From NCBI GenBank assembly GCA_014075295.1, contig CP046180.1, forward strand, positions 698,458 to 762,457: a stretch of DNA of 64,000 bases, written 5' to 3'. Position numbers and translations under genes: made by a program. Shown one piece after another: positions 1-64,000 of the stretch (its first letter is position 1; each line of letters opens with the position of its first letter). This DNA is from Candidatus Mycalebacterium zealandia. GTDB taxonomy: Bacteria; Desulfobacterota_D; UBA1144; Nemesobacterales; Mycalebacteriaceae. The notes beneath the pieces are model-generated. The model ran no database searches, had not been told where the DNA came from, and saw only the letters and a list, made by a program, of their open reading frames with translations.

Positions 1-119
1 GCTGAGCCCCCATACCGCCGCGACCGCAAGCGCCATCACTGTTATTCTCATTGGCGTTTCCATGACTTGTTTCAGGGTGTTAGGTTATATGCTTTCAGTC
101 AAAGGGAAAAACGCAGGCA

Positions 120-452
120 TTGAAAATCGCCGCCTTCACAAAAGACCTTATGTTTTCATCGCGCATCCGCGAAGCCTCCGGAAGTTCGGAAGTTTTGTTC
201 GCGCGTTCGCTTGAAGATTTGCGCTCTGCGGCGGCGGACGGTCTTTCACTTGTGATTCTGGATCTTGCGAACGGGGAATCCGAAGCCGCTTTCAAACTTG
301 TAAAAACCGCCCTGCCCGGCGCGGTGTGCATTGGCTACTATCCGCACGTTGACAAAGACACGGCGGACAAATTCAAACAACTCGGATGCGACAAAGTTCT
401 GCCGCGCTCGCGCTTTGTGCGGGAATTGCCGGAATTGATTAAGTCTGCGTAA
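120..452 (+). CDS. small hypothetical protein, possibly receiver(CheY)-like fold; TTG start
   Basis: 110-aa ORF; first in-frame start after upstream stop is TTG at 120, preceded by AAAGGGAAAAA purine-rich RBS-like stretch; alternating beta/alpha pattern (VILDL, GYYPHVD) reminiscent of a receiver domain, but no clear acidic pocket. Confidence 0.4.
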   Translation: MKIAAFTKDLMFSSRIREASGSSEVLFARSLEDLRSAAADGLSLVILDLANGESEAAFKLVKTALPGAVCIGYYPHVDKDTADKFKQLGCDKVLPRSRFVRELPELIKSA

Positions 453-455
453 TCC

Positions 456-1250
456 TTATGACGACATCCGTTGCTCGTTTGCTTTGAGAACCTCTTTTGC
501 GGTTCTTGAGAGTTCGGTGTCCGGCTCTTTTGTTATTACCGCTTCAAAATCCGCTTTCGCTTCGGCGAACTTTCCGAGTTTTTGATATTCGGTCGCCCGC
601 GCGAAAAGAGCTTTTGTGAATTCGGGATTTATCTCAAACGCTTTGCTGAAATCTTCCGCCGCCTTTTTGTTGTTGCCCATGCTGTCATAGACGTGTCCTC
701 TGCTGTAAAGGCTTTCAAAGTCATTCGGGTTGATTTCAACCGCTTTGTCGTAATCTTTCAGCGCGTTTTCATAATCCCTAAGCAAGTTGTGGTATGTGGT
801 GGCGCGGTTGTAAAACGCTTCGCCGTTTTTCGGATCAATTTCAATCGCCTTGTCGTAATCGGCTATGGCAAGTTTGTATTTTCCAAGCCGCCCGTAAGCC
901 GTTCCCCTGCTTACATAAGTTCCCGCGAAATCCGGCATCATCTCTACAACTTTGTTGAAATCGTCTATCGCGGGGCTGTGGTCTCCGATGTCAACAAGCA
1001 GAGAACCGCGATTGTAAAACGCCTGCGCGTAGTCCGGCTTAATTTCAACCGCCTTTGAGTAAGAGTCAATCGCGTCTCGCAGTTTGCCCTGCATTGACAG
1101 CGCGACCCCGAGGTTGTAGCGCGCGTCCGGATGGTCGGGCTTTCCTTCAATCGCTTTGTTGTAATTCTCAACCGCTCCGTTCCAGTCTTCGGAACCGGCG
1201 CACGAATTTCCTTTTTTGAACGTACTTTCAAAATCTTCAGACATTTTCAT
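456..1250 (-). CDS. tetratricopeptide (TPR) repeat protein
   Basis: 264 aa; multiple 34-aa TPR units with A-x-x-Y/F-N-x-G pattern (AFYNRG, ARYNLG). Confidence 0.7.
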   Translation of the reverse strand: MKMSEDFESTFKKGNSCAGSEDWNGAVENYNKAIEGKPDHPDARYNLGVALSMQGKLRDAIDSYSKAVEIKPDYAQAFYNRGSLLVDIGDHSPAIDDFNKVVEMMPDFAGTYVSRGTAYGRLGKYKLAIADYDKAIEIDPKNGEAFYNRATTYHNLLRDYENALKDYDKAVEINPNDFESLYSRGHVYDSMGNNKKAAEDFSKAFEINPEFTKALFARATEYQKLGKFAEAKADFEAVITKEPDTELSRTAKEVLKANEQRMSS

Positions 1251-1269
1251 TTCTCCTTTTTGTGAATTT

Positions 1270-4200
1270 TTACGCCAAGTTGGGCGTGAGCCATTTTTTT
1301 GCCTCTTTCAATGATACCCTCTTTCTCTTCGCATAGTTTTTCAACTGGTCTTCCCGTATTTTCCCGACATTGAAATATTTTGCCTGCGGGTGCGCGAAAT
1401 AAAATCCCGAAACCGAACTTGCCGGATTCATCGCGAGGGTTTCCGTGAGCGAAACTCCGGTGTGTTTTTCCACATCCAGAAGTTTCCAGATTGTGAGTTT
1501 TCCCGTATGGTCAGGGCATGAAGGATATCCCGGCGCGGGCCTTACGCCTTTGTATTTTTCCTTTATCAGTTCTTCTTTGGAAAACTTCTCGCTTTTGCCG
1601 TAACCCCATATTTCACGGGCTTTTTTGTGCATCATCTCGGCGAGGGATTCGGCTATTCTGTCGGCGAGCGCTTTTACGATTATGGAAGTGTAGTCATCTC
1701 CGGCGCGTCTGAATGTTTCCGCGTATTTATCAGTTTTGTCTCCGGCTGTTACGACAAATGCCCCGATGTAGTCCCGTTTGCCGGACTCTTCGGGAAGAAT
1801 AAAATCGGAGTTGCAGTAATAGATTTCCTCTTTCGCGTTTTTTCTCAAGGTTTGCTGGCGCAGGAAATGCGCGGTCGCGATTGCCTGCCCGCCTTTGCTG
1901 TTCGGCGAATATATTTTTACATCGTCCCCGTTGCCGTTGGCGGGCCAGAAGCCGATTACCGCGCGCGGATTGAACGCGCCGGTTTTTATAATTTCGTCCA
2001 GTACCGCACGCGCGTCATTGTAAAGTTCGGTCGCCTGTTTGCCCCATTTCGGGTGTTTGAGAATTGAGGGGAAAGAGCCCTTCAGTTCCCACGTCCAGAA
2101 AAACGGAGACCAATCAATAAATTCGGCGGCGTCCGCCGTGCTGATGTTCTTAAACGGTATAACGCCCGTTTTTTCGGGCTTGGTAACGGAATGTTTCTTC
2201 CAATCGGCTTTGAATTTTTTGCTCCGCGCCGTTTCAATGTCCGTGTATTCAAGCGCGCCCGATCCGGCTAAATGCCGTTGCCGCTGTTTTTCCTGTTCGC
2301 TTTCAAGGGTTTTCGCGTATTGTGCGGATTTTTTCGGGTTCAAAATCTGTTCGCAGACGCCGACAACAAGCGAGGCGTCTTTAACGTGCTCAACCATTCC
2401 ACTATACGCGGGGGAAATTTTTACCGCCGTGTGCGTTTTGCTTGTGGTCGCGCCGCCGACAAGAAGCGGAATGTTCAAGCCCCGCCGCTCCATCTCCGCC
2501 GCGTTGTATATCATCTCGTCAAGGGACGGCGTTATTAGCCCGCTCATTCCTATCGCGTCCGCGTTTTCCTTTTTCGCGGTGTTGAGAATTTTCTCGCACG
2601 AAACCATCACGCCAAGGTCTATAACCTCATAGTTGTTGCACGAAAGCACCACGGAAACTATGTTTTTTCCGATGTCGTGAACATCGCCTTTTACCGTGGC
2701 GATAACGAATTTTCTGTCCGCCAGTTTTCCACCTTTTTCCTTTTCCATGAGCGGTGTAAGAAAAGAGACCGCTTTTTTCATCACACGGGCGCTTTTGACC
2801 ACCTGAGGCAGAAACATCTTCCCTTCCCCGAAAAGTTTTCCGACAATCTTCATTCCGCCCATCAGCGGACCCTCTATAACTTTCAGCGGTTTTTTATATT
2901 TTTTGAGCGCTTCTTCCGTGTCCGCTTCAACGAAGTCAACAATTCCGTGCACAAGCGAATGTTTTATCCGCTCCTCAATCTTCTCTTTTCTCCACAGATT
3001 TGAGTCTTTTTCATCGGCGGATTTTTTGCCGCTCTGGAACTCTTTGGCGATTTCAAGCAAATCTTCCGCGGCGTGCGGATTTTTGTTCAGAACCGCATTT
3101 TCAACTTTTTCAAGCAGATTTTTCTCAATGTCTTCGTACACCGCGAGCATTCCGGCGTTAACTATCGCCATGTCCAAGCCGTTTTTGACCGCGTGGTGAA
3201 GAAAAACACTGTGCATTGCTTCGCGCACCCTTTTGTTTCCCCTGAATGAGAATGAAAGGTTGCTTATGCCTCCGCTTATAAGCGCGCCGGGGCAATGTTT
3301 TTTGATTTCTTTTATGGATTCTATGAACTCAAGCGCGTAGGCGTTGTGTTCTTCAATTCCTGTCGCGATGGCGAGCACGTTGGGGTCAAAGATTATGTCT
3401 TCGGGAGCAATTCCGGCTTTTTCCACAAGCAGTTTGTATGCCCTGCGGCATATCCTCACTTTGTCCTTGCATGTTGCCGCCTGCCCTTTTTCGTCAAACG
3501 CCATAACCACGGCGGCGGCTCCGTAGCGTTTGATTGTCCGCGCCTGCTCAAGAAAAACTTTTTCGCCCTCTTTCAAACTTATGGAGTTAACAATGCATTT
3601 GCCCTGAACGCATTTGAGACCCGCTTCAATCACTCCCCACCGTGAGCTGTCCACCATTATCGGAACGCGCGCTATTGAGGGTTCGGACGAAACGAGATTG
3701 AGAAAACGCGTCATGCATTTTTCGCCGTCCAGCATCGCTTCGTCAAAATTGACATCTATAAGGTTTGCTCCGTTTTCAACCTGTTGGCGCGCGACCTGCA
3801 AAGCGTCTTCAAACTTGTCTTCCTTAATCAGGCGCGAAAACACCGGAGAGCCCGTAATGTTTGTTCTTTCGCCGACAATTATCAGATTGCCATCGCTGTT
3901 TCGCGCTCCTTTTGACGATTTTATAGTTAGCGGCTCAAGACCGCTCAGGCGGGTTGCCGGTTGAATCTTTGCGGGTTTTCTCGGCGGGATTTTCTTCAGG
4001 CTTTTCACAATTTCCGCGATGTGTTCGGGGGTTGTTCCGCAACATCCGCCCACGATATTTACAAGAGATGAGCGGGCGAATTCAGTGAGCAGCTCCGAAG
4101 TGTCTTCGGGTTTTTCGTTATATCCGGTTTCGCTCATGGGGTCCGGCAGTCCGGCGTTGGGGTAGCAACTGACAAAACAGTCCGCGGTTCGCGCGAGGTC

Positions 4201-4992
4201 TTCCATATAGGGCCTCATTTCTGATGCTCCGAGCGCGCAGTTAATTCCCACACTGATGGGATTTGAGTGTTTGACCGAGTTCCAGAACGCCTCAACCGTC
4301 TGTCCGGAAAGCGTTCTGCCCGACATGTCCGTTATGGTCATTGACAGCATAACGGGCATTGTGAGCCCTCTTCTCTCAAACATTTCCTCTATTGCGTAAA
4401 TGGCGGCTTTCAGGTTGAGAGTGTCAAAACTTGTTTCGGCTATCAGAATGTCCGCGCCGCCTTCGACGAGCCCCTCGGCTTGCTCAATGTAGGCGGCTTT
4501 GAGGTCGTCAAAAGTCGCGGCTCTGTAAGAGGGATCTTCAACTTTCGGAGACATTGACGCCGTTTTATTTGTGGGGCCAAGCGCTCCGGCAACAAAACGC
4601 CTTGTTCGCCCTCCGGCTTCCTTCACCGCCCGCACCGCGATTTCCGCCGCTTTTTTGTTGATTTCAAAAACGTGGTCTTGCAACCCGTAATCCGCCTGCG
4701 ATATTGATGTCGCGTTGAATGTGTTTGTCTCAATGATGTCGCATCCCGCTTTGAGATACGCCTTGTGTATGTTCAGAATTGCGTCCGGTTTTGTCAGAAC
4801 CAGAATATCGTTGTTTCCTTTCAGCGTTTCGGCGGAAGCGTTTTTAAAGATTTTTCCTCTGAAATCTTTTTCCTCAAGACCAAGGCGCTGAATCATTGTT
4901 CCCATGGCGCCATCAAGGAACACGATTCTTTTTTCAAGGAGTTTTTTCAGGGCGTTTTCAGTTTCACGCCCGGACGATTTTGATTTTTTCAT
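1270..4992 (-). CDS. metH: cobalamin-dependent methionine synthase
   Basis: 1240 aa; homocysteine-binding, pterin-binding, B12-binding ([10 protein letters not shown] = DxHxxG motif) and C-terminal AdoMet reactivation domains recognisable in translation. Confidence 0.95.
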
Positions 4993-5000
4993 TCCTTGTT

Positions 5001-5861
5001 TTACCAGTTATTTCTGAGCTCTCTGAGCTCAGAAAAAATTTTGGCTTCATCTCGCGCCTGCGGGAACACTTCGCGCATTTTCTCCGCCACGCCTTCATTT
5101 CCGCATCTCATAAACGGATTGTAAAGTTTTTCTTCACCTATTGTTGAAACGGGGTTGCCGTTTGTCCTTACTTCACCCAGTTTTCTTTTGGCGTCTGTGT
5201 TGTCCGGTTCAATGCTGAGCGCGAACTCAAGATTTGTTTCCGCGTAGTTGTGCCCGCAGAAAACACGGATTTTGTCGTCCAGTTGCCCAAGCCGCCGGAC
5301 GGAATTGAAAAGGTCATTCACATTGCCTCCGAAACGGGTGTTTCCGCAACCCGAAAGAAACAGAGTGTCCGCCACGAAAGCATTTCCGTCAATAAGAAGC
5401 GTTATGTGGTCGGTGCAGTGTCCGGGTGTGTGCATAACCGAGAATGACAGATTGCCGAACTTGATGCCGTCTCCCTCGCCCACGGTTTGCCGTGCTCCGG
5501 TTTTTTCCGCGCCAAGTGCGTGTGAAACAATCGGCGCGCCCGTTGCCTTTGCCGCGGATTCATTTCCGGCTATGTGGTCGGGATGGGAGTGCGTGTTAAT
5601 GATGACTTCCGCGGACATTGCTTCGCTTGCGATGTGGTCAAGGATTTCCCCGGGCGACAGGGGGTCAATAACGGCGCACTTTCCCGTTTCCGAACAGCAG
5701 ACGGTGTAACTGTAGTTAGAGTCGCTTTTTGGAACAGAGAACCTTGTTATGAAAAACTGTCCGCAGTTAAAAATCTCCATAAGTCCCATAAAATCTACAC
5801 AATGCCCGGATTCAATCAAAAAACCATTTCGCTTCCGTCCGGGCGGCGCGGGCTTTGACAA
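5001..5861 (-). CDS. MBL-fold hydrolase, hydroxyacylglutathione hydrolase (glyoxalase II)-like; true start probably internal Met (~5780-5789)
   Basis: [11 protein letters not shown] metal-binding motif, [10 protein letters not shown]-terminal NPFMR as in GloB family; 8 bp from metH on the same strand. Confidence 0.75.
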
Positions 5862-5953
5862 CCCGCCGTGTCGCTGTCATATTAATATCCCGATTTTGCT
5901 TCATGGCAGTCCGTTGCGGCGCGGATTGATTGTGAAAAAGGGGCTTTTAAGCA

Positions 5954-7198
5954 ATGTCTTTTGTTCAGCAACTTTCCTGCAAAGAGTGCGGGCGTTCATA
6001 CCCGAAAAAAGCTCTGCATGTTTGCGAGGACTGTTTCGGTCCCCTGGAGGTCAATTACGATTATTCCGCCGTGAAAAATGCTCTTTCGCGCGAAAAAATT
6101 GCGTCTCGCGCTCCGAACATATGGAGATACGCCGAGCTTCTTCCCATTGATGAAAAACCGCAAGCCGGCTTTGATGTGGGTTTTACTCCGCTTCTCAAAG
6201 CGGAAAAACTGGGACGCGCTCTCGGGCACAAAAACCTTTATGTGAAAAACGACGCGGTTTCGTTTCCCACGCTTTCCTTCAAAGACAGGGTTGTTTCGGT
6301 CGCGCTTTCAAAGGCGCTTGAGTTTGGATACAAAACTGTTTCTTGCGCGTCAACGGGCAATCTCGCCAACGCGGTCGCTTCAATAGCCGCCGAGCGCGGA
6401 CTTGAAGCCGTAATTTTTATTCCGCACGATCTTGAAAAATCCAAGGTGATAAACACCGTTGTTTACGGCGCGAAACTTATAGGCATTAAAGGCACTTATG
6501 ACGATGTGAACCGCCTTTGCAGTGAAATCGCGGGCAAGCGCGATTGGGCTTTTGTGAATGTGAACATGAGGCCCTACTACTCCGAAGGGTCAAAAAGCCT
6601 GGGTTTTGAAGTGGCGGAGCAGATGGGCTGGAAGCTCCCGCGCCATATTGTTGTTCCCATGGCGAGCGGTTCTCTTTTGACGAAAATCCATAAAGCGTTC
6701 GGCGAACTGCGGGAGGTCGGGCTTATTGACGATTCCGAACCCGCTCCGGTTATGCACGGAGCGCAAGCGGCAGGTTGCTCGCCGATTTCCACCGCCGTCA
6801 AAGACGGAAGGGATTTTTTCAAGCCCGTTATACCGGACACAATCGCAAAATCGCTTTCAATAGGAAATCCCGCGGACGGTTACTACGCGATAAAGATCAT
6901 AAATGAGAGCGGCGGATGGAGCGAAGACGCTTCCGATGACGAAATACGCGAGGGAATCGCCCTTCTTGCCGAGACCGAGGGCATATACACCGAAACCGCA
7001 GGCGGTGTTACGGTGGCGAGCGCGAAAAAACTGATAGCGCAGGGTCGCATACCTGACGGCGAGCCAACCGTGCTGTGCATAACGGGCAACGGGCTTAAAA
7101 CTCAGGACGCGATTGAAAACAGCGTTTCAACCCCTTATCTTATGGAACCGAATATTGAGGATTTTGAAAAGATGTTCGCGGAAAACAACAGCAAATAA
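5954..7198 (+). CDS. thrC: threonine synthase with N-terminal zinc-ribbon
   Basis: 414 aa; CxxC...CxxC ribbon at N-terminus (CKECGRS...CEDCFG), PLP-lysine motif SFKDR, fold-type II PLP enzyme; RBS AAAAGGGG upstream. Confidence 0.9.
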   Translation: MSFVQQLSCKECGRSYPKKALHVCEDCFGPLEVNYDYSAVKNALSREKIASRAPNIWRYAELLPIDEKPQAGFDVGFTPLLKAEKLGRALGHKNLYVKNDAVSFPTLSFKDRVVSVALSKALEFGYKTVSCASTGNLANAVASIAAERGLEAVIFIPHDLEKSKVINTVVYGAKLIGIKGTYDDVNRLCSEIAGKRDWAFVNVNMRPYYSEGSKSLGFEVAEQMGWKLPRHIVVPMASGSLLTKIHKAFGELREVGLIDDSEPAPVMHGAQAAGCSPISTAVKDGRDFFKPVIPDTIAKSLSIGNPADGYYAIKIINESGGWSEDASDDEIREGIALLAETEGIYTETAGGVTVASAKKLIAQGRIPDGEPTVLCITGNGLKTQDAIENSVSTPYLMEPNIEDFEKMFAENNSK

Positions 7199-7208
7199 GG
7201 AGCCGAAA

Positions 7209-7481
7209 ATGCCGCTTGTCAGAATACCCACCCCTCTCAGAAATCTTTCCGGAGACAGAGACGAACTCAACGTTGCCGCCGCAAATATTGGCGATATGAT
7301 TGAAAAACTTGAAGCGGAATGCCCCGGAATGAAAGACCGGCTCTGTGACGAGAGCGGAGAAATCAGAAGGTTTATAAATATCTACGTCAACAACGAAGAC
7401 ATCAGGTTTCTTGACGGAAAAGAAACCGCCCTTTCAGAAAACGACAATGTTTCAATAATCCCCGCAATTGCGGGCGGATGA
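7209..7481 (+). CDS. MoaD/ThiS-family sulfur-carrier protein (C-terminal GG)
   Basis: 90 aa, ends ...IIPAIAGG; ATG at 7209 preceded by AAGGAG RBS; 10 bp after thrC stop. The ORF-track start at 7113 would overlap thrC and is rejected. Confidence 0.75.
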   Translation: MPLVRIPTPLRNLSGDRDELNVAAANIGDMIEKLEAECPGMKDRLCDESGEIRRFINIYVNNEDIRFLDGKETALSENDNVSIIPAIAGG

Positions 7482-7491
7482 GGATTTATAA

Positions 7492-7535
7492 GGCGGTTTA
7501 CCCGTACAAGCGTGTAACCAAGTCTTTTTTTGGAA
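7492..7535 (+). terminator. putative rho-independent terminator after the MoaD-like gene
   Basis: Imperfect hairpin GGTTTAC...GTAACC followed by T7 run (aagtctttttttgg). Confidence 0.35.
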
Positions 7536-7544
7536 GAGCAGGCA

Positions 7545-9125
7545 TTACGATTTTTTTGCAAGCATTTCTTTTATATCTGCAGGCAATTTGATACTTGTTT
7601 TGCTTTCAAAATCCGCAACGCTTCCATATTCATTGTTGAACAAATTAACTATATCAAGACCTTTATCTTTGGCGGTTGTAAAATCTTCTTTGGCTTTACC
7701 AAACTCTTGCAAGTGTAAAAAACTTATTGCACGGTTGTAATATACAAGATAGTAATCTGGCTTAAGTTTTATCGCTTTGTTGTAGTCAGCAATGGCTTTG
7801 TCATATTCGCCTTTCTCTGCATAACAACCCCCACGATTGTAATAAGCTTCCGCATAATCCGGCTTAAGGTTTATCGCTTCGTTGCAGTCAGCAATGGCTT
7901 TGTCGTATTCGCCTTTCTTTGCATAACAACCCCCACGATTGTAATAAGCTTCCACATAATCTGGCTTAAGATTTATCACTTTGTTGCAGTCAGCAATGGC
8001 TTTGTCATATTCGCCTTTCTCTGCATAACAACCCCCACGATTGTTATAAGTGGCCGCATAATCTGGTTTAAGGTTTATCGCTTCGTTGTAGTCAGCAATG
8101 GCTTTGTCATATTCGCCTTTCTTTGCATAACAACCTCCACGATTGTAATAAGCGTCCGCATCATTTGGTTTAAGGTTTATCGCTTCGTTGTAGTCAGCAA
8201 TGGCTTTGTCATATTCGCCTTTCTTTGCATAACAACCTCCGCGATTGTAATAAGCGTCCGCATAATCTGGTTTAAGTTCTATTGTTTTGCTAAATTGATT
8301 TATAGCATCTGTGGAGTTTTTTACCGCATAGTATGCGACTCCACAGTGAAAGTGAGCTCTTGCTTTCTCCACATCATTGTTTGCGGAGTCAATCTTTTCT
8401 TTCCAGTAATTTACACTACGTTCAATATCAAATGTTTTATTCAAAGAATTTGCCACGGCATAACCGGAAAAATCAGAAAACAACGATTCTTCATCAATGC
8501 CATATGTGTATTGTAATTCTTCAATGATTTGGGTTTTACTATCTTTATCAACCAAAAACCTGTCCATTCTATTTGGTTGAATAGAAACGACACCGAAGAC
8601 AAAGATAGAACTTTGAGCCACAGTGCGATTTCCACGAGCAGAAGGTTCCCATAGCCATGGATTAGAATCACCATGATTGTTATAGAAATCCTCTATTTCC
8701 TCTTCAAGGTTTTGATTGTTTATTTCTTTTGTCTGTGAACTGGAAAGAATATGAACAGCCCCGTCTTTTTCTTTGTTTTCATTACAGGCAAACCAGAGAG
8801 CAATCAAAGGGTTCCGGGTAAAATCTATAAGTCCTGTGGCAGCCCCTTGGTGTTGCAATTTTGCTAACAGTTCTAAGTTTTTCGGATTTTCTTCATCAGC
8901 CAATCCACGCATTTTGAGCCTATCGATAAGAGATTGCAAATAGCCTATAACCAGAGGCGTTGCCAAGTCTGGTTCAATGGATTTATGGTTCAGGCGACGA
9001 AAAGCAGAGCAATTAACCTGCCATTCTGCATTAGATTGCCCTCTATAAAACAAATTGTTGTCTTTTTTAAGTTCGTACAGCCGCTCATGAAATTCTGCAA
9101 CTGTTTTTATAATGATTTTGCTCAT
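7545..9125 (-). CDS. FRG-domain protein fused to C-terminal TPR array
   Basis: N-terminal FRG-domain motifs (LFYRGQ; LQHQGAATGLIDFTRNPLIALWFA) followed by six or more near-identical 34-aa TPR units (YYNRGGCYAKKGEYDKAIADYNEAINLKPDYA); markedly AT-rich versus flanks. Confidence 0.8.
   Translation of the reverse strand: MSKIIIKTVAEFHERLYELKKDNNLFYRGQSNAEWQVNCSAFRRLNHKSIEPDLATPLVIGYLQSLIDRLKMRGLADEENPKNLELLAKLQHQGAATGLIDFTRNPLIALWFACNENKEKDGAVHILSSSQTKEINNQNLEEEIEDFYNNHGDSNPWLWEPSARGNRTVAQSSIFVFGVVSIQPNRMDRFLVDKDSKTQIIEELQYTYGIDEESLFSDFSGYAVANSLNKTFDIERSVNYWKEKIDSANNDVEKARAHFHCGVAYYAVKNSTDAINQFSKTIELKPDYADAYYNRGGCYAKKGEYDKAIADYNEAINLKPNDADAYYNRGGCYAKKGEYDKAIADYNEAINLKPDYAATYNNRGGCYAEKGEYDKAIADCNKVINLKPDYVEAYYNRGGCYAKKGEYDKAIADCNEAINLKPDYAEAYYNRGGCYAEKGEYDKAIADYNKAIKLKPDYYLVYYNRAISFLHLQEFGKAKEDFTTAKDKGLDIVNLFNNEYGSVADFESKTSIKLPADIKEMLAKKS
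7745..8300 (-). repeat. tandem near-identical ~102-bp units encoding TPR modules
   Basis: Repeated DNA blocks (e.g. ggcttaaggtttatcgcttcgttgtagtcagcaatggctttgtcatattcgcctttctttgcataacaacc) recur with few substitutions. Confidence 0.8.
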
Positions 9126-9189
9126 TTTGATATTTCCCTACGATTTTTGGAAGTGAAATGGAAAACGAAACCGAAAAATGCCAGAATCA

Positions 9190-10248
9190 CTAAAACTCTT
9201 TCTCCAATTCATCAATAAGTTTTTTCTGTTTCCCGGACAGTTTTTTTGGAATTTCCACTTTTACGTTTACGAACAAATCACCCGTGCCTCTGCCGTTCAT
9301 ATTGGCAATTCCTTTTCCTTTGAGCCGCATAACCGTTCCCGACTGAGTTCCGCCCGGTACTTTGAAGTTAATCTTGTCGCCGCTCAAAGACGGGATTGAG
9401 ATTTCATCGCCCTTGATTGCCTGGATGAAGTTTATTTGTACCTCGCGTATCAAATCCGCGCCTTCTCTTCTGAAAGTTTCATGTTCGGCGACAATGCAAC
9501 GTATGTAGAGGTCGCCGTTTTCTCCTTTGCCGTTGTCGGCGGCTTGCCCCTCGCCTCTGATTCTCAAGCGGGTTCCGCTGTCAACTCCGGGTGGAATTGA
9601 AACGTTGACCTTGCTTTTTTCCGTTACAACTCCGTTGCCCCGGCATTTTTTGCACGGTTCCGTTATCAACTCGCCCCTGCCCTGACAGCCACGGCAAGTT
9701 TGGCGCATCTGAAAAGGTCCTTGTCTGTAAGTCTGGTTTCCGCTTCCGCCGCATTGGTCGCAGGTGACGGTTTTGTCTCCGCCTTTGCCGCCACAATCGG
9801 TGCATTTCACGGTTCGGGGTATCACAACCTCTTTTTTGCACCCAAATACCGCGTCTTCAAACGATATGCCAAGGTCAAGTATGAGGTCCTGTCCTTTCGC
9901 CGGTCCACGCCGCCCCGCGCCGCCTGAAAAAACATCGTCAAAAAGGTCGCCGAAAAGTCCGCCTAAATCTTCAAAACCCCCGGCTCCGCCGCCAAACCCG
10001 CGACCAAAATCAAAACCTTGCCCTCCAGCGCCAGCGTGTCCGAAATTGTCATACTGAGAGCGTTTGTTTTCGTCTGAAAGCACTTGATACGCTTCGTTTA
10101 TTTCCTTGAATTTTTCTTCCGCTTTCTTTTTGTCTTTGTTTCTGTCGGGATGATATTTCTGAGCAAGCTTTCTATACGCTTTTTTGATTTCGTCATCGTT
10201 TGCGCCGCGCGAAACACCGAGCGTTTCGTAGTAGTCTGTTTTAGCCAT
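9190..10248 (-). CDS. dnaJ: chaperone DnaJ
   Basis: J-domain (DYYETLGV...[16 protein letters not shown]), G/F-rich linker, four CxxCxGxG zinc-finger repeats; start MAKTDYY at 10248 is adjacent to the grpE stop. Confidence 0.9.
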
Positions 10249-10249
10249 T

Positions 10250-10876
10250 TTACTTTTCCGGTTTTTCGTTTTCGCCGGACTGTTCTTTATTTTCCGGTTC
10301 GGAGCTTTCGGGCTCTGCGCTTCCCGATGAAACCGCGACAAAGATCGGACGAATCAATGTTTCGCCCGCAGTATATCCCTTCGCGATTTCCTCCGCCACG
10401 CAACCATTTTCCACTTCTTCGGACGGCCTGCTTTCTATTGCCTGATGCACTGACGGGTTGAATTTTTCGCCAACTCCGGCGGACAGTTGAGTTATGCCGA
10501 AGTTGCCGAGTTGAGACACGGATTGCTCGTAAGTCAGGCGGACGCCCTGAATAAGTCCATCACTGTCCGCGTCTGATTGGGAGCTGTGTTTGAGCGCCAG
10601 TTCAAGGCTGTCCAGAATGCCGAAAATTGACGCCGCCAAATCACGTATTCCCGAAAGACGCACGGTTTCTTTTTCTTTTTCGGCGCGTTTTTTGTAATTG
10701 TCAAACTCCGCCGCCAGACGCAGGAACCTGTCGTTGAGTTCGTTGTATTTCTCTTCAAAGTTTTCCGCCTTTTCCGCGTTGATTTCTTTCTTTTTCGTCT
10801 GTTTCGCGTCAGCGGGCGCGGCGGACGGTTTTTGTTCCGGTGTTTCTTCGGTTTTTTCTTTTTTCTTTGAACTCAC
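10250..10876 (-). CDS. grpE: nucleotide exchange factor GrpE
   Basis: 208 aa; coiled-coil N-terminus and GrpE core ([19 protein letters not shown]); within the dnaK operon. Confidence 0.85.
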
Positions 10877-10878
10877 TT

Positions 10879-11409
10879 TTATTTTCCTTCCGCAAAATCC
10901 GGCTCTTCCATATAATTTTTTGAGTTTTTTATGTAGTTGTCAGCCGATGTTCTTATGCTTTCCCTCTCCTCGTTCGTCAGGTCTCTTGCCACTTTCGCCG
11001 GAACTCCGACCGCGAGTTTTCCCGAAGGTAAAACAAAACCCGGAGGCACAACCGCACCCGCGCCCACTATTGATTCCTCGTTGATTTCCGCTCCGTCAAG
11101 CACGACTGCTCCCATTCCTATCAAAACCCTGTTTTTGATTACGCATCCGTGAACAATCGCATTGTGCCCAATGGTAACATGGTCTCCTATTTCAAGCGGA
11201 TGCATGCCGCCGGTTACATGAAGCATTGAGTTGTCCTGCACGTTTGTCCCCTCACCGATTTTTATGTGGTGGACATCGCCTCTTGCCACCGTGTTGAACC
11301 ATATGCTTGAACGCGCGCCGATGGCAACATCTCCGACTATTACCGCTTGCTTTGCTATAAACGCGCTCGGATGTATGGACGGAGTTTTTCCTTTCAGGGA
11401 TTTAATCAA
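10879..11409 (-). CDS. gamma-class carbonic anhydrase / hexapeptide-repeat (LbH) family protein
   Basis: 176 aa; left-handed beta-helix hexapeptide repeats, His residues as in gamma-CA/YrdA/PaaY family. Confidence 0.8.
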   Translation of the reverse strand: MIKSLKGKTPSIHPSAFIAKQAVIVGDVAIGARSSIWFNTVARGDVHHIKIGEGTNVQDNSMLHVTGGMHPLEIGDHVTIGHNAIVHGCVIKNRVLIGMGAVVLDGAEINEESIVGAGAVVPPGFVLPSGKLAVGVPAKVARDLTNEERESIRTSADNYIKNSKNYMEEPDFAEGK

Positions 11410-11410
11410 T

Positions 11411-13324
11411 TTATTTGTCTGTTATTTCCGCGTCTATAACTTCCCCGTCATCGCCGCCCTTTTTCTTGTCGGGTTGTTCTCCGCCGGGCTGTTTCGCGTC
11501 CGCCGCGCCGTCGGTTGCGCTCTGCTGCTGTTTATACATAATCTCGGCGAGTTTGTGAGACGCTTTTGTTATCGCTTCGGACGCTTTTTCAATCTCGTCC
11601 GCATTACCGGATTTTATCGCGGTTCTTCCCGATTCAAGCGCCTGCTCAAGATCTTTGCTCTCTTCGTCCGACAGTTTGTCCTTATGTTCTTTAAAGGTCG
11701 TTTCGGTTGAGTAAATCAACTGATCAAGCTGATTTTTCGCCTGAACGGTTTTGTGTTTTTGCTCGTCTTCATCGCTCTTTTCCTCCGCCTCTTTTATCAT
11801 CGCGTCTATCTCTTCCTGAGACAGTCCGCTTGACGCCTCAACCTTGATTTTCTGCTCTTTGTCGGTTGCCTTGTCTTTTGCCGTAACATGCAGAATGCCG
11901 TCCGCGTCTATGTCAAAAGACACCTCGATCTGAGGAAGCCCTCTGGGCGCGGCGGGGATTTTGTCCAGAATGAACTTTGCAAGAGTTCTGTTGTCCGTGG
12001 ACATTTTCCGCTCTCCCTGAAGAACATGGATTTCCACCTGCGTCTGATTGTCTTCGGCGGTTGTGAATATCTGGCTTTTCTGGGTCGGGATTGTCGTGTT
12101 CGCTTCAATTATCGGGGTCATTATTCCGCCAAGTGTTTCAATTCCGAGCGAAAGCGGCGTAACATCCAGAAGCAGAATGTCTTTTACGTCTCCGCCGAGC
12201 ACCGCGCCCTGAATAGCCGCTCCCATTGCAACAACCTCATCGGGATTGATTCCCTTATGAGGTTCCTTGCCGAAAAATTCCGTAACGGTTTTCTGCACAA
12301 GCGGCATTCTTGTTGAACCGCCGACAAGCAGAACTTCCGATATGTCGGACGCTTTGAGTCCGGCGTCTTGAAGAGCTTTTTGGCACGGTTCCAATGTTCC
12401 CTTGACCATCGGTTCTATTAACTGCTCCAACTTCGATCTTGTGATTTTCATCACAAGATGCTTCGCGCCCGAAGAGTCCGCGGTTATAAACGGAAGGTTG
12501 ATTTCCGTTTCCAGTTTGCTTGACAGTTCCACCTTGGCTTTTTCCGCCGCCTCTCTGAGACGCTGAATTGCCGTTTTGTCTCCCGCGAGTTCTATGCCGC
12601 TGTCTTTTTTGAACTCTTCAATAATGTAGGAGATTATGTGGCGGTCAAAGTCGTCTCCTCCGAGAGCCGTATTGCCGTTGGTTGATTTCGCTTCAATAAC
12701 ACCTTCGCTTATCTCAAGCACGGAAACATCGAAGGTTCCGCCTCCAAGGTCGTAAACCACAATTTTGCGGTCTTTCTGATTGTCAAAACCGTATGCGAGC
12801 GCCGCCGCGGTCGGCTCGTTGATAATTCTGTCAACCTTGAGCCCCGCTATTTTGCCCGCGTCTTTTGTCGCCTGCCGCTGGCTGTCATTGAAATACGCCG
12901 GAACGGTTATGACCGCTTCCGTTACTTCGGAACCGATGTAGCTTTCCGCCGCCTTTTTAAGTTTCATCAAAACATGGGACGCTATCTGCGGCGGAGAGTA
13001 TTTTTCCCCTTCAATCTCAATCCACGCATCTTTGCCTTTGTCCGCCGAAACCACATTGTAGGGAAGTTTCTCCACAAGGTCCTGAACCTCATCCAACCGT
13101 CTTCCAATCAAGCGTTTGGACGAATAAACCGTGTTTGCGGGATTGACTACCGCCTGCCTTTTTGCCGAAGCACCGACAAGTGTTCCGTCATCTTTTGTGA
13201 AAGCCACGGTTGAAGGGGTTGTGCGCTCTCCCTCCTCGTTCACTATTACCTTTGCTTCTCCGCCTTCCACAACTGAGACGACGGAGTTTGTTGTTCCGAG
13301 GTCTATACCGATTATTTTTGACAT
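11411..13324 (-). CDS. dnaK: chaperone DnaK (Hsp70)
   Basis: 637 aa; [29 protein letters not shown] signatures. Confidence 0.95.
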
Positions 13325-13325
13325 T

Positions 13326-14171
13326 TTATTCCTCCATTTTTGCCATGCTGACGCTTGGCGACCGCTTGATTTTGGAAATGGCTTTGTTTTCTATCTGCCG
13401 TATCCTTTCAGCGGAGATTCTGAATTTTTTTCCGAGATCCTCAAGTTTGACGGGAGTTTCTGTTAGAAAACGCGATGTGATAATTTCCCTTTCGCGCTCA
13501 TCAAGTCCGTCAAGCGCTTTGTTCAAAGCCGTTTTCCGCCAATTTTCATTTTGCGATTTCGCGAGAGCCGTTTCCTGAGACGGGGTTGTGTCCGCGACAA
13601 GTTCAAGATACGAGCCCGCGCCGGACATTCCGCCGATTTTGGAATCAAGCGAAAAATCCCTAGCCGAAGTTCTAGTTTCCATCTCCGTTATTTCCCGCGC
13701 GCTCACGCCTAGCATTTCGGACAGTTTTTCAGGTGTTGTTTTCTCTTCCGAAAGCGCGCGTCGCGCCGCAGAAATTTTCTGGAACAGTTTTCTTTCGTTG
13801 CGACTGCTTCCTATTCTTACACTGCTCCAGAACCGCATAATGTGCTCGTTTATGCGCGCCCTTATCCACCAGACCGCGTATGAAACAAGGCGGTAGCCGC
13901 GATGCGGATTGAATTTTTTGACCGCGGTCATCAGCCCGAGCGCCCCTTCCTGAATGAGGTCCATGAGGGAAACATCGTAACTTGTGTAATTTTTCGCTAT
14001 GCGAACCACAAAGCGCAGGTTTGAATTCACAAGAACACGCGCCGCGTCAAGGTCGCCCGTTTCCCAATGCTTCACGGCAAGGGCGAATTCCTCCTCTCTG
14101 CTGAGCAACGGGTAACACTCAACCTCTTTCATGAACGCGCCGATATTTGAATTTAACGCAAGTATTTTCAT
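13326..14171 (-). CDS. rpoH: RNA polymerase sigma-32 (heat-shock) factor
   Basis: sigma-70 family regions 2 and 4; [30 protein letters not shown] closely parallel E. coli RpoH; RpoH-box-like RKLFQKI; immediately upstream of dnaK. Confidence 0.8.
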
Positions 14172-14357
14172 TTCCACTTCCCTAGGCAAACAAAATAAGC
14201 ACCGAAAGTCCCATGTCAAGCGGTAAAGACGCGCCCGAAAAAGAAACCTTTTAAGTTACGGGTAAAAATTTGTGTGTGAAATAAGGCGGTTACACCGCAA
14301 ACCGTAAGTGTAATATCTCTTTGGTGTTTTTACATTTACGGTGAAAACCGCGTTTTT

Positions 14358-15521
14358 TCAGCCGGATATGGATTTTACCGCTTTTTCCGCGGCTTCCTTC
14401 ATATCCGCGGCGGTTGTTATGTCAAGTCCGGATTCCGAGAGCATTTTTCTGCCGAGTTCAACGTTTGTGCCTTCAAGCCGCACAACGAGCGGAACATTGA
14501 TTCCGACTTCTTTGGCGGCGGCGATAATGCCTTCCGCAATGACATCGCATTTCATTATGCCGCCGAATATGTTGACCAGAACCGATTTCACGTTCTTGTC
14601 GCTGAGTATCATTTTGAACGCTTTCGTTACCTGTTCAGTGGTAGCGCCGCCGCCGACGTCAAGGAAGTTGGCCGGCTCGCCGCCGTAGTATTTAATAATG
14701 TCCATTGTCGCCATCGCAAGCCCCGCCCCGTTGACAAGGCATCCTATGTTGCCTTCCATTTTGACGAAGCTGATTCCCACCTCTCTCGCTTCCACATCAA
14801 GCGGGTTTTCGTCGCTTACGTCCCGCATTTCTTCAAGCGCTTTGCGCCTGTACAGGGCGTTGTCATCAATATTCACTTTGCAGTCAAGCGCGCGCAACTC
14901 GCCCTCTCCGGTCAGTATCAGAGGGTTTATCTCCGCGATTGCGCAGTCATTTTCAGTGTAAAGCCTGTAAAGCGCTGATATAAAAGCGACCGCTTTGTTC
15001 ACCGCTTTGCCCGTAAGGCCGATTCCAAAGGCGATACGCCTGCATTGAAACGGCTGTATGCCGATTGCCGGGTCAATAAATTCCTTGATAATCTTTTCAG
15101 GCGTCTTTTCCGCGACTTCCTCAATTTCCACCCCGCCCTCGGAACTTGCCATAACAACGTCCTTTTCGTTTGAGCGGTCTGACACAATCGCCAGATAAAA
15201 CTCGTGCTTGATGTCCGCCGGCTCTTCAATGAGAACTTTGCGCACAACCTTTCCTTCGGGTCCGGTCTGGTGTGTTACAAGCGTCATCCCCAGCATTTCG
15301 GAACTGATTTTTTCCACCTCTTCGGGGGTTTCGGCAATTTTAATTCCGCCCGCTTTTCCTCTGCCCCCGGCAAGCACCTGTGCCTTGACAACAAACTTGT
15401 CAAACTTCAGGGATTTGGCGTGTTCCACCGCCTCTTTTGCCGTAGCCGCCACCTTTCCCGCCGGAACGGGTACACCGTATTTTCCCAGCAATTCCTTTGA
15501 TTGATATTCGTGAAGGTTCAT
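14358..15521 (-). CDS. sucC: succinate--CoA ligase (ADP-forming) beta subunit
   Basis: 387 aa; [12 protein letters not shown]..., ATP-grasp, [18 protein letters not shown]; near full-length colinearity with E. coli SucC. Confidence 0.9.
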
Positions 15522-15539
15522 TTTTTTCTCCTCGGGAGT

Positions 15540-16301
15540 TTATTTAAGGGCTGATTTTATCCAATCCCTTTTCATTCTTGCAATGTTAATGATTGAAATT
15601 CCTTTTGGGCAGACGGCTTCGCACTCGGCGTGGTTTGAGCAGTTTCCGAACCCTTCGGCGTCCATCTGGTTGATCATCCTTCTAACTCTGCCCGCCGCTT
15701 CGGGTTTACCCTGAGGCAGAACTCCCAAATGCGATATTTTCGCCGATGTGAAAAGCGAAGCGGACGCGTTCGGGCAAGCCGCAACGCATGCTCCGCACCC
15801 TATGCATTCGGCTGAATCCATGGCGTCATCCGCTATGTTTTTAGGAACGGGAACGTCATTCGCGTTCGGCGCGCTTCCCGTGTTTACCGAGATGTATCCG
15901 CCCGCGCTTATGATTCTGTCAAACGCGCTTCTGTCAACAACAAGGTCTTTTTGAACCGGAAAAGCGTTTGCCCTGAACGGTTCAATAAATATGGTGTCTC
16001 CGTTGTTAAAATGACGCATATGTAACTGGCAAACCGTTGTTGTTGATTCGGGTCCGTGAGCTTCTCCGTTGATGGTAATTCCGCAAGTGCCGCAAATTCC
16101 CTCTCTGCAGTCGCTGTCAAAAGCGATGGGGTCTTTATTTTCCTTAATCAACCCCTCGTTCACGACATCAAGCATTTCAAGAAAAGACATATCGGGCGAC
16201 ACGCCCGCCGCTTCGTATTTTTCCATCGCACCTTTGGATTGTGCGTCTTTCTGCCGCCAGACCATCAGCGTGAGGTTCATTGTTTTGGAGTTTTCAGACA
16301 T
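15540..16301 (-). CDS. sdhB: succinate dehydrogenase/fumarate reductase iron-sulfur subunit
   Basis: 253 aa; 2Fe-2S ([10 protein letters not shown]) and two 4Fe-4S Cys clusters ([12 protein letters not shown]; [12 protein letters not shown]). Confidence 0.9.
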
Positions 16302-16310
16302 TGAAACGGT

Positions 16311-18221
16311 TTATTTGTAACTCCTCGTTGACGGTTTCACAAACTCAAAGCCCAAAGTTTCCTTCTGAATCTCGGGACTTCCGTCCGGATTGTTTTTCCA
16401 CGCGGCAACATAGGCGTATTTTTCATCATCGCGCAACGCTTCGCCCTCTTCGGTCTGATATTCCTCCCTGAAATGTCCGCCGCACGACTCCTCTCTTTCA
16501 AGAGCGTCTTTCGCCATCAGTTCGCCGAGTTCAAGAAAATCCGCGACCCTGCCCGCCATTTCAAGGTTTTTGTTTATAGTGTCGGAGTTTTCGGGGATTT
16601 TGACGTTGCTCCAAAACTCCTCTTTGAGTTTAGGTATTTCAGCAAGCGCGTGGTTCAAGCTGTCTTTGCTTCTGGACATTCCTACATAGTCCCACATGAT
16701 TTTTCCGAGCTCGCGGTGGAACTCCAACACTGTCTTGCTTCCTTTAATTGACAGCATTTTGTCCGTGCTTTTCCGGACGGATTCGGCGGCTTGCTTGAAT
16801 TCATCCACGCTGGCGCTGATGTCCGGCAAATTCGCGCCGGCAAAGTATTCGCCTATTGTATAGGGAATGACAAAATATCCGTCCGCGAGCCCCTGCATAA
16901 GCGCGCTCGCGCCGAGCCGATTTGCTCCGTGGTCTGAAAAATTCGCCTCTCCGAGAACAAAAAGACCGGGAATTGTACTCATCAGTTTGTAATCAACCCA
17001 CAACCCGCCCATGCAGTAATGAACAGCGGGATAGATTCTCATTGGAACTTCGTAGGGGTTTTCGTCCGTGATTTTGTGATAGATATCAAAAAGGTTGCCG
17101 TATTTTTCCTTGACCGCGTCCCGCCCGAGGCGTTCTATCGCGTATGCAAAATCCAGATAGACTGAGAGCCCGGTTTCTCCCACTCCCCGCCCCTCGTCGC
17201 ATATCGCCTTGGCGGCTCTTGAAGCCACGTCTCTCGGCACCAGATTTCCATAGGCGGGGTATCTTCTCTCAAGGTAGTAGTCCCTCTCATTTTCAGGGAT
17301 TTGGTCGGGGCTTCGTTTGTCGTCCTTGTTTTTCGGAACCCACACTCTTCCGTCATTGCGCAGACTTTCGCTCATGAGCGTCAATTTTGACTGATGGTCT
17401 CCCGACACGGGAATACATGTGGGATGAATTTGCGTAAAACATGGATTGGCGAACAGTGCGCCTTTTTTATGGCAGCGCCATGCCGCTGTCGCGTTTGAGT
17501 TTTTGCCGTTTGTGGAAAGATAGTAGATGTTGCCGTATCCGCCGGTCGCGAGAACAACCGCGTCCGCACTGTATGATTCTATTTCGCCGGTCGCGAGATT
17601 TCTGCACACCACTCCGCGCGCCGCGTCTCCGATGACGACAAGGTCAAGCATCTCTCTCATCGGGAAAATCTCAACACTTCCCTTGTCCACCTGTCTCATA
17701 AGCGCGCTATATGCGCCTATGAGCAACTGTTGCCCGGTTTGTCCGCGCGCGTAGAAAGTTCTGGACACCTGAGCGCCCCCGAAAGAGCGGTTTTCAAGCA
17801 GCCCCCCGTAGTCTCTGGCGAACGGAACGCCCTGCGCGACGCACTGGTCTATAATTCCCGCACTTATTTCCGCAAGCCGGTAAACGTTTGCCTCTCTTGC
17901 CCTGTAGTCCCCGCCTTTGATTGTGTCATAAAAAAGACGCCATACGCTGTCTCCGTCATTCTGGTAGTTTTTCGCGGCGTTGATTCCGCCCTGCGCGGCG
18001 ATACTGTGAGCTCTTCTCGGAGAATCTTGTATGCAGATGTTTGTTATTTGATATCCCAACTCCGCCAAAGACGCGCTTGCGGAAGCTCCGGCGAGCCCGC
18101 TACCCACCACAATGACTTTGAACCCGCGTTTATTCGCCGGATTGACCAGAGGCACGGTGGATTTGTATTTAGTCCATTTATCTTTAAGTGCGCCTTCGGG
18201 AATTTTTGCGTTAAAAGACAA
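16311..18221 (-). CDS. sdhA: succinate dehydrogenase/fumarate reductase flavoprotein subunit
   Basis: 636 aa; FAD-binding [14 protein letters not shown]; catalytic His/Arg region conserved. Confidence 0.9.
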
Positions 18222-18230
18222 TTTTGTTTT

Positions 18231-18905
18231 TTATCCTCCGTGCCCGGTGATGTGCACCCAAAGTGGTATCACAAGAAATCCCGCCGCCAGAACAACCGCC
18301 ATCAAGTATCCCGCCGTGGTTACAAAAGATATATATTTTTTGTTCACCGCTCCCAGAGACTGAAACGCACTCCAGTATCCGTGGCGCAGGTGGAAGCCCA
18401 GAAAAATCATCGCCGCCATATATAGAACCACATTGAGGTGGCTTTCAAAAAAATTGTAAACAAGCGCGTGAAGATCTCTTGTCACTTCGCCGTTAATCGT
18501 AGTGTAGTACCCTTCGGCGATTCCGGGACCGAACCGGAAAGACAAAACATGCCACACGACAAACGCTCCGAGCAGTATGCCCGTGTAAATCATATTTCTT
18601 GAAACCGCGGGGCTTGTGGTGGTTGCTCTGCCTTTTGACGTCGCTTCGTATTTTCCGGTGCGGGCTTTTCTGTTGGAAATTGTGATGGCGATGGAACTGA
18701 TTATGTGAGCGGCGAACAGCGCAAGCAACCCTATTTCAATAGCCATGAGAAGCCAGCCGAGGTCGTGAAGGTATTTGGCGTAGGTGTTGAAAAGATTTGA
18801 GTCATCGCTGAAAAGCGTCAAGTTGCCCAGAAGGTGGACTACAAGAAATGAGATAAGTCCAATGCCCGTGAGCGCGTTGAGAATTTTTTTCGCTACTGAT
18901 GGCAT
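18231..18905 (-). CDS. sdhC: succinate dehydrogenase cytochrome b subunit (single 5-TM type B anchor)
   Basis: 224 aa; five hydrophobic helices with conserved His; gene order sdhC-A-B. Confidence 0.75.
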   Translation of the reverse strand: MPSVAKKILNALTGIGLISFLVVHLLGNLTLFSDDSNLFNTYAKYLHDLGWLLMAIEIGLLALFAAHIISSIAITISNRKARTGKYEATSKGRATTTSPAVSRNMIYTGILLGAFVVWHVLSFRFGPGIAEGYYTTINGEVTRDLHALVYNFFESHLNVVLYMAAMIFLGFHLRHGYWSAFQSLGAVNKKYISFVTTAGYLMAVVLAAGFLVIPLWVHITGHGG

Positions 18906-18908
18906 TGA

Positions 18909-19847
18909 TTATCCTTTTATTTTATCAATCTTATCACACAACTCTTTTACGCTTGCGACTGAAGTTTTCAACTGTTTGGCTTCGGTCTTCGTAAGGTCTA
19001 CTTCAACTATCTCTTCCGCGCCGCCCGCGCCAAGTTTTACCGGAAGCCCGGCAAACATTCCTTTGACGCCGTATTCGCCCTCGGCGAGCACACAGCATGG
19101 AAGAACCTGTTTTTTGTCTTTGATTATGGCTTCCGCCATCAGAGCCGCGGCCGCTCCCGGCGCATAGAAAGCGCTTCCTGTTTTAAGCAGTCCCACAATT
19201 TCCGCGCCGCCCTTGCGGGTTCTATCTATCAGGGCGTTTATTCTTTTTTTCGGAAGAATGTCCGTAAGCGGGATTCCCGAAACCGTCGTGTAGCGCGCAA
19301 GCGGAACCATATCGTCTCCATGCCCACCAAGCACAAACGCGTCTATGTTTTCCACCGAAACATTCAGTTCTTCCGCTATGAAGGTTTTGAAGCGCGCCGA
19401 GTCCAGAACGCCAGCCATTCCCATCACCCTGTGTTTTTGGAAACCACTTGTTTTGTAAGCCGCATAAACCATAGCGTCAAGCGGGTTGGTTACAAGAATA
19501 AGAATTGCCTTCGGGGATTTTTTCACCGCCGCTTTGACTACCTGACGGATAATTTTTGTGTTTGTGGCAAGCAGGTCATCTCTGCTCATTCCCGGCTTTC
19601 TCGCGATGCCCGAAGTGATGATTATGATGTCCGAACCGGCCGTTTCATCATATTCATTGCTTCCGCAGACTTTTACGTTAACACCCAGGACCGCGCACAT
19701 CTGCGACATGTCCAGTGCTTTGCCCTGCGGCATATCCTCAACTATGTCAACGATTACGACGTCGGCAATCTCGGCCTCAGCGACTCTCATAGCTGCGGTC
19801 GCGCCAACGTTACCTCCGCCTATGATGGAAACTTTCGGCCTGGCCAT
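18909..19847 (-). CDS. mdh: malate dehydrogenase (LDH-like NAD-dependent)
   Basis: 312 aa; VSIIGGGNVG Rossmann motif, TNPLDAMV, GGHGDDMV. Confidence 0.9.
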   Translation of the reverse strand: MARPKVSIIGGGNVGATAAMRVAEAEIADVVIVDIVEDMPQGKALDMSQMCAVLGVNVKVCGSNEYDETAGSDIIIITSGIARKPGMSRDDLLATNTKIIRQVVKAAVKKSPKAILILVTNPLDAMVYAAYKTSGFQKHRVMGMAGVLDSARFKTFIAEELNVSVENIDAFVLGGHGDDMVPLARYTTVSGIPLTDILPKKRINALIDRTRKGGAEIVGLLKTGSAFYAPGAAAALMAEAIIKDKKQVLPCCVLAEGEYGVKGMFAGLPVKLGAGGAEEIVEVDLTKTEAKQLKTSVASVKELCDKIDKIKG

Positions 19848-19867
19848 GTTTTGCTACCCTCTGGGGT

Positions 19868-21244
19868 TTAACCCATATTATCAACTATGGCGTTGCCAAA
19901 TTCACTGCATTTTAGGAGAGTTGCTCCGTCCATAAGGCGCTCAAAGTCGTAGGTAACGGTTTTCTTCCTGATTGACTCCGCCATGCCTTTCTCAATAAGG
20001 TCGGCGGCTTCATTCCAGCCGAGATGGCGGAACATCATGACTCCGGAAAGAATTACCGAACTGGGGTTCACTTTGTCCTGCCCGGCGTATTTAGGAGCCG
20101 TTCCGTGGGTTGCCTCGAAGATTCCGTGCCCCGTTTCGTAGTTTATGTTTGCCCCCGGAGCGATTCCTATTCCCCCGACCTGTGCGGCAAGGGCGTCTGA
20201 CAGATAGTCTCCGTTGAGGTTCATGGTTGCGATAACGTCAAACTCTTTGGCTCTGGTGAGAACCTGCTGAAGAGTTATGTCCGCAATGGTGTCTTTAACC
20301 AGCAGTTTTTTCTTGTATGCTCCGTTCCCGTGTGAACCGTAGATTGAATTGACAACATTCTCCACTTCACTGCACAAATCAGCTTTCTGTGTTTCTGTCA
20401 TCATGTCGTATCCGGGGTCTATTTTTTTCGCGTTGTCTTCGATGCTGATTTCCGGGTCTCTGTCTTTATTGTCCAGTATCCAGCTTTCCCTTTCTGTTAT
20501 GGTCTGGTCACGAAATTCTGAAACCGCCACCTCAAAGCCCCAGTCTTTGAAAGCGCCTTCGGTAAATTTCATTATATTGCCTTTGTGAACAAAGCAGACG
20601 CTTTTGCGTTCGTGTTCCAGAGCGTAGCGAATCGCGGCACGGACAAGGCGGGCTGTTCCTTCCTGTGAAACCGGTTTGATTCCAATTCCCGAAGTTTCAG
20701 GAAAGCGGATTTTCTCAACTCCCATTTCGTCCTGTATAAAATTGATGATTTTTTTTGCTTCCGGAGTTTGAGATTTCCATTCAATTCCCGCGTAGATGTC
20801 TTCGGAGTTTTCGCGAAAAATCACCATGTCAACATTTTGAGGACTTTTGACCGGACTCGGAACGCCTTCGTACCATCTCACCGGACGCAGACAGACATAA
20901 AGGTCAAGTATTTGCCTGAGCGCCACATTGAGGCTTCTTATGCCTCCGCCAATCGGGGTTGTGAGAGGCCCCTTGATTCCCACAAGGTATTTTCTAAAAC
21001 CCTCAACGGTTTCGTCCGGAAGCCAGTTTCCGGTCTCATTAAACGCTTTTTCTCCGGCGAGTACTTCAAACCAGTCAATTTTTTTCTTTCCGGCGTACGC
21101 TTTTTCGACCGCCGAATCAAAAACATACTGGGAAGATTTCCAGATGTCGGGTCCTGTTCCGTCCCCTTCAATGAAGGGAATTACCGGATTGTCGGGAACT
21201 TGCAGTTTGCCCTGTTTGATGCTTATTGTCTTTCCTTGCGGCAT
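19868..21244 (-). CDS. icd: isocitrate dehydrogenase (NADP)
   Basis: 458 aa; isocitrate/isopropylmalate DH family; [11 protein letters not shown]-terminal region. Confidence 0.9.
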
Positions 21245-21365
21245 ATGTCTTTTCTCCCTAAATTACGAAAATGAAGTGTCCGAAAGCAGTCTTTCGGTTC
21301 GGGGAATAATAATTGTGCAAGAAGTTGTTGTCAACGGCGTCAAGGTGGTTTTAAGCCGGTGGGGT

Positions 21366-22223
21366 TTAAAAATCCACCTGTTTGAGTTCCCAATACGCCT
21401 TTGAATCTTTGAGGTGTTCGTTTCCCAGGAGACGGTCTATCGCTTTTTTCCCTTCCCTGTCCGTTTTGTGCGGGTTCGCGCCGTTTTTGATGAGAGCGAC
21501 CACAACGTCGGGGTTTGTGCTGTTCCACGCGGCTTTTAACAGAGGCGTTTTTCCGTCAAGCCCCGTTATGTTTGGGTCCGCTCCGTTTTGCACAAGCGCG
21601 AGGATTACTTTTTCGTTTGCGTTGTTCCACGCCGCTTTCATAAGAGCGGTTTCGCCGTTGCTGTCAACCTCATTGGCGTTGGCTCCTTTTTCTATGAGAG
21701 TCTCAAGTATTTTTTCGTTTGTGTTGTTCCACGCCGCAAACATAAGAGCGGTTTCTCCGTTCGGGGTTCGGGCTCTTACATCAGCTCCGTTCTCTATCAG
21801 AGCAAGAATAACTTCATGGTTCGGATTTACTTCCGCCGCTACCATAAGAGGGGTTTTGCCTTCATTGTTTCTTGCATTGACCTCCGCCCCGTTTTGTATA
21901 AGAGTGATAAAACTTTCCGTATCCTGCCTTGCTATGGCGGCAATTATAAGAGGCGAATTTCCCCGATCGTCTCTTCCGTTAGCGTCCGCTCCTTTTCTGA
22001 CTGCGGTTTCAATCTGTCTGTGGGTCGCGTCACGAACGAAAGTGATGTCCGTGAGGCTGTTTTTTGGAGTGTGCTGGGAAAGGAATACTACTATAAGTCC
22101 TATGACGCAGATTGCCGCAAGCGCGGCTATGAGCCACTTGCTTAAATTGTTTAGCCTTTGCCCGATTCTCCAGCGTACGGGAAAAGGCTCAAAATATTTT
22201 TCGGTCTTCTTTTTCTTCCACAC
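21366..22223 (-). CDS. membrane-anchored ankyrin-repeat protein
   Basis: 285 aa; N-terminal TM helix (LIAALAAICVIGLIVVFL), then ~6 ankyrin repeats of the dialect NxNxE(V/I)IxALIxNGADxNA(R)xxxGxTxLMxAA. Confidence 0.75.
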   Translation of the reverse strand: MWKKKKTEKYFEPFPVRWRIGQRLNNLSKWLIAALAAICVIGLIVVFLSQHTPKNSLTDITFVRDATHRQIETAVRKGADANGRDDRGNSPLIIAAIARQDTESFITLIQNGAEVNARNNEGKTPLMVAAEVNPNHEVILALIENGADVRARTPNGETALMFAAWNNTNEKILETLIEKGANANEVDSNGETALMKAAWNNANEKVILALVQNGADPNITGLDGKTPLLKAAWNSTNPDVVVALIKNGANPHKTDREGKKAIDRLLGNEHLKDSKAYWELKQVDF

Positions 22224-22325
22224 TTAGGTGCACACTCAGTAGTAACGGCACTTCAACTCTCTTGGTGCGCCTTCAATATCCTCTGAATATAACAAACCGC
22301 CACAACAAAAACAAATAAACGGAAG

Positions 22326-24998
22326 TCAAATCATTTGCTTAATTACCGTCTGAAGGATTCCGCCGTTGTTGTAGTATTCTACTTCAACGGGGCTGTCCAG
22401 ACGGCAAATCGCGGAAAAGTTTTTTTCTCCGCTCTCTCCACTTACTTTTACGGTAAATTCCTGTCCGGGTGTGATTTCACCTGAAAGCCCTTGTATGGAA
22501 AAGGTTTCAAAGCCCGTCAGGGAAAGAGTTTGAGCATTTTCATCTTTTTTGAATTGCAGGGGAAGAACACCCATTCCGACCAGATTGCTGCGGTGGATTC
22601 TCTCAAAACTTTCCGCTATTACACATTTCACTCCCAGAAGAGCCGTTCCCTTTGCCGCCCAATCACGCGAACTGCCGGTTCCGTATTCTTTTCCGGCGAT
22701 GACTATGAGCGGAGTTTCCTCTTTCATATACTTGTTCGCCGCGTCGTAAATTGCCATCTGCTCCCCGGATGGAATATGCACCGTGTATCCGCCCTCGGTT
22801 CCGGGAATCATGAGGTTTTTTATTCTGATGTTTGCGAAAGTTCCCCTCATCATGACTTCATGATTTCCGCGCCGCGCTCCGAAACTATTGAAGTATTTTT
22901 TCTCAACGCCTTTTGAAATCAGATATTTGCCCGCCGGTCCGTCCGGTTGAATTACACCTGCCGGCGAAATGTGATCCGTTGTTACCGAATCTCCCAGAAC
23001 CGCAAGAGCCCTCGCCTCTTCTATGCTTTGCGGACGCGCCTGTGTCGAGCCTTTAAGGGAAAAGTTTTCAAAGAAAGGCGGATTTTGTATGTATGTGGAT
23101 TTTTCATCCCATTCGTAAATCGGTCTTTTTGGAGCGGTGAGGCTCGACCACATGTCGTCGCCTTCAAAAACGTGCGAATACTGCTGCTTAAACATTTCCG
23201 GACTGATGGCTTCGGAAAGGGTTTTGTTTATCTCATCCTGACCGGGCCATATGTCTTTGAGGTAGATTTCCGCGCCGTTTTCGTCTTTGCCAATCGGGGC
23301 GGACAGAATATCCGTATTCACGGTTCCGGCGAGAGCGAAAGCAACCACAAGCGGCGGGGATGCAAGATAGGAGAATTTTATAAGCGGGTGAATTCTGCCC
23401 TGAAAGTTTCTGTTGCCGCTCAAAACGGACGCGCAGGTCAGGTTTCCTTTCTTGACTCCTTCTTCAACTTCGTGCGGAAGCGGTCCGCTGTTGCCGATGC
23501 AGGTTGTGCATCCGTATCCGACAAGGTGAAACCCGAGCGCTTCAAGAGGTTCAAGTAATCCCGCCGAAGATAGGTAGTCCGTAACAACCCGTGAGCCGGG
23601 TGCGAGGCTTGTTTTTACATAAGGTTTTACCTGCAAACCCTTTTCAACCGCTTTTTTCGCAAGCAGACCCGCTGCCATCATAACGGACGGATTGGAAGTG
23701 TTTGTGCAACTTGTAATTGCCGCGATGAGAACCGAGCCATCTTCAATGTCGTGGCTTTCATTGTTGATTTCAATTCTTGTTTTGCCGGCACTTGAGCCGT
23801 CTGTTTTCTCGCTGATACTTTTCTCGTACGAGGCTTTTAAATTGCTAAGCGCCACTCTGTCCTGAGGTCTGTCGGGACCTGCAACCGAGGGCACGACAGT
23901 CTCAATGTCAAGTTCAAGAGTGTCGGTGTATTCGGGTTCTTCGCCGGTTTTCCTGAAAAGCGTTTGCGTGGTTGCGTATTTTTCAATCAACTCGGCGCGG
24001 TCTCCCCTGCCGGTTGAGTTTATATAGCGCAAGGTTTCAGCGTCCGTGGGGAAAAATCCCATGGTCGCGCCGTATTCGGGTGCCATGTTTGCTATTGTGG
24101 CTCTGTCCGCGAGGGACAGTTCCGACAGCCCGTCGCCGTAGAATTCAACAAATTTTCCGACAACCCCTTTTTGTCTGAGCATTTCCGTAACGGTGAGAAC
24201 AACGTCGGTCGCCGTGATGCCTTCAGAAGGTTGTCCGGTGATTTTGAAACCTATGACTTCGGGCATGAGCATATAAAGCGGTTGCCCGAGCATGCACGCT
24301 TCAGCTTCTATTCCGCCGACTCCCCAACCGAGCACGCTCAAACCGTTAATCATCGTTGTATGAGAATCTGTCCCGACCAGAGTGTCCGGATAGGCGAGTG
24401 TTTTTCCTTCCATTTCGCCCGAAGCGACAACATCCGCAAGACATTCAAGATTAACCTGATGCACTATTCCAGTTCCCGGCGGAACGACCCGGAAATTGTC
24501 AAAAGAGTTCTGTGCCCATTTCAAAAACTGGTATCGTTCGCCGTTTCTTTCGTATTCAATCTCAACATTTTTGGAAAATGAGTCCTTTCCGGCGAAGAAA
24601 TCAACCTGTATGGAGTGGTCTATTACCAAATCAACGGGCACGATTGGATTTATTCGCGAGTAGTCCGCGCCTTCAATTCCTCCGACCGCCGACCGCATTG
24701 ACGCCAAATCCGCCACGCACGGAACGCCCGTAAAATCCTGCAGAATTACCCTCGCGGGCTTGTAGGGAATTTCACACGCCGGCTTTCCGCCATTCCATTC
24801 CGCTATGGCGCGCACATGATCTTCGGTAACGGTTTTGCCGTCATAGTTTCTGAGCGCGTTTTCCAGAAGAATTTTTATGGAGAATGGAAGTTTGCCGATT
24901 TTTTTTCCGAAATTTTCCTCCAGTCTTCGCAGGGAATAAACAAGGAATTTTTTACCACCAACTTCAATCTCTTCAAGCGTTTTGAATTTGTCCTGTAT
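22326..24998 (-). CDS. acnA: aconitate hydratase A; start inferred at ATA (24996-24998) after GAGAGGT RBS, since no in-frame ATG/GTG/TTG exists upstream of the GTG at 24815
   Basis: 891 aa if ATA start; N-terminal LPFSIKILLENALRNYDG aligns to the AcnA/CitB N-terminus well upstream of the track ORF start; 4Fe-4S ligand region and swivel domain present. Confidence 0.85.
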   Translation of the reverse strand: MQDKFKTLEEIEVGGKKFLVYSLRRLEENFGKKIGKLPFSIKILLENALRNYDGKTVTEDHVRAIAEWNGGKPACEIPYKPARVILQDFTGVPCVADLASMRSAVGGIEGADYSRINPIVPVDLVIDHSIQVDFFAGKDSFSKNVEIEYERNGERYQFLKWAQNSFDNFRVVPPGTGIVHQVNLECLADVVASGEMEGKTLAYPDTLVGTDSHTTMINGLSVLGWGVGGIEAEACMLGQPLYMLMPEVIGFKITGQPSEGITATDVVLTVTEMLRQKGVVGKFVEFYGDGLSELSLADRATIANMAPEYGATMGFFPTDAETLRYINSTGRGDRAELIEKYATTQTLFRKTGEEPEYTDTLELDIETVVPSVAGPDRPQDRVALSNLKASYEKSISEKTDGSSAGKTRIEINNESHDIEDGSVLIAAITSCTNTSNPSVMMAAGLLAKKAVEKGLQVKPYVKTSLAPGSRVVTDYLSSAGLLEPLEALGFHLVGYGCTTCIGNSGPLPHEVEEGVKKGNLTCASVLSGNRNFQGRIHPLIKFSYLASPPLVVAFALAGTVNTDILSAPIGKDENGAEIYLKDIWPGQDEINKTLSEAISPEMFKQQYSHVFEGDDMWSSLTAPKRPIYEWDEKSTYIQNPPFFENFSLKGSTQARPQSIEEARALAVLGDSVTTDHISPAGVIQPDGPAGKYLISKGVEKKYFNSFGARRGNHEVMMRGTFANIRIKNLMIPGTEGGYTVHIPSGEQMAIYDAANKYMKEETPLIVIAGKEYGTGSSRDWAAKGTALLGVKCVIAESFERIHRSNLVGMGVLPLQFKKDENAQTLSLTGFETFSIQGLSGEITPGQEFTVKVSGESGEKNFSAICRLDSPVEVEYYNNGGILQTVIKQMI

Positions 24999-25022
24999 TT
25001 TTCTTACCTCTCAGAGAACCCG

Positions 25023-26255
25023 TCAGTCAAACTTTCCAAGCGCGATTACGGAGTTTGTGCCGCCAAAGCCGTATGAGTTTGAGAGTACGGTTTTCAGTTT
25101 TGCTTCCCGCGCCTCATTGGGCACGTAGTCAAGGTCGCACTCAGGGTCTTTGTTAAAAAGATTGATAGTCGGGGGAATTACTGAATTTTTAATTGCCAGA
25201 GCGCTCAAAGATGCTTCAACCGTTCCGCTCGCTCCAAGCATGTGCCCCGTCATTGATTTAGTGGAACTGATGGGAATACCATACGCTTTGTCGCCGAAAA
25301 CGCTTTTTATTGCGGCGGTTTCATTGGAGTCATTAAGTTTTGTTGATGTGCCGTGAGCGTTGATGTAGTCAATGTCCTGAGGATTGAGACCCGAATTGCG
25401 AAGTGCCATTTCCATGCATCTTACGGGCCCGTCAAGGGACGGAGCCGTGATGTGGTGCGCGTCTCCGCTCATTCCGGAGCCAAGCACTTCGGCGTATATT
25501 TCCGCGCCGCGCGCCTTTGCAAATTCAAGCTCTTCCAGAATCACGGTCCCGGCTCCTTCAGAGAGCACGAAGCCGTCTCTTTCAGCATCAAAGGGTCTTG
25601 ACGCCGTTGCAGGGTCGTCATTGCGGGTTGAAAGCGCTTTTATGACGTTAAAGCCCGCAACCGTAAGAGGAACAAGCGGCGCTTCGCTCCCACCTGCTAT
25701 CATGGCTTCCGCGTCTCCGTTTTTAATCAGCATCACTGACAGGGAAAGCGAGTGCCCGCTTGCCGCACACGCCGTTGTGGTGCTGCAGTTGGGACCTCGT
25801 GCGTTGAATTTTATGGACCCGTATCCCGCCGCCATGTTTGTTACCACATTCGGAATAAAAAACGGTGAAACCCTGCCGGGACCTTTTTCGTCAAGAGTCC
25901 TTACCATTTTGCAGTAGGTTATTGTTCCGCCGATTCCCGAAGCGATAATGATTCCAACTTTCGGGGCGATTTCATCCGTGATTTCAAGCCCCGCGTCTTC
26001 AAGCGCGAGTTTTGTGCCAGCTATTGAGTACTGAATAAACGGATCGTCTCTGCGGGCTTCACGGTTGCTCATGAAATTTTCAGGGCTGAATTCTTTGAGT
26101 TCGCCCGCTATTTGTGTTTTCTGGTCTGAGGCATCAAAGCGCGTTATCGCTCCCACGCCGCTTTTTCCGGCGCATATGCCCTCCCAGGTTTCTTTGTGCC
26201 CAATGCCGAGCGGAGTTATAAGCCCTATGCCTGTGATGACGACCCTACGCGCCAT
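25023..26255 (-). CDS. fabF: 3-oxoacyl-ACP synthase II
   Basis: 410 aa; thiolase-fold KAS with active-site Cys (TTACAASGHS) and two His. Confidence 0.9.
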   Translation of the reverse strand: MARRVVITGIGLITPLGIGHKETWEGICAGKSGVGAITRFDASDQKTQIAGELKEFSPENFMSNREARRDDPFIQYSIAGTKLALEDAGLEITDEIAPKVGIIIASGIGGTITYCKMVRTLDEKGPGRVSPFFIPNVVTNMAAGYGSIKFNARGPNCSTTTACAASGHSLSLSVMLIKNGDAEAMIAGGSEAPLVPLTVAGFNVIKALSTRNDDPATASRPFDAERDGFVLSEGAGTVILEELEFAKARGAEIYAEVLGSGMSGDAHHITAPSLDGPVRCMEMALRNSGLNPQDIDYINAHGTSTKLNDSNETAAIKSVFGDKAYGIPISSTKSMTGHMLGASGTVEASLSALAIKNSVIPPTINLFNKDPECDLDYVPNEAREAKLKTVLSNSYGFGGTNSVIALGKFD

Positions 26256-26505
26256 CGCCCTGTTTTTCCTTTATGAAACCAACTGCGTCCTGAACGGTGA
26301 TAATCTTCTCAACGTCTTCGTCCAGAATTTCAATTCCGAACTCGTCCTCTATCGTCATAACGAGTTCAACCAAGTCAAGGGAATCCGCTCCCAAGTCGTC
26401 AATGAATGATTGTTCCAGTTCAATCTCGTCAGCGGATTTGCCGAATTGCTGGGCTATCATACCCTTAATTTTCCCTACCATTTCAGTTTCTTTATCTTGA
26501 GACAT
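26245..26505 (-). CDS. acpP: acyl carrier protein
   Basis: DLGADSLDLVELVM phosphopantetheine site; AAGGAGG RBS 8 nt upstream of ATG at 26505. Confidence 0.9.
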   Translation of the reverse strand: MSQDKETEMVGKIKGMIAQQFGKSADEIELEQSFIDDLGADSLDLVELVMTIEDEFGIEILDEDVEKIITVQDAVGFIKEKQGDGA

Positions 26506-26553
26506 TTAATGTCCTCCTTAGTTTATTTTTTGTCTTTATATCTTTTTTCAAGA

Positions 26554-27306
26554 CTAAATGTAAAGACCACCGTTAATTTTTATAACTTCACCAGTGATGT
26601 AAGACGCCCTTTCGGACGCCAGAAAAGCCACCACGCCGGATATGTCTTCGGCTTTTCCGTATCTTCCCAGCGGGATGGATTCAAGGTATACGCGTTTCAT
26701 TTCTTCGGGGATTGGAGCCGTTATGTCAGTCTCCACAAATCCGGGGCTGATAGCATTGACTGTTACGTTGCGCGAAGCAAACTCTTTTGCCGCCGATTTT
26801 GTAAACCCTATTATTCCCGCTTTCGCCGAAGAGTAATTTATCTGTCCGGGGTTTCCCATTTCGCCGACTACGGACGTTATGTTGATTATCCTTCCGTATC
26901 TGTCGTTAAGCATCCTTCTCACCACGGCTTTTGTGCAGTTAAAAACCCCTTTGAGATTTGTGCTTTGAACATCATCCCAGTCCTGTTCGCTCATTCTGAC
27001 AAAAAGTTTGTCCTTTGTGATTCCCGCATTATTAACGAGTATTTGAATGCCGCTTTTTTTCACAATCGGCTCAAGGGATTTGTCGACCGCTTTGTAATTG
27101 GCGACATCAAAGCCCATTATTTCGCCGCTGCCTCCGTCTTTTTCTATAAGGTCAAGCGTTTTCTTTGCCGCATCGGTGTTTGAAACATAGTTCACTATCA
27201 CATGGCAACCGCCGCGCGCAAGTTCTATTGCCGTCTGCCTTCCTATTCCCCTTGATGCGCCGGTGACGAGGGCGGTTTTGCCTCTAAATTCCGTTTCCGA
27301 AAACAT
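26554..27306 (-). CDS. fabG: 3-oxoacyl-ACP reductase
   Basis: 250 aa SDR; TGASRGIGR NADPH motif; catalytic YSSAK. Confidence 0.9.
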   Translation of the reverse strand: MFSETEFRGKTALVTGASRGIGRQTAIELARGGCHVIVNYVSNTDAAKKTLDLIEKDGGSGEIMGFDVANYKAVDKSLEPIVKKSGIQILVNNAGITKDKLFVRMSEQDWDDVQSTNLKGVFNCTKAVVRRMLNDRYGRIINITSVVGEMGNPGQINYSSAKAGIIGFTKSAAKEFASRNVTVNAISPGFVETDITAPIPEEMKRVYLESIPLGRYGKAEDISGVVAFLASERASYITGEVIKINGGLYI

Positions 27307-27310
27307 TTTG

Positions 27311-28231
27311 CTAAATCTTATGCAACTGCTCCGTCATTTCAAGATTTGAAGTTTCCAAGTTTTTTACGGTTCTTTTTATAAGTCCGCAAAGAGCTTTGCC
27401 GGGACCTATCTCAATAAACTTGTTCGCATTCCGCTCTTTCATATATTCAACTGATTCAGACCACCTGACCGGATTTGTTATCTGCAGAAGCAAAATCTCT
27501 TTGACTCTTTCGGGGTCAGTGTTGGGGGCCGCTTCAAGGTTTGTTATGACTGGCACGTGCGCCTCTGAAATTTTGACGCTTTCAAGCGTCTGCACAAGTT
27601 TCTCCGCGGCGGGGCTCATAAGCGGGCAATGAAAAGGCGCGCTCACCTTCAGAGGTATTGCTCTTTTCGCGCCACGCTCAATAGATATCTTTGAAGCTTT
27701 TTCCACTTCGTCCGCGCGTCCCGATATGACGGTTTGTTCGGGAGAGTTGTAGTTTGCTGGCCACACATTTTTCGCGCCGCCACCGGAGCAGTTTTCGCAC
27801 ACCTGCTCAACCTCGTCTTTTTTCAAACCTATGATTGCCGCCATCGCTCCTTCGCCTGAGGGAACCGCCTCTTGCATAAACTCGCCTCTTTTTCTGACGA
27901 TTTTCACCGTATCCGCGAATTCAATGGCTCCGGCGGCTACGAGCGCGGAGTATTCCCCAAGGCTGTGCCCCGCGACAAAGTCCGGACGTATATCCGTTTC
28001 CTTTTCAAGCACCGCGAGAGTTGCCGCGCTTACGGTCAAAATTGCCGGCTGAGCGTTTGCCGTGAGACTCAAAATTTCTTCGTCTGAATTGAAGCACAGA
28101 GCCGCCATGTCTTCATTTATGGCTTCGCTCGCACTTTCAAACACGAATCGGGCTTCGGGAAAGTTGTCGTAAAAATCCTTTCCCATTCCAACATACTGTG
28201 AGCCCTGTCCTGGGAAAACAAATGCCGTCAT
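27311..28231 (-). CDS. fabD: malonyl CoA-ACP transacylase
   Basis: 306 aa; GHSLGEYSAL active-site serine motif. Confidence 0.9.
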   Translation of the reverse strand: MTAFVFPGQGSQYVGMGKDFYDNFPEARFVFESASEAINEDMAALCFNSDEEILSLTANAQPAILTVSAATLAVLEKETDIRPDFVAGHSLGEYSALVAAGAIEFADTVKIVRKRGEFMQEAVPSGEGAMAAIIGLKKDEVEQVCENCSGGGAKNVWPANYNSPEQTVISGRADEVEKASKISIERGAKRAIPLKVSAPFHCPLMSPAAEKLVQTLESVKISEAHVPVITNLEAAPNTDPERVKEILLLQITNPVRWSESVEYMKERNANKFIEIGPGKALCGLIKRTVKNLETSNLEMTEQLHKI

Positions 28232-28262
28232 TGCTATCTATATCTTATGAAACGGACGAGTT

Positions 28263-28457
28263 TTACTGCTCTGTTTCTTCATCCTCTGATTTCATGAAAG
28301 TTCTGCCTTTGTAGTAGCCGCAGTGTGGACAAGCCCTGTGGGGAGGCATTTTCTCATTGCATTGAGGGCACATTGAACTCGCGGGAGTTTGTGCTTTGTA
28401 ATGAGTCCTTCTTTTTCTTGATTTGGAAGTTGATGTTTTTCTTTTTGGAACCGCCAT
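28263..28457 (-). CDS. rpmF: 50S ribosomal protein L32
   Basis: 64 aa; MAVPKRKTS..., CPQC...CPHCG zinc ribbon. Confidence 0.9.
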   Translation of the reverse strand: MAVPKRKTSTSKSRKRRTHYKAQTPASSMCPQCNEKMPPHRACPHCGYYKGRTFMKSEDEETEQ

Positions 28458-28489
28458 GACAGTTTTCTCCTTTTTTCGTCAAATACACT

Positions 28490-28966
28490 TTAAGACAGTC
28501 TAATCTCTTTAAGCGCTTTAAGGCGCGGGACAACTTCCCGCCTTTCACACTTGCAGGAATTTTCATTCAAGTCCGCTCCGCAGGATATGCAAAGTCCTTT
28601 GCAGTTTTTCGCGCAGACGGTTTTTTCGGGTATCGCCATGGCGACTTGCTCGCGCATGTCGTCTGAGATGTCTATTTTGCTCTCGTTCGGGGGCAACGGC
28701 ACAAAAGAGCTTATCTCGTGGCTGACGCTGTTCTTCTCGGGCTTGAGGCAACGGGAACACGGTGAAAGCAGTTCAAAACTCAAAGTTCCCGAAATGAAAA
28801 TCTCGCCACCCATTTTTTCAATGCCCGTTTTGAACAGAATCGGGGAAAGCAACCTGAAATCCTCTCTGTTTTCGGAGAGTTCCGATATATTCGTTAGCCA
28901 TGCGGCGTTTCTTGAAACTTCAAAAAACAGCCGGTCGTTTTCTATTTCTCCTTTTTCAAAAAGCAT
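28490..28966 (-). CDS. yceD: YceD/DUF177 family protein (23S rRNA accumulation protein)
   Basis: 158 aa; CxxC...CxxC cysteine pairs; conserved position upstream of rpmF. Confidence 0.75.
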   Translation of the reverse strand: MLFEKGEIENDRLFFEVSRNAAWLTNISELSENREDFRLLSPILFKTGIEKMGGEIFISGTLSFELLSPCSRCLKPEKNSVSHEISSFVPLPPNESKIDISDDMREQVAMAIPEKTVCAKNCKGLCISCGADLNENSCKCERREVVPRLKALKEIRLS

Positions 28967-28992
28967 GGATTTTCTCTCAAAGTGTCTTTCCG

Positions 28993-29760
28993 TCAGGTGT
29001 TCGTTTCATTCTTTGTTTTTTCAAGAAAAGGTTTCAGAATATCAATCGGCAGAGGCAGTATTATAGTTGAGTTTCTCTCGGACGGAAGGTCTGAGAGCGC
29101 CTGAAGAAAGCGCAGTTGGAGCGAAGCGGGATTTCTTGAAAGTATGTCGGACGCTTCGCTGATTTTTTGAGACGCTTGAAACTCGCCTTCGGCGCTTATG
29201 ATGCGCGCCCTTCTCTCTCTTTCAGCTTCCGCCTGTTTCGCCATAGCTCTCTGCATTTCCTGCGGCAGGTCAACATGCTTCACTTCAACAAGCGTAACCT
29301 TGATTCCCCACTCGTCGGTCTGAGCATCAAGAACTTCCTGCAGTTTAGTGTTCAACTCTTCCCTTTCGGTCAGAAGTCCGTCCAGTTCAACCTGTCCCAA
29401 CACGCTTCTGAGCGTTGTTTGCGCAAGTTGAGAGGTCGCGTAATAGTAGTTTTCCACTTTGATAATTGTGTTTATCGGATCAACAACCCTGAAATACAAA
29501 ACGGCATTGACCTTGACTGAAACATTGTCTTTTGTAATTACATCCTGCGGCGGAACGTCCATTGCGATTACGCGCAAACTGACCCTCGTCATTTTATCAA
29601 CGAACGGGATTATCCAGACAAAGCCCGGCCCTTTGACGCCGATAACGCGCCCAAGACGCAGAACCACGCCTCTTTCGTATTCTTTAAGAATCTTTGCTCC
29701 CGACAGCAGGAGCAGGACCCCTATTATGACCAGGGTTGTTATTGAAGGAGTTGGAATCAT
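28993..29760 (-). CDS. SPFH/band-7 (stomatin-like) membrane protein
   Basis: 255 aa; N-terminal TM, SPFH core, C-terminal coiled coil (AEAERERRA); downstream of NfeD. Confidence 0.8.
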
Positions 29761-29770
29761 TTTTTAACTC

Positions 29771-31090
29771 TTAAGAATTTCCAGAATCAGAGCGTTTTAC
29801 TTTAACTTTCAAGCCTTTTGTTTTTTTCTCAACAATAATCCGCTCTCCTTTTGAAAGCGGCGTGTTGCTTTCGGCTTTCCAGTATTCTCCGCCGATAAAA
29901 ACTATACCTCCTCCGCCGTTCCAGTCAACAACCTTGCCTTCCATTCCGGCAACCTGTCCCTCTCCGCCGGCAACCGATGTTTTCTGTGAGCGCGCCACAG
30001 AGATAGCGACCGCTCCGAATATAAGAACAAAAGCCGTGCCAACAGTCGCGAGCGTTTTTTCATTCACGCCTCCCGTTTGCGCCGGATCAAAAAGCAATGT
30101 CCCTCCCGCAATAAGGGAGACCAGTCCCGCAAGCGCGAGAAGTCCGTAACTTGTCATGAAAACCTCGGCTATCATAAGCCCCGTTCCCACCATGATAAGT
30201 CCAAGCCCGGCGTAGTTGAACGGAAGCACCTGCAATGCGGCGAAAGCGAGCATAAGGGAGATGGCTCCGACAACGCCCGGAAAAATACTTCCGGGATTGT
30301 ATATCTCCATCAAAATTCCTATTGAGCCCAGAGACAGAAGAAGATACGCGATGTCCGGAGAGCCGAGAATGTTTCCCATTTTCTGGCGCGCCGTCATTTT
30401 GTGCGTGAGGATTTTTGCTCCCGCCGTCGCAAGTTTCATGGTTTTTCCGCCCGCTTTAACTTCCATCCCGTCAATTTTGTTCAGCAACGTGTCCATGTCC
30501 GGCGCGGTGAGGTCGGAGATGTTGTTTTTCACCGCGTATTCCCAGGTGACGGACGAACTTTCCGTAACAGCCTTGACCGCCCATTTTCTGTTGCGTTTTC
30601 TCTGGCGCGCGATGCTGTCAATATATGACGAGGCGAAGTTTGTGATTTTCTCGCCGGTTTTCCCCTCTTCCGCCTTGCCCTGCATCGTAACCGGATGCGC
30701 CGCTCCCACGCTGGTTCCCGGAGCCATTGCGGCTATGTGAGCCGCGAGAAATATAAAAGTGCCTGCGGAGGTTGCAGTCGCGCCGGAAGGGGAAATGTAG
30801 GCAACGACCGGCACGGGCGAGTTGAGAATGTCCTGCACTATTTCTTTTGTTGAATTGAGCAAACCGCCGGGCGTGTCAATAATCACAATCACCGCTTCGG
30901 CTTTTTCCCTGCCTCCCCGTTCTATTGCGGTTTTGATGAAATCCGCCGAGAAGGGATTGACCGTCCCTTTAAGCGGCGCGACTATCACTTGCTCCGGGCG
31001 GGATTCAGTCTCCCCGCCCGCTCCAGCCGGAATAAAAGCCGCGCACGCCAGAAACGCGCATATTAATGCGGTTTGTGCCTTGCCACTCAT
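29771..31090 (-). CDS. NfeD-family membrane-bound serine protease (ClpP-like) with C-terminal OB domain
   Basis: 439 aa; signal peptide, ClpP-class protease domain (IDTPGG), multi-TM segment, C-terminal beta-rich domain; classic NfeD-SPFH operon. Confidence 0.8.
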   Translation of the reverse strand: MSGKAQTALICAFLACAAFIPAGAGGETESRPEQVIVAPLKGTVNPFSADFIKTAIERGGREKAEAVIVIIDTPGGLLNSTKEIVQDILNSPVPVVAYISPSGATATSAGTFIFLAAHIAAMAPGTSVGAAHPVTMQGKAEEGKTGEKITNFASSYIDSIARQRKRNRKWAVKAVTESSSVTWEYAVKNNISDLTAPDMDTLLNKIDGMEVKAGGKTMKLATAGAKILTHKMTARQKMGNILGSPDIAYLLLSLGSIGILMEIYNPGSIFPGVVGAISLMLAFAALQVLPFNYAGLGLIMVGTGLMIAEVFMTSYGLLALAGLVSLIAGGTLLFDPAQTGGVNEKTLATVGTAFVLIFGAVAISVARSQKTSVAGGEGQVAGMEGKVVDWNGGGGIVFIGGEYWKAESNTPLSKGERIIVEKKTKGLKVKVKRSDSGNS

Positions 31091-31120
31091 TGTTTGAAAA
31101 ACTATAATAACCGCTCAACT

Positions 31121-31789
31121 ATGAACAACAACGACACCCCTTCGAACTCTCCTCCGCCGATGGAAGACGGCAGACTTTCAAGCGTAGCCGGCGTTCTGGA
31201 AAAAATCTCCGACCGTGTTCCATCAATGAGTCGGCTGTCCATCTCCGCAGTTGTGCTTGTCGCGCTTACGGCTTTGCTTCTTTATGTATTTATGGTTGAT
31301 TCACGCGAAAAAGAGATGCTGAAGGCAAACGTCAGAATGGACGCTGCGGTTGCCGCTTATGAGAATGGTGAGGTCGATTCTTCTCTGGAAATTTTCAGGG
31401 AAGTCAGAGACAATTTTCCGAATTTTGAGATAGCGAAACTGGCTCTGTATTACGAGGGAGCCATACTGTTCGGAATGGAAAAAGATGAAAAGTCGCGCGA
31501 GCGTATGGACAGTTTTCTCGGGGGCTCGCCCGACCCCATTCTCAAAACCGAAGCTCTTTTTATGGCGGGCTTTTCCAGTTTCCGCCTTGAAGAATGGAAA
31601 AAAGCCATCGGTTATTTTGAAGAGTTGAGACCGCTCGGAACCCCGTCTCACGTGAGGCGCGTTCTGCCGCTTCTCGGAACCGCTTACACAAAAGCCGGAA
31701 ACAGGGAAAGAGCCGAAGAGATTTACAGAATTTTTGTAACCGCTTTTCCCGTTCCCGAAAAGACGGACGGCGCGGAAGAAAAGCCGTAG
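31121..31789 (+). CDS. membrane-anchored TPR-like protein (YfgM-like architecture), hypothetical
   Basis: ATG at 31121 (track start 31073 is TTG); one TM helix (ISAVVLVALTALLLYVFMV) then helical TPR-like region. Confidence 0.5.
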   Translation: MNNNDTPSNSPPPMEDGRLSSVAGVLEKISDRVPSMSRLSISAVVLVALTALLLYVFMVDSREKEMLKANVRMDAAVAAYENGEVDSSLEIFREVRDNFPNFEIAKLALYYEGAILFGMEKDEKSRERMDSFLGGSPDPILKTEALFMAGFSSFRLEEWKKAIGYFEELRPLGTPSHVRRVLPLLGTAYTKAGNRERAEEIYRIFVTAFPVPEKTDGAEEKP

Positions 31790-31813
31790 TAAAAAGTTTT
31801 TAAGAGATTTGTA

Positions 31814-31896
31814 TGCCGAAGGGGGGACTCGAACCCCCACGCCACAAGGGCACTACCCCCTCAAGATAGCGCGTCTGCCAATTCCGCCACTTCGGC
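31814..31896 (-). tRNA. tRNA-Leu (anticodon GAG), class II with long variable arm
   Basis: Hand-folded: acceptor GCCGAAG/CTTCGGC, T-arm GGGGG-TTCGAGT-CCCCC, anticodon loop TTGAGGG, 14-nt variable arm; CCA not encoded. Confidence 0.8.
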
Positions 31897-31927
31897 TTTT
31901 GAGGAAACAGATTGTATCACAAACGGA

Positions 31928-33154
31928 CTAAGCTCCAAATTTCGCGAGCCGCCCCGCGTGAGCAAGAGCGAGCGGCATAATCTCAACCGCCCTTATGATT
32001 CCCAGTTCTCCGGTGCGGCAGTCCATTTCATTAAAACCGCCCGCACCGCCGATACTGTGGCGTGATTTTATCAAGAGCGGAACCGGATGCCAGCTGTGAG
32101 CCGACATAGCTGCCGGTGTTGAGTGGTCTCCCGTTACAATCAAAACATCCGGGGCGAGTTTGAGTAGGCGCGGAACAAACTTGTCAAACTCGCTGATGGC
32201 GCGCGCTTTGTCCTTGAAATTGCCATCCTCTCCGTATCTGTCAGTGGATTTTATGTGCAGATAAATAAAGTCAAAACCAGAAAAAATCTTTTCCGCGCCA
32301 CTGATTATTTGCTCCGTTTTTCCGCCGACCGGGTTTTTTATGTCCATTCCGGCGATTTGCGCTATGCCTCGATACATGGGATACGCCGCGACGCACGCGG
32401 CTTTGAGCCCGTAGGTTTGCTCAAAGGTTTCAAGATTTGGCGGGGAGGAAAATCCCCTGAGGAGAACACAGTTCGCGGTTTTTCTGTTTTTCAAAACCTC
32501 TTTCGCTTTTTCAGAGAACCGCTGTATGGTCCGCGTGGCGGCGATGGTTTTTTTATTTCGCGAATCAGTCTTCACCTCGAGCGGTGCCTCACCCCCTTCC
32601 TTTTGCGGGTCCGTGTCGTAGATTTGCTCCGCATCCGGAACCGGATGCGGGAAAGTGAACACAACCACAAATCTGTGTTCAAGACCCGGATAGATTTTTA
32701 TTTTCACATCTCCGATTTTTTTAACCGAAGCCGATATTTGCGAAACAAGTTCGGCGCTGTGTTTTGTTGAAATTCTTCCCGCCCTTCTGTCCGTGAGGAC
32801 GTTTTTTCTTTTTTGCGTTTCAACGGTGGCGAAATTTCCGCGCGCGACCAAATCATTTTTCCCGGTTTTTATGCCAAGCCCGGCGGCTTCAATTACGCCC
32901 CTGCCCACCATAAAAGAGAGCGGGTCGTAGCCGAAAAGCCCCAGATGCGCGGCTCCGCTACCCGGAGTGATGCCGGGCGCCACCGGAGTGTGAAAACCGC
33001 AAGACGCCGCGCGCGCGAGTTTGTCAAGGTTGGGTGTTTTCGCGCTTTGCAGTTCGGTTTTACCGTTCACGGGCAGTCCTCCGAGACCGTCAAGCACGCA
33101 CATAATTATTTTGGATTCCGATTTTGAGGAAATCCCTTTTATAAGTGAACGCAT
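31928..33154 (-). CDS. apgM: 2,3-bisphosphoglycerate-independent phosphoglycerate mutase, archaeal type
   Basis: ApgM/metalloenzyme family colinearity (VLDGLGG..., GDHSTP); start assigned at MRSLIKG (33154), abutting the upstream MBL gene stop. Confidence 0.75.
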   Translation of the reverse strand: MRSLIKGISSKSESKIIMCVLDGLGGLPVNGKTELQSAKTPNLDKLARAASCGFHTPVAPGITPGSGAAHLGLFGYDPLSFMVGRGVIEAAGLGIKTGKNDLVARGNFATVETQKRKNVLTDRRAGRISTKHSAELVSQISASVKKIGDVKIKIYPGLEHRFVVVFTFPHPVPDAEQIYDTDPQKEGGEAPLEVKTDSRNKKTIAATRTIQRFSEKAKEVLKNRKTANCVLLRGFSSPPNLETFEQTYGLKAACVAAYPMYRGIAQIAGMDIKNPVGGKTEQIISGAEKIFSGFDFIYLHIKSTDRYGEDGNFKDKARAISEFDKFVPRLLKLAPDVLIVTGDHSTPAAMSAHSWHPVPLLIKSRHSIGGAGGFNEMDCRTGELGIIRAVEIMPLALAHAGRLAKFGA

Positions 33155-33155
33155 G

Positions 33156-33953
33156 TCAGACACTTGTATTGCCTCCCGTGTTTTGAATTTCAAAAATGGC
33201 GCCGTCCCTCGCGGGTTCCACATTCGCGGGAAGAGTTTTTTTCAGTTCAAAATAATCCATCTTGCAACTCATATGAGTTAAAACCGCTTTTTGTGGAGAG
33301 ATGATTTCTATATGTTCAAGTGTTTGCTCAAGATTGAAATGGGACGGATGAGGGTTGTATCTCAAAGCGCTGATTATAAGTAGTTCAAGTCCGGAGAGTT
33401 TTTTCATTGATTCGGGCGGAATCCCGTTGCAGTCCGTCAAATAGGCGAAGTTTCCAATTCTGTAGCCCAGAATGTTCCATGAGCCGTGATTTATTTCCAC
33501 CGGAACAATCCGTGTGTGCTCTATGGAAAAATCTCCGTCAATTTCGTTCAAGCGCAGGTTCGGTTTCACTTCTCCCGGGCTTTCGCCGCCAAAAATGTAG
33601 CCGAAGTTTCTCTTCAAATTCGCGACGGTTTCAGGGTTCGCGTAACACTCTATTATTTTCCGCCCGAAATCCGTAAATGGTTTTAAATCGTCTATGCCGT
33701 TTGTGTGGTCGGCGTGTGAGTGCGTGTATAAAACCGCGCTGACCTCAGAGATATTTGCGCGCAACGCCTGCGTTCTAAGGTCCGGAGAGGTGTCTATTAG
33801 AAGATTCAAGCCCGCTGTTTCCACAAGTGCGGAGCTTCTCGTGCGGATGTTTTCCTCAGCCGCGCAGGAGCAAACATCGCAATCGCAACCCAGAACCGGA
33901 ACGCCGGTTGAGGTTGCGCAGCCCAGAACCGTCACTTTTATCGGGTTGCTCAA
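33156..33953 (-). CDS. MBL-fold metallo-hydrolase (PhnP-like)
   Basis: 265 aa; HSHADH motif, additional Cys-rich N-terminus (GCDCDVCSC). Confidence 0.75.
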   Translation of the reverse strand: MSNPIKVTVLGCATSTGVPVLGCDCDVCSCAAEENIRTRSSALVETAGLNLLIDTSPDLRTQALRANISEVSAVLYTHSHADHTNGIDDLKPFTDFGRKIIECYANPETVANLKRNFGYIFGGESPGEVKPNLRLNEIDGDFSIEHTRIVPVEINHGSWNILGYRIGNFAYLTDCNGIPPESMKKLSGLELLIISALRYNPHPSHFNLEQTLEHIEIISPQKAVLTHMSCKMDYFELKKTLPANVEPARDGAIFEIQNTGGNTSV

Positions 33954-33974
33954 AGTAATTTCCGCCGTCTTGCG

Positions 33975-34003
33975 AACAGCTTAACTCAACAATAGAATAT
34001 ACT
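33975..34003 (+). promoter_or_regulatory. putative sigma-70 promoter for polX (TTGCGA-N17-TAGAAT)
   Basis: Hexamers read directly in the divergent intergenic region ~20 nt upstream of polX ATG. Confidence 0.3.
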
Positions 34004-34021
34004 GAGTCGCAGGAATTTCAT

Positions 34022-37755
<3,734 letters not shown>

Positions 37756-37764
37756 AGCGCGGAC

Positions 37765-39093
37765 TTAATTTGTTTCTCTTTTCGCGTCCGTAAGATTCTG
37801 GGTTATACGTGTCTGCACCCAGTTGGTGTCCCACCACTGGATTGGCTCAACCGGCAGTCCGCCAACGTATATGCTGAAATGCAGATGGTCTCCGAAGGCG
37901 AGTCCGGTCGCGCCCGTGTTGCCTATTCTTTTTCCTTTTACAACGGTTTCCCCGCGTTGCACGCTCATTGAACTCAAATGAGAATAAAGTGTGGCGATGC
38001 CCATTCCGTGATCGATTATTATGGTGTTCCCGTATATTCCCAGATCATCAGCGAAGATTACAATCCCGTTGTTAGACGCACGAACCGGATTTCTTTTTTG
38101 CGAAGCGATGTCGTATCCAAGGTGCGGCTGTCTGTCCACTTCCACGCCTTCAAATGTGTAAATTCTCTGCTCAAATTGCGACTGCAATGACCCTACAGGC
38201 CTTATAAATGAGCCTTCCCACAAAATTTTGTCGGATTTGTCTGAAGCGTGAGAAAGGACTTTGGCAATTTTTTCGTTGTTTAAACTGCGAATTTTCTTGT
38301 TCACGAGAACAAACATCTCTTTGGCGGAATAGTCTTCGCGGGCATTGATGAGCGGAGCCATCTTCATTTTGATAAACCGCTCCGTTATCTCAACCGGATT
38401 GTCCGGCAGAATCCTTTCTTCAAGTTTGTAATTTACGGGCAGATTTCTTTTGTTTCCGATGGCGTCAGTCGCGGTGATGAGAACTGTTTCGCCTTCACCA
38501 AGATTGTATGGATATGAGAAAAACGCAATACGGATGCTTTTGTCTGAAAATCCGTTTTTCGGTGCGCCTTTATGCCCTTTGAAAAATTTGTTTCCTATTT
38601 TGACGCCACTTTCCTTTGAATCCCCGGAAACCTTGTAAATGATAACTCCGGAGCCGCCCTGCAGAAATCTTTCCGCGCCCGACATAACGGTTATTTTCGG
38701 CGGGGAGAGGTCTGTTGTTATATTTTTGGTTTTGCTTACCGATGACCCTCCGCCGGAACTGAACATTCCGCCGTAGGACTCTGCCTCGGCTTTAATTTGC
38801 CCGGGTCCGTCTTCAATGCCCGTGAACGGACTCAGCGAGATTTGAACGGTGTCTTTTTTAACCCCTTTCGGGTAGTTTTTTGTTTCAAGCAAAAGGGTTT
38901 GGTCTTTGGAGATGTATGAAATCCGGATATTTTTCAGTCCGTCGCCAATGCCTGAAAACTTGACACTAAAAGGTTGCGTGCCCACGGATTCGGACTGCAA
39001 TACAAAACTAATCTTAGATTCTTCAAAACACGACCGGAAGATGAAGACTGCCAAGGCAAGAGCAATGGATGCTAGAAAAAATTTTCTTATCAT
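37765..39093 (-). CDS. M23-family metallopeptidase (EnvC/NlpD-like), membrane anchored
   Basis: 442 aa; N-terminal TM; C-terminal LytM motifs HLGYD...DHGMGIATLYSH...GDHLHF. Confidence 0.85.
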   Translation of the reverse strand: MIRKFFLASIALALAVFIFRSCFEESKISFVLQSESVGTQPFSVKFSGIGDGLKNIRISYISKDQTLLLETKNYPKGVKKDTVQISLSPFTGIEDGPGQIKAEAESYGGMFSSGGGSSVSKTKNITTDLSPPKITVMSGAERFLQGGSGVIIYKVSGDSKESGVKIGNKFFKGHKGAPKNGFSDKSIRIAFFSYPYNLGEGETVLITATDAIGNKRNLPVNYKLEERILPDNPVEITERFIKMKMAPLINAREDYSAKEMFVLVNKKIRSLNNEKIAKVLSHASDKSDKILWEGSFIRPVGSLQSQFEQRIYTFEGVEVDRQPHLGYDIASQKRNPVRASNNGIVIFADDLGIYGNTIIIDHGMGIATLYSHLSSMSVQRGETVVKGKRIGNTGATGLAFGDHLHFSIYVGGLPVEPIQWWDTNWVQTRITQNLTDAKRETN

Positions 39094-39195
39094 TGGTTTT
39101 TCTCCAAGCCGTAAACTTTTCCTTTGTAACCCAACCCTGAAACACTATACTACATCAGCGGGCATATGTTGTAAAGTGTCCCGCTTTGTTAGCAA

Positions 39196-42100
39196 ATGAG
39201 TCTTTTCAACACCCCGCTCCCGCGTTGTTTCGCGCTTGTGTTTGCCGTGTTGTGCGTCACGGGGGTTCCCCCCGTTGCTTCCTGTATGGAATTTCTCAAA
39301 CCCGAAGTTGAAAAAAGCGTTCGGCAAGCCTTGCCCGATTTTGAAGTTTCCATCGGCGAAGTCAGCGCGTTTCATGAGAAAGGAATTCAAATTAAAAATT
39401 TTTCTCTTTCAAAAGACGGACAAAAAATCGCGCGGGCGAAATCAGTTTTTTTAAGTTACAGCTCCGTTATTTCTTCACTGCTTTTCAAGGATTTTCTCTC
39501 GTCTTCGGTCGTTGAAATTGAAGGTCTTGAGGTTTTCTTTTCTCCACAGGTCCGGCAGTTGCTTTCCGGGCGGCGCTCTCTGTCTTCCGCGTCAATTCCG
39601 GAAAGCGAAAACGCATTCGGAAGCGGCAAACTTCCCCGAATTATCATCAGGGATTCAATTTTTCATTTTCAAGGCGGCAAAACGGAAGTCCGTTCCGCCG
39701 AACTTTCATTCTCTGACGGCGAGAGTAAAGGCGCGTTGCGGGCACGGATTGAAAACGCGCACATTCCCCTGCCCCGGGTGAATTTGTCGGTAAAAAATCT
39801 CGCGCTTGGCGCGGACATCGTCCGGACATATGAAGGGTTGAAAATCAGCAATGCGGACGGAAGCGCTTCCTTTGAGACTTTGCGGGGAGAGCCGGTTGCG
39901 AAAGCGGAGTTTGGGATTTCAATTCCGGGCGGTGTCTCAAACACGGTTTGGAAAGGGCGTGTATCTCTGTCGGGAATAACCTTGAGGGGGCGGCAAGCCG
40001 GTCTTTCGTTTAGTTCGGTTACTTTTGACAAAAACGGCGACCTTTCGGTTTACGGCAACATTTTTGCGGGCAGTCTCTCCTCGCTCATCAAAACGCAAAT
40101 CAATACTGTGGGCGGCGGCATAATTCCCGGTTTCAGAGGGAAAAATATCTTTGAGATTGAATCTGATATTTCCAAAGGCAATCTGCCAATCGGGGGTTTT
40201 AAACTTACGGGTGTTGTAAGAAAACGGGATGGAAAGTCCGTAATTTCAGGCAAAATCGCGTCCGACTACCGCAACAAACTTGATCTGTTTGGAGTGGGTG
40301 AAATTCTTGAAGATTTTAATTTCGAAGTTACTTTGGAGGATGGCAAAGTTGCTTCGGGCGGATTGTTGATTAAATCCCACAAGTCTCTTTTGGAAACGGA
40401 TTTTGAGATTGTTGAGAGAGGCGGTTTTGAGGTTGATTACGCTGTTAAGTCGGACGATGTGTTTCATCTTTCAGAAGTGGTGAATTTTTTGAGACCCTAT
40501 TCCGTGTCGGGTGGATTTCAGTCTTCAGGGAGGATTTCAAAACGCGCGGATGGAAGAACTTTTTTGTCCGGAAGCGCAAAACTTGAAGATTTTTCCGCCA
40601 CTTTCGACAAACAGTTCCATATTGGCGGCGGGGAGATTGATTTCAGAACTCCGCTTGAAGGTTTTGCGTTTGAGGATTTTCTTTTTCAATCTTCGCTCCA
40701 AGACGTTTCATATGAGGAAACTTCGTTAAAAAAAGCGAATCTCGATTTTGAATACGGAGATGTTTACGCGAAGTTGGAGTTTGAAGATTCCGCCTCTTTT
40801 GAATTTGTCGCGGCGGCCGCGAGGAGAAATGGGAAAATCCATGCCGACATTGAAAATATCAAAATGAAATCCGGTGACTCCGAAATGTTTCTTTCAAGAA
40901 AGTTTTCCGTTGAGTTGTCGGATGAAAGAATAGAGTCTTCGGAGATGCTGCTTTACGGGCAGGGTTCATACTTGCGTTTCTCCGGCTTGTATGAAAACAC
41001 GGGCAAGTCTGAAATATCGGTGAACGCGGATATGAAAGGGGTGGACACATCATTTTTTGAGCCGTTCTACCCGCCTTTACGCTCCCGAAGGGGATTTCTT
41101 TCAGGCAAGGTTTCTATCGTGGGCGCCACAGGTTTGCCGGTCGCCAATATCGGAGTCAAATACGAAAGTATCCCGCATGGGAAGCGCGCGGAGTTGTCCG
41201 TTGTGCGGGTTCAACATTCAAAACTGTTTTCGGTCAAACTGACAATTGAAGACGATGTCTCCGGTGGTTTTCTGCGCGCGGGCGTAAATATTTCCCCTGT
41301 TGGCGCGGAGATTTACAAAATACGGGAGCTGCTTAGCGGCTTTTCAGAATACGATTTCAATTTGAGTGTGGAAAATTTCAGCGTTAAACCGATTGGACTT
41401 TTTTCTGAAAAAATTCAAGACCTTGACGGAGTTTTCAGCGGCGACCTCGCGGTTTTGAAAGATGACGGCGATTTTTCAATGAAAGGCGCGATTGATATTG
41501 AAAGCGCGAAAGTGAAAATCGGTGAATGGACGGATTTGGTGCAGATCAAATCCACGCGAATGGATTTTGAGGGAAACCAAATGCGCGCCGCCTTCAATCT
41601 GGCGGACACTTCCGGCGGGGCGAAGGGTGTGGGAAGTTTCAATTTCAGGGATTTTTCATATGATTGCGAAGTGGAACTTTCCGGAATTTATCTGCATATA
41701 AAATATCTGTATTCGGGTTTTTACGGAACGATTTTTATTGACGGAAAAGGGAAAAATATCCGCGTCAGAGGGAACGGGCTTGAAACAAAAGGCGCGAATA
41801 TCTGGCTTAAAAAGGATTACAACATAGCGGTTGAGGATCTGGTTTTTATTGACCTGCCGGAAAGAGGTTTTGCCGAGGGTAAAAAACCGGGTTTTTTCTC
41901 ACGGACAGCGGATTTGGATTTCCGTCTTTTAATTTCAAAAGACACAAAATTCAGACTGGACAGAGTTGATGCACTTCTTTCGGGCGAACTTCATGTTTTA
42001 AGAACTCCGGGAGACGATTACACATCAGTTAACGGTGAACTCAACGTTCTCAGGGGTTCATACAGGATTCTCGGAAAGCGTTTTGCCGTGGACAAGGGTG

Positions 42101-42669
42101 TAATTTCGTTGTTCACAAGGGAGCATTTGAGTCCCATTGTTAATATCAACGCTTTTTATGAGCGGACCGGATTGGCAGTCAAAGCGTCTCTTTACGGCGA
42201 AGCGAATGACCTTGAACTGCAACTCTCAAGCACGCCCGCAATGAACGAAGATGAAATAATTCTCGCCCTGCTCGGCTCTTCCGTAAACAGAACCGATGAC
42301 AACCGCGCCTCCGATATTATTGAGGAAGTTCGGGAGAGGCGTCCGGGAGGAGCTTTAACTTTTGGATACGTTGCTGATGAACTTTTCTCATCCGTTGTTG
42401 AGGGCGGCAATCTGTTCAATTTTGTGGATGTTCTCAGCATTAGAAGAGAAGGCGCGGGCATACTTGAGTCCGATATTGAAGTTGGAGCGTATGTTACCGA
42501 CAGGCTTTATTTTACATACGAGCGCATAAATGAAACATTGCCCATTAGCGCTTCATACAAGAGCAGATTTACCGCGCTATACAGTTTGAACAATCACTTC
42601 ACACTTGAAGGCGTCGCGGGCGGGATCACACCCGGAGCCAATCTGCTTTTCAATTTTGATTTCAGGTAA
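39196..42669 (+). CDS. TamB/AsmA-like translocation-and-assembly module protein
   Basis: 1157 aa; N-terminal signal-anchor, long beta-rich body, C-terminal DUF490-like segment ending ...LLFNFDFR. Confidence 0.6.
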   Translation: MSLFNTPLPRCFALVFAVLCVTGVPPVASCMEFLKPEVEKSVRQALPDFEVSIGEVSAFHEKGIQIKNFSLSKDGQKIARAKSVFLSYSSVISSLLFKDFLSSSVVEIEGLEVFFSPQVRQLLSGRRSLSSASIPESENAFGSGKLPRIIIRDSIFHFQGGKTEVRSAELSFSDGESKGALRARIENAHIPLPRVNLSVKNLALGADIVRTYEGLKISNADGSASFETLRGEPVAKAEFGISIPGGVSNTVWKGRVSLSGITLRGRQAGLSFSSVTFDKNGDLSVYGNIFAGSLSSLIKTQINTVGGGIIPGFRGKNIFEIESDISKGNLPIGGFKLTGVVRKRDGKSVISGKIASDYRNKLDLFGVGEILEDFNFEVTLEDGKVASGGLLIKSHKSLLETDFEIVERGGFEVDYAVKSDDVFHLSEVVNFLRPYSVSGGFQSSGRISKRADGRTFLSGSAKLEDFSATFDKQFHIGGGEIDFRTPLEGFAFEDFLFQSSLQDVSYEETSLKKANLDFEYGDVYAKLEFEDSASFEFVAAAARRNGKIHADIENIKMKSGDSEMFLSRKFSVELSDERIESSEMLLYGQGSYLRFSGLYENTGKSEISVNADMKGVDTSFFEPFYPPLRSRRGFLSGKVSIVGATGLPVANIGVKYESIPHGKRAELSVVRVQHSKLFSVKLTIEDDVSGGFLRAGVNISPVGAEIYKIRELLSGFSEYDFNLSVENFSVKPIGLFSEKIQDLDGVFSGDLAVLKDDGDFSMKGAIDIESAKVKIGEWTDLVQIKSTRMDFEGNQMRAAFNLADTSGGAKGVGSFNFRDFSYDCEVELSGIYLHIKYLYSGFYGTIFIDGKGKNIRVRGNGLETKGANIWLKKDYNIAVEDLVFIDLPERGFAEGKKPGFFSRTADLDFRLLISKDTKFRLDRVDALLSGELHVLRTPGDDYTSVNGELNVLRGSYRILGKRFAVDKGVISLFTREHLSPIVNINAFYERTGLAVKASLYGEANDLELQLSSTPAMNEDEIILALLGSSVNRTDDNRASDIIEEVRERRPGGALTFGYVADELFSSVVEGGNLFNFVDVLSIRREGAGILESDIEVGAYVTDRLYFTYERINETLPISASYKSRFTALYSLNNHFTLEGVAGGITPGANLLFNFDFR

Positions 42670-42677
42670 AACTCTCG

Positions 42678-43541
42678 CTAAAAAAACAAAATCGCGAGTA
42701 TGTAAAGGGTCGGAAAGGTGAAAATAATTCCGTCAAAACGGTCAAAAAGTCCGCCGTGCCCGGGCAACATTGTTCCTGAGTCTTTGGCGTTGCTGTTTCT
42801 TTTGATTGCAGATTCAATCAGGTCTCCCGTTATCGCGGAAGCGCCCGTGGCCAATCCAAAAAGAATCGCGAGCCATAACGGAAACGGAGAACCGAAAACT
42901 GAATTAACAACCACGCTTCCAATAGCGGCGGCGGTTAGTCCGGCGGCCAGCCCTTCAAGTGTTTTCGCGGGGCTTATGCCGGAGGCGATTTTTCTTTCTC
43001 CCTTCCAAATTCCGACAAAATAAGCCGCTGAATCATTAACCGCGCCGCACAAAAAGGCGATTATGACAAAGAAAAACCCGATTTCATTTTTTAGAAAAAA
43101 CGCGGTCGGCTCCGTGGAAACGGGCAATTCCATTTCCCGCAAAAGCACCCCGCAACCGGTCATCATTCCGAGAATGGTTATTAAAACAAGAGACATTCCC
43201 ACATCGCTTGAATATCCCGATATGTCCTTTCTGCCCTTCAAGATACTGAGCGTGAAAATCGCCCCCGCCGAACCGACAAGCGCAACCATGAAATATTCCG
43301 CATCCAAATAAGCACCGATGAGTATGAGCAAAACACATGCCATTAAAAACTCTCTTGCCGCTTTCAGGCCCCGTGGGACAAGAAGCCGGTGGATTTCTCT
43401 GGACGCGCCCAGAGAAATAAAGCACATAAGAGCCAGAAAATAGAAGCCCCCCAGATAGCAGATAATTGCTATCGGAACTATCAGCATCACAGAGGTGAGT
43501 ATTCTTACGCGGAAGTTTTGCGAAGCCATATACCCGTCCAT
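42678..43541 (-). CDS. cdsA: phosphatidate cytidylyltransferase
   Basis: Signature GDLIESAIKRNSNAKDSGTMLPGHGGLFDRFDG; multi-TM; the start may be a few codons internal (MASQNF). Confidence 0.85.
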   Translation of the reverse strand: MDGYMASQNFRVRILTSVMLIVPIAIICYLGGFYFLALMCFISLGASREIHRLLVPRGLKAAREFLMACVLLILIGAYLDAEYFMVALVGSAGAIFTLSILKGRKDISGYSSDVGMSLVLITILGMMTGCGVLLREMELPVSTEPTAFFLKNEIGFFFVIIAFLCGAVNDSAAYFVGIWKGERKIASGISPAKTLEGLAAGLTAAAIGSVVVNSVFGSPFPLWLAILFGLATGASAITGDLIESAIKRNSNAKDSGTMLPGHGGLFDRFDGIIFTFPTLYILAILFF

Positions 43542-43542
43542 T

Positions 43543-44382
43543 CTACTGCGTTTTGCGTCTTATTTCTTTGAGATTTTTGATATCCAGCGCACTTTTTTCG
43601 GGAGGTGTTTCGGCAATAAAGTCAATCCCTCTGAACTCCGCGCACGAAAACAGAGGGTTAAACCCTTTTGTTCCGATTTTGCCAAAACCAATGTGTTCGT
43701 GGCGGTCTTTTCGCGAGCCCAGGTCAACTTTTGAGTCATTGCAGTGGATAAGCCCTATTTTTTCTGTGGAAAAAGTTGCGTTGATGTTTTTTACGGTTTT
43801 TTCAAAACCCTCTTCCGTTCTGATTTCGTATCCCGCGCCGAACAGATGAGCGGTGTCAACGCAAACACCAAGATCGGGTTCGCCCGTTTTGTCCAGAATT
43901 TCGGCAATTTCTTCAAAAGCGCCTCCGAGTGTTGAGCCCTGCCCCGCGGAGTTTTCAATCAGAAGTTTTACGCTCGCGCCGCGTGTTTTATTCAAGATTT
44001 CCCTCAGGGACTTTGCCGCTTTTGCGACCGCGTCTCCGCGTTCCATTCCCGCGGCGGTTCCAATGTGCGTTACGGCGCAAGCCGCGCCGACCAAATCAGC
44101 GCGCCGGAGGTCTTCAACTATCATCGCGACCGAGTTTTTTCTGATGTCCGTTTTCGCGGACGCGAGGTTGATTATGTAAGGAGTGTGGACATAGCAGTTT
44201 GAAAGGCCCAATCTTTGGCGGTCTGCCGCAAATTTTTTCGCGGCGCTGTCCGAAATTTCAGGCGGCTGCCCTCCCCTTGGCGAGCGTGTGAATATTTGAA
44301 AACACTCGCAACCCATCTCTGCGGCGCGTTGCGGCGCTTTTTCAATTCCGCCGCTTATTGATATGTGGCAACCGATTTTCAT
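43543..44382 (-). CDS. nfo: endonuclease IV
   Basis: 279 aa; TIM-barrel AP endonuclease family 2 (MKIGCHISISGG, CVDTAHLFGAGY). Confidence 0.9.
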   Translation of the reverse strand: MKIGCHISISGGIEKAPQRAAEMGCECFQIFTRSPRGGQPPEISDSAAKKFAADRQRLGLSNCYVHTPYIINLASAKTDIRKNSVAMIVEDLRRADLVGAACAVTHIGTAAGMERGDAVAKAAKSLREILNKTRGASVKLLIENSAGQGSTLGGAFEEIAEILDKTGEPDLGVCVDTAHLFGAGYEIRTEEGFEKTVKNINATFSTEKIGLIHCNDSKVDLGSRKDRHEHIGFGKIGTKGFNPLFSCAEFRGIDFIAETPPEKSALDIKNLKEIRRKTQ

Positions 44383-44439
44383 CCGGATTGCGGATTATAC
44401 ATAAGGTGTCCACAAACTTTTTGCCGGACTGTTGTCTGT

Positions 44440-44967
44440 TTAGTTGTTGCTAACTTTAATTCTTTTTTCAGACAAAGTTAATGTTCTGATTACCGCTCCG
44501 GAGGGAATCACCCCCTCTTTCCCTTTATTAAGGAAAGCAAGTGGACACAAAATAAGTCCGACGGCAATAGTTCCGCCTATTTCCGAATCTCCCTTTGTGT
44601 TGAAGCTTCCCTTCAAAGGAATGGTGGTTCCATCAACGGCGGTTGTGTAATCCACATCAATCGTGATCCAACCCGAAATTCCCGCCATGCCTGCGCCTTT
44701 TCTGTCTGAAACTCTGGCGACAACAGCAGTTCCTGACTCAATAACGGTTAATCCGTCAACCTTAATGTCCCGCTCAACAGACAGGATGACTTCCATGCCG
44801 GCTCTCATTCCCTTTGAAGAAATGCGTTGTTTTGTTTGAATGGGAACAAGTGTTGATTCTTTCAAAACAGCCGTACGAGCAAAGGCGTTTGTTGCGCCAA
44901 AAACGGAGAAAATCATCAGCATTGCTATTGAGATACAAAACCCCGAACTTTTAATTAAAAATTTCAT
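44440..44967 (-). CDS. secreted beta-rich hypothetical protein
   Basis: 175 aa; signal peptide (AMLMIFSVFGATNAFA), Gly/Thr/Val-rich beta pattern; 4-nt overlap with upstream DUF2085 gene. Confidence 0.5.
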   Translation of the reverse strand: MKFLIKSSGFCISIAMLMIFSVFGATNAFARTAVLKESTLVPIQTKQRISSKGMRAGMEVILSVERDIKVDGLTVIESGTAVVARVSDRKGAGMAGISGWITIDVDYTTAVDGTTIPLKGSFNTKGDSEIGGTIAVGLILCPLAFLNKGKEGVIPSGAVIRTLTLSEKRIKVSNN

Positions 44968-45437
44968 TTTAACCCTCCTGTGTGAACTAAAGATTTTTCA
45001 AATTTTGACGGGAAGCAGAGCATAAAAACGCCTGCCCCGCCAAGAAATCCTGTGACGGATCGAATCAAATTGATGCTTTGATAATTTGTAATGCTCTGCG
45101 CAAAGACATCTAAAATTGCCGGAAGCAGTAAGGCAATTCCGAGTAAAGCACGGTTTGTGTATTTTTGAGGACTACTGACAAACAAAGCGGCAACGGCAAT
45201 GCCCGTATATCCCAAAAGGCATCTTGAGCAAAGTCCGCACGGAAACCCTAAAATCCAAAATGATTTTGACGGCAGTTGATGGCATATAAAGGACAGCCAT
45301 AGGTAAATAGATTCGCCGTTGGGAAATCCGCTAATTGACTGACGTATGGGAGCCATTAGCGAAAAAAGAGCCAGCAAAAAAAAAGTTGCAAAAATTAGCA
45401 GTCTCATAATCATTGGCAAGTAGAGCCTGACGCACAA
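44964..45437 (-). CDS. DUF2085-family membrane protein
   Basis: 157 aa; 4 TM helices with CHQ...CGLCSRC Cys motifs typical of DUF2085. Confidence 0.55.
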   Translation of the reverse strand: MCVRLYLPMIMRLLIFATFFLLALFSLMAPIRQSISGFPNGESIYLWLSFICHQLPSKSFWILGFPCGLCSRCLLGYTGIAVAALFVSSPQKYTNRALLGIALLLPAILDVFAQSITNYQSINLIRSVTGFLGGAGVFMLCFPSKFEKSLVHTGGLK

Positions 45438-45567
45438 AGGCGCTTAACGGCACGCGTTGTAATTGAAGGGAGTTGCGGAGTCAAATTGACAACCCGCTTC
45501 CGAACATATAGAAACGGCGGGAGAATTTGTTCACTTGCTTTACGGTTTGTGATTAAAGGTGAAACGG

Positions 45568-46128
45568 ATGGTTCCAACCACGGCTTTTGTTACAAAGGGA
45601 ATGGGGAAAAGCAAGGAGAAACTCGCAAGTTTTGAGATGGCTTTGCGGGACGCAAAAATCGCGCAATTCAACCTTGTGAAAGTTTCCAGCATTTTTCCTC
45701 CCTACTGCACTCTTGTTCCGCGCGCGAAAGGCGTAAGCCTTCTTTCGCCCGGGCAGGTTGTTCACGTTGTGATGAGCGAAAACTCAACCGATGAGCCGAA
45801 CCGGCTTCTTGCGGCTTCGGCGGGAATCGCGATACCGAAAGAGGAAAACAGATTCGGCTACATCTCCGAGCATCACAGTTTTGGAGAGAAAAAATCCAAA
45901 GCCGGCGAATACGCCGAAGACCTGGCGGCTTATATGCTTGCGACCACTCTGGGCACGCCTTTCAATGTGGACAAAAGTTACGATGAACAGAAAGACATCT
46001 GGAAAATAAGCGGGCATGCGGTCAGAACGCAGAACATAACACAGACTGCGTTCGGAGATAAAAACGGGCTTTGGACAACTGTGGTCGCCGCGGTGGTTTT
46101 TTCCTCTTACGCGCCCGCGAATGCCTGA
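45568..46128 (+). CDS. pdaD: pyruvoyl-dependent arginine decarboxylase
   Basis: PdaD colinearity (FVTKGMG..., self-cleavage VSS|I at LVKVSSIFPP); AAAGGTG RBS before ATG 45568. Confidence 0.8.
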   Translation: MVPTTAFVTKGMGKSKEKLASFEMALRDAKIAQFNLVKVSSIFPPYCTLVPRAKGVSLLSPGQVVHVVMSENSTDEPNRLLAASAGIAIPKEENRFGYISEHHSFGEKKSKAGEYAEDLAAYMLATTLGTPFNVDKSYDEQKDIWKISGHAVRTQNITQTAFGDKNGLWTTVVAAVVFSSYAPANA

Positions 46129-46131
46129 AAC

Positions 46132-47400
46132 CTAATTTCTTGTCTGTCCGTTTCCTCTTACTACAAACTTTTCAGAGGTAAGTTCCTTAAGGCCCATGGG
46201 CCCGAAGGCGTGAATTTTTGTCGTGCTTATGCCTATCTCCGCTCCCATGCCGAGTTCACCGCCGTCATTAAACCGCGTTGAAGCATTGTGCATCACGGCT
46301 GATGACTCAACTCCGCGCAGAAAACGGCGTGCGTTTTCGGTGTTTTCGGTGATTATTGAATCAGTGTGCATTGAACCGTATTTGCTTATGTGGTCCATCG
46401 CTTCTTCAATATCTTTTACGACCCGTATTCCCAGAACAAGCCCAAGATGTTCCGTTTCCCAGTCCTTTTCAGTCGCCTTTTTGCAGTTTGCGACCAGCGC
46501 GGCGGTTTTCGGACATCCTTTCATGGTAACGTCGTTTTTCGTCATTTTCTCCGCTACCACGGGCAGAAAATTGGCGGCGGCTTTTTCATGCACAAGCATT
46601 GTTTCCATTGCGTTGCAAACCCCGGGGCGCTGAACCTTGGAGTTAACGCATATATCAACCGCCATATCAGTTTTGGCGGACTCGTCAACAAATATGTGAC
46701 AGATTCCCTTGTAGTGTTTGAGAACCGGTATTGACGAATTTTCGGCAACAAACCGTATAAGCGCCTCGCCGCCGCGCGGAATTATGAGGTCTATCAAGCC
46801 GTCAAGTTTGAGCATTTCCAAAACGTGTTTTCTGTCCGCGTCGGGAACCACGCTTACTGCGGACGGATTTATTCCGCAAGCGGACAAACAGTCGCTTATG
46901 ATTTTGCCGATGGCGATGTTTGAGCGCAAAGATTCCGATCCGCCCCTTAAAATTACCGAGTTTCCTGATTTCAGGCACAGAGCCGCCGAATCCGCTGTAA
47001 CGTTCGGCCTTGACTCATATACCATTCCAATCACGCCGAGCGGGATTCTCATTTTTTCAACGACAAGCCCGTTGGGTCTTTTCATGAACGGAACAACTTG
47101 CCCAACCGGGTCTTCAAGCCGCGCGACCTCCGCTATGCCTTCGGACATCTCTTCCACCCTTCTGTTGTCAATCATGAGCCGTTCGGCAAGCGCGCCGCCG
47201 GTTTTGTTTTTTTCCGCGTCTGCGAGATCTTTAGAGTTTTCCTCAAGTATCTCAGCGCGTCTTTTTATGAGTTCGGACGCAATTTTTTCAAGCGCGGCGT
47301 TTTTCGCTTCGGAATCAAAAACCGCAATCTCAGTCGCCGCCAGTCGCGCGTTGAGCGCGATTTTTTTGATAAAAGAGGATTTTGAAGGTTTTTCAGCCAT
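46132..47400 (-). CDS. proA: gamma-glutamyl phosphate reductase
   Basis: ALDH-fold ProA colinearity; start taken at MAEKPSK (47400). Confidence 0.9.
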   Translation of the reverse strand: MAEKPSKSSFIKKIALNARLAATEIAVFDSEAKNAALEKIASELIKRRAEILEENSKDLADAEKNKTGGALAERLMIDNRRVEEMSEGIAEVARLEDPVGQVVPFMKRPNGLVVEKMRIPLGVIGMVYESRPNVTADSAALCLKSGNSVILRGGSESLRSNIAIGKIISDCLSACGINPSAVSVVPDADRKHVLEMLKLDGLIDLIIPRGGEALIRFVAENSSIPVLKHYKGICHIFVDESAKTDMAVDICVNSKVQRPGVCNAMETMLVHEKAAANFLPVVAEKMTKNDVTMKGCPKTAALVANCKKATEKDWETEHLGLVLGIRVVKDIEEAMDHISKYGSMHTDSIITENTENARRFLRGVESSAVMHNASTRFNDGGELGMGAEIGISTTKIHAFGPMGLKELTSEKFVVRGNGQTRN

Positions 47401-47485
47401 GTCGTTAATGAATTCTATTCTACACGTTTTTATGGTGCGCCGGTCTTTCAAAGCGGCGGATTTCTTTGTATAACTGTTGAGCTTG

Positions 47486-48027
47486 ATGGCAAGAATTTTT
47501 GCTCCATTTTCCTTGTTTTATTCTTATCTGTTTCGGCTTGCGCGGAGACGGAATTATCAAAAGTTATAAAAACCGCCGGGCAGTCCGCTCAAAAGAGCGC
47601 CTCGGTTCAGCAAGATGTAAGCGCCGTTGACGACGAATTTGATGCTTTGTTGAGCAAATTCCGCGATGAAAACAGACGCATTGAAAATTTGCGTCTTTAC
47701 AACCGCCAACTTGAAATACGAATAAAAGACCAACTTGCCCTGATTGAGCAACTCAAAAAACTCGGACGCGACGCCGTGGAATTTGAAAAACAAATTCCCT
47801 CTCTTCTTCTGCAAATGATAGAGAGCCTTGAACAGTTTGCCGCCCTGGACATTCCTTTGCGTCCGGAAGAAAGAGCAAAGACAATAGATTCTTTGAAAAA
47901 ACTGATGGCGCGCGGCGATGTTTCAATAGTAGAGCAGTTTCGCAGGGTTTTTGACGCATATCTGGAAGAGATTGACTATGGCGCCACAATAGAATTTCAA
48001 CTCCTCTTGATTAAATTTTGTTCTTAA
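47486..48027 (+). pseudogene. lipoprotein, DUF3450-like periplasmic coiled-coil protein; apparent +1 frameshift in T5 run (47496-47500), or non-canonical start
   Basis: The frame carrying a convincing lipoprotein signal (IFLVLFLSVSAC lipobox, then AETELSK...) has no ATG/GTG/TTG; ATG at 47486 lies one frame off. With a T6 run the reading becomes MARIFCSIFLVLFLSVSAC... Confidence 0.45.
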
Positions 48028-48667
48028 GAAAATCGTAAACTTTCCCGGCTGATTCTTCCAGAGTTTCTTTGTGGGTTTCAATCACCATCTCCGGTTTTAC
48101 AGGTTCTTCGTAAGGGTCATCAATTCCCGTGAAACCTTTAATTTCACCCGCCCTGGCTTTTTTGTAGAGCCCTTTTACATCCCTCTTTTCGCATTCCTCA
48201 ACCGGACAGTGGACGAAAACCTCTATAAATTCTCCTTCTTCAACCAATTCTCTCACCATATCCCTGTCTTTTCTGTAGGGCGAAACAAATGCCGAAAGCG
48301 TTACAACACCCGCGTCAACAAAAAGCTTTGACACCTCGCCTATGCGCCTTATATTTTCAGCGCGGTCTTCTTCGGAAAAACCCAGCCCTTTGCACAGCCC
48401 CATTCTGATGTTGTCTCCGTCAAGAATGTAGGTTTTTACGCCTTCTTCCATAAGCTTTTTCTGCACTTCGCCCGCGAGCGTTGATTTCCCCGAAGACGGC
48501 AGACCCGTAAACCACACAATGACGGAGCCATGCCCGTTAGCCTTTCTCCTGTCGTCTTTGTTTATGGCGTGGTCGTGAGGAATAATGAATTTCTGTTCCA
48601 AATTAAACTCCTTCTGATTGCGTAAAGAAAGCAGAGGGTACAAGAGCAACTCTTTCCAGTCAAGCAC
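48011..48667 (-). CDS. cysC: adenylylsulfate (APS) kinase
   Basis: 218 aa; P-loop GLPSSGKST, DGDNIR, typical CysC core. Confidence 0.85.
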   Translation of the reverse strand: MLDWKELLLYPLLSLRNQKEFNLEQKFIIPHDHAINKDDRRKANGHGSVIVWFTGLPSSGKSTLAGEVQKKLMEEGVKTYILDGDNIRMGLCKGLGFSEEDRAENIRRIGEVSKLFVDAGVVTLSAFVSPYRKDRDMVRELVEEGEFIEVFVHCPVEECEKRDVKGLYKKARAGEIKGFTGIDDPYEEPVKPEMVIETHKETLEESAGKVYDFLKNKI

Positions 48668-48743
48668 ACGGGTGGTTGAGTTTGACAGTTTGCCGAGGAG
48701 TTAAGATACTATGCGCAAACTTTTGTCTTTTCGGAGGAAATGA

Positions 48744-49160
48744 ATGGAGCAGACTCTTTCAATAGTCAAGCCGGACGGCACATCAAACAACCTTGTGGGA
48801 AAAGTGGTTGGAATCTTTGAGGAGAACGGCATTTCGGTCGCCGCTTTGCGGATGGTGAGGATGACCAAAAAACAGGCGGAAGGATTTTACGCCGAGCATT
48901 CCGAACGCCCTTTCTTCGCGAGTTTGACCGATTTTATGTCGTCGGGACCTTGTGTTGTTATGGTTCTCAAAGGGGACGGAGCGATAGCGAAGGTCCGGAA
49001 AATTATGGGAGCGACGGATCCCGCGCAGGCGGATGAGGGAACCATAAGAAAAATGTACGCCGAGAGTGTTGAAAGGAATGTTGTTCACGGCTCGGACAGC
49101 CCGGAATCCGCGAAAAGAGAGATAGTGTATTTTTTCAATTCTCTTGAAATTTCCGGATAG
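48744..49160 (+). CDS. ndk: nucleoside diphosphate kinase
   Basis: 138 aa; NVVHGSDS active-site His region. Confidence 0.95.
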
Positions 49161-49172
49161 TCAAACACGGTT

Positions 49173-50153
49173 TTGAAGTCTGAAGAAAACACAAGCGCGG
49201 ACAAACTTATTTTTCTCGTCAGAGGCAGGCAGACCCTTCTTGCGGACAGGTTTGTACAAGAGGTTTCAAAACGGTTTCTCGGAAGTGATGATTCCGGGGA
49301 GGTTCTTGTTTTCTATGCGGACGAAACGCCGGTTTCGGAGGTTCTCGCGAACGCGGCCAACCTTTCAATGTTTTCTTCGAAAAAGGTGGTTGTGCTCAAG
49401 CGCGCCGAAGCCATTGACAAGCAGTCACTTGAACTCATCAAAACATACGCCGCCGCTCCTTCAGCGCATGTTTGCCTTTTTCTTGTTTCCGGAGTTTCTT
49501 CAAAACCCGACCTTAAAGAAACGGACGGCGTTTTTATAAAAAGCGTTGAACAGGACCCGAGAAAAATCCATGAAATGGTGAGCGACGAAGCCGGACGCAT
49601 GGGGTTTTCGATGACAGCCGCCGACTCAAAATATCTTTGCGCGCTAACAGGCGAGGATTTAAGCATGATACGGAGCGAACTGGCAAAACTTGCCGAAATC
49701 CACCCTTCCGGAACCCACATAACCCGAAAAGAGATTGACGAAATGCTTAACCGGCGCAAAACAAGGGATGTGTTTGAATTGACAAACGCTATTGTGAACG
49801 GCGAAAAAAATCAGGCTCTCACCATCCTTGCCGAAATTTCATCACAAAATCAGATTGAGCCGCTGTTCATTCTGTCGGCCGTTTCCTCGCGGATTCGAAA
49901 TGTGCTCAAAGCGGCTGAAATAAGGTCCGGTTCGCGCGGGAAATCTCCTGAAGAGCAGAAAAAACTAATAGCGAAAGAGTTGAAGATAAAATCGGGCGCC
50001 GCGCATTTTATCTGGCAGCAATCGCGCAATTTCACTCAAAAACAATCCGCAGGTGTTCTGAAAAGCCTTGCCGAAACCGACAGGGCTCTAAAAACTTCAA
50101 GCGTGAACGGTTACGGAGTTATTGCCCGAATGACTGTTAATCTGCTGGCGTAG
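49173..50153 (+). CDS. holA: DNA polymerase III delta subunit
   Basis: 326 aa; HolA-like N-terminal fold (LIFLVRG, VLVFY) and C-terminal helical domain. Confidence 0.65.
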   Translation: MKSEENTSADKLIFLVRGRQTLLADRFVQEVSKRFLGSDDSGEVLVFYADETPVSEVLANAANLSMFSSKKVVVLKRAEAIDKQSLELIKTYAAAPSAHVCLFLVSGVSSKPDLKETDGVFIKSVEQDPRKIHEMVSDEAGRMGFSMTAADSKYLCALTGEDLSMIRSELAKLAEIHPSGTHITRKEIDEMLNRRKTRDVFELTNAIVNGEKNQALTILAEISSQNQIEPLFILSAVSSRIRNVLKAAEIRSGSRGKSPEEQKKLIAKELKIKSGAAHFIWQQSRNFTQKQSAGVLKSLAETDRALKTSSVNGYGVIARMTVNLLA

Positions 50154-50448
50154 CGGATTCGGTTGCGGGTTGCGTGGTTCCCTGAGAAATTATATGAAGT
50201 TTGCGGGACATTCTCGCCACATTTTTGGATGCGTTTTTCTTGTGAATAAGCCCTTTTGAAGCGGCTTTATCAAAAGCCGACACTAGTCCGCGGAAGATTG
50301 AACCCGCCGTGGAAACATCTTTTGCTTCAATTGCCTGAAGAAAGTCTTTCGTTTTTGTTCTCAAAGACGATTTAACAAATCTGTTCCGCGCTCTTTTTTT
50401 CAGACTTTGTCTGTGTTTCTTTTTGGCGGATTTTATGCGTAATGCCAT
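50137..50448 (-). CDS. rpsT: 30S ribosomal protein S20
   Basis: [22 protein letters not shown]...[11 protein letters not shown]; the track ORF is N-terminally over-extended. Confidence 0.85.
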
Positions 50449-50579
50449 TTTTGGATTCTTCTCCCGCTGATAAAGTCCGCACAGTATGCGGCTGCAAAAG
50501 TCTTTTGTCAAGAATACGCACGGCAATCTGCCGGGCGGCTTTGTTGTATGATAAACTCTGTGCCGGGAGACGACATCCG

Positions 50580-51227
50580 ATGAAAATTTTTCTTGATTCC
50601 GCAAGCATGAAAGAAATTAAGCACGCCGCTTCGCTGGGAGTGATAGACGGTGTTACGACAAATCCGAGCCTTGTTTCCGGAGAAGGCGCGCAAAAATCTT
50701 TTCCCGATTTGGTAAGGCAGATATGCCGAACCGTCAAAGGTCCCGTGAGCGCGGAGGTCATTTCCACTGACTACAAGGCAATGGTTGCCGAAGCCCGCTC
50801 ACTTGCGAAAATAGATGAGTTTGTGGTCGTAAAAATGCCTCTCACAGAAAACGGCATTAAAGCCACAAAAACAGTCTCGGACGAGGGAATTAATGTCAAT
50901 GTCACGCTAATTTTTTCAGCTTCTCAGGCGTTGCTTGCCGCCAAAGCCGGAGCCGCTTACGTGAGCCCGTTTATAGGCAGGCTAGATGATGTTTCCATGC
51001 GCGGGATGGATTTAATTGAGGATATTTCCCAGATATTTGCGAACTACGATTTTTCAACCGAAGTGCTTGTCGCAAGCGTGCGCCATCCGGTGCATGTCGT
51101 TGAATCCGCGCTTGCGGCGGCGGATGTTGTCACGCTTCCCTACAAGGTTTTAATGCAGATGTTCAAGCATCCGCTTTCTGACTTGGGGCTTGAGAGATTT
51201 CTCTCCGACTGGAAAAAGAAAAAATAA
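50580..51227 (+). CDS. tal: transaldolase / fructose-6-phosphate aldolase family (short type)
   Basis: MKIFLDSA..., TTNPSL, Schiff-base Lys region (VVVKMP); GGGAGA RBS; true start 50580 rather than track 50442. Confidence 0.85.
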
Positions 51228-51231
51228 ACCG

Positions 51232-52056
51232 TCAAGCCACGCGTTCACAAAGATAGAGCGCGAGTTTTTCAAGCGTGGCTTTTTCTCCATCAAAACTTTT
51301 CAACTCTTTCAACGCTTTGCTCGTGAGTTCGCGGGTCTTTTTCTTGCCCACTTTTTCACGGGCCGGGTTGTTTGAATCAATCGCGTCATCAAGGGTTTGA
51401 AATGCAAGCCCCGCCGCTCTTGCGTATTTCGTGAGCGGCGCCATAGTTTTAGAGTTTGCTCCGCCTGAAATTGCTCCGCATTTAATCGCGGCTTCAAAAA
51501 GCGAGGCGGTTTTAAGGGAATGGATTTTTGAAATTCCGCGCGGGTTGGTGTTTTCCAAATCCATCATCTGCCCTACGGCCATTCCCGTTTTTCCCGCCAG
51601 AGAAGAAAGGATTTCAACCATTTTGACGATGGAAGAATCCGGAATTCCCGCCGCTTTTGCTTCAACCGCCAGAACTCCGAAAGAATCCGTGAGTAAAAGG
51701 TCGCCGGCGAGAATGGCTTTTGCCTCTCCGAAAATCTTGTGAGTGGAAGGCGCTCCTCTTCTCGTGTCATCATCGTCCATTGACGGCAAGTCGTCATGGA
51801 TTAGCGAATAGGTGTGAATCATCTCTATTGCGCAGGCGGCGGGCAGAGAGGTTTTGATGTTGCCGCCAACCGCGTGGCATGCCGCGACGCAAAGAGCCGG
51901 ACGTATTTTTTTTCCGTCTAAAAGAGTGTGAGCGACGGCGTCCGCGAGCCCCGGATGTTTTTTTCTTACGGACTTGATGTATTTTTCGAGAAGTTTATTG
52001 ACCCGCTTTTTTTTGTCCGCGATATAGCGCTCAATTTCGGAGGGTTTTCGTTTCAT
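51232..52056 (-). CDS. ispA: (2E,6E)-farnesyl diphosphate synthase
   Basis: DDxxD motifs (LIHDDLPSMDDDDTRRG; DD.D second motif). Confidence 0.85.
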   Translation of the reverse strand: MKRKPSEIERYIADKKKRVNKLLEKYIKSVRKKHPGLADAVAHTLLDGKKIRPALCVAACHAVGGNIKTSLPAACAIEMIHTYSLIHDDLPSMDDDDTRRGAPSTHKIFGEAKAILAGDLLLTDSFGVLAVEAKAAGIPDSSIVKMVEILSSLAGKTGMAVGQMMDLENTNPRGISKIHSLKTASLFEAAIKCGAISGGANSKTMAPLTKYARAAGLAFQTLDDAIDSNNPAREKVGKKKTRELTSKALKELKSFDGEKATLEKLALYLCERVA

Positions 52057-52253
52057 GAAGACCGTTTTCTGCCGGGTTTTTCTTCTCCGAGCGTCTCAAT
52101 TTTTTTTTCGGTTTCTTCAAGCAGTTCACGGCATTCCTTTATAAGTTTGATGCCCGTTTCAAAGTTCTGGATCATTTTTTCAAGGGGAATGTCCCGACTT
52201 TCAAGAGAGTCTGAGATGTCCTGTATTTTTTTCAGTTTTTTCTCAAACGACAT
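52053..52253 (-). CDS. xseB: exodeoxyribonuclease VII small subunit
   Basis: 66 aa; FE..L..LE.IV..LE...L.LE motif; 4-nt overlap with ispA. Confidence 0.8.
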   Translation of the reverse strand: MSFEKKLKKIQDISDSLESRDIPLEKMIQNFETGIKLIKECRELLEETEKKIETLGEEKPGRKRSS

Positions 52254-52266
52254 GGCGCGAAGAGAT

Positions 52267-52343
<77 letters not shown>

Positions 52344-52377
52344 ATAGACCCTAACTCTACACGCTTGAGCGTTCCGG

Positions 52378-53280
52378 TCAATTGCCGCCGCGCGCTTTTG
52401 ACATAACCATTTCGGCGATTTTAAATCCGGCCCCGGTGAAGTGTTTTTCATCCGTTTTGAGTTTCCCCGTGAAGATTTCGCCGCTTTCGTTCGCCATAAC
52501 GGCCACCACTTCAATGGAGTTTCCGTTTTTTCGCGCGTGACAGCCGGCGGGAATGTCGCAGTCTCCGCCGAGTTTCAGCAGGAAATCCCTTTCAATTTCA
52601 ACGCACACGCGAGACTGTTCGCACTCAACGCTTTTGAGTAAAAGCGCCGTTTCTGTGTCTTGCTCTCTGCACTCAACCGCAAGCGCGCCCTGCCCCGGAG
52701 CGGGAACAAAACTCATCGGATCCACACGGCTGCTGATTCTGTCATCAAGTTTCAACCTGTTTAGCGCCGCGGACGCGAGCATAACCGCGTCAAAATCTCC
52801 CGAATCCATTTTAGCTATTCGCGTCTCAATATTTCCGCGTAGCGGCTCCACCGAAAGATCCGGGCGCGCAGCGAGAATCTGGCAACTTCTTCTCAAACTG
52901 CCCGTGCCGATTTTCGCTCCTTTTTTTATAGATTCCAACTTGGAGCCGCTTGCCCCGGCGGGCATAACAACACAGTCGGAGGGGTCTTCCCTTTTCGGGA
53001 CGCATCCTATAATCAAACCGCCCGGCAGAACGGACGGCAGGTCTTTCATGCTGTGAACCGCTATGTCGATTGAGCCGTCAAGAAGAGCGTTTTCTATTTC
53101 TTTTATGAAAATTCCCTTGCCGCCGGATTGAGAAATTTCCCCGCCCCGCAAATCTCCCGAAGTTTTTATAAAAACAAATTCCGTTTCCAGCTCAGGAATT
53201 TTTTTTTGAAGAATTCCGCCCACTTCGGCGGCCTGAATTTTCGCGAGCGGGCTACCCCTGCTTCCGATTTTGATTTTCAT
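52378..53280 (-). CDS. hemC: hydroxymethylbilane synthase (porphobilinogen deaminase)
   Basis: MKIKIGSRGSPLA...; dipyrromethane cofactor Cys region; start at 53280, overlapping hemA end. Confidence 0.85.
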   Translation of the reverse strand: MKIKIGSRGSPLAKIQAAEVGGILQKKIPELETEFVFIKTSGDLRGGEISQSGGKGIFIKEIENALLDGSIDIAVHSMKDLPSVLPGGLIIGCVPKREDPSDCVVMPAGASGSKLESIKKGAKIGTGSLRRSCQILAARPDLSVEPLRGNIETRIAKMDSGDFDAVMLASAALNRLKLDDRISSRVDPMSFVPAPGQGALAVECREQDTETALLLKSVECEQSRVCVEIERDFLLKLGGDCDIPAGCHARKNGNSIEVVAVMANESGEIFTGKLKTDEKHFTGAGFKIAEMVMSKARGGN

Positions 53281-54595
53281 CTTCGGATGACTCCACGGAG
53301 GTTCCCGACAACTCAAAAAGGCTTCTCACGATTTCAACATAGGAAATTTGATTAGGCGCGTTCGCGGCGTCTTGTTTCAGTTTTGTAACGGGGGTGTGCA
53401 GAAATTTTCCGATCAGCGTGCGAGCCAGATTTTCAATCACTTTGTCCCGTTCCTCTTTGCCGAGTCCTGATTTTTCAATGGAGTCAATCTTCGCGATTGT
53501 TTTCAAAACCTCTTCACGCGCGGACTCTTCGGTTTTTCTTTTAAGTTCCACAATAAGCGGAAACGCTTTGAGTCCCTTATGCCAGAAAACAAACTTTTCG
53601 CCGGCGTTTTTTATCATTTCCTCCGCCCGGTCAAGGCTCTTGCGCATACTGTCAAGATTGTTGTCAATAATGTTGCGCAGGTCGTCCATGTCGTAGAGGA
53701 AAACGCCTTCAATGTTGCGGACTTTCGGATCAATGTCTCTGGGGAAAGCGATGTCAATTAATGAAACGGGCTTGTTTTTTCTAAGTTTCATGGTGTCCGA
53801 AAGGTCTCCATGTTTTAAGATGTAGCCCGCCGATCCGGTTGCGGAAATAACAATGTCGGTTTTTCTCAGCCACAAACCGATTTCTCCGAGCGTGAGCGTT
53901 TCAGCACCGAGAGATGAGGCGAGTTTTGCCGCTTCTATGGAGTTTCTCGCTGCGATTCTGATTTGCCCCGCTCCTCTTTTCGCGAGTTGAACCGCCGCGT
54001 CTTGAGCGGCTTCGCCCGTCCCCACTATCATCACGGAGCATTTTTCAATTTCGCCGAAAATGTTTCTCGCAAGTTTTGCGGCAACGGAACTGACTGAAAC
54101 CATATGCGAGCCGACTCCGGTTTCATTTTTTATTTTTTTTGTGGTCGCGAATGAACTTTGAAAAAGTTTGTTAAGAACCGTGCCGACCGTGCGGTTTTCA
54201 AGCGCGGTTTCATAAGCGCGTTTTAATTGCCCGAGAATCTGCGGCTCGCCGACCACCATTGAATCCATTCCCGCCGCTACTCTATGGAGATGGCATACGG
54301 CGTCCGTCCCCTCACGGAAATAAAACTTTTTTTCAATGAAATCGCTCTGAATCGTGTCATTGAATTCGCAAAGAAATTCTGAAATTTTGTCAAAACACTC
54401 GCTGTTATTTTCGCAAACCGCGTATATCTCCACCCTGTTGCAGGTTGAAACTATCACGCATTCGTTGATTGCCGGTTTTGACACAAGCGATAGCAAGGGG
54501 GCTGACAGCGGCATTTCACCGACAAATGATATTCTTTCCCGCTCCTCAATCGGAGAGGTTTTATGACTTATTCCGCAGACAACAACAGTGCTCAT
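53252..54595 (-). CDS. hemA: glutamyl-tRNA reductase
   Basis: 447 aa; N-terminal catalytic Cys (CNRVEIY), NADPH Rossmann (IVGTGEAA). Confidence 0.9.
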   Translation of the reverse strand: MSTVVVCGISHKTSPIEERERISFVGEMPLSAPLLSLVSKPAINECVIVSTCNRVEIYAVCENNSECFDKISEFLCEFNDTIQSDFIEKKFYFREGTDAVCHLHRVAAGMDSMVVGEPQILGQLKRAYETALENRTVGTVLNKLFQSSFATTKKIKNETGVGSHMVSVSSVAAKLARNIFGEIEKCSVMIVGTGEAAQDAAVQLAKRGAGQIRIAARNSIEAAKLASSLGAETLTLGEIGLWLRKTDIVISATGSAGYILKHGDLSDTMKLRKNKPVSLIDIAFPRDIDPKVRNIEGVFLYDMDDLRNIIDNNLDSMRKSLDRAEEMIKNAGEKFVFWHKGLKAFPLIVELKRKTEESAREEVLKTIAKIDSIEKSGLGKEERDKVIENLARTLIGKFLHTPVTKLKQDAANAPNQISYVEIVRSLFELSGTSVESSEDENQNRKQG

Positions 54596-54612
54596 AGCAA
54601 TAAAAAATTTTC

Positions 54613-55170
54613 CTATAGGCCATTTTCGCCAACGAGGTTCAAAAACTCCGCACGAGACCTCTCATCGCTTCTGAACAGCCCGTTCATTGAACTTGTTATC
54701 ATGTTTGCCCTTGATTTTTCCACTCCCCGCATTGCCATGCACAGATGATATCCTTTCATGACTACCGCCACACCTTTGGGTGAAAGCGCCTCCTTCAACA
54801 GGTTTGCTATCTGAACGGTCAGCCTTTCCTGAACCTGCAAACGTCTTGAAAACACTTCAATAATACGAGGTATCTTACTTAAACCAATAATTTTTTTGTT
54901 TGGGATATACGCAACATGACATCTTCCGAAGAATGGCAACATATGGTGTTCGCACATACTGTAGAATTCCACGTCCTTTACAACGACCATTTCATCGTAA
55001 TCTATCTCGTAAATGGCTTTACGGGCGATCTCAATCGGATCCTGATTGTATCCAATTGTTATTTCATTGAGCATTTTCTCAATGCGCTCCGGAGTGTCCT
55101 GAAGCCCTTCCCTTGAACAGTCTTCTCCAATCTCCGTGAGAATTTCCTTTACCGCTTTCTTAATTCCCAT
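54613..55170 (-). CDS. folE: GTP cyclohydrolase I
   Basis: 185 aa; CEHHMLPFFG...HVAYIP motif. Confidence 0.9.
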   Translation of the reverse strand: MGIKKAVKEILTEIGEDCSREGLQDTPERIEKMLNEITIGYNQDPIEIARKAIYEIDYDEMVVVKDVEFYSMCEHHMLPFFGRCHVAYIPNKKIIGLSKIPRIIEVFSRRLQVQERLTVQIANLLKEALSPKGVAVVMKGYHLCMAMRGVEKSRANMITSSMNGLFRSDERSRAEFLNLVGENGL

Positions 55171-56719
55171 TTTTCTCTACCATTTGATTTTTTCCACCCG
55201 CATCCGCATTGAATTGCGCGATAAACTGCTTCGCTCCCGGCTCAATCCGTGATAACAACGGTTGCGGATACACGCCCATTAAAATTATAATCGCCGCGAT
55301 TGGCAAAAGCACTGCTGTTTCCCTTTTATTTATGTCGGAGAGCGCCATGTTATCCGCTTTGTCCAGGGGACCGAAAAACACTTTTTGAACGGCTTTCAAC
55401 ATATAGACGGCTCCGAAGATAATTCCCGACCCCGCAAATATGGCGTAGAGATAGTTTTCTTTGAACGCGCCGAGCAGAACGAGAAACTCTCCGACAAATC
55501 CGTTAAGTAGCGGCAACCCGATAGAGGCAAGCGCGGACAGTATGAAAAATGCTGTGAACAAAGGCATTGAAGACGCCACTCCGCCGAATTCACTTATTTT
55601 TTTCGTATGTCTTCTTTCGTAAATCATTCCGACCAGAATAAACAGAGCGCCCGTTGAAATTCCATGCGCGAGCATATGAAATATGCCGCCCTGAAGCCCC
55701 TGCACATTGGGCAGAGTTATGCCGAGCGCGATAATTCCCATATGGCTGACACTTGAATACGCAACAAGTTTTTTAAGGTCTTTCTGAGCATAGGCGACCA
55801 TCGCACCATAGATAACGCCTACTATCGCGGCGATTGATAAAGCCGGCATAAAAACCGCGGACGCGTCCGGAAAAAACGGAAACAAGAATCTCAACATTCC
55901 GTAAATTCCGAGTTTTAACAAAATTCCGGCAAGAATTACACTTCCCGCGGTGGGCGCTTCAACATGAGCGTCCGGCAGCCATGTGTGAAAAGGCACAAGC
56001 GGAACCTTAATAGCAAACGCGAGCAGAAACGCGCCGAATAAAAGTCCCTGCGCACTGAGTAATCCGTCAAAAGGCGCCGAAACTTTTTGCAAATCCGCAA
56101 TTGCCATTGATGCGCTTCCAAACTGATCTATGTGCGCCGCGTAAAGATAAAAAATCGCGCCGAACATCAGCGCGCTTCCAAACGCCGTGTAGATAAAAAA
56201 TTTGATAGCCGCGTAAACTCGCCTTTCCGTTCCCCAAACGCCTATGAGAAAATAAAGCGGAATAAGAGCGGCTTCCCAGAAAATGAAAAACAGAACCATG
56301 TCCGCCGAAACAAGCGTTCCTATAATTGCGGTTTCAATTATCAGAATAAGAGAGAAAAACTCCTTCACTTTTACGGCCGTGTTCCACGAACTCAAAATTG
56401 CGAAAGGGGTTATAAACGTTGTGAGCAACACAAGTGTAACGCTGAGCCAGTCCACGCCAATGTCGTATTGTATTCCCAGTTCGGGAAACCACTCGGCGGT
56501 CTGGCGGAACTGTAAACCCATAGTTTCAGGAGAGAAATTTATAAACAGTGGAATTGAAAGAAGAAAAACCGCGATGCTCACGCAAAGTGCTGCGGTCTTG
56601 AAAAATCTGTCCGAAATCCGCGCCGGTACGGAGCAGAGAACAAGAAGGCAAACCGCCGCAAGCGGCAGAAAAGTGATAAGGGTCAAATTGCCCTCAAACA
56701 GTGTGCTGATATATGACAC
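55160..56719 (-). CDS. complex I subunit M-like / Mrp-antiporter D-like membrane protein (orphan)
   Basis: 519 aa, ~14 TM; NuoM/MnhD family motifs (WLPDAH..AP); no other nuo/mrp genes adjacent. Confidence 0.8.
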   Translation of the reverse strand: MSYISTLFEGNLTLITFLPLAAVCLLVLCSVPARISDRFFKTAALCVSIAVFLLSIPLFINFSPETMGLQFRQTAEWFPELGIQYDIGVDWLSVTLVLLTTFITPFAILSSWNTAVKVKEFFSLILIIETAIIGTLVSADMVLFFIFWEAALIPLYFLIGVWGTERRVYAAIKFFIYTAFGSALMFGAIFYLYAAHIDQFGSASMAIADLQKVSAPFDGLLSAQGLLFGAFLLAFAIKVPLVPFHTWLPDAHVEAPTAGSVILAGILLKLGIYGMLRFLFPFFPDASAVFMPALSIAAIVGVIYGAMVAYAQKDLKKLVAYSSVSHMGIIALGITLPNVQGLQGGIFHMLAHGISTGALFILVGMIYERRHTKKISEFGGVASSMPLFTAFFILSALASIGLPLLNGFVGEFLVLLGAFKENYLYAIFAGSGIIFGAVYMLKAVQKVFFGPLDKADNMALSDINKRETAVLLPIAAIIILMGVYPQPLLSRIEPGAKQFIAQFNADAGGKNQMVEKNGN

Positions 56720-56822
56720 GGCGACCCACTCACGAAGCGATTAACGGGTTAGTAATCTATAGGGCGTGCGGGGCTAACTCAAGTTGACGCAATTTTGAAT
56801 GTTTGCCGCCAATTCATAATAA

Positions 56823-58460
56823 TTGTTCCTGATGTCATTTGACTACAAAGCTCTTTGCGATTCATGGAAATGGAACATTCCGCGCAAGTTCAACATCGGA
56901 GTGGACTGCACGGATAAAAACGCGGCAAATCCCGATCTTGCCCTCAAGTCCGCGCTCACATGGGAAGGCGGCGACGGGCTTGTGAAGCAATACACCTTTG
57001 CCGATCTCAAAGCCGTTACAAATCAAATCGCGGGCGCTTTTCTTTCTTCAGGCGTGTCTCGCGGGGACAGAGTGATGATAATGCTTGAAAATGTTCCGGA
57101 GTTTCCTTTTTCATTCCTCGCCGCGCTCAAAATCGGCGCCGTTCCCATTCCGGCAAGTCCGATGCTTGTTGAAGACGAAGCGGCGCATATTCTTGAAGAC
57201 AGCGGAGCAAAAGCGGTTGTCGCGTCCGCTGTTACATACGAACGGATTGATTCCGCACGCGACCGTTGCCCGAATTTGAAAACAGTTTTTATAACTGGAG
57301 GCGGGGCGCCCTCGCGATGCGTTGACCTTGACGAACTTGCGGGGAAATCCTCCGCCGAACTTGAACCCGCGGACACGCTTTCGGAAGATATTGCGTATAT
57401 CTGCTACACGTCTGGAACCACAGGAGAGCCGAAAGGGGTTGTTCACGCGCACCGGTGTGTTATCGGGCGCGACCCGGCGGCTTTTTTCTGGCTGGGGGTT
57501 GCTGACCACCCCAGGGTTTTTCACGCCGGCAAACTCAACTGGACTTACACTCTGGGCGCGGGATGCCTTGACCCCTGGCGGCACGGATGCGAGTGCGTGA
57601 TTTACGGAGGCGAATACGAACCCCGGAAAATGTTTGAAATTATTGAAAAGCACAGCGCGAATGTTTTTATGGCGGTTCCAACCGTTTACAGGCAGATGCT
57701 CAGAGTGGCAAAAGACGTCCCCGTTCCGTCCCTTTCAAGGGTGAGCCACTGTTTGAGCGCGGGCGAAACTCTCAGTGAAGAGCTTTTTTCCGCGTGGAAA
57801 AACGAGTTGGGGGTTTCGCTTTATAACGGACTGGGAATGAGCGAATTCAGTTACTACGTTTCAAACATGATTGGCATGGAAATAAACCCCGCGTCTCCGG
57901 GGAAACCGCAGCCCGGCAGAAAGTGTTTTCTCGCGGACCCCGAAACCGGAAAAAAGGTCTTGGACGCGCGCGAAGGAGTTCTTGTTTCCGCTCCGAACGA
58001 CCCCGGAATTATGCTGGGTTACTGGAACAAACCCGAAGAGACTCGCGCAATGTTTTCGCCGGAGGGCGATTTTATGAGCGGCGATTACTTTAACGCCGAC
58101 GATGACGGCTATCTGCTGCCGCTTGGCAGAAGGGACGACATGATAAACAGTTTCGGTTACAGAATTTCGCCGTTTGAAATTGAAGCGGCTCTTTCAAAGC
58201 ACGGCAAAGTTAGTGATTGCGCCGCCGTGGGAATTGACGCGGGTGGCGGGAAAACAATCACAACCGCTTTTGTTGTCGCGAAGGAAAAGGCGGACGAATC
58301 GCGCGACTTGCTTAAAAAAGAGTTGAGCGGTTTTCTGGAAAAGCGTCTCGCCGGATACAAAATGCCGAAAGAAATTGTTTTTACGGACTCAATTCCTGTT
58401 ACCAAAAACGGAAAGAAAAAACGCGGCGAATTGCGCGAGCGGTTCAGCGCCGCCGATTAA
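56823..58460 (+). CDS. AMP-dependent synthetase/ligase (aryl/acyl-CoA ligase family)
   Basis: 545 aa; AMP-binding motif YTSGTTGEPKGV; C-terminal lid. Confidence 0.85.
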   Translation: MFLMSFDYKALCDSWKWNIPRKFNIGVDCTDKNAANPDLALKSALTWEGGDGLVKQYTFADLKAVTNQIAGAFLSSGVSRGDRVMIMLENVPEFPFSFLAALKIGAVPIPASPMLVEDEAAHILEDSGAKAVVASAVTYERIDSARDRCPNLKTVFITGGGAPSRCVDLDELAGKSSAELEPADTLSEDIAYICYTSGTTGEPKGVVHAHRCVIGRDPAAFFWLGVADHPRVFHAGKLNWTYTLGAGCLDPWRHGCECVIYGGEYEPRKMFEIIEKHSANVFMAVPTVYRQMLRVAKDVPVPSLSRVSHCLSAGETLSEELFSAWKNELGVSLYNGLGMSEFSYYVSNMIGMEINPASPGKPQPGRKCFLADPETGKKVLDAREGVLVSAPNDPGIMLGYWNKPEETRAMFSPEGDFMSGDYFNADDDGYLLPLGRRDDMINSFGYRISPFEIEAALSKHGKVSDCAAVGIDAGGGKTITTAFVVAKEKADESRDLLKKELSGFLEKRLAGYKMPKEIVFTDSIPVTKNGKKKRGELRERFSAAD

Positions 58461-58463
58461 CCG

Positions 58464-59402
58464 TCAGCCGGAATACGCCGCGCAGGTGATTTTCATCACC
58501 TCAACGTTGCTCTGTTTTCCAACCGCGCCCGGCACAATAATTGGAAGTTCAACCCCCGCTTCTCTGTGCGCTTCAAGCTGTTCTCTGCAACGCGCCGCTG
58601 GGCCCACAAGCGCGACAGCGTCAACCAATTCGTCTGTGAAAACCTCATGCGGTTTTTCGCCCGCCTGAATTTTTTCAACCACGTCGCCGTGTCCGATGTT
58701 TTTTATGAGACGCTGGTAAAACGGAAAGCGTGCGTAACCGGAAAGCCCCATTTTTGCGGCTTTGATGGCGTCTTCCAGACTGTCTGAAATAAATGAGGGA
58801 ATTCCGTTGGTGATTTCAATTTCCGAGGGGTCTCTTCCCGCTTCTTTTGCTCCCTCCGCGACCTGCTCTTTTAACTGCTTAACATATTCAGGCGGAGACA
58901 TATACGGCATAAGCCCGTCCGCCGCTTTGCCCGCCAGATGCGCCGCGGAGTTTGTCAACCCGGCTATGTGAACGGGAAAGTCCGGAAGGTCGCGTTTGAT
59001 TGTCAACAGCTCCGAGGAGCCGTCCAAAATGGGTCTGAGTTCGGAAATGTATTCTTCCATCTTCTCAACCGGATTGCCCATATCTATTCCGAATTTGTCA
59101 TTGACGGGCTTGTGGCTCACTCCGAGGCCAAGCACCATTCTTCCGCCCGAAACCTCCTGAACGGTAAGCGCTTCAGCGGCGCAGATGACGGGTTTGCGCA
59201 TAAATATGTTTGTTATCCACGTGCCGACTTTAATTGTTGAAGTTGCTTCGGCGAACACCTGTGCGTTGGAAATCGCGCTGTAAGGCGGAACTTCAGGCGA
59301 GAAAATCGCTTCGAAACCCGCATTCTCCGCTTCGCGTGCGAGATCTCTTAAATCATCGACTCCACAGCCCCATACGGGGGAAATAGTTGCTACTTTTGCC
59401 AT
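58464..59402 (-). CDS. LLM-class (luciferase-like) flavin/F420-dependent oxidoreductase
   Basis: 312 aa; TIM-barrel luciferase-like family pattern (LGLGVSH, VGTWITN). Confidence 0.7.
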   Translation of the reverse strand: MAKVATISPVWGCGVDDLRDLAREAENAGFEAIFSPEVPPYSAISNAQVFAEATSTIKVGTWITNIFMRKPVICAAEALTVQEVSGGRMVLGLGVSHKPVNDKFGIDMGNPVEKMEEYISELRPILDGSSELLTIKRDLPDFPVHIAGLTNSAAHLAGKAADGLMPYMSPPEYVKQLKEQVAEGAKEAGRDPSEIEITNGIPSFISDSLEDAIKAAKMGLSGYARFPFYQRLIKNIGHGDVVEKIQAGEKPHEVFTDELVDAVALVGPAARCREQLEAHREAGVELPIIVPGAVGKQSNVEVMKITCAAYSG

Positions 59403-59488
59403 TTTACGCTCCCTTGAGGTTTTGCCGCCTCTTTGATTACTTCCAATAAAATAACCTGTAAAACGGAAAAATTACAATCCGCCCGCTT

Positions 59489-59517
59489 TTGACACCGCGC
59501 GGGGTTGGGATTATAAT
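59489..59517 (+). promoter_or_regulatory. consensus sigma-70 promoter TTGACA-N17-TATAAT
   Basis: Exact TTGACA (59489-59494), 17-nt spacer, exact TATAAT (59512-59517); predicted TSS lies 7-8 nt downstream, at or just before the ATG at 59525. Confidence 0.5.
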
Positions 59518-59524
59518 CACCCTG

Positions 59525-59626
59525 ATGAAGAAAACCGGAGCTGAAATCTACATAATCGGGGTTTTTGTTTTAGTCGCCTCAATTCTTCTTATTGCGTCCC
59601 TCACGCATGTTTTTTTGAAACCTTGA
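59525..59626 (+). CDS. candidate leaderless small membrane peptide (33 aa, single TM)
   Basis: MKKTGAEIYIIGVFVLVASILLIASLTHVFLKP; ATG begins ~8 nt after the -10 hexamer with no SD; it is below the ORF-track length cutoff. Confidence 0.35.
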   Translation: MKKTGAEIYIIGVFVLVASILLIASLTHVFLKP

Positions 59627-59747
59627 TGTACAAAAAGAGGCAAGTCCAATAGCGAACATCTCTGTTTACGGCAACAGGTCAGGCCTTACGGGCAGAGAAA
59701 TCAAGATACTTCTCAAGATTTATTCAAAATCTGTTGACCCGAACAAG

Positions 59748-61316
59748 GTGATGACGCCGGAATTCAGTTCCGCGCTTTGCAGGGCATCGGAGGCGGTCAA
59801 AAGGAACGTGGCGGTTCTGCTCAATAAAAAAGGCAGAGTGGCGGCGGTTTTCGAGGGAAATTGCGGCGATTTTGAACTCGCGTCGTTCTTCAGAAGGTAT
59901 CGTGACACCGGGCGCGGAGTCAGAAACTTCCGGCTCATTCTCACACATGCCGACGGGCGCGGACTTACGGACAACGAGAAATTCACGCTTATAAACGAAC
60001 GGCTTGAAATCGTGGGAGTTGTTCAGATGAGAGGCGATGGCGCGGACAAGTTCGAGTTTGCCTACCCTCTTGTTCCTGCCACGGAGCGCAACGATTCTGA
60101 AAAATGGAAAATCGTGGAGTTTTCCGATTGCTCAAATGTCAATTTTGATATTGAAAGCGCCCTTGAACCGGTAAAAAACAGACGTTTTGTCCCGCTGAAT
60201 CCGCGTCGCAAAAACATAGAGCACATTTTTCTCATCGCGATGGGGCGTTCGCAGAAAGAAGCAGAAACATCATTGCAAGAACTTGAGACCCTTGCCGTTT
60301 CCGCCGGAAAAAAGATTCTGGGCTCGCGCGTTCACATTCTCAAACGGTCAAAAAAATCCGTTGGCAACACTGTTCTTGGAGAGAAAAAATTGACTGATTT
60401 CCTTTTGCTCGCTAAACACGAAGCCGCGGGCGCGGTGATTTTTGACACCGAACTTGCGCCATCTGAAATTTCCGAAATACAAAGCCGCACGGATATGAGA
60501 ATTGTTGACCGGACGCAACTCATACTTGAGATATTTTCCCTGCGGGCTTCCTCAAAAGAGGGAAAATTGCAGGTCAAACTCGCGGAACTCAAATACGCCC
60601 TGCCCCGTCTTTCGGGAAGCGGAATTCAGATGTCGCAGCCCGGCGCGGGAATTGGAACAAGAGGTCCCGGGGAGAAAGCGCTTGAAAAGGAAAGAAGGCA
60701 ACTCAGAAAACGGATAAGGGATTTGGAGAAGCAGATGGAGGCGATATCCGGCAGGAGAGAGCGGACGCGGGCGAACCGCATGAGAGGAAACACGGAGATT
60801 GTTTCGCTTGCGGGCTACACAAACGCGGGCAAATCCACTCTGTTTTCCGCTTTGACAAAAGAGGACACGGAAATCGCGGACAAGATGTTTTCCACGCTCG
60901 GAACAAAAACCCGCAGGATGTATTCGCCGCGGAACTCCACCATTCTTCTCACCGACACGGTCGGTTTTATTAAAGACCTTCCCAAAGATCTGGCGATGGC
61001 GTTCAGGGCGACTTTGGAAGAGCTGGGCAAAGCCGATTTACTGCTTCACGTGGCGGATGCGGGCGATTTGGACGTTGAGAACAAAATAGAATCCGTTGAA
61101 TCCATACTTGATTCAATGGGATTTGGCGAAGTTCCCAGACTGCTTGTGTTTAACAAAACCGACATTGCTCCCCTTCAAAAACTAAGAGACCTTTCCGTGA
61201 TTTATCCCAAAGCCATTTTCGTTTCCGCAGCCGCGCGGGACAATCTCGGCGAGATAGCGGCACGCGCGGACAAGATTTTAAAAGACCGCAAACAAAACTA
61301 CTCTCTTGCGATATAA
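59748..61316 (+). CDS. hflX: GTPase HflX with ~148-aa N-terminal extension
   Basis: HflX N-domain begins near IEHIFLIAMGRSQKEAE; G1 AGYTNAGKSTLF, G3 DTVGF, G4 NKTD; the extension has no stop and is in frame. Confidence 0.8.
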   Translation: MMTPEFSSALCRASEAVKRNVAVLLNKKGRVAAVFEGNCGDFELASFFRRYRDTGRGVRNFRLILTHADGRGLTDNEKFTLINERLEIVGVVQMRGDGADKFEFAYPLVPATERNDSEKWKIVEFSDCSNVNFDIESALEPVKNRRFVPLNPRRKNIEHIFLIAMGRSQKEAETSLQELETLAVSAGKKILGSRVHILKRSKKSVGNTVLGEKKLTDFLLLAKHEAAGAVIFDTELAPSEISEIQSRTDMRIVDRTQLILEIFSLRASSKEGKLQVKLAELKYALPRLSGSGIQMSQPGAGIGTRGPGEKALEKERRQLRKRIRDLEKQMEAISGRRERTRANRMRGNTEIVSLAGYTNAGKSTLFSALTKEDTEIADKMFSTLGTKTRRMYSPRNSTILLTDTVGFIKDLPKDLAMAFRATLEELGKADLLLHVADAGDLDVENKIESVESILDSMGFGEVPRLLVFNKTDIAPLQKLRDLSVIYPKAIFVSAAARDNLGEIAARADKILKDRKQNYSLAI

Positions 61317-62450
61317 ATGATGATTTCATACGAAAGAATGTCCGACCACTTGATGAGCATCATCCGCATAGACAGCGAGTCGCGTTTTGAAAAAGATGTC
61401 GCGCTTGTTCTGGAAAAGGAAATGAAGGAGATAGGCGGCGAATGTTTTTATGACGATTGCGGCGAAAAAGTCGGCGGAAACACGGGCAATCTGATTGTCA
61501 AAATTAAAGGCAATACGGACGCGCCGCCGTTTTTCCTTTGCTCGCATATGGACACGGTCGCTCCCGGAAAAGGCATAAAGCCCTCAATTAAAGACGGCAT
61601 TATGAGAAGCGACGGAACCACAATTCTCGGTAGCGACGACAAAAGCGGAGTTTCCATAATTGTTGAAGTGGTTCGTTCCCTCAAAGAGCGCGACCTGCCC
61701 CACGGCGATATTGAAATAGCGTTCATGATATGCGAGGAAGTCGGGCTTTTGGGGGCAAAATTCATTGACTGTTCGGTTTTTGAATCCTCTTACGGAATTG
61801 TTCTGGACAGCAGCACTCCCGACCGTCTTGTTCTGAAATGCCCGGCTTCAGACAGAATCAAGGTCAAAATCACCGGTGTTGAGGCGCACGCGGGGCTGTG
61901 CCCCGAAGACGGGGTCAGCGCTATAGAGATTGCGTCAAAAGCCATAGCAAAAATGAATTTGGGAAGAATAGATTCTGAAACCACCGCGAACATCGGCACA
62001 ATTTCGGGCGGAAGCGCGATAAACATTGTTCCGGGCGAGACCGAAGTTATCGGCGAGGCGAGAAGCCACAACACCGAAAAACTCGCGGTGCAAATGGACC
62101 ATATGAGGAAATGTTTTGAGAAAGCGTCAACTGAAGTTTGCGGCGATACTTCCGCCGTGCAAATTGAACAGGAACACATTTACTTTCCGATGGACGTTCC
62201 CCCTTCGTCCGAAATCGCGAAAATGGTTGAGGAAACTGCAAACAATCTCGGTCATCCGGTTGCTCTTCACACAAGCGGCGGCGGTTGCGACGCGAACTAC
62301 ATCAATGGCAAGGGAATTCAATGTGTAAATCTGGGAACGGGAATGTATGATCTTCACACTGTTGACGAGCATCTTGTTATTGAAGAGTTCAACAGGTCAG
62401 CAGACATTGTTCTCCGCACCATTATGAAAAATGCCGGACACCAAAACTAA
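61317..62450 (+). CDS. M20-family metallopeptidase (peptidase T-like)
   Basis: 377 aa; metal ligands HMDTV, GSDDKSG, EE region (ICEEVGLLGA), GGGCDAN. Confidence 0.8.
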   Translation: MMISYERMSDHLMSIIRIDSESRFEKDVALVLEKEMKEIGGECFYDDCGEKVGGNTGNLIVKIKGNTDAPPFFLCSHMDTVAPGKGIKPSIKDGIMRSDGTTILGSDDKSGVSIIVEVVRSLKERDLPHGDIEIAFMICEEVGLLGAKFIDCSVFESSYGIVLDSSTPDRLVLKCPASDRIKVKITGVEAHAGLCPEDGVSAIEIASKAIAKMNLGRIDSETTANIGTISGGSAINIVPGETEVIGEARSHNTEKLAVQMDHMRKCFEKASTEVCGDTSAVQIEQEHIYFPMDVPPSSEIAKMVEETANNLGHPVALHTSGGGCDANYINGKGIQCVNLGTGMYDLHTVDEHLVIEEFNRSADIVLRTIMKNAGHQN

Positions 62451-62829
62451 CAAACGGGCTCTCATTCTTGTTGACCACGGAAGCAACGTTGCCGAAGCGA
62501 ACGGCGTGCTTGCCGAAGTTGCCAATGAGATAAGACAGAGAGGTGCGGGTTTTGATATTGTTGAATACTGTCACATGGAGATAGCGTCTCCGACAATGGA
62601 AGAGGCGTTTCAAAAATGCGCCGAACTTGGCGCAGGCGAAGTGGTTGTTCACCCCTATTTTCTTGTTCCGGGAAGGCATTCGGGTTTTGATATTCCGGCA
62701 ATGGCAAAAGAAGCGGCGGAAAAATTTCCAAATTTGAAGCACACCGTTACCGATCCGCTCGGTCTTCACGAAAAAATTGTGGATGTTGTTCTGGAGCGGG
62801 TTTCTTCCGTGTGTTGGACGAAGGGGTAA
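62431..62829 (+). CDS. cbiX: sirohydrochlorin cobalto/ferro-chelatase, small CbiX type
   Basis: 132 aa; LILVDHGS...HPYFL.PGRH pattern of CbiX(S)/SirB. Confidence 0.75.
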   Translation: MPDTKTNKRALILVDHGSNVAEANGVLAEVANEIRQRGAGFDIVEYCHMEIASPTMEEAFQKCAELGAGEVVVHPYFLVPGRHSGFDIPAMAKEAAEKFPNLKHTVTDPLGLHEKIVDVVLERVSSVCWTKG

Positions 62830-62836
62830 ATCTCAT

Positions 62837-64000
62837 ATGGAGAAAGAGGTTATAAATAAATTGCTTGGTCCGGAGTTTATAAAAACCGCGACAGTTGAAG
62901 ATATTGAAAGAGAAATCAGAGACGGAGCAGATGTTAATGCAAAAAATGAATTTGACTGGACGGTTCTGATGAAGGCGGCAAGATTCAACACCAATCCAGA
63001 AATCATTACCACTCTTGTCAAAAACGGAGCGGATGTTAACGCGAGAGATGAAAACGGCATTACGGTTCTGATGAGAGCGGTAGCTAACAACACCAATCCG
63101 GAAATCATTACCAATCTTGTCAAAAACGGAGCGGATGTTCACGCGAGAGATGAAAACGGCATTACGGTTCTGATGAGAGCGGTAGCTAACAACACCAATC
63201 TGGAAATTATTACCGCTCTTATTGAAAACGGAGCGGATATTAACGCAAGAGATGAAAACGACGCGACGGTTCTGATGGTCGCGGCACAGTTCAACCCCAA
63301 TCCGGAAATCATTGATGCTCTTGTTCAAAACGGAGCGGATGCTAACGCAAGGGATGAAAACGGCGTGACGGTTCTGATGGTCGCGGCACAGTTCAACCCC
63401 AATCCGGAAATCATTGATGCTCTTGTTCAAAACGGAGCGGATGTTAACGCGAGAGATGAAAACGGCATGACGGCTCTTGTGTTCGCGACAATGTTCAACA
63501 CTAATCCGGAAGTCATTACCGCTCTTATTGAAAACGGAGCGGATGTTCACGCGAGAGATGAAAACGGCATTACGGTTCTGATGAGAGCGGCAATAAACAA
63601 CACCAATCTGGAAATTATTACCGCTCTTATTGAAAACGGAGCGGATGTTAACGCAAGAGATGAAAACGACGCGACGGTTCTGATGGTCGCGGCACAGTTC
63701 AACCCCAATCCGGAAATCATTGATGCTCTTGTTCAAAACGGAGCGGATGTTCACGCGAGAGATGAAAACGGCATTACGGTTCTGATGAGAGCGGTAGCTA
63801 ACAACACCAATCTGGAAATTATTACCGCTCTTATTGAAAACGGAGCGGATGTTCACGCGAGAGATGAAAACGGCATTACGGCTCTGGTGTTTGCGGCAGA
63901 GAACAATACCAATCCGGAAATCATTACCTCTCTTATTAAAAATGGAGCGAATGTTAACGCAAGATATGAAAACGGCAGAACGGCTCTGATGTTGGCGGTA
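62837..64000 (+). CDS. ankyrin-repeat protein with ten or more near-identical 33-aa repeats; 3' end beyond window
   Basis: ATG 62837; repeats DENGITVLMRAVANNTNPEIITNLVKNGADVHAR at 99-bp periodicity from ~62930 to window end. The reading frame is open to position 64000 and so is not in the ORF track. Confidence 0.8.
   Translation, partial: MEKEVINKLLGPEFIKTATVEDIEREIRDGADVNAKNEFDWTVLMKAARFNTNPEIITTLVKNGADVNARDENGITVLMRAVANNTNPEIITNLVKNGADVHARDENGITVLMRAVANNTNLEIITALIENGADINARDENDATVLMVAAQFNPNPEIIDALVQNGADANARDENGVTVLMVAAQFNPNPEIIDALVQNGADVNARDENGMTALVFATMFNTNPEVITALIENGADVHARDENGITVLMRAAINNTNLEIITALIENGADVNARDENDATVLMVAAQFNPNPEIIDALVQNGADVHARDENGITVLMRAVANNTNLEIITALIENGADVHARDENGITALVFAAENNTNPEIITSLIKNGANVNARYENGRTALMLAV
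62930..64000 (+). repeat. tandem 99-bp near-identical coding repeats (ankyrin units)
   Basis: e.g. 63062-63160 vs 63161-63259 and 63260-63358 vs 63359-63457 differ at only a few positions. Confidence 0.85.

Follow-up and report, generated by a model that had tools for sequence, protein, structure and literature searches.

A 33-codon reading frame at positions 59525–59626 on the plus strand of the window (the whole 64-kb stretch of DNA analysed, from Candidatus Mycalebacterium zealandia, NCBI class Dadabacteria, phylum Thermodesulfobacteriota) is, by its pattern of conservation, a real protein-coding gene. Judged from sequence comparison, it appears to be an unannotated leaderless small membrane protein gene, one of an already known sort of gene, which supports both the observation and the main interpretation given in an earlier note on this DNA. 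We consider it likely that the locus encodes a genuine leaderless membrane microprotein that acts in trans and, in the Mycalebacterium clade, also heads the hflX operon.

The genomic context was compared in two clades. The window clade comprises nine loci, i.e. the window and eight distinct relatives with HflX sequences ranging from 89% down to 56% identity, and the sister clade comprises 11 loci (ten distinct), made up of three Dadabacteria loci and 8 JGI metagenome stretches. A scan of genome contigs with HflX brought up a single distant locus, from Halanaerobiaceae.

Promoter and start codon of the small gene

The −35 hexamer TTGACA (59489–59494) and the −10 hexamer TATAAT (59512–59517), both on the plus strand and identified in a promoter scan, are separated by a 17-nt spacer. 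Together they form the sole 12/12 promoter match on either strand of the 64-kb window, and no such match appeared in any of 100 dinucleotide-preserving shuffles of the window, in line with the description of this promoter in the earlier note as perfect and rare. The −35 hexamer is invariant in all nine loci of the window clade and the promoter matches at 12/12 positions in eight of them, with TATAAT as the −10 hexamer, a spacer of 16–18 nt that is free to vary in sequence and a gap of 6–10 nt between the −10 hexamer and the ATG. The ninth locus (L003) has TTGACA, a 17-nt spacer, TATACT and a gap of 8 nt. Sister-clade loci have TTTACA or TTGCAA at −35, a spacer of 16–17 nt, one of TATAAT, TATATT, TATCCT or TATTCT at −10, and a gap of 6–9 nt to the ATG.

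The ATG of the window gene (59525–59527) lies 7 nt past the end of the −10 hexamer; the earlier note had correctly pointed out this proximity, the exact distance being 7 nt and not about 8. Across all 19 distinct loci the −10 hexamer ends 6–10 nt 5′ of the start codon, which is ATG in every case and GTG or TTG in none, and a Shine-Dalgarno (SD) motif (GGAG, GAGG, AGGA or AAGG) at positions −20 to −4 was found in 0 of the 19, the window gene having no room for one upstream of its ATG. Considering that the usual transcription start is some 7 nt past the −10 hexamer, gaps of 6–10 nt correspond to leaders of about 0–3 nt. In the window, the geometry predicts transcription to start at G59524 or A59525, leaving a leader of 0–1 nt, whereas the 10-nt gaps of two loci (L004 and L005) would yield 3-nt leaders and thus mRNAs that are not strictly leaderless. 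We infer that the peptide mRNA is leaderless, with its start site on the AUG or 1–3 nt before it, as the earlier note had proposed for the window.

Leaderless mRNAs are exemplified by lambda cI transcribed from PRM and are abundant in Mycobacterium and Deinococcus. Such mRNAs require an AUG, bind 70S ribosomes directly at this 5′ codon and are sensitive to IF3 (PMC9031893). The peptide locus resembles them in that the −10 hexamer ends 6–10 nt before an invariant AUG without an SD, and the invariant use of AUG fits the known requirement, with the start site at this locus predicted from geometry. It differs from them in that, in the window clade, the leaderless cistron precedes an SD-led, AUA-initiated cistron by 22 nt. 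In a crude survey of 51 ORFs of the window, which used longest-ORF starts, an SD-like motif was present at 15 of the 51 starts and only three lacked such a motif and had TAnnnT 5–10 nt upstream, suggesting, at this crude level, that a leaderless-like arrangement is not the local norm.

A conserved family of probable membrane microproteins

The gene encodes the 33-residue peptide MKKTGAEIYIIGVFVLVASILLIASLTHVFLKP and ends in a TGA stop codon (59624–59626). A mechanically called 45-aa ORF with a TTG start spans 59489–59626, but its TTG is part of the −35 hexamer itself, and conservation places the start at the ATG of position 59525. In nine close loci, summed pairwise Nei-Gojobori comparison gave a pN/pS of 0.167 in frame vs 1.46 and 2.94 in the shifted frames, and the numbers of variable columns at first, second and third codon positions were 12, 5 and 30 of 31. 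Over all loci the values were 0.33 in frame vs 1.0 and 2.3 off frame, and within the sister clade 0.36 vs 0.99 and 1.77. The variation at third positions and the frame-specific pN/pS indicate that selection acts at the level of the protein rather than on an RNA or a site in the DNA. Homologues and coding constraint, which the earlier note had proposed to look for, were thus both found: each of the 19 distinct related loci that were compared carries the ORF, and it is the ORF itself, not the promoter alone, that is conserved. The peptide is better conserved than HflX, with 73–94% identity to the window sequence in relatives whose HflX is 56–89% identical.

Residues 8–31, IYIIGVFVLVASILLIASLTHVFL (59546–59617, plus strand), form a hydrophobic transmembrane (TM) segment with a 19-residue Kyte-Doolittle maximum of 2.81, compared with 2.5–2.7 in sister-clade members, consistent with the single-TM ORF described in the earlier note. 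Most of the family-invariant residues fall in this segment (Y9, I10, G12, I23, A24, L26, T27, H28 and L31), and P33, the C-terminal residue just past it, is invariant as well. These features point to a single-pass, tail-anchor-like microprotein that would reside in the membrane. The charge of the N-terminal tail differs by clade (KKTG or KNRTGG vs FDLEPHEKEG), which makes the topology of the peptide uncertain.

The gene is single-copy in the window. It is absent from the annotation of GCA_011087705.1, where no gene is annotated between the LLM oxidoreductase gene and hflX, and it has been called by gene callers in other assemblies. The ORF contains a terminator-like hairpin followed by a T-run (59593–59617, plus strand), whose stem and T-run are intact in the window and in a few of the 18 relatives but missing or interrupted in most of them. 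We therefore rejected an intrinsic terminator or attenuator at this site and judged the hairpin to be a by-product of the coding sequence. Searching positions 58900–60300 against Rfam gave no match at E values up to 10, and the putative leader, folded as a single sequence, was no better than its shuffles (z = +0.89). The consensus structure of the alignment was weak, with an alifold energy of −9.75 kcal/mol, a covariation term of −0.42 and 3 compensatory pairs of 31.

The three Dadabacteria loci of the sister clade, whose HflX is about 44% identical, encode a homologous 38-aa ORF with the pattern MFDLEPHEKEGxxYIxG...IASLTHxxLxP. A degenerate DNA pattern derived from the invariant residues retrieved 8 matches from JGI metagenomes, all 8 of them true members; of 238 pattern hits that the peptide alignment gave in metagenomes, tblastn confirmed none. 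Profile search of 5.8 billion proteins yielded 134 clusters at E values of 1 or less, of which the 120 best had E values of 4.5e-9 or less. Among the matches listed (120 of the 134), lengths range from 34 to 85 aa, every name supplied with a record reads ‘hypothetical protein’, and all records come from Dadabacteria, Thermodesulfobacteriota or ‘Deltaproteobacteria’ MAGs. No Pfam domain occurs in the family clusters; the shared core of the family is EKEGxxYIxG-x10-[IL]ASLTHVVLxP. Searching a representative library with the single peptide gave one match. Queries of Pfam, NCBIfam and PADLOC with the peptide returned nothing significant, and a profile search of the PDB returned only insignificant matches of TM composition, to Sec61-beta and LH2-alpha, with E values of 0.37 or higher. 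In the literature we found nothing on Mycalebacterium or on small proteins of Dadabacteria. The family is uncharacterised and, as far as sampled, confined to Dadabacteria and Thermodesulfobacteriota MAGs.

The surroundings of the gene are conserved in different ways in the two clades. Its divergent neighbour in the window is the gene for an F420-type, luciferase-like LLM oxidoreductase (58464–59402, minus strand), which is syntenic in all loci, so that the placement of the peptide in the earlier note, divergent from this gene and upstream of hflX, holds. In the eight window-clade relatives, acyl-CoA ligase is followed in turn by LLM oxidoreductase (minus strand), 314–362 nt of gap, hflX, M20 peptidase and CbiX. 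In the window, the M20 peptidase gene (61317–62450, plus strand) abuts hflX and overlaps the CbiX gene (62431–62829, plus strand), and the same order of the two is kept in relatives. In the sister clade, the order is LLM oxidoreductase (minus), a 298-aa radical SAM protein (minus), the peptide (plus), a convergent gene of 155–157 aa belonging to no known family (minus) and hflX (plus). Here the peptide ORF ends in TAA or TAG, its stop codon lies 550–650 nt from the hflX coding sequence with the convergent gene between them, and hflX has promoter-like sequences of its own upstream. Conservation of the peptide in a clade where it stands apart from hflX indicates that it is an independent gene and not just an hflX leader. 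Several family matches and HflX matches lie on equally sized short contigs, e.g. of 4081 nt (P0235 and P0019), which hints that the linkage of the peptide to HflX extends beyond the two clades.

The start of hflX and its distance from the peptide gene

The HflX annotated in Candidatus Mycalebacterium zealandia is 100% identical to the protein encoded in the window, a ribosome-splitting GTPase that scores 368.6 bits against the TIGR03156 HflX equivalog model (cutoff 216.75). Its annotated start is the ATG at 59751 (521 aa), but the 34 codons upstream of this ATG are conserved as protein, with a pN/pS of 0.40 vs 1.15 and 1.10 off frame and the consensus I[AG]xxSVYGxKSGLTxREIKLxLKxYSKxxDPxxV. In the window clade an in-frame stop codon lies 5–10 codons upstream of the conserved block, and between this stop and the ATA at 59649 there is no ATG, GTG or TTG in any of the nine loci. 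The ATA is the sole near-cognate codon common to the nine loci and is invariant. It is preceded by GAGG, GGAG or GGGG at a distance of 7–10 nt in all loci and 7–9 nt in the window clade; in the window itself the SD sequence AGAGG (59636–59640, plus strand) is located 8 nt before the ATA.

Including the sister clade, the 5′ end of hflX could be located in 16 loci. Every one of them has the ATA, and 13 of the 16 offer no canonical alternative. In two sister-clade loci (L013 and L020) a stop codon, AGT and ATA follow one another, leaving no other start, two more (L014 and L022) have no canonical hflX start, and the remaining three (L012, L019 and L021) have an ATG 5–7 codons upstream of the ATA. 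An AlphaFold model of HflX residues 1–204, counted from the ATA, has a mean pLDDT of 82 and values of 93–94 at residues 11–30, indicating that the restored segment belongs to a folded domain. A fold search with the N-terminal extension gave weak MPN/JAMM-like matches, from which no assignment was made. Taken from the conserved sequence, hflX probably begins 34 codons before its annotated ATG, at the SD-preceded ATA at 59649, and would then extend over 59649–61316 on the plus strand (555 codons).

In reading not aimed at this point, we met no report of an hflX gene with a non-AUG start. In E. coli, infC starts with AUU. AUA starts combined with strong SD sequences are known for S. aureus infC, ccpN and citZ (PMC13009471). 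The hflX start resembles these cases in having a conserved AUA with a GAGG or GGAG SD at 7–10 nt, and differs in the gene concerned and in the position of its putative AUA start 22 nt behind a leaderless cistron.

The revised start changes the picture of the intergenic region. The 345-bp gap (59403–59747) described in the earlier note exists relative to the annotated or longest-ORF start of hflX, but with the peptide gene and the ATA at 59649 the non-coding stretches shrink to 59403–59524 and 59627–59648. Its ranking as the largest gap of the window was approximate, as a region at 7199–7544 (346 nt) is equally large when gaps are measured roughly, between ORFs of 120 aa or more. From the peptide stop to the hflX ATA there are 22 nt (21 in L007) in all nine window-clade loci, and a consensus scan found no other promoter-like site between 59518 and hflX. 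With hflX lacking a promoter of its own in the Mycalebacterium clade and its SD and ATA following the peptide gene at such a distance, the consensus promoter very probably serves hflX too, and probably the M20 peptidase gene and cbiX. We infer that the peptide gene, hflX, the M20 peptidase gene and cbiX probably form a single transcript, assuming that there is no internal promoter of a type invisible to the consensus scan. The suggestion that the promoter simply serves hflX through a long 5′ UTR is not borne out: the promoter very probably serves hflX as well, but what lies upstream, with hflX starting 22 nt past the peptide stop, is not a long untranslated leader.

Across the short interval between the two genes runs a hypothetical third-frame mini-ORF of 8 codons, a possible relay (59626–59652, plus strand). 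It begins with an ATG that overlaps the peptide stop codon (TGATG) and ends with a TAG (59650–59652) that overlaps the hflX ATA (ATAG). All nine window-clade loci keep this mini-ORF open and supply it with a start codon; in the locus with the spacer shorter by 1 nt (L007), the ATG is shifted accordingly and the frame is kept. In the sister clade the mini-ORF is not conserved. The peptide stop codon is TGA in all nine loci of the window clade, although just 11 of the 52 stop codons counted in the window are TGA. The overlaps, the mini-ORF and the TGA suggest termination-reinitiation that would feed the weak AUA of hflX. A fusion of the peptide to HflX by a +1 frameshift at CCU-UGA was rejected, as in five of the nine loci the hflX frame is closed by a stop codon within the spacer ahead of the ATA.

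Taken further, this arrangement might make the locus of the window clade a sensor of ribosome state, in which a leaderless cistron, open to initiation by intact 70S ribosomes only and antagonised by IF3, would hand ribosomes through UGAUG, the 8-codon relay ORF and AUAG to the IF3-disfavoured AUA of hflX. We regard such a sensor as a doubtful, speculative extension. If it were true, HflX synthesis would go up with a growing pool of idle 70S ribosomes and down again after their splitting, and the membrane function of the microprotein would be a separate, older role.

Roles in cis and in trans

The same interval could also be read as evidence that the peptide ORF is primarily a cis-regulatory uORF with no function in trans, whose translation, nascent peptide or pause at the terminal Pro-UGA would set the supply of ribosomes to the hflX AUA, tying hflX output to the idle 70S pool or to IF3 activity. 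The fixed distance from the peptide stop to the SD and ATA, the TGA stop, the mini-ORF bridging stop and ATA in nine of nine loci and the invariant C-terminal Pro are all in keeping with such a role, as is the IF3 sensitivity shared by leaderless initiation and non-AUG starts (PMC9031893, PMC13009471). We nevertheless find a purely cis-acting function unlikely. Purifying selection extends over the whole peptide and is not limited to its C-terminus, and in the sister clade the peptide is conserved even though the convergent gene intervenes, hflX 550–650 nt away has its own promoter and the stop is TAA or TAG. Neither a conserved terminator or antiterminator nor a structure sequestering the SD is apparent in the weak consensus fold.

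There is a precedent for a short ORF regulating an HflX-family gene. In Listeria monocytogenes, rli80, which encodes a 14-aa peptide with an RLR arrest motif, precedes hflXr together with alternative terminator and antiterminator hairpins (PMC6310831). The window locus shares with it the short ORF directly before an HflX-family gene on one transcript and differs in that its peptide is hydrophobic, 33 aa long, without an arrest motif of the RLR type and without conserved hairpins, and is conserved also away from hflX. The lack of an RLR motif, the restriction of the hairpin and T-run to the window and a few relatives and the weak consensus fold speak against an attenuator of the hflXr type. The ribosome exit tunnel holds 30–40 residues, and in MifM, SecM and VemP a TM or signal segment emerges at a time when the C-terminal arrest motif has yet to leave the tunnel, which needs a much longer chain. 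With only 33 aa in total, the helix of our peptide would still be inside the tunnel at termination, which speaks against a force-sensing arrest peptide of this type.

The neighbouring genes raise a different prospect, namely that the peptide is the precursor of a RiPP or a peptide-derived cofactor matured by the radical SAM enzyme and the LLM oxidoreductase. In all ten distinct sister-clade loci, the gene transcribed divergently from the peptide is that of the 298-aa radical SAM protein, with the LLM gene beyond it, and in the window clade the LLM gene itself takes this position. However, neither the window-clade locus nor any other part of the 64-kb window contains the radical SAM gene, yet the core of the peptide is unchanged. 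In the enzyme, the core Radical_SAM domain is all that was detected; nothing of the SPASM or RRE type matched, and no NCBIfam model scored above its cutoff. The peptide itself lacks Cys and a leader/core organisation and amounts to a simple hydrophobic helix whose TM segment is invariant and length-matched, making a precursor highly improbable.

The earlier note had likened the peptide to type I toxins, i.e. membrane-damaging hydrophobic peptides held in check by an antisense RNA, and the small size and single hydrophobic helix do resemble Hok, TisB, Ibs and toxins of the Fst type. The search for an antisense promoter did not support this likeness. No promoter-like site was present on the minus strand within the ORF or the 200 nt downstream in eight of the nine window-clade loci, and the lone 9/12 match in the ninth (L008) overlaps the −35 hexamer of the peptide gene and points away from the ORF. 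Unlike the loci of those toxins, the peptide locus has neither an antisense promoter nor a structured 5′ UTR, its consensus promoter presumably leaving no 5′ UTR on which translational repression could act. It is single-copy, where the toxin genes are patchily distributed and often present in several copies, gave no PADLOC match, and combines strong purifying selection with a synteny fixed over a class-level lineage, so that a toxin is hardly credible. Least credible of all is a spurious ORF, with the promoter yielding an hflX mRNA with an untranslated leader of about 120–220 nt or a small RNA: the hairpin and T-run in the window and the empty annotation of the source genome are in keeping with it, but the frame-specific selection with its third-position pattern, the negative Rfam and folding results, the poor conservation of the hairpin in relatives and the calling of the gene in other assemblies argue against it.

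The likely reading thus remains a leaderless microprotein gene acting in trans, and we favour for it, in the window clade, a secondary role in cis at the head of the hflX operon. The consensus sigma-70 promoter would start transcription on the AUG or 1–3 nt before it, and the resulting SD-less mRNA would be translated by direct binding of 70S ribosomes to its 5′ AUG. The microprotein would then work in trans in the membrane, by analogy most likely as a small subunit that assists or regulates a larger membrane protein. A rearrangement in the Mycalebacterium clade would have put the peptide cistron 22 nt upstream of hflX, where ribosomes ending the peptide ORF would be well placed to feed the weak AUA.

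The analogy is with AcrZ, KdpF, CydX, MgtS and Prli42, which have 30–55 residues, one hydrophobic helix and short polar ends and, like the peptide, are conserved within lineages and routinely missed by annotation. In sequence the peptide resembles none of them, and it differs from such single-pass microproteins in that its gene is not beside an obvious membrane complex and its mRNA would be leaderless.

The gene adds a conserved, previously unnamed family of probable small membrane proteins to a lineage known only from metagenomes, and provides a clean comparative example of a putatively leaderless gene outside the usual model phyla. If the AUA start is true, the start of hflX is corrected across Dadabacteria, restoring 34 N-terminal residues of a folded domain. 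The promoter, peptide gene and hflX form a compact, easily cloned unit in which the coupling of leaderless translation to a non-AUG start could be tested, and such a coupling would be relevant to how cells adjust the amount of a ribosome-recycling factor.

Start codon and N-terminal extension of hflX

In the window and in the equivalent segments of loci L002–L022, the region upstream of the annotated hflX start shows coding conservation, lacks canonical start codons and contains an ATA preceded by an SD sequence at a distance of 7–10 nt. Together, these three features point to an annotation that is 34 codons short, with an invariant ATA as the predicted start codon of hflX across Dadabacteria; in the window the segment concerned is 59649–59750 (+). 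HflX thus read carries an N-terminal extension of ~190 residues (59649–60220, +), which had no match in Pfam or NCBIfam. Structure prediction modelled the extension confidently (mean pLDDT 82), and the closest PDB fold was a weak, MPN/JAMM-like match to CSN5 (E 7.9e-4, TM 0.36).

The junction between the peptide gene and hflX

The predicted leaderless gene for a 33-aa putative membrane peptide (59525–59626, +) is followed by a mini-ORF of eight codons in the third frame (59626–59652, +) that overlaps its neighbours at both ends, the ATG with the peptide stop (TGATG) and the TAG with the hflX ATA (ATAG). The mini-ORF is open and has a start codon in all nine loci of the window clade (the window and eight close relatives), including L007, where a shift of the ATG compensates so that the frame is kept; it is absent from the sister clade, Dadabacteria loci L012–L022. 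The peptide stop (59624–59626) is TGA in 9/9 window-clade loci despite synonymous sites near saturation and although TGA accounts for only 11 of the 52 stop codons in the window; sister-clade members use TAA or TAG.

Surroundings and family of the peptide

Upstream of the peptide promoter, the motif AATT[AG]CAA is kept in seven of the nine window-clade loci. Its minus-strand reading, TTG[TC]AA (TTGTAA at window 59472–59477), is -35-like and is possibly an element of the divergent F420-type luciferase-like oxidoreductase gene (58464–59402, −). In the sister clade, the peptide gene is flanked by a divergent gene for a 298-aa radical SAM protein (e.g. L013 1292–2188, −) and a convergent gene for a 155–157-aa protein (e.g. 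L013 2380–2847, −) without a match in family searches, neither of which occurs in the window. The 3' end of the convergent gene meets or overlaps the peptide stop, and its transcript may therefore extend into the peptide gene in antisense orientation. In other Dadabacteria/Thermodesulfobacteriota MAGs, many members of the peptide family have a called length of 50–55 aa (protein clusters P0175, P0178, P0194, P0225 and others), with an N-terminal extension rich in acidic residues and lysine (MSEQEKEQHELDIKKMFELNEREKEG...); these may be true extensions or leaderless genes with mis-called starts.

A repeat gene at the window end

A 102-nt tandem repeat present in ten copies (62922–63998, +) encodes ankyrin-type repeats (TVLMIAAENNTNPEIITALIENGADVNARDENGI) in a gene continuing past the window end, and the 369-aa ORF opposite (62747–63856, −) is probably its shadow. 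Eukaryote-like repeat proteins of the ankyrin type are common among sponge symbionts.

What the first reader, a model, noticed from the sequence alone, without database searches (positions are those of the whole stretch)
62837..64000. Ankyrin-repeat gene with ten or more almost identical 99-bp units in an unusual repeat dialect, truncated by the window
Each 33-aa unit (DENG-x-T-V/A-LM-x-A-x-x-N-T-N-P-E-I-I-x-x-L-V/I-x-NGADV-N/H-AR) replaces the usual TPLH/GH-EVV ankyrin consensus with TVLM and NPEII. The units are near-identical at the DNA level. Ankyrin arrays in bacteria are often host-interaction or protein-scaffold factors. Extreme repeat identity implies rapid copy-number evolution and possible assembly collapse. 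The antisense ORFs listed in the track (62747..63856) are artefacts of this repeat.
Basis: seen in the sequence. Interest (0 to 1): 0.6.

Follow-up and report, generated by a model that had tools for sequence, protein, structure and literature searches.

The report
Ankyrin-repeat gene of a sponge symbiont
This is a real but ordinary ankyrin-repeat gene, made of 34-residue repeats and cut off by the window edge, that a bacterial symbiont of a marine sponge gained together with a smaller sister gene; it most likely serves as a protein-binding scaffold, possibly aimed at the host.

Summary
The repeat array is real. It has a period of 102 bp (34 aa), not 99 bp (33 aa). The window holds 10 full units plus part of an 11th. 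Mean unit identity is 82%, and only some pairs are 95-100% identical.

The + strand ORF starts at ATG 62837. It is a clear ankyrin protein: Pfam Ank_2 gives E 6e-87, and an AlphaFold model (pLDDT 86) superposes on ankyrin-B repeats with TM 0.85.

Exact matches of the neighbouring proteins place the window in Candidatus Mycalebacterium zealandia, a Dadabacteria symbiont of the sponge Mycale hentscheli.

A sibling assembly shows the gene running in frame for 408 bp past the window. The full gene is 1572 bp (523 aa): an N-cap, 13 units and a C-cap. It is not a pseudogene. A 183-aa paralogue follows it.

Four related genomes keep the flanking gene order but have no ankyrin genes here, so the pair is a lineage-specific insertion of about 2.25 kb.

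The "dialect" (TxLM, NxNPEII, one extra loop residue) is real. It also occurs in at least 30 of the top 120 database hits, so it is not unusual.

Three short-read assemblies break or leave a gap in the array. The antisense ORF has no family support.

Verdict: a new member of a known kind (eukaryotic-like ankyrin proteins of sponge symbionts). Interest is low.

The parts
62837..64000 (+). ank1: the 5' 1164 nt of a 1572-nt (523-aa) ankyrin-repeat gene. The remaining 408 nt lie beyond the window (virtual end about 64408).
   Evidence: ORF and translation. Pfam Ank_2 E 6e-87, Ank E 5e-63. The full gene was recovered from L005 2807..4378, with 2 SNPs relative to the window. AF2 pLDDT 85.8; Foldseek 5y4f_A TM 0.85.
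62837..62920 (+). N-terminal cap (aa 1-28, MEKEVINKLLGPEFIKTATVEDIEREIR), with no signal-peptide-like hydrophobic segment.
   Evidence: The model shows three short helices at H2-9, H12-17 and H20-28. The maximum Kyte-Doolittle 19-residue mean in the first 60 aa is 0.47, against 3.0 for the membrane-anchored paralogue ank3. The cap is collinear with the N-terminus of ank2 (59% identity).
62921..64000 (+). Array of 34-aa (102-bp) ankyrin units 1-10 plus the first 20 codons of unit 11. There are two main unit types: A (units 2, 3, 7, 9) and B (units 4, 5, 8).
   Evidence: TRF period 102, 10.2 copies, 84% matches. Unit register and identity matrix. One extra residue per unit relative to DARPin/ankyrin-1 in the helix1-helix2 loop.
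62820..62826 (+). Shine-Dalgarno-like GAAGGGG, 10 nt upstream of the ATG, inside the 3' end of cbiX.
   Evidence: Read from the sequence. This is inference only. The promoter/terminator scan gave no more sites than in shuffled sequence, which fits co-transcription with cbiX.
62431..62829 (+). cbiX-like gene directly upstream (stop 7 nt before the ank1 ATG). Homology to the ankyrin-less sister genome ends at about window 62804, which marks the left edge of the insertion.
   Evidence: Pfam CbiX E 1e-26. Exact match to QMU56273.1 of Ca. Mycalebacterium zealandia. blastn of L008 against L001 stops at L001 10374.
62747..63856 (-). Antisense 369-aa ORF: a by-product of the repeat, not a gene.
   Evidence: No Pfam families at E<=1e-4 and only a noise-level NCBIfam hit (20.6 bits against a cut-off of 267). 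It lies opposite a frame with an E 6e-87 family match and overlaps the cbiX 3' end.
21366..22223 (-). ank3: a third ankyrin gene of the same 34-aa type in the window. It is 285 aa, has an N-terminal transmembrane or signal-anchor segment, and has the same C-cap (…KDSKAYWELK).
   Evidence: ORF. Pfam Ank_2 E 4e-41. Hydrophobic maximum 3.0 at residue 31. 45-50% identity to ank1.

Best explanation
The feature is the first three quarters of ank1, a 523-aa protein of Candidatus Mycalebacterium zealandia (class Dadabacteria), a symbiont of the sponge Mycale hentscheli.

The protein consists only of ankyrin repeats: an N-terminal cap, 13 units of 34 residues, a C-terminal capping unit and a 19-residue tail. 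Each unit is a canonical ankyrin helix-loop-helix plus beta-hairpin, with one extra residue in the inter-helix loop (N-x-N-P-E in place of G-H-x-E). The units stack into a curved solenoid.

The gene and a shorter tandem paralogue (ank2, 183 aa) form an island of about 2.25 kb. The island sits between two convergent housekeeping genes and is present only in this lineage. The array grew by recent internal duplication of units or two-unit blocks.

The most likely role is a catalytically inert protein-binding scaffold of the 'eukaryotic-like protein' class that is enriched in sponge symbionts. There it is thought to bind host proteins and blunt phagocytic digestion.

Shown here: identity as an ankyrin solenoid, gene completeness, organism, insertion status and repeat architecture. 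Inferred: the binding function, the host as target, and any export.
For: Ankyrin identity:
- Pfam Ank_2 E 6e-87 for the window part and 6e-100 for the full gene.
- phmmer against the PDB is best to DARPins and ankyrin-1/2, with one gap per repeat.
- The AF2 model has pLDDT 85.8 and a 34-residue helix-helix-hairpin periodicity.
- Foldseek gives AnkB R13-24 at TM 0.85 and rmsd 2.9 A, and AnkR D34 at TM 0.83.

Organism:
- The neighbouring CbiX and M20 proteins are exact matches to QMU56273.1 and QMU56272.1 of Ca. M. zealandia.
- Taxonomy was checked.
- The JAAHTG/JAAHTH records are the M. hentscheli metagenome of PMC7196800.

Completeness:
- L005 carries a 1572-bp ORF that differs from the window at 2 of 3970 aligned bases.

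Insertion:
- L008, L011, L009 and L010 (M20 identity 87, 86, 77 and 74%) keep the hflX/M20/cbiX and Metallophos/MiaB/MnmA gene order but have no ankyrin genes.
- GC is 44.5% (ank1) and 41.3% (ank2) against 48.6% for the window.

Internal duplication:
- Units 3=9 (100%), 4/8 (99%), 3/7 (96%), 4/5 (95%).

Variable positions:
- The most variable unit positions (13, 18, 21, 22 in my register; canonical positions 5, 10, 13, 14) include three of the positions randomised in DARPin binding surfaces (the DARPin positions are from my own knowledge).

Class context:
- Ankyrin and TPR proteins were reported as the most abundant 'symbiosis factors' in the M. hentscheli bins (PMC7196800).
- Sponge-symbiont ankyrin proteins altered amoebal phagocytosis when expressed heterologously (Nguyen et al. 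2014, as cited in PMC6372511).
Against: - ank1 and ank2 have no N-terminal signal-like hydrophobic segment, so there is no evidence the proteins ever reach the host.
- No secretion-system genes were seen near the locus, and the rest of the genome could not be examined.
- No close orthologue exists in the databases (best 39-51% identity), so no function can be transferred.
- ank1 appears to be co-transcribed with housekeeping genes (7-nt gap after cbiX). That is equally compatible with an intracellular bacterial role.
- The part of the gene beyond 64000 is taken from sibling assemblies, not from the window's own record.
Confidence: 0.6

Rival explanations
1. ank1 and ank2 are ankyrin scaffolds that act inside the bacterium, for example as adaptors or chaperones for a bacterial partner. 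They would have no direct role in host interaction.
For: There is no signal-peptide-like segment in ank1 or ank2. ank1 sits tightly behind cbiX, with no promoter signal above chance. The same 34-aa type occurs in many non-symbiont metagenome proteins from diverse phyla.
Against: Four related genomes lack the genes at this otherwise conserved locus, so any role is dispensable and lineage-specific. The carrier is a sponge symbiont from a microbiome in which ankyrin proteins were singled out as abundant symbiosis factors.
Confidence: 0.3
2. The array in the window is an assembly artefact (collapsed, expanded or chimeric). On this reading the unit order and copy number are not biological.
For: JAAHTH (L001) has a 10-N gap and a hybrid unit inside the array. 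JAAHTG (L002/L006) and a Logan assembly (L007) end 231 and 198 bp into the gene. Exact internal repeats reach 116 bp. The two SNPs between assemblies fall in the array, and the one at gene offset 201 (N/H) is at a unit position that also varies between units.
Against: WLWG01 (L005) gives the same 1572-bp in-frame gene, and up to five further contigs were grouped with it. The exact repeats are shorter than typical read lengths. The reading frame and both caps are intact.
Confidence: 0.08
3. ank1 is part of an anti-phage defence system (PADLOC candidate PDC-M72, or an MzaA-like protein).
For: PADLOC PDC-M72A E 1.9e-89. NCBIfam MzaA E 2e-54.
Against: The matches cover only the ankyrin portion of those profiles (PDC-M72A positions 211-371 of 392; MzaA 18-77 of 726). 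The MzaA score of 185 bits is far below its 800-bit cut-off. No partner genes are present: the neighbours are ank2 and housekeeping genes.
Confidence: 0.03

Closest known systems
Ankyrin-repeat 'eukaryotic-like proteins' of sponge symbionts (ARPs; Nguyen, Liu & Thomas 2014, cited in PMC6372511)
   Same: Both are encoded by a sponge-associated bacterium and consist of ankyrin repeats only. They belong to a gene class reported as abundant in the M. hentscheli bins (PMC7196800) and occur together with TPR proteins.
   Different: There is no sequence orthology to any characterised ARP. No signal peptide was seen on ank1 or ank2. The carrier is a Dadabacteria with a chromosome of about 1.16 Mb. No function has been tested.
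Canonical 33-residue ankyrin solenoids (ankyrin-R/B membrane-binding domain, DARPins)
   Same: The fold and superhelical stacking match (TM 0.83-0.85 to 5y4f, 4rlv and 1n11). The conserved T, L, A and G-A-D-V-N-A hairpin residues are present, and 29-40% of residues are identical.
   Different: The unit has 34 residues, with one extra residue in the helix1-helix2 loop. TPLH becomes T(V/A)LM and GH-x-E becomes N-x-N-P-E. The canonical variable positions 2 and 3 are fixed here (E-N).
34-residue bacterial ankyrin proteins in metagenomes (e.g. P0001, P0010, P0013, P0033)
   Same: They share the unit length and motif (G-x-T-x-L-M-x-A-A-x-x-N-x-N-P-E/D-V-I-x-x-L-I-x-x-G-A-D-V-N-A). They also share the C-cap G-(K/R)-x-A-x-D-Y-A-x-x-N-x-K-L-K-x-T-x-A-Y.
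   Different: Overall identity is only 39-51%. Many carry extra domains or several arrays. None shares the ank1/ank2 N-terminal cap closely.
Legionella/Coxiella Dot/Icm ankyrin effectors (AnkY, AnkH, AnkG, AnkX; NCBIfam NF0430xx)
   Same: They are ankyrin-containing bacterial proteins aimed at eukaryotic hosts, which makes them a plausible functional analogy.
   Different: Scores are 48-158 bits against cut-offs of 450-1400, and only the repeat region matches. ank1 has no effector domain, and no T4SS was seen.
Wolbachia / phage WO ankyrin genes
   Same: They are lineage-specific ankyrin genes in a symbiont whose repeat arrays vary between strains.
   Different: Identity is only 32-36%, at the generic ankyrin level. 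There is no phage context at this locus.

Membership tests
Ankyrin repeat superfamily (Pfam Ank, Ank_2, Ank_3, Ank_4, Ank_5) | Sequence match to the ankyrin profile HMMs above the curated gathering score | tested here: met
   Ank_2 286.8 bits (cut-off 27.3), Ank 205.9 bits (cut-off 21.1), with 10 repeat stretches in the window part. The full gene scores 328 bits.
Ankyrin repeat superfamily (Pfam Ank, Ank_2, Ank_3, Ank_4, Ank_5) | Repeating helix-loop-helix plus beta-hairpin units of about 33 residues stacked into a solenoid | tested here: met
   The AF2 model (pLDDT 85.8) shows two helices plus hairpin bridges in each unit. TM is 0.85 and rmsd 2.9 A to AnkB R13-24. The unit length is 34 residues, one more than the consensus, with the extra residue in the inter-helix loop.
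Ankyrin repeat superfamily (Pfam Ank, Ank_2, Ank_3, Ank_4, Ank_5) | Consensus signature residues (T-P-L-H at the start of helix 1, A-A, L-L, G-A-D-x-N hairpin). This is a consensus, not a requirement. | tested here: met
   T, L, A, I/L and G-A-D-V-N/H-A are invariant or nearly invariant in the 13 units. P is replaced by V/A and H by M/V.
Sponge-symbiont ankyrin 'eukaryotic-like proteins' (functional class) | Encoded by a sponge-associated symbiont | tested here: met
   The neighbouring proteins are exact matches to Ca. Mycalebacterium zealandia entries. The contigs come from the Mycale hentscheli metagenome.
Sponge-symbiont ankyrin 'eukaryotic-like proteins' (functional class) | Protein reaches the host (signal peptide or secretion-system substrate) | tested here: inconclusive
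   ank1 and ank2 have no N-terminal hydrophobic segment, while ank3 has one. Dedicated predictors and the rest of the genome were not available.
Sponge-symbiont ankyrin 'eukaryotic-like proteins' (functional class) | Alters phagocytosis or intracellular survival when expressed | not testable with these tools
   This needs the amoeba or sponge-cell assay of Nguyen et al. 2014 (cited in PMC6372511).
Dot/Icm T4SS ankyrin effectors (NCBIfam AnkY/AnkH/AnkG/AnkX equivalogs) | Whole-protein score above the curated equivalog cut-off | tested here: not met
   Best scores are 157.9 against 600 (AnkY), 151.1 against 600 (AnkH) and 124.2 against 500 (AnkG).
PADLOC candidate defence system PDC-M72 (component A) | Full-length match to the component profile, and presence of the partner gene(s) | tested here: not met
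   Only profile positions 211-371 of 392 are matched, and matched repeatedly. The neighbours are cbiX, ank2 and a metallophosphoesterase.

The most novel reading that the evidence does not exclude
The ank1-ank2 island could be a recent, host-specific acquisition that helps this Dadabacteria lineage live in Mycale hentscheli. Its array would evolve by unit duplication and conversion to retune a host-binding surface. The 34-residue N-x-N-P-E ankyrin form would then be a distinct, mainly bacterial repeat subclass with its own cap architecture that has not been formally described.
Probability: 0.2. Interest if true: 0.4.

Novelty: new member of a known kind. Interest (0 to 1): 0.18.

Why it matters
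The finding adds a cleanly delimited example to a known pattern: sponge symbionts carry lineage-specific ankyrin and TPR genes. Here the insertion is bracketed by gene order conserved in four relatives, so the gain is unusually clear for an uncultured Dadabacteria. That makes ank1 and ank2 reasonable candidates for host-interaction assays.

There is also a practical point. The locus is an assembly hazard, since three of the assemblies examined break or leave a gap in it. Ankyrin gene counts and lengths in short-read MAGs of such symbionts are therefore likely to be underestimated. Nothing here challenges current understanding.

Tried and rejected
- An exact-pattern scan of genome contigs with the ank1 5' end found 0 matches. 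An HflX-based scan found only a 42%-identical Halanaerobiaceae hit.
- An exact-pattern scan of metagenome contigs found 0 matches.
- Exact look-ups of the reconstructed ank1, the L005 ank1, ank2 (two alternative starts) and ank3 all returned 'not in the collection'. The public annotation names of these genes could not be retrieved.
- Homologue searches with ank1 and ank2 gave thousands of ankyrin hits but none above 51% identity. No orthologue or donor lineage could be named.
- The phage collection returned only Wolbachia WO ankyrins at 32-36% identity. A phage origin was rejected.
- The promoter/terminator scan gave no more sites than in shuffled sequence.
- NCBIfam and PADLOC hits cover the repeat region only and fall below cut-offs. 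Effector and defence memberships were rejected.
- Literature searches for Mycalebacterium and Nemesobacterales found nothing on these genes.
- The pN/pS ratio between units (0.79 over all pairs) is too crude, and is confounded by conversion, so it cannot support a claim of selection.

Full report
**Observation.** The region 62837..64000 contains a strong tandem array. TRF reports 62960..63998 with period 102 bp, 10.2 copies, 84% matches, no indels and score 1243, and also a 306-bp higher-order period. The + strand frame opening at ATG 62837 is uninterrupted to the window end.

Cut in register, the protein has a 28-residue N-terminal segment, ten complete 34-residue units and 20 residues of an eleventh. 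The written consensus omitted one N of the ...A-x-x-N-N-T-N-P-E... stretch.

Unit similarity is uneven. Mean pairwise DNA identity of the ten in-window units is 82%. Units 3 and 9 are identical, 4/8 are 99%, 3/7 are 96% and 4/5 are 95%. The longest exact internal repeats are 116 bp (offset of six units) and 102 bp (offset of four units). This pattern indicates recent duplication or conversion of single units and two-unit blocks. It is not a uniformly near-identical array.

**What it is.** The translated window part matches Pfam Ank_2 (E 6e-87, 286.8 bits), Ank_4, Ank, Ank_5 and Ank_3, all far above their gathering scores.

A sequence search of the PDB is led by DARPins and ankyrin-1/2. The alignments show one gap per repeat on the PDB side, in the loop between the two helices. 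Each unit is therefore a canonical ankyrin unit plus one residue.

A single-sequence AlphaFold model has mean pLDDT 85.8 and pTM 0.75, with a helix-helix-hairpin pattern repeating every 34 residues. Foldseek superposes it on AnkB repeats 13-24 (5y4f_A, TM 0.85, rmsd 2.9 A), on the 24-repeat AnkB domain (4rlv, TM 0.85) and on AnkR D34 (1n11, TM 0.83). Membership in the ankyrin superfamily is established.

The antisense ORF 62747..63856 has no Pfam match and only a noise-level NCBIfam hit. It exists because the repeat happens to lack stops in that frame.

**Where it comes from.** The two upstream proteins (CbiX-like, 62431..62829; M20 peptidase, 61317..62450) are exact matches to QMU56273.1 and QMU56272.1 of Candidatus Mycalebacterium zealandia. 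They occur on contigs up to 1,162,647 bp long. NCBI taxonomy places this species in Thermodesulfobacteriota, class Ca. Dadabacteria.

The same locus occurs in records JAAHTG and JAAHTH. These are the Mycale hentscheli sponge metagenome of Rust et al. 2020 (PMC7196800). That paper lists ankyrin (COG0666), TPR and WD40 proteins as the most abundant "symbiosis factors" in its bins.

**Completing the gene.** L005 (GCA_012263365.1, WLWG01000001.1, an 814-kb contig) carries the same locus with a called 523-aa gene directly after cbiX. Over the 3970 bases that overlap the window it differs at two positions, both inside the array. The last 400 bases of the window also match L001 exactly.

Joining the window to the downstream sequence gives a 1572-bp ORF: an N-cap, 13 units of 34 residues, a divergent C-terminal capping unit (NGANPRLVNDEGETAFDYAKENKKLKNTKAYWKL) and a 19-residue tail. 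So there is no stop or frameshift just beyond the window. The part beyond 64000 rests on sibling assemblies and not on the window's own record.

Seventy-five bases downstream of the ank1 stop lies the called start of a second ankyrin gene, ank2. With the upstream ATG that aligns with the ank1 start it is 183 aa. It is 59% identical and collinear with ank1 from the N-terminus. ank1 and ank2 are tandem paralogues.

**Assembly behaviour.**
- JAAHTH (L001) has a 10-N gap in the array, preceded by a hybrid unit. It lacks about 455 bp of the array.
- JAAHTG (L002/L006) ends 231 bp into the gene.
- A Logan assembly of SRR10090328 (L007) ends 198 bp into the gene.

Against this, the window and L005 agree on array length, and up to five further contigs were grouped with L005. 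One of the two SNPs (gene offset 201, N/H in unit 2) is shared in a pattern: A in the window and JAAHTH, C in JAAHTG and WLWG01. That looks like a real polymorphism. No copy-number difference in ank1 was observed.

**A lineage-specific insertion.** I looked up the M20 or CbiX orthologues of four relatives: L008 (Ca. Mycalebacterium sp., 87% M20 identity, about 89% DNA identity in the flanks), L011 (86%), L009 (77%, a 1.40-Mb contig) and L010 (74%, a 1.48-Mb contig).

All four keep the surrounding order: AMP-ligase, luciferase-like gene, M20 and cbiX on one side (hflX precedes M20 in all but L010), then the convergent MiaB-like and mnmA genes (preceded by the Metallophos gene in all but L010), a racemase and (not reached in L011) ETF on the other. 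In all four, cbiX abuts the convergent gene directly, and no ankyrin motif occurs anywhere in these loci.

blastn places the break at L001 10374 (window about 62804) on the left and at the Metallophos stop on the right. In L008 only 23 bp lie in between. By parsimony the ank1-ank2 pair (about 2.25 kb) was gained in the M. zealandia lineage.

Its GC content is 44.5% (ank1) and 41.3% (ank2), and GC3 is 0.44 and 0.36. The window is 48.6% GC and the flanking genes have GC3 of 0.47-0.55. This is compatible with foreign origin but could also reflect amino-acid composition. No donor was identified. The best outside hits are 39-51% identical, and the phage collection holds only generic Wolbachia WO ankyrins.

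**The "dialect".** Of the top 120 hits to ank1, 30 carry three or more 34-residue units matching a strict pattern for this form. Inspected examples (P0001, P0004, P0010, P0013, P0033) show the same unit, and four of the five (all but P0001) show the same C-cap G-(K/R)-x-A-x-D-Y-A-x-x-N-x-K-L-K-x-T-x-A-Y. A third gene of the same type lies in this window (21366..22223, minus strand).

**How it most likely works.** The protein has no domain other than ankyrin repeats, so it is a binding scaffold and not an enzyme.

The most variable unit positions are 13, 18, 21 and 22 in my register, which correspond to canonical ankyrin positions 5, 10, 13 and 14. Positions 5, 13 and 14 belong to the concave face that is randomised in DARPin libraries (my own knowledge). 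This fits a target-binding groove whose specificity differs from unit to unit.

Several points make a host-directed "eukaryotic-like protein" role the leading hypothesis. The carrier is a sponge symbiont. The genes are accessory. Sponge-symbiont ankyrin proteins have been shown to alter amoebal phagocytosis (Nguyen et al. 2014, as cited in PMC6372511). I put this at roughly 0.4-0.5.

The main weakness is export. ank1 and ank2 have no signal-like N-terminus, the gene appears to be co-transcribed with cbiX (7-nt gap, SD-like GAAGGGG, no promoter signal above chance), and I could not inspect the rest of the genome for secretion systems. An intracellular scaffold role remains a serious rival, at about 0.3.

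Defence-system and Legionella-effector labels from PADLOC and NCBIfam reflect the repeat region only and fail their cut-offs or lack partner genes.

**Verdict.** This is a genuine, intact, lineage-specific ankyrin-repeat gene of a known class, in a public genome. Novelty: new member of a known kind. Interest: low.

Noticed in passing
window 7545..9125 (-), array 7753..8276: This is a 526-aa protein (QMU56225.1) with an N-terminal FRG domain (PF08867, E 5.5e-17) and a TPR array encoded by another 102-bp tandem repeat (5.1 copies, 92% matches). The N-terminal 223 residues match PADLOC single-gene defence candidate PDC-S15 (E 2.8e-32). In the JAAHTG assembly the protein (P0244, 492 aa) is exactly one 34-aa unit shorter, which is either a real copy-number difference or an assembly collapse.
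   Followed up: partly
window 21366..22223 (-): A third ankyrin gene (ank3) of 285 aa with a GTG start. It has the same 34-aa repeat type and the same C-cap as ank1, but it carries an N-terminal transmembrane or signal-anchor segment. It is the only one of the three with an obvious route to the cell envelope.
   Followed up: partly
L005 4424..4975 (just beyond the window end; virtual window about 64454..65005): ank2 is a 183-aa tandem paralogue of ank1 (59% identity, collinear from the N-terminus). The gene caller used an internal ATG (173 aa), but the upstream ATG aligns with the ank1 start.
   Followed up: partly
window 63038 (gene offset 201) and 63603 (gene offset 766): These are the only two differences between the window and WLWG01 over 3970 bp. 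Both are non-synonymous and lie inside the array. At 63038 the A allele (N) is shared with JAAHTH and the C allele (H) with JAAHTG and WLWG01. This suggests a real polymorphism or inter-unit conversion.
   Followed up: partly
L008 5384..5406; L011 about 5623..5631; L009 6307..6477; L010 6487..6498: In four related Dadabacteria genomes cbiX directly abuts, or even overlaps, the convergent downstream gene. This defines an empty site for the ankyrin island. L010 also lacks the Metallophos gene and hflX at this position.
   Followed up: yes
window 31814..31896 (-) and 52267..52343 (-): tRNA-Leu(GAG) and tRNA-Met(CAT) are the only Rfam or ARAGORN hits in the 64-kb window. Neither is near the ankyrin island, so there is no tRNA-linked integration signature.
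   Followed up: no
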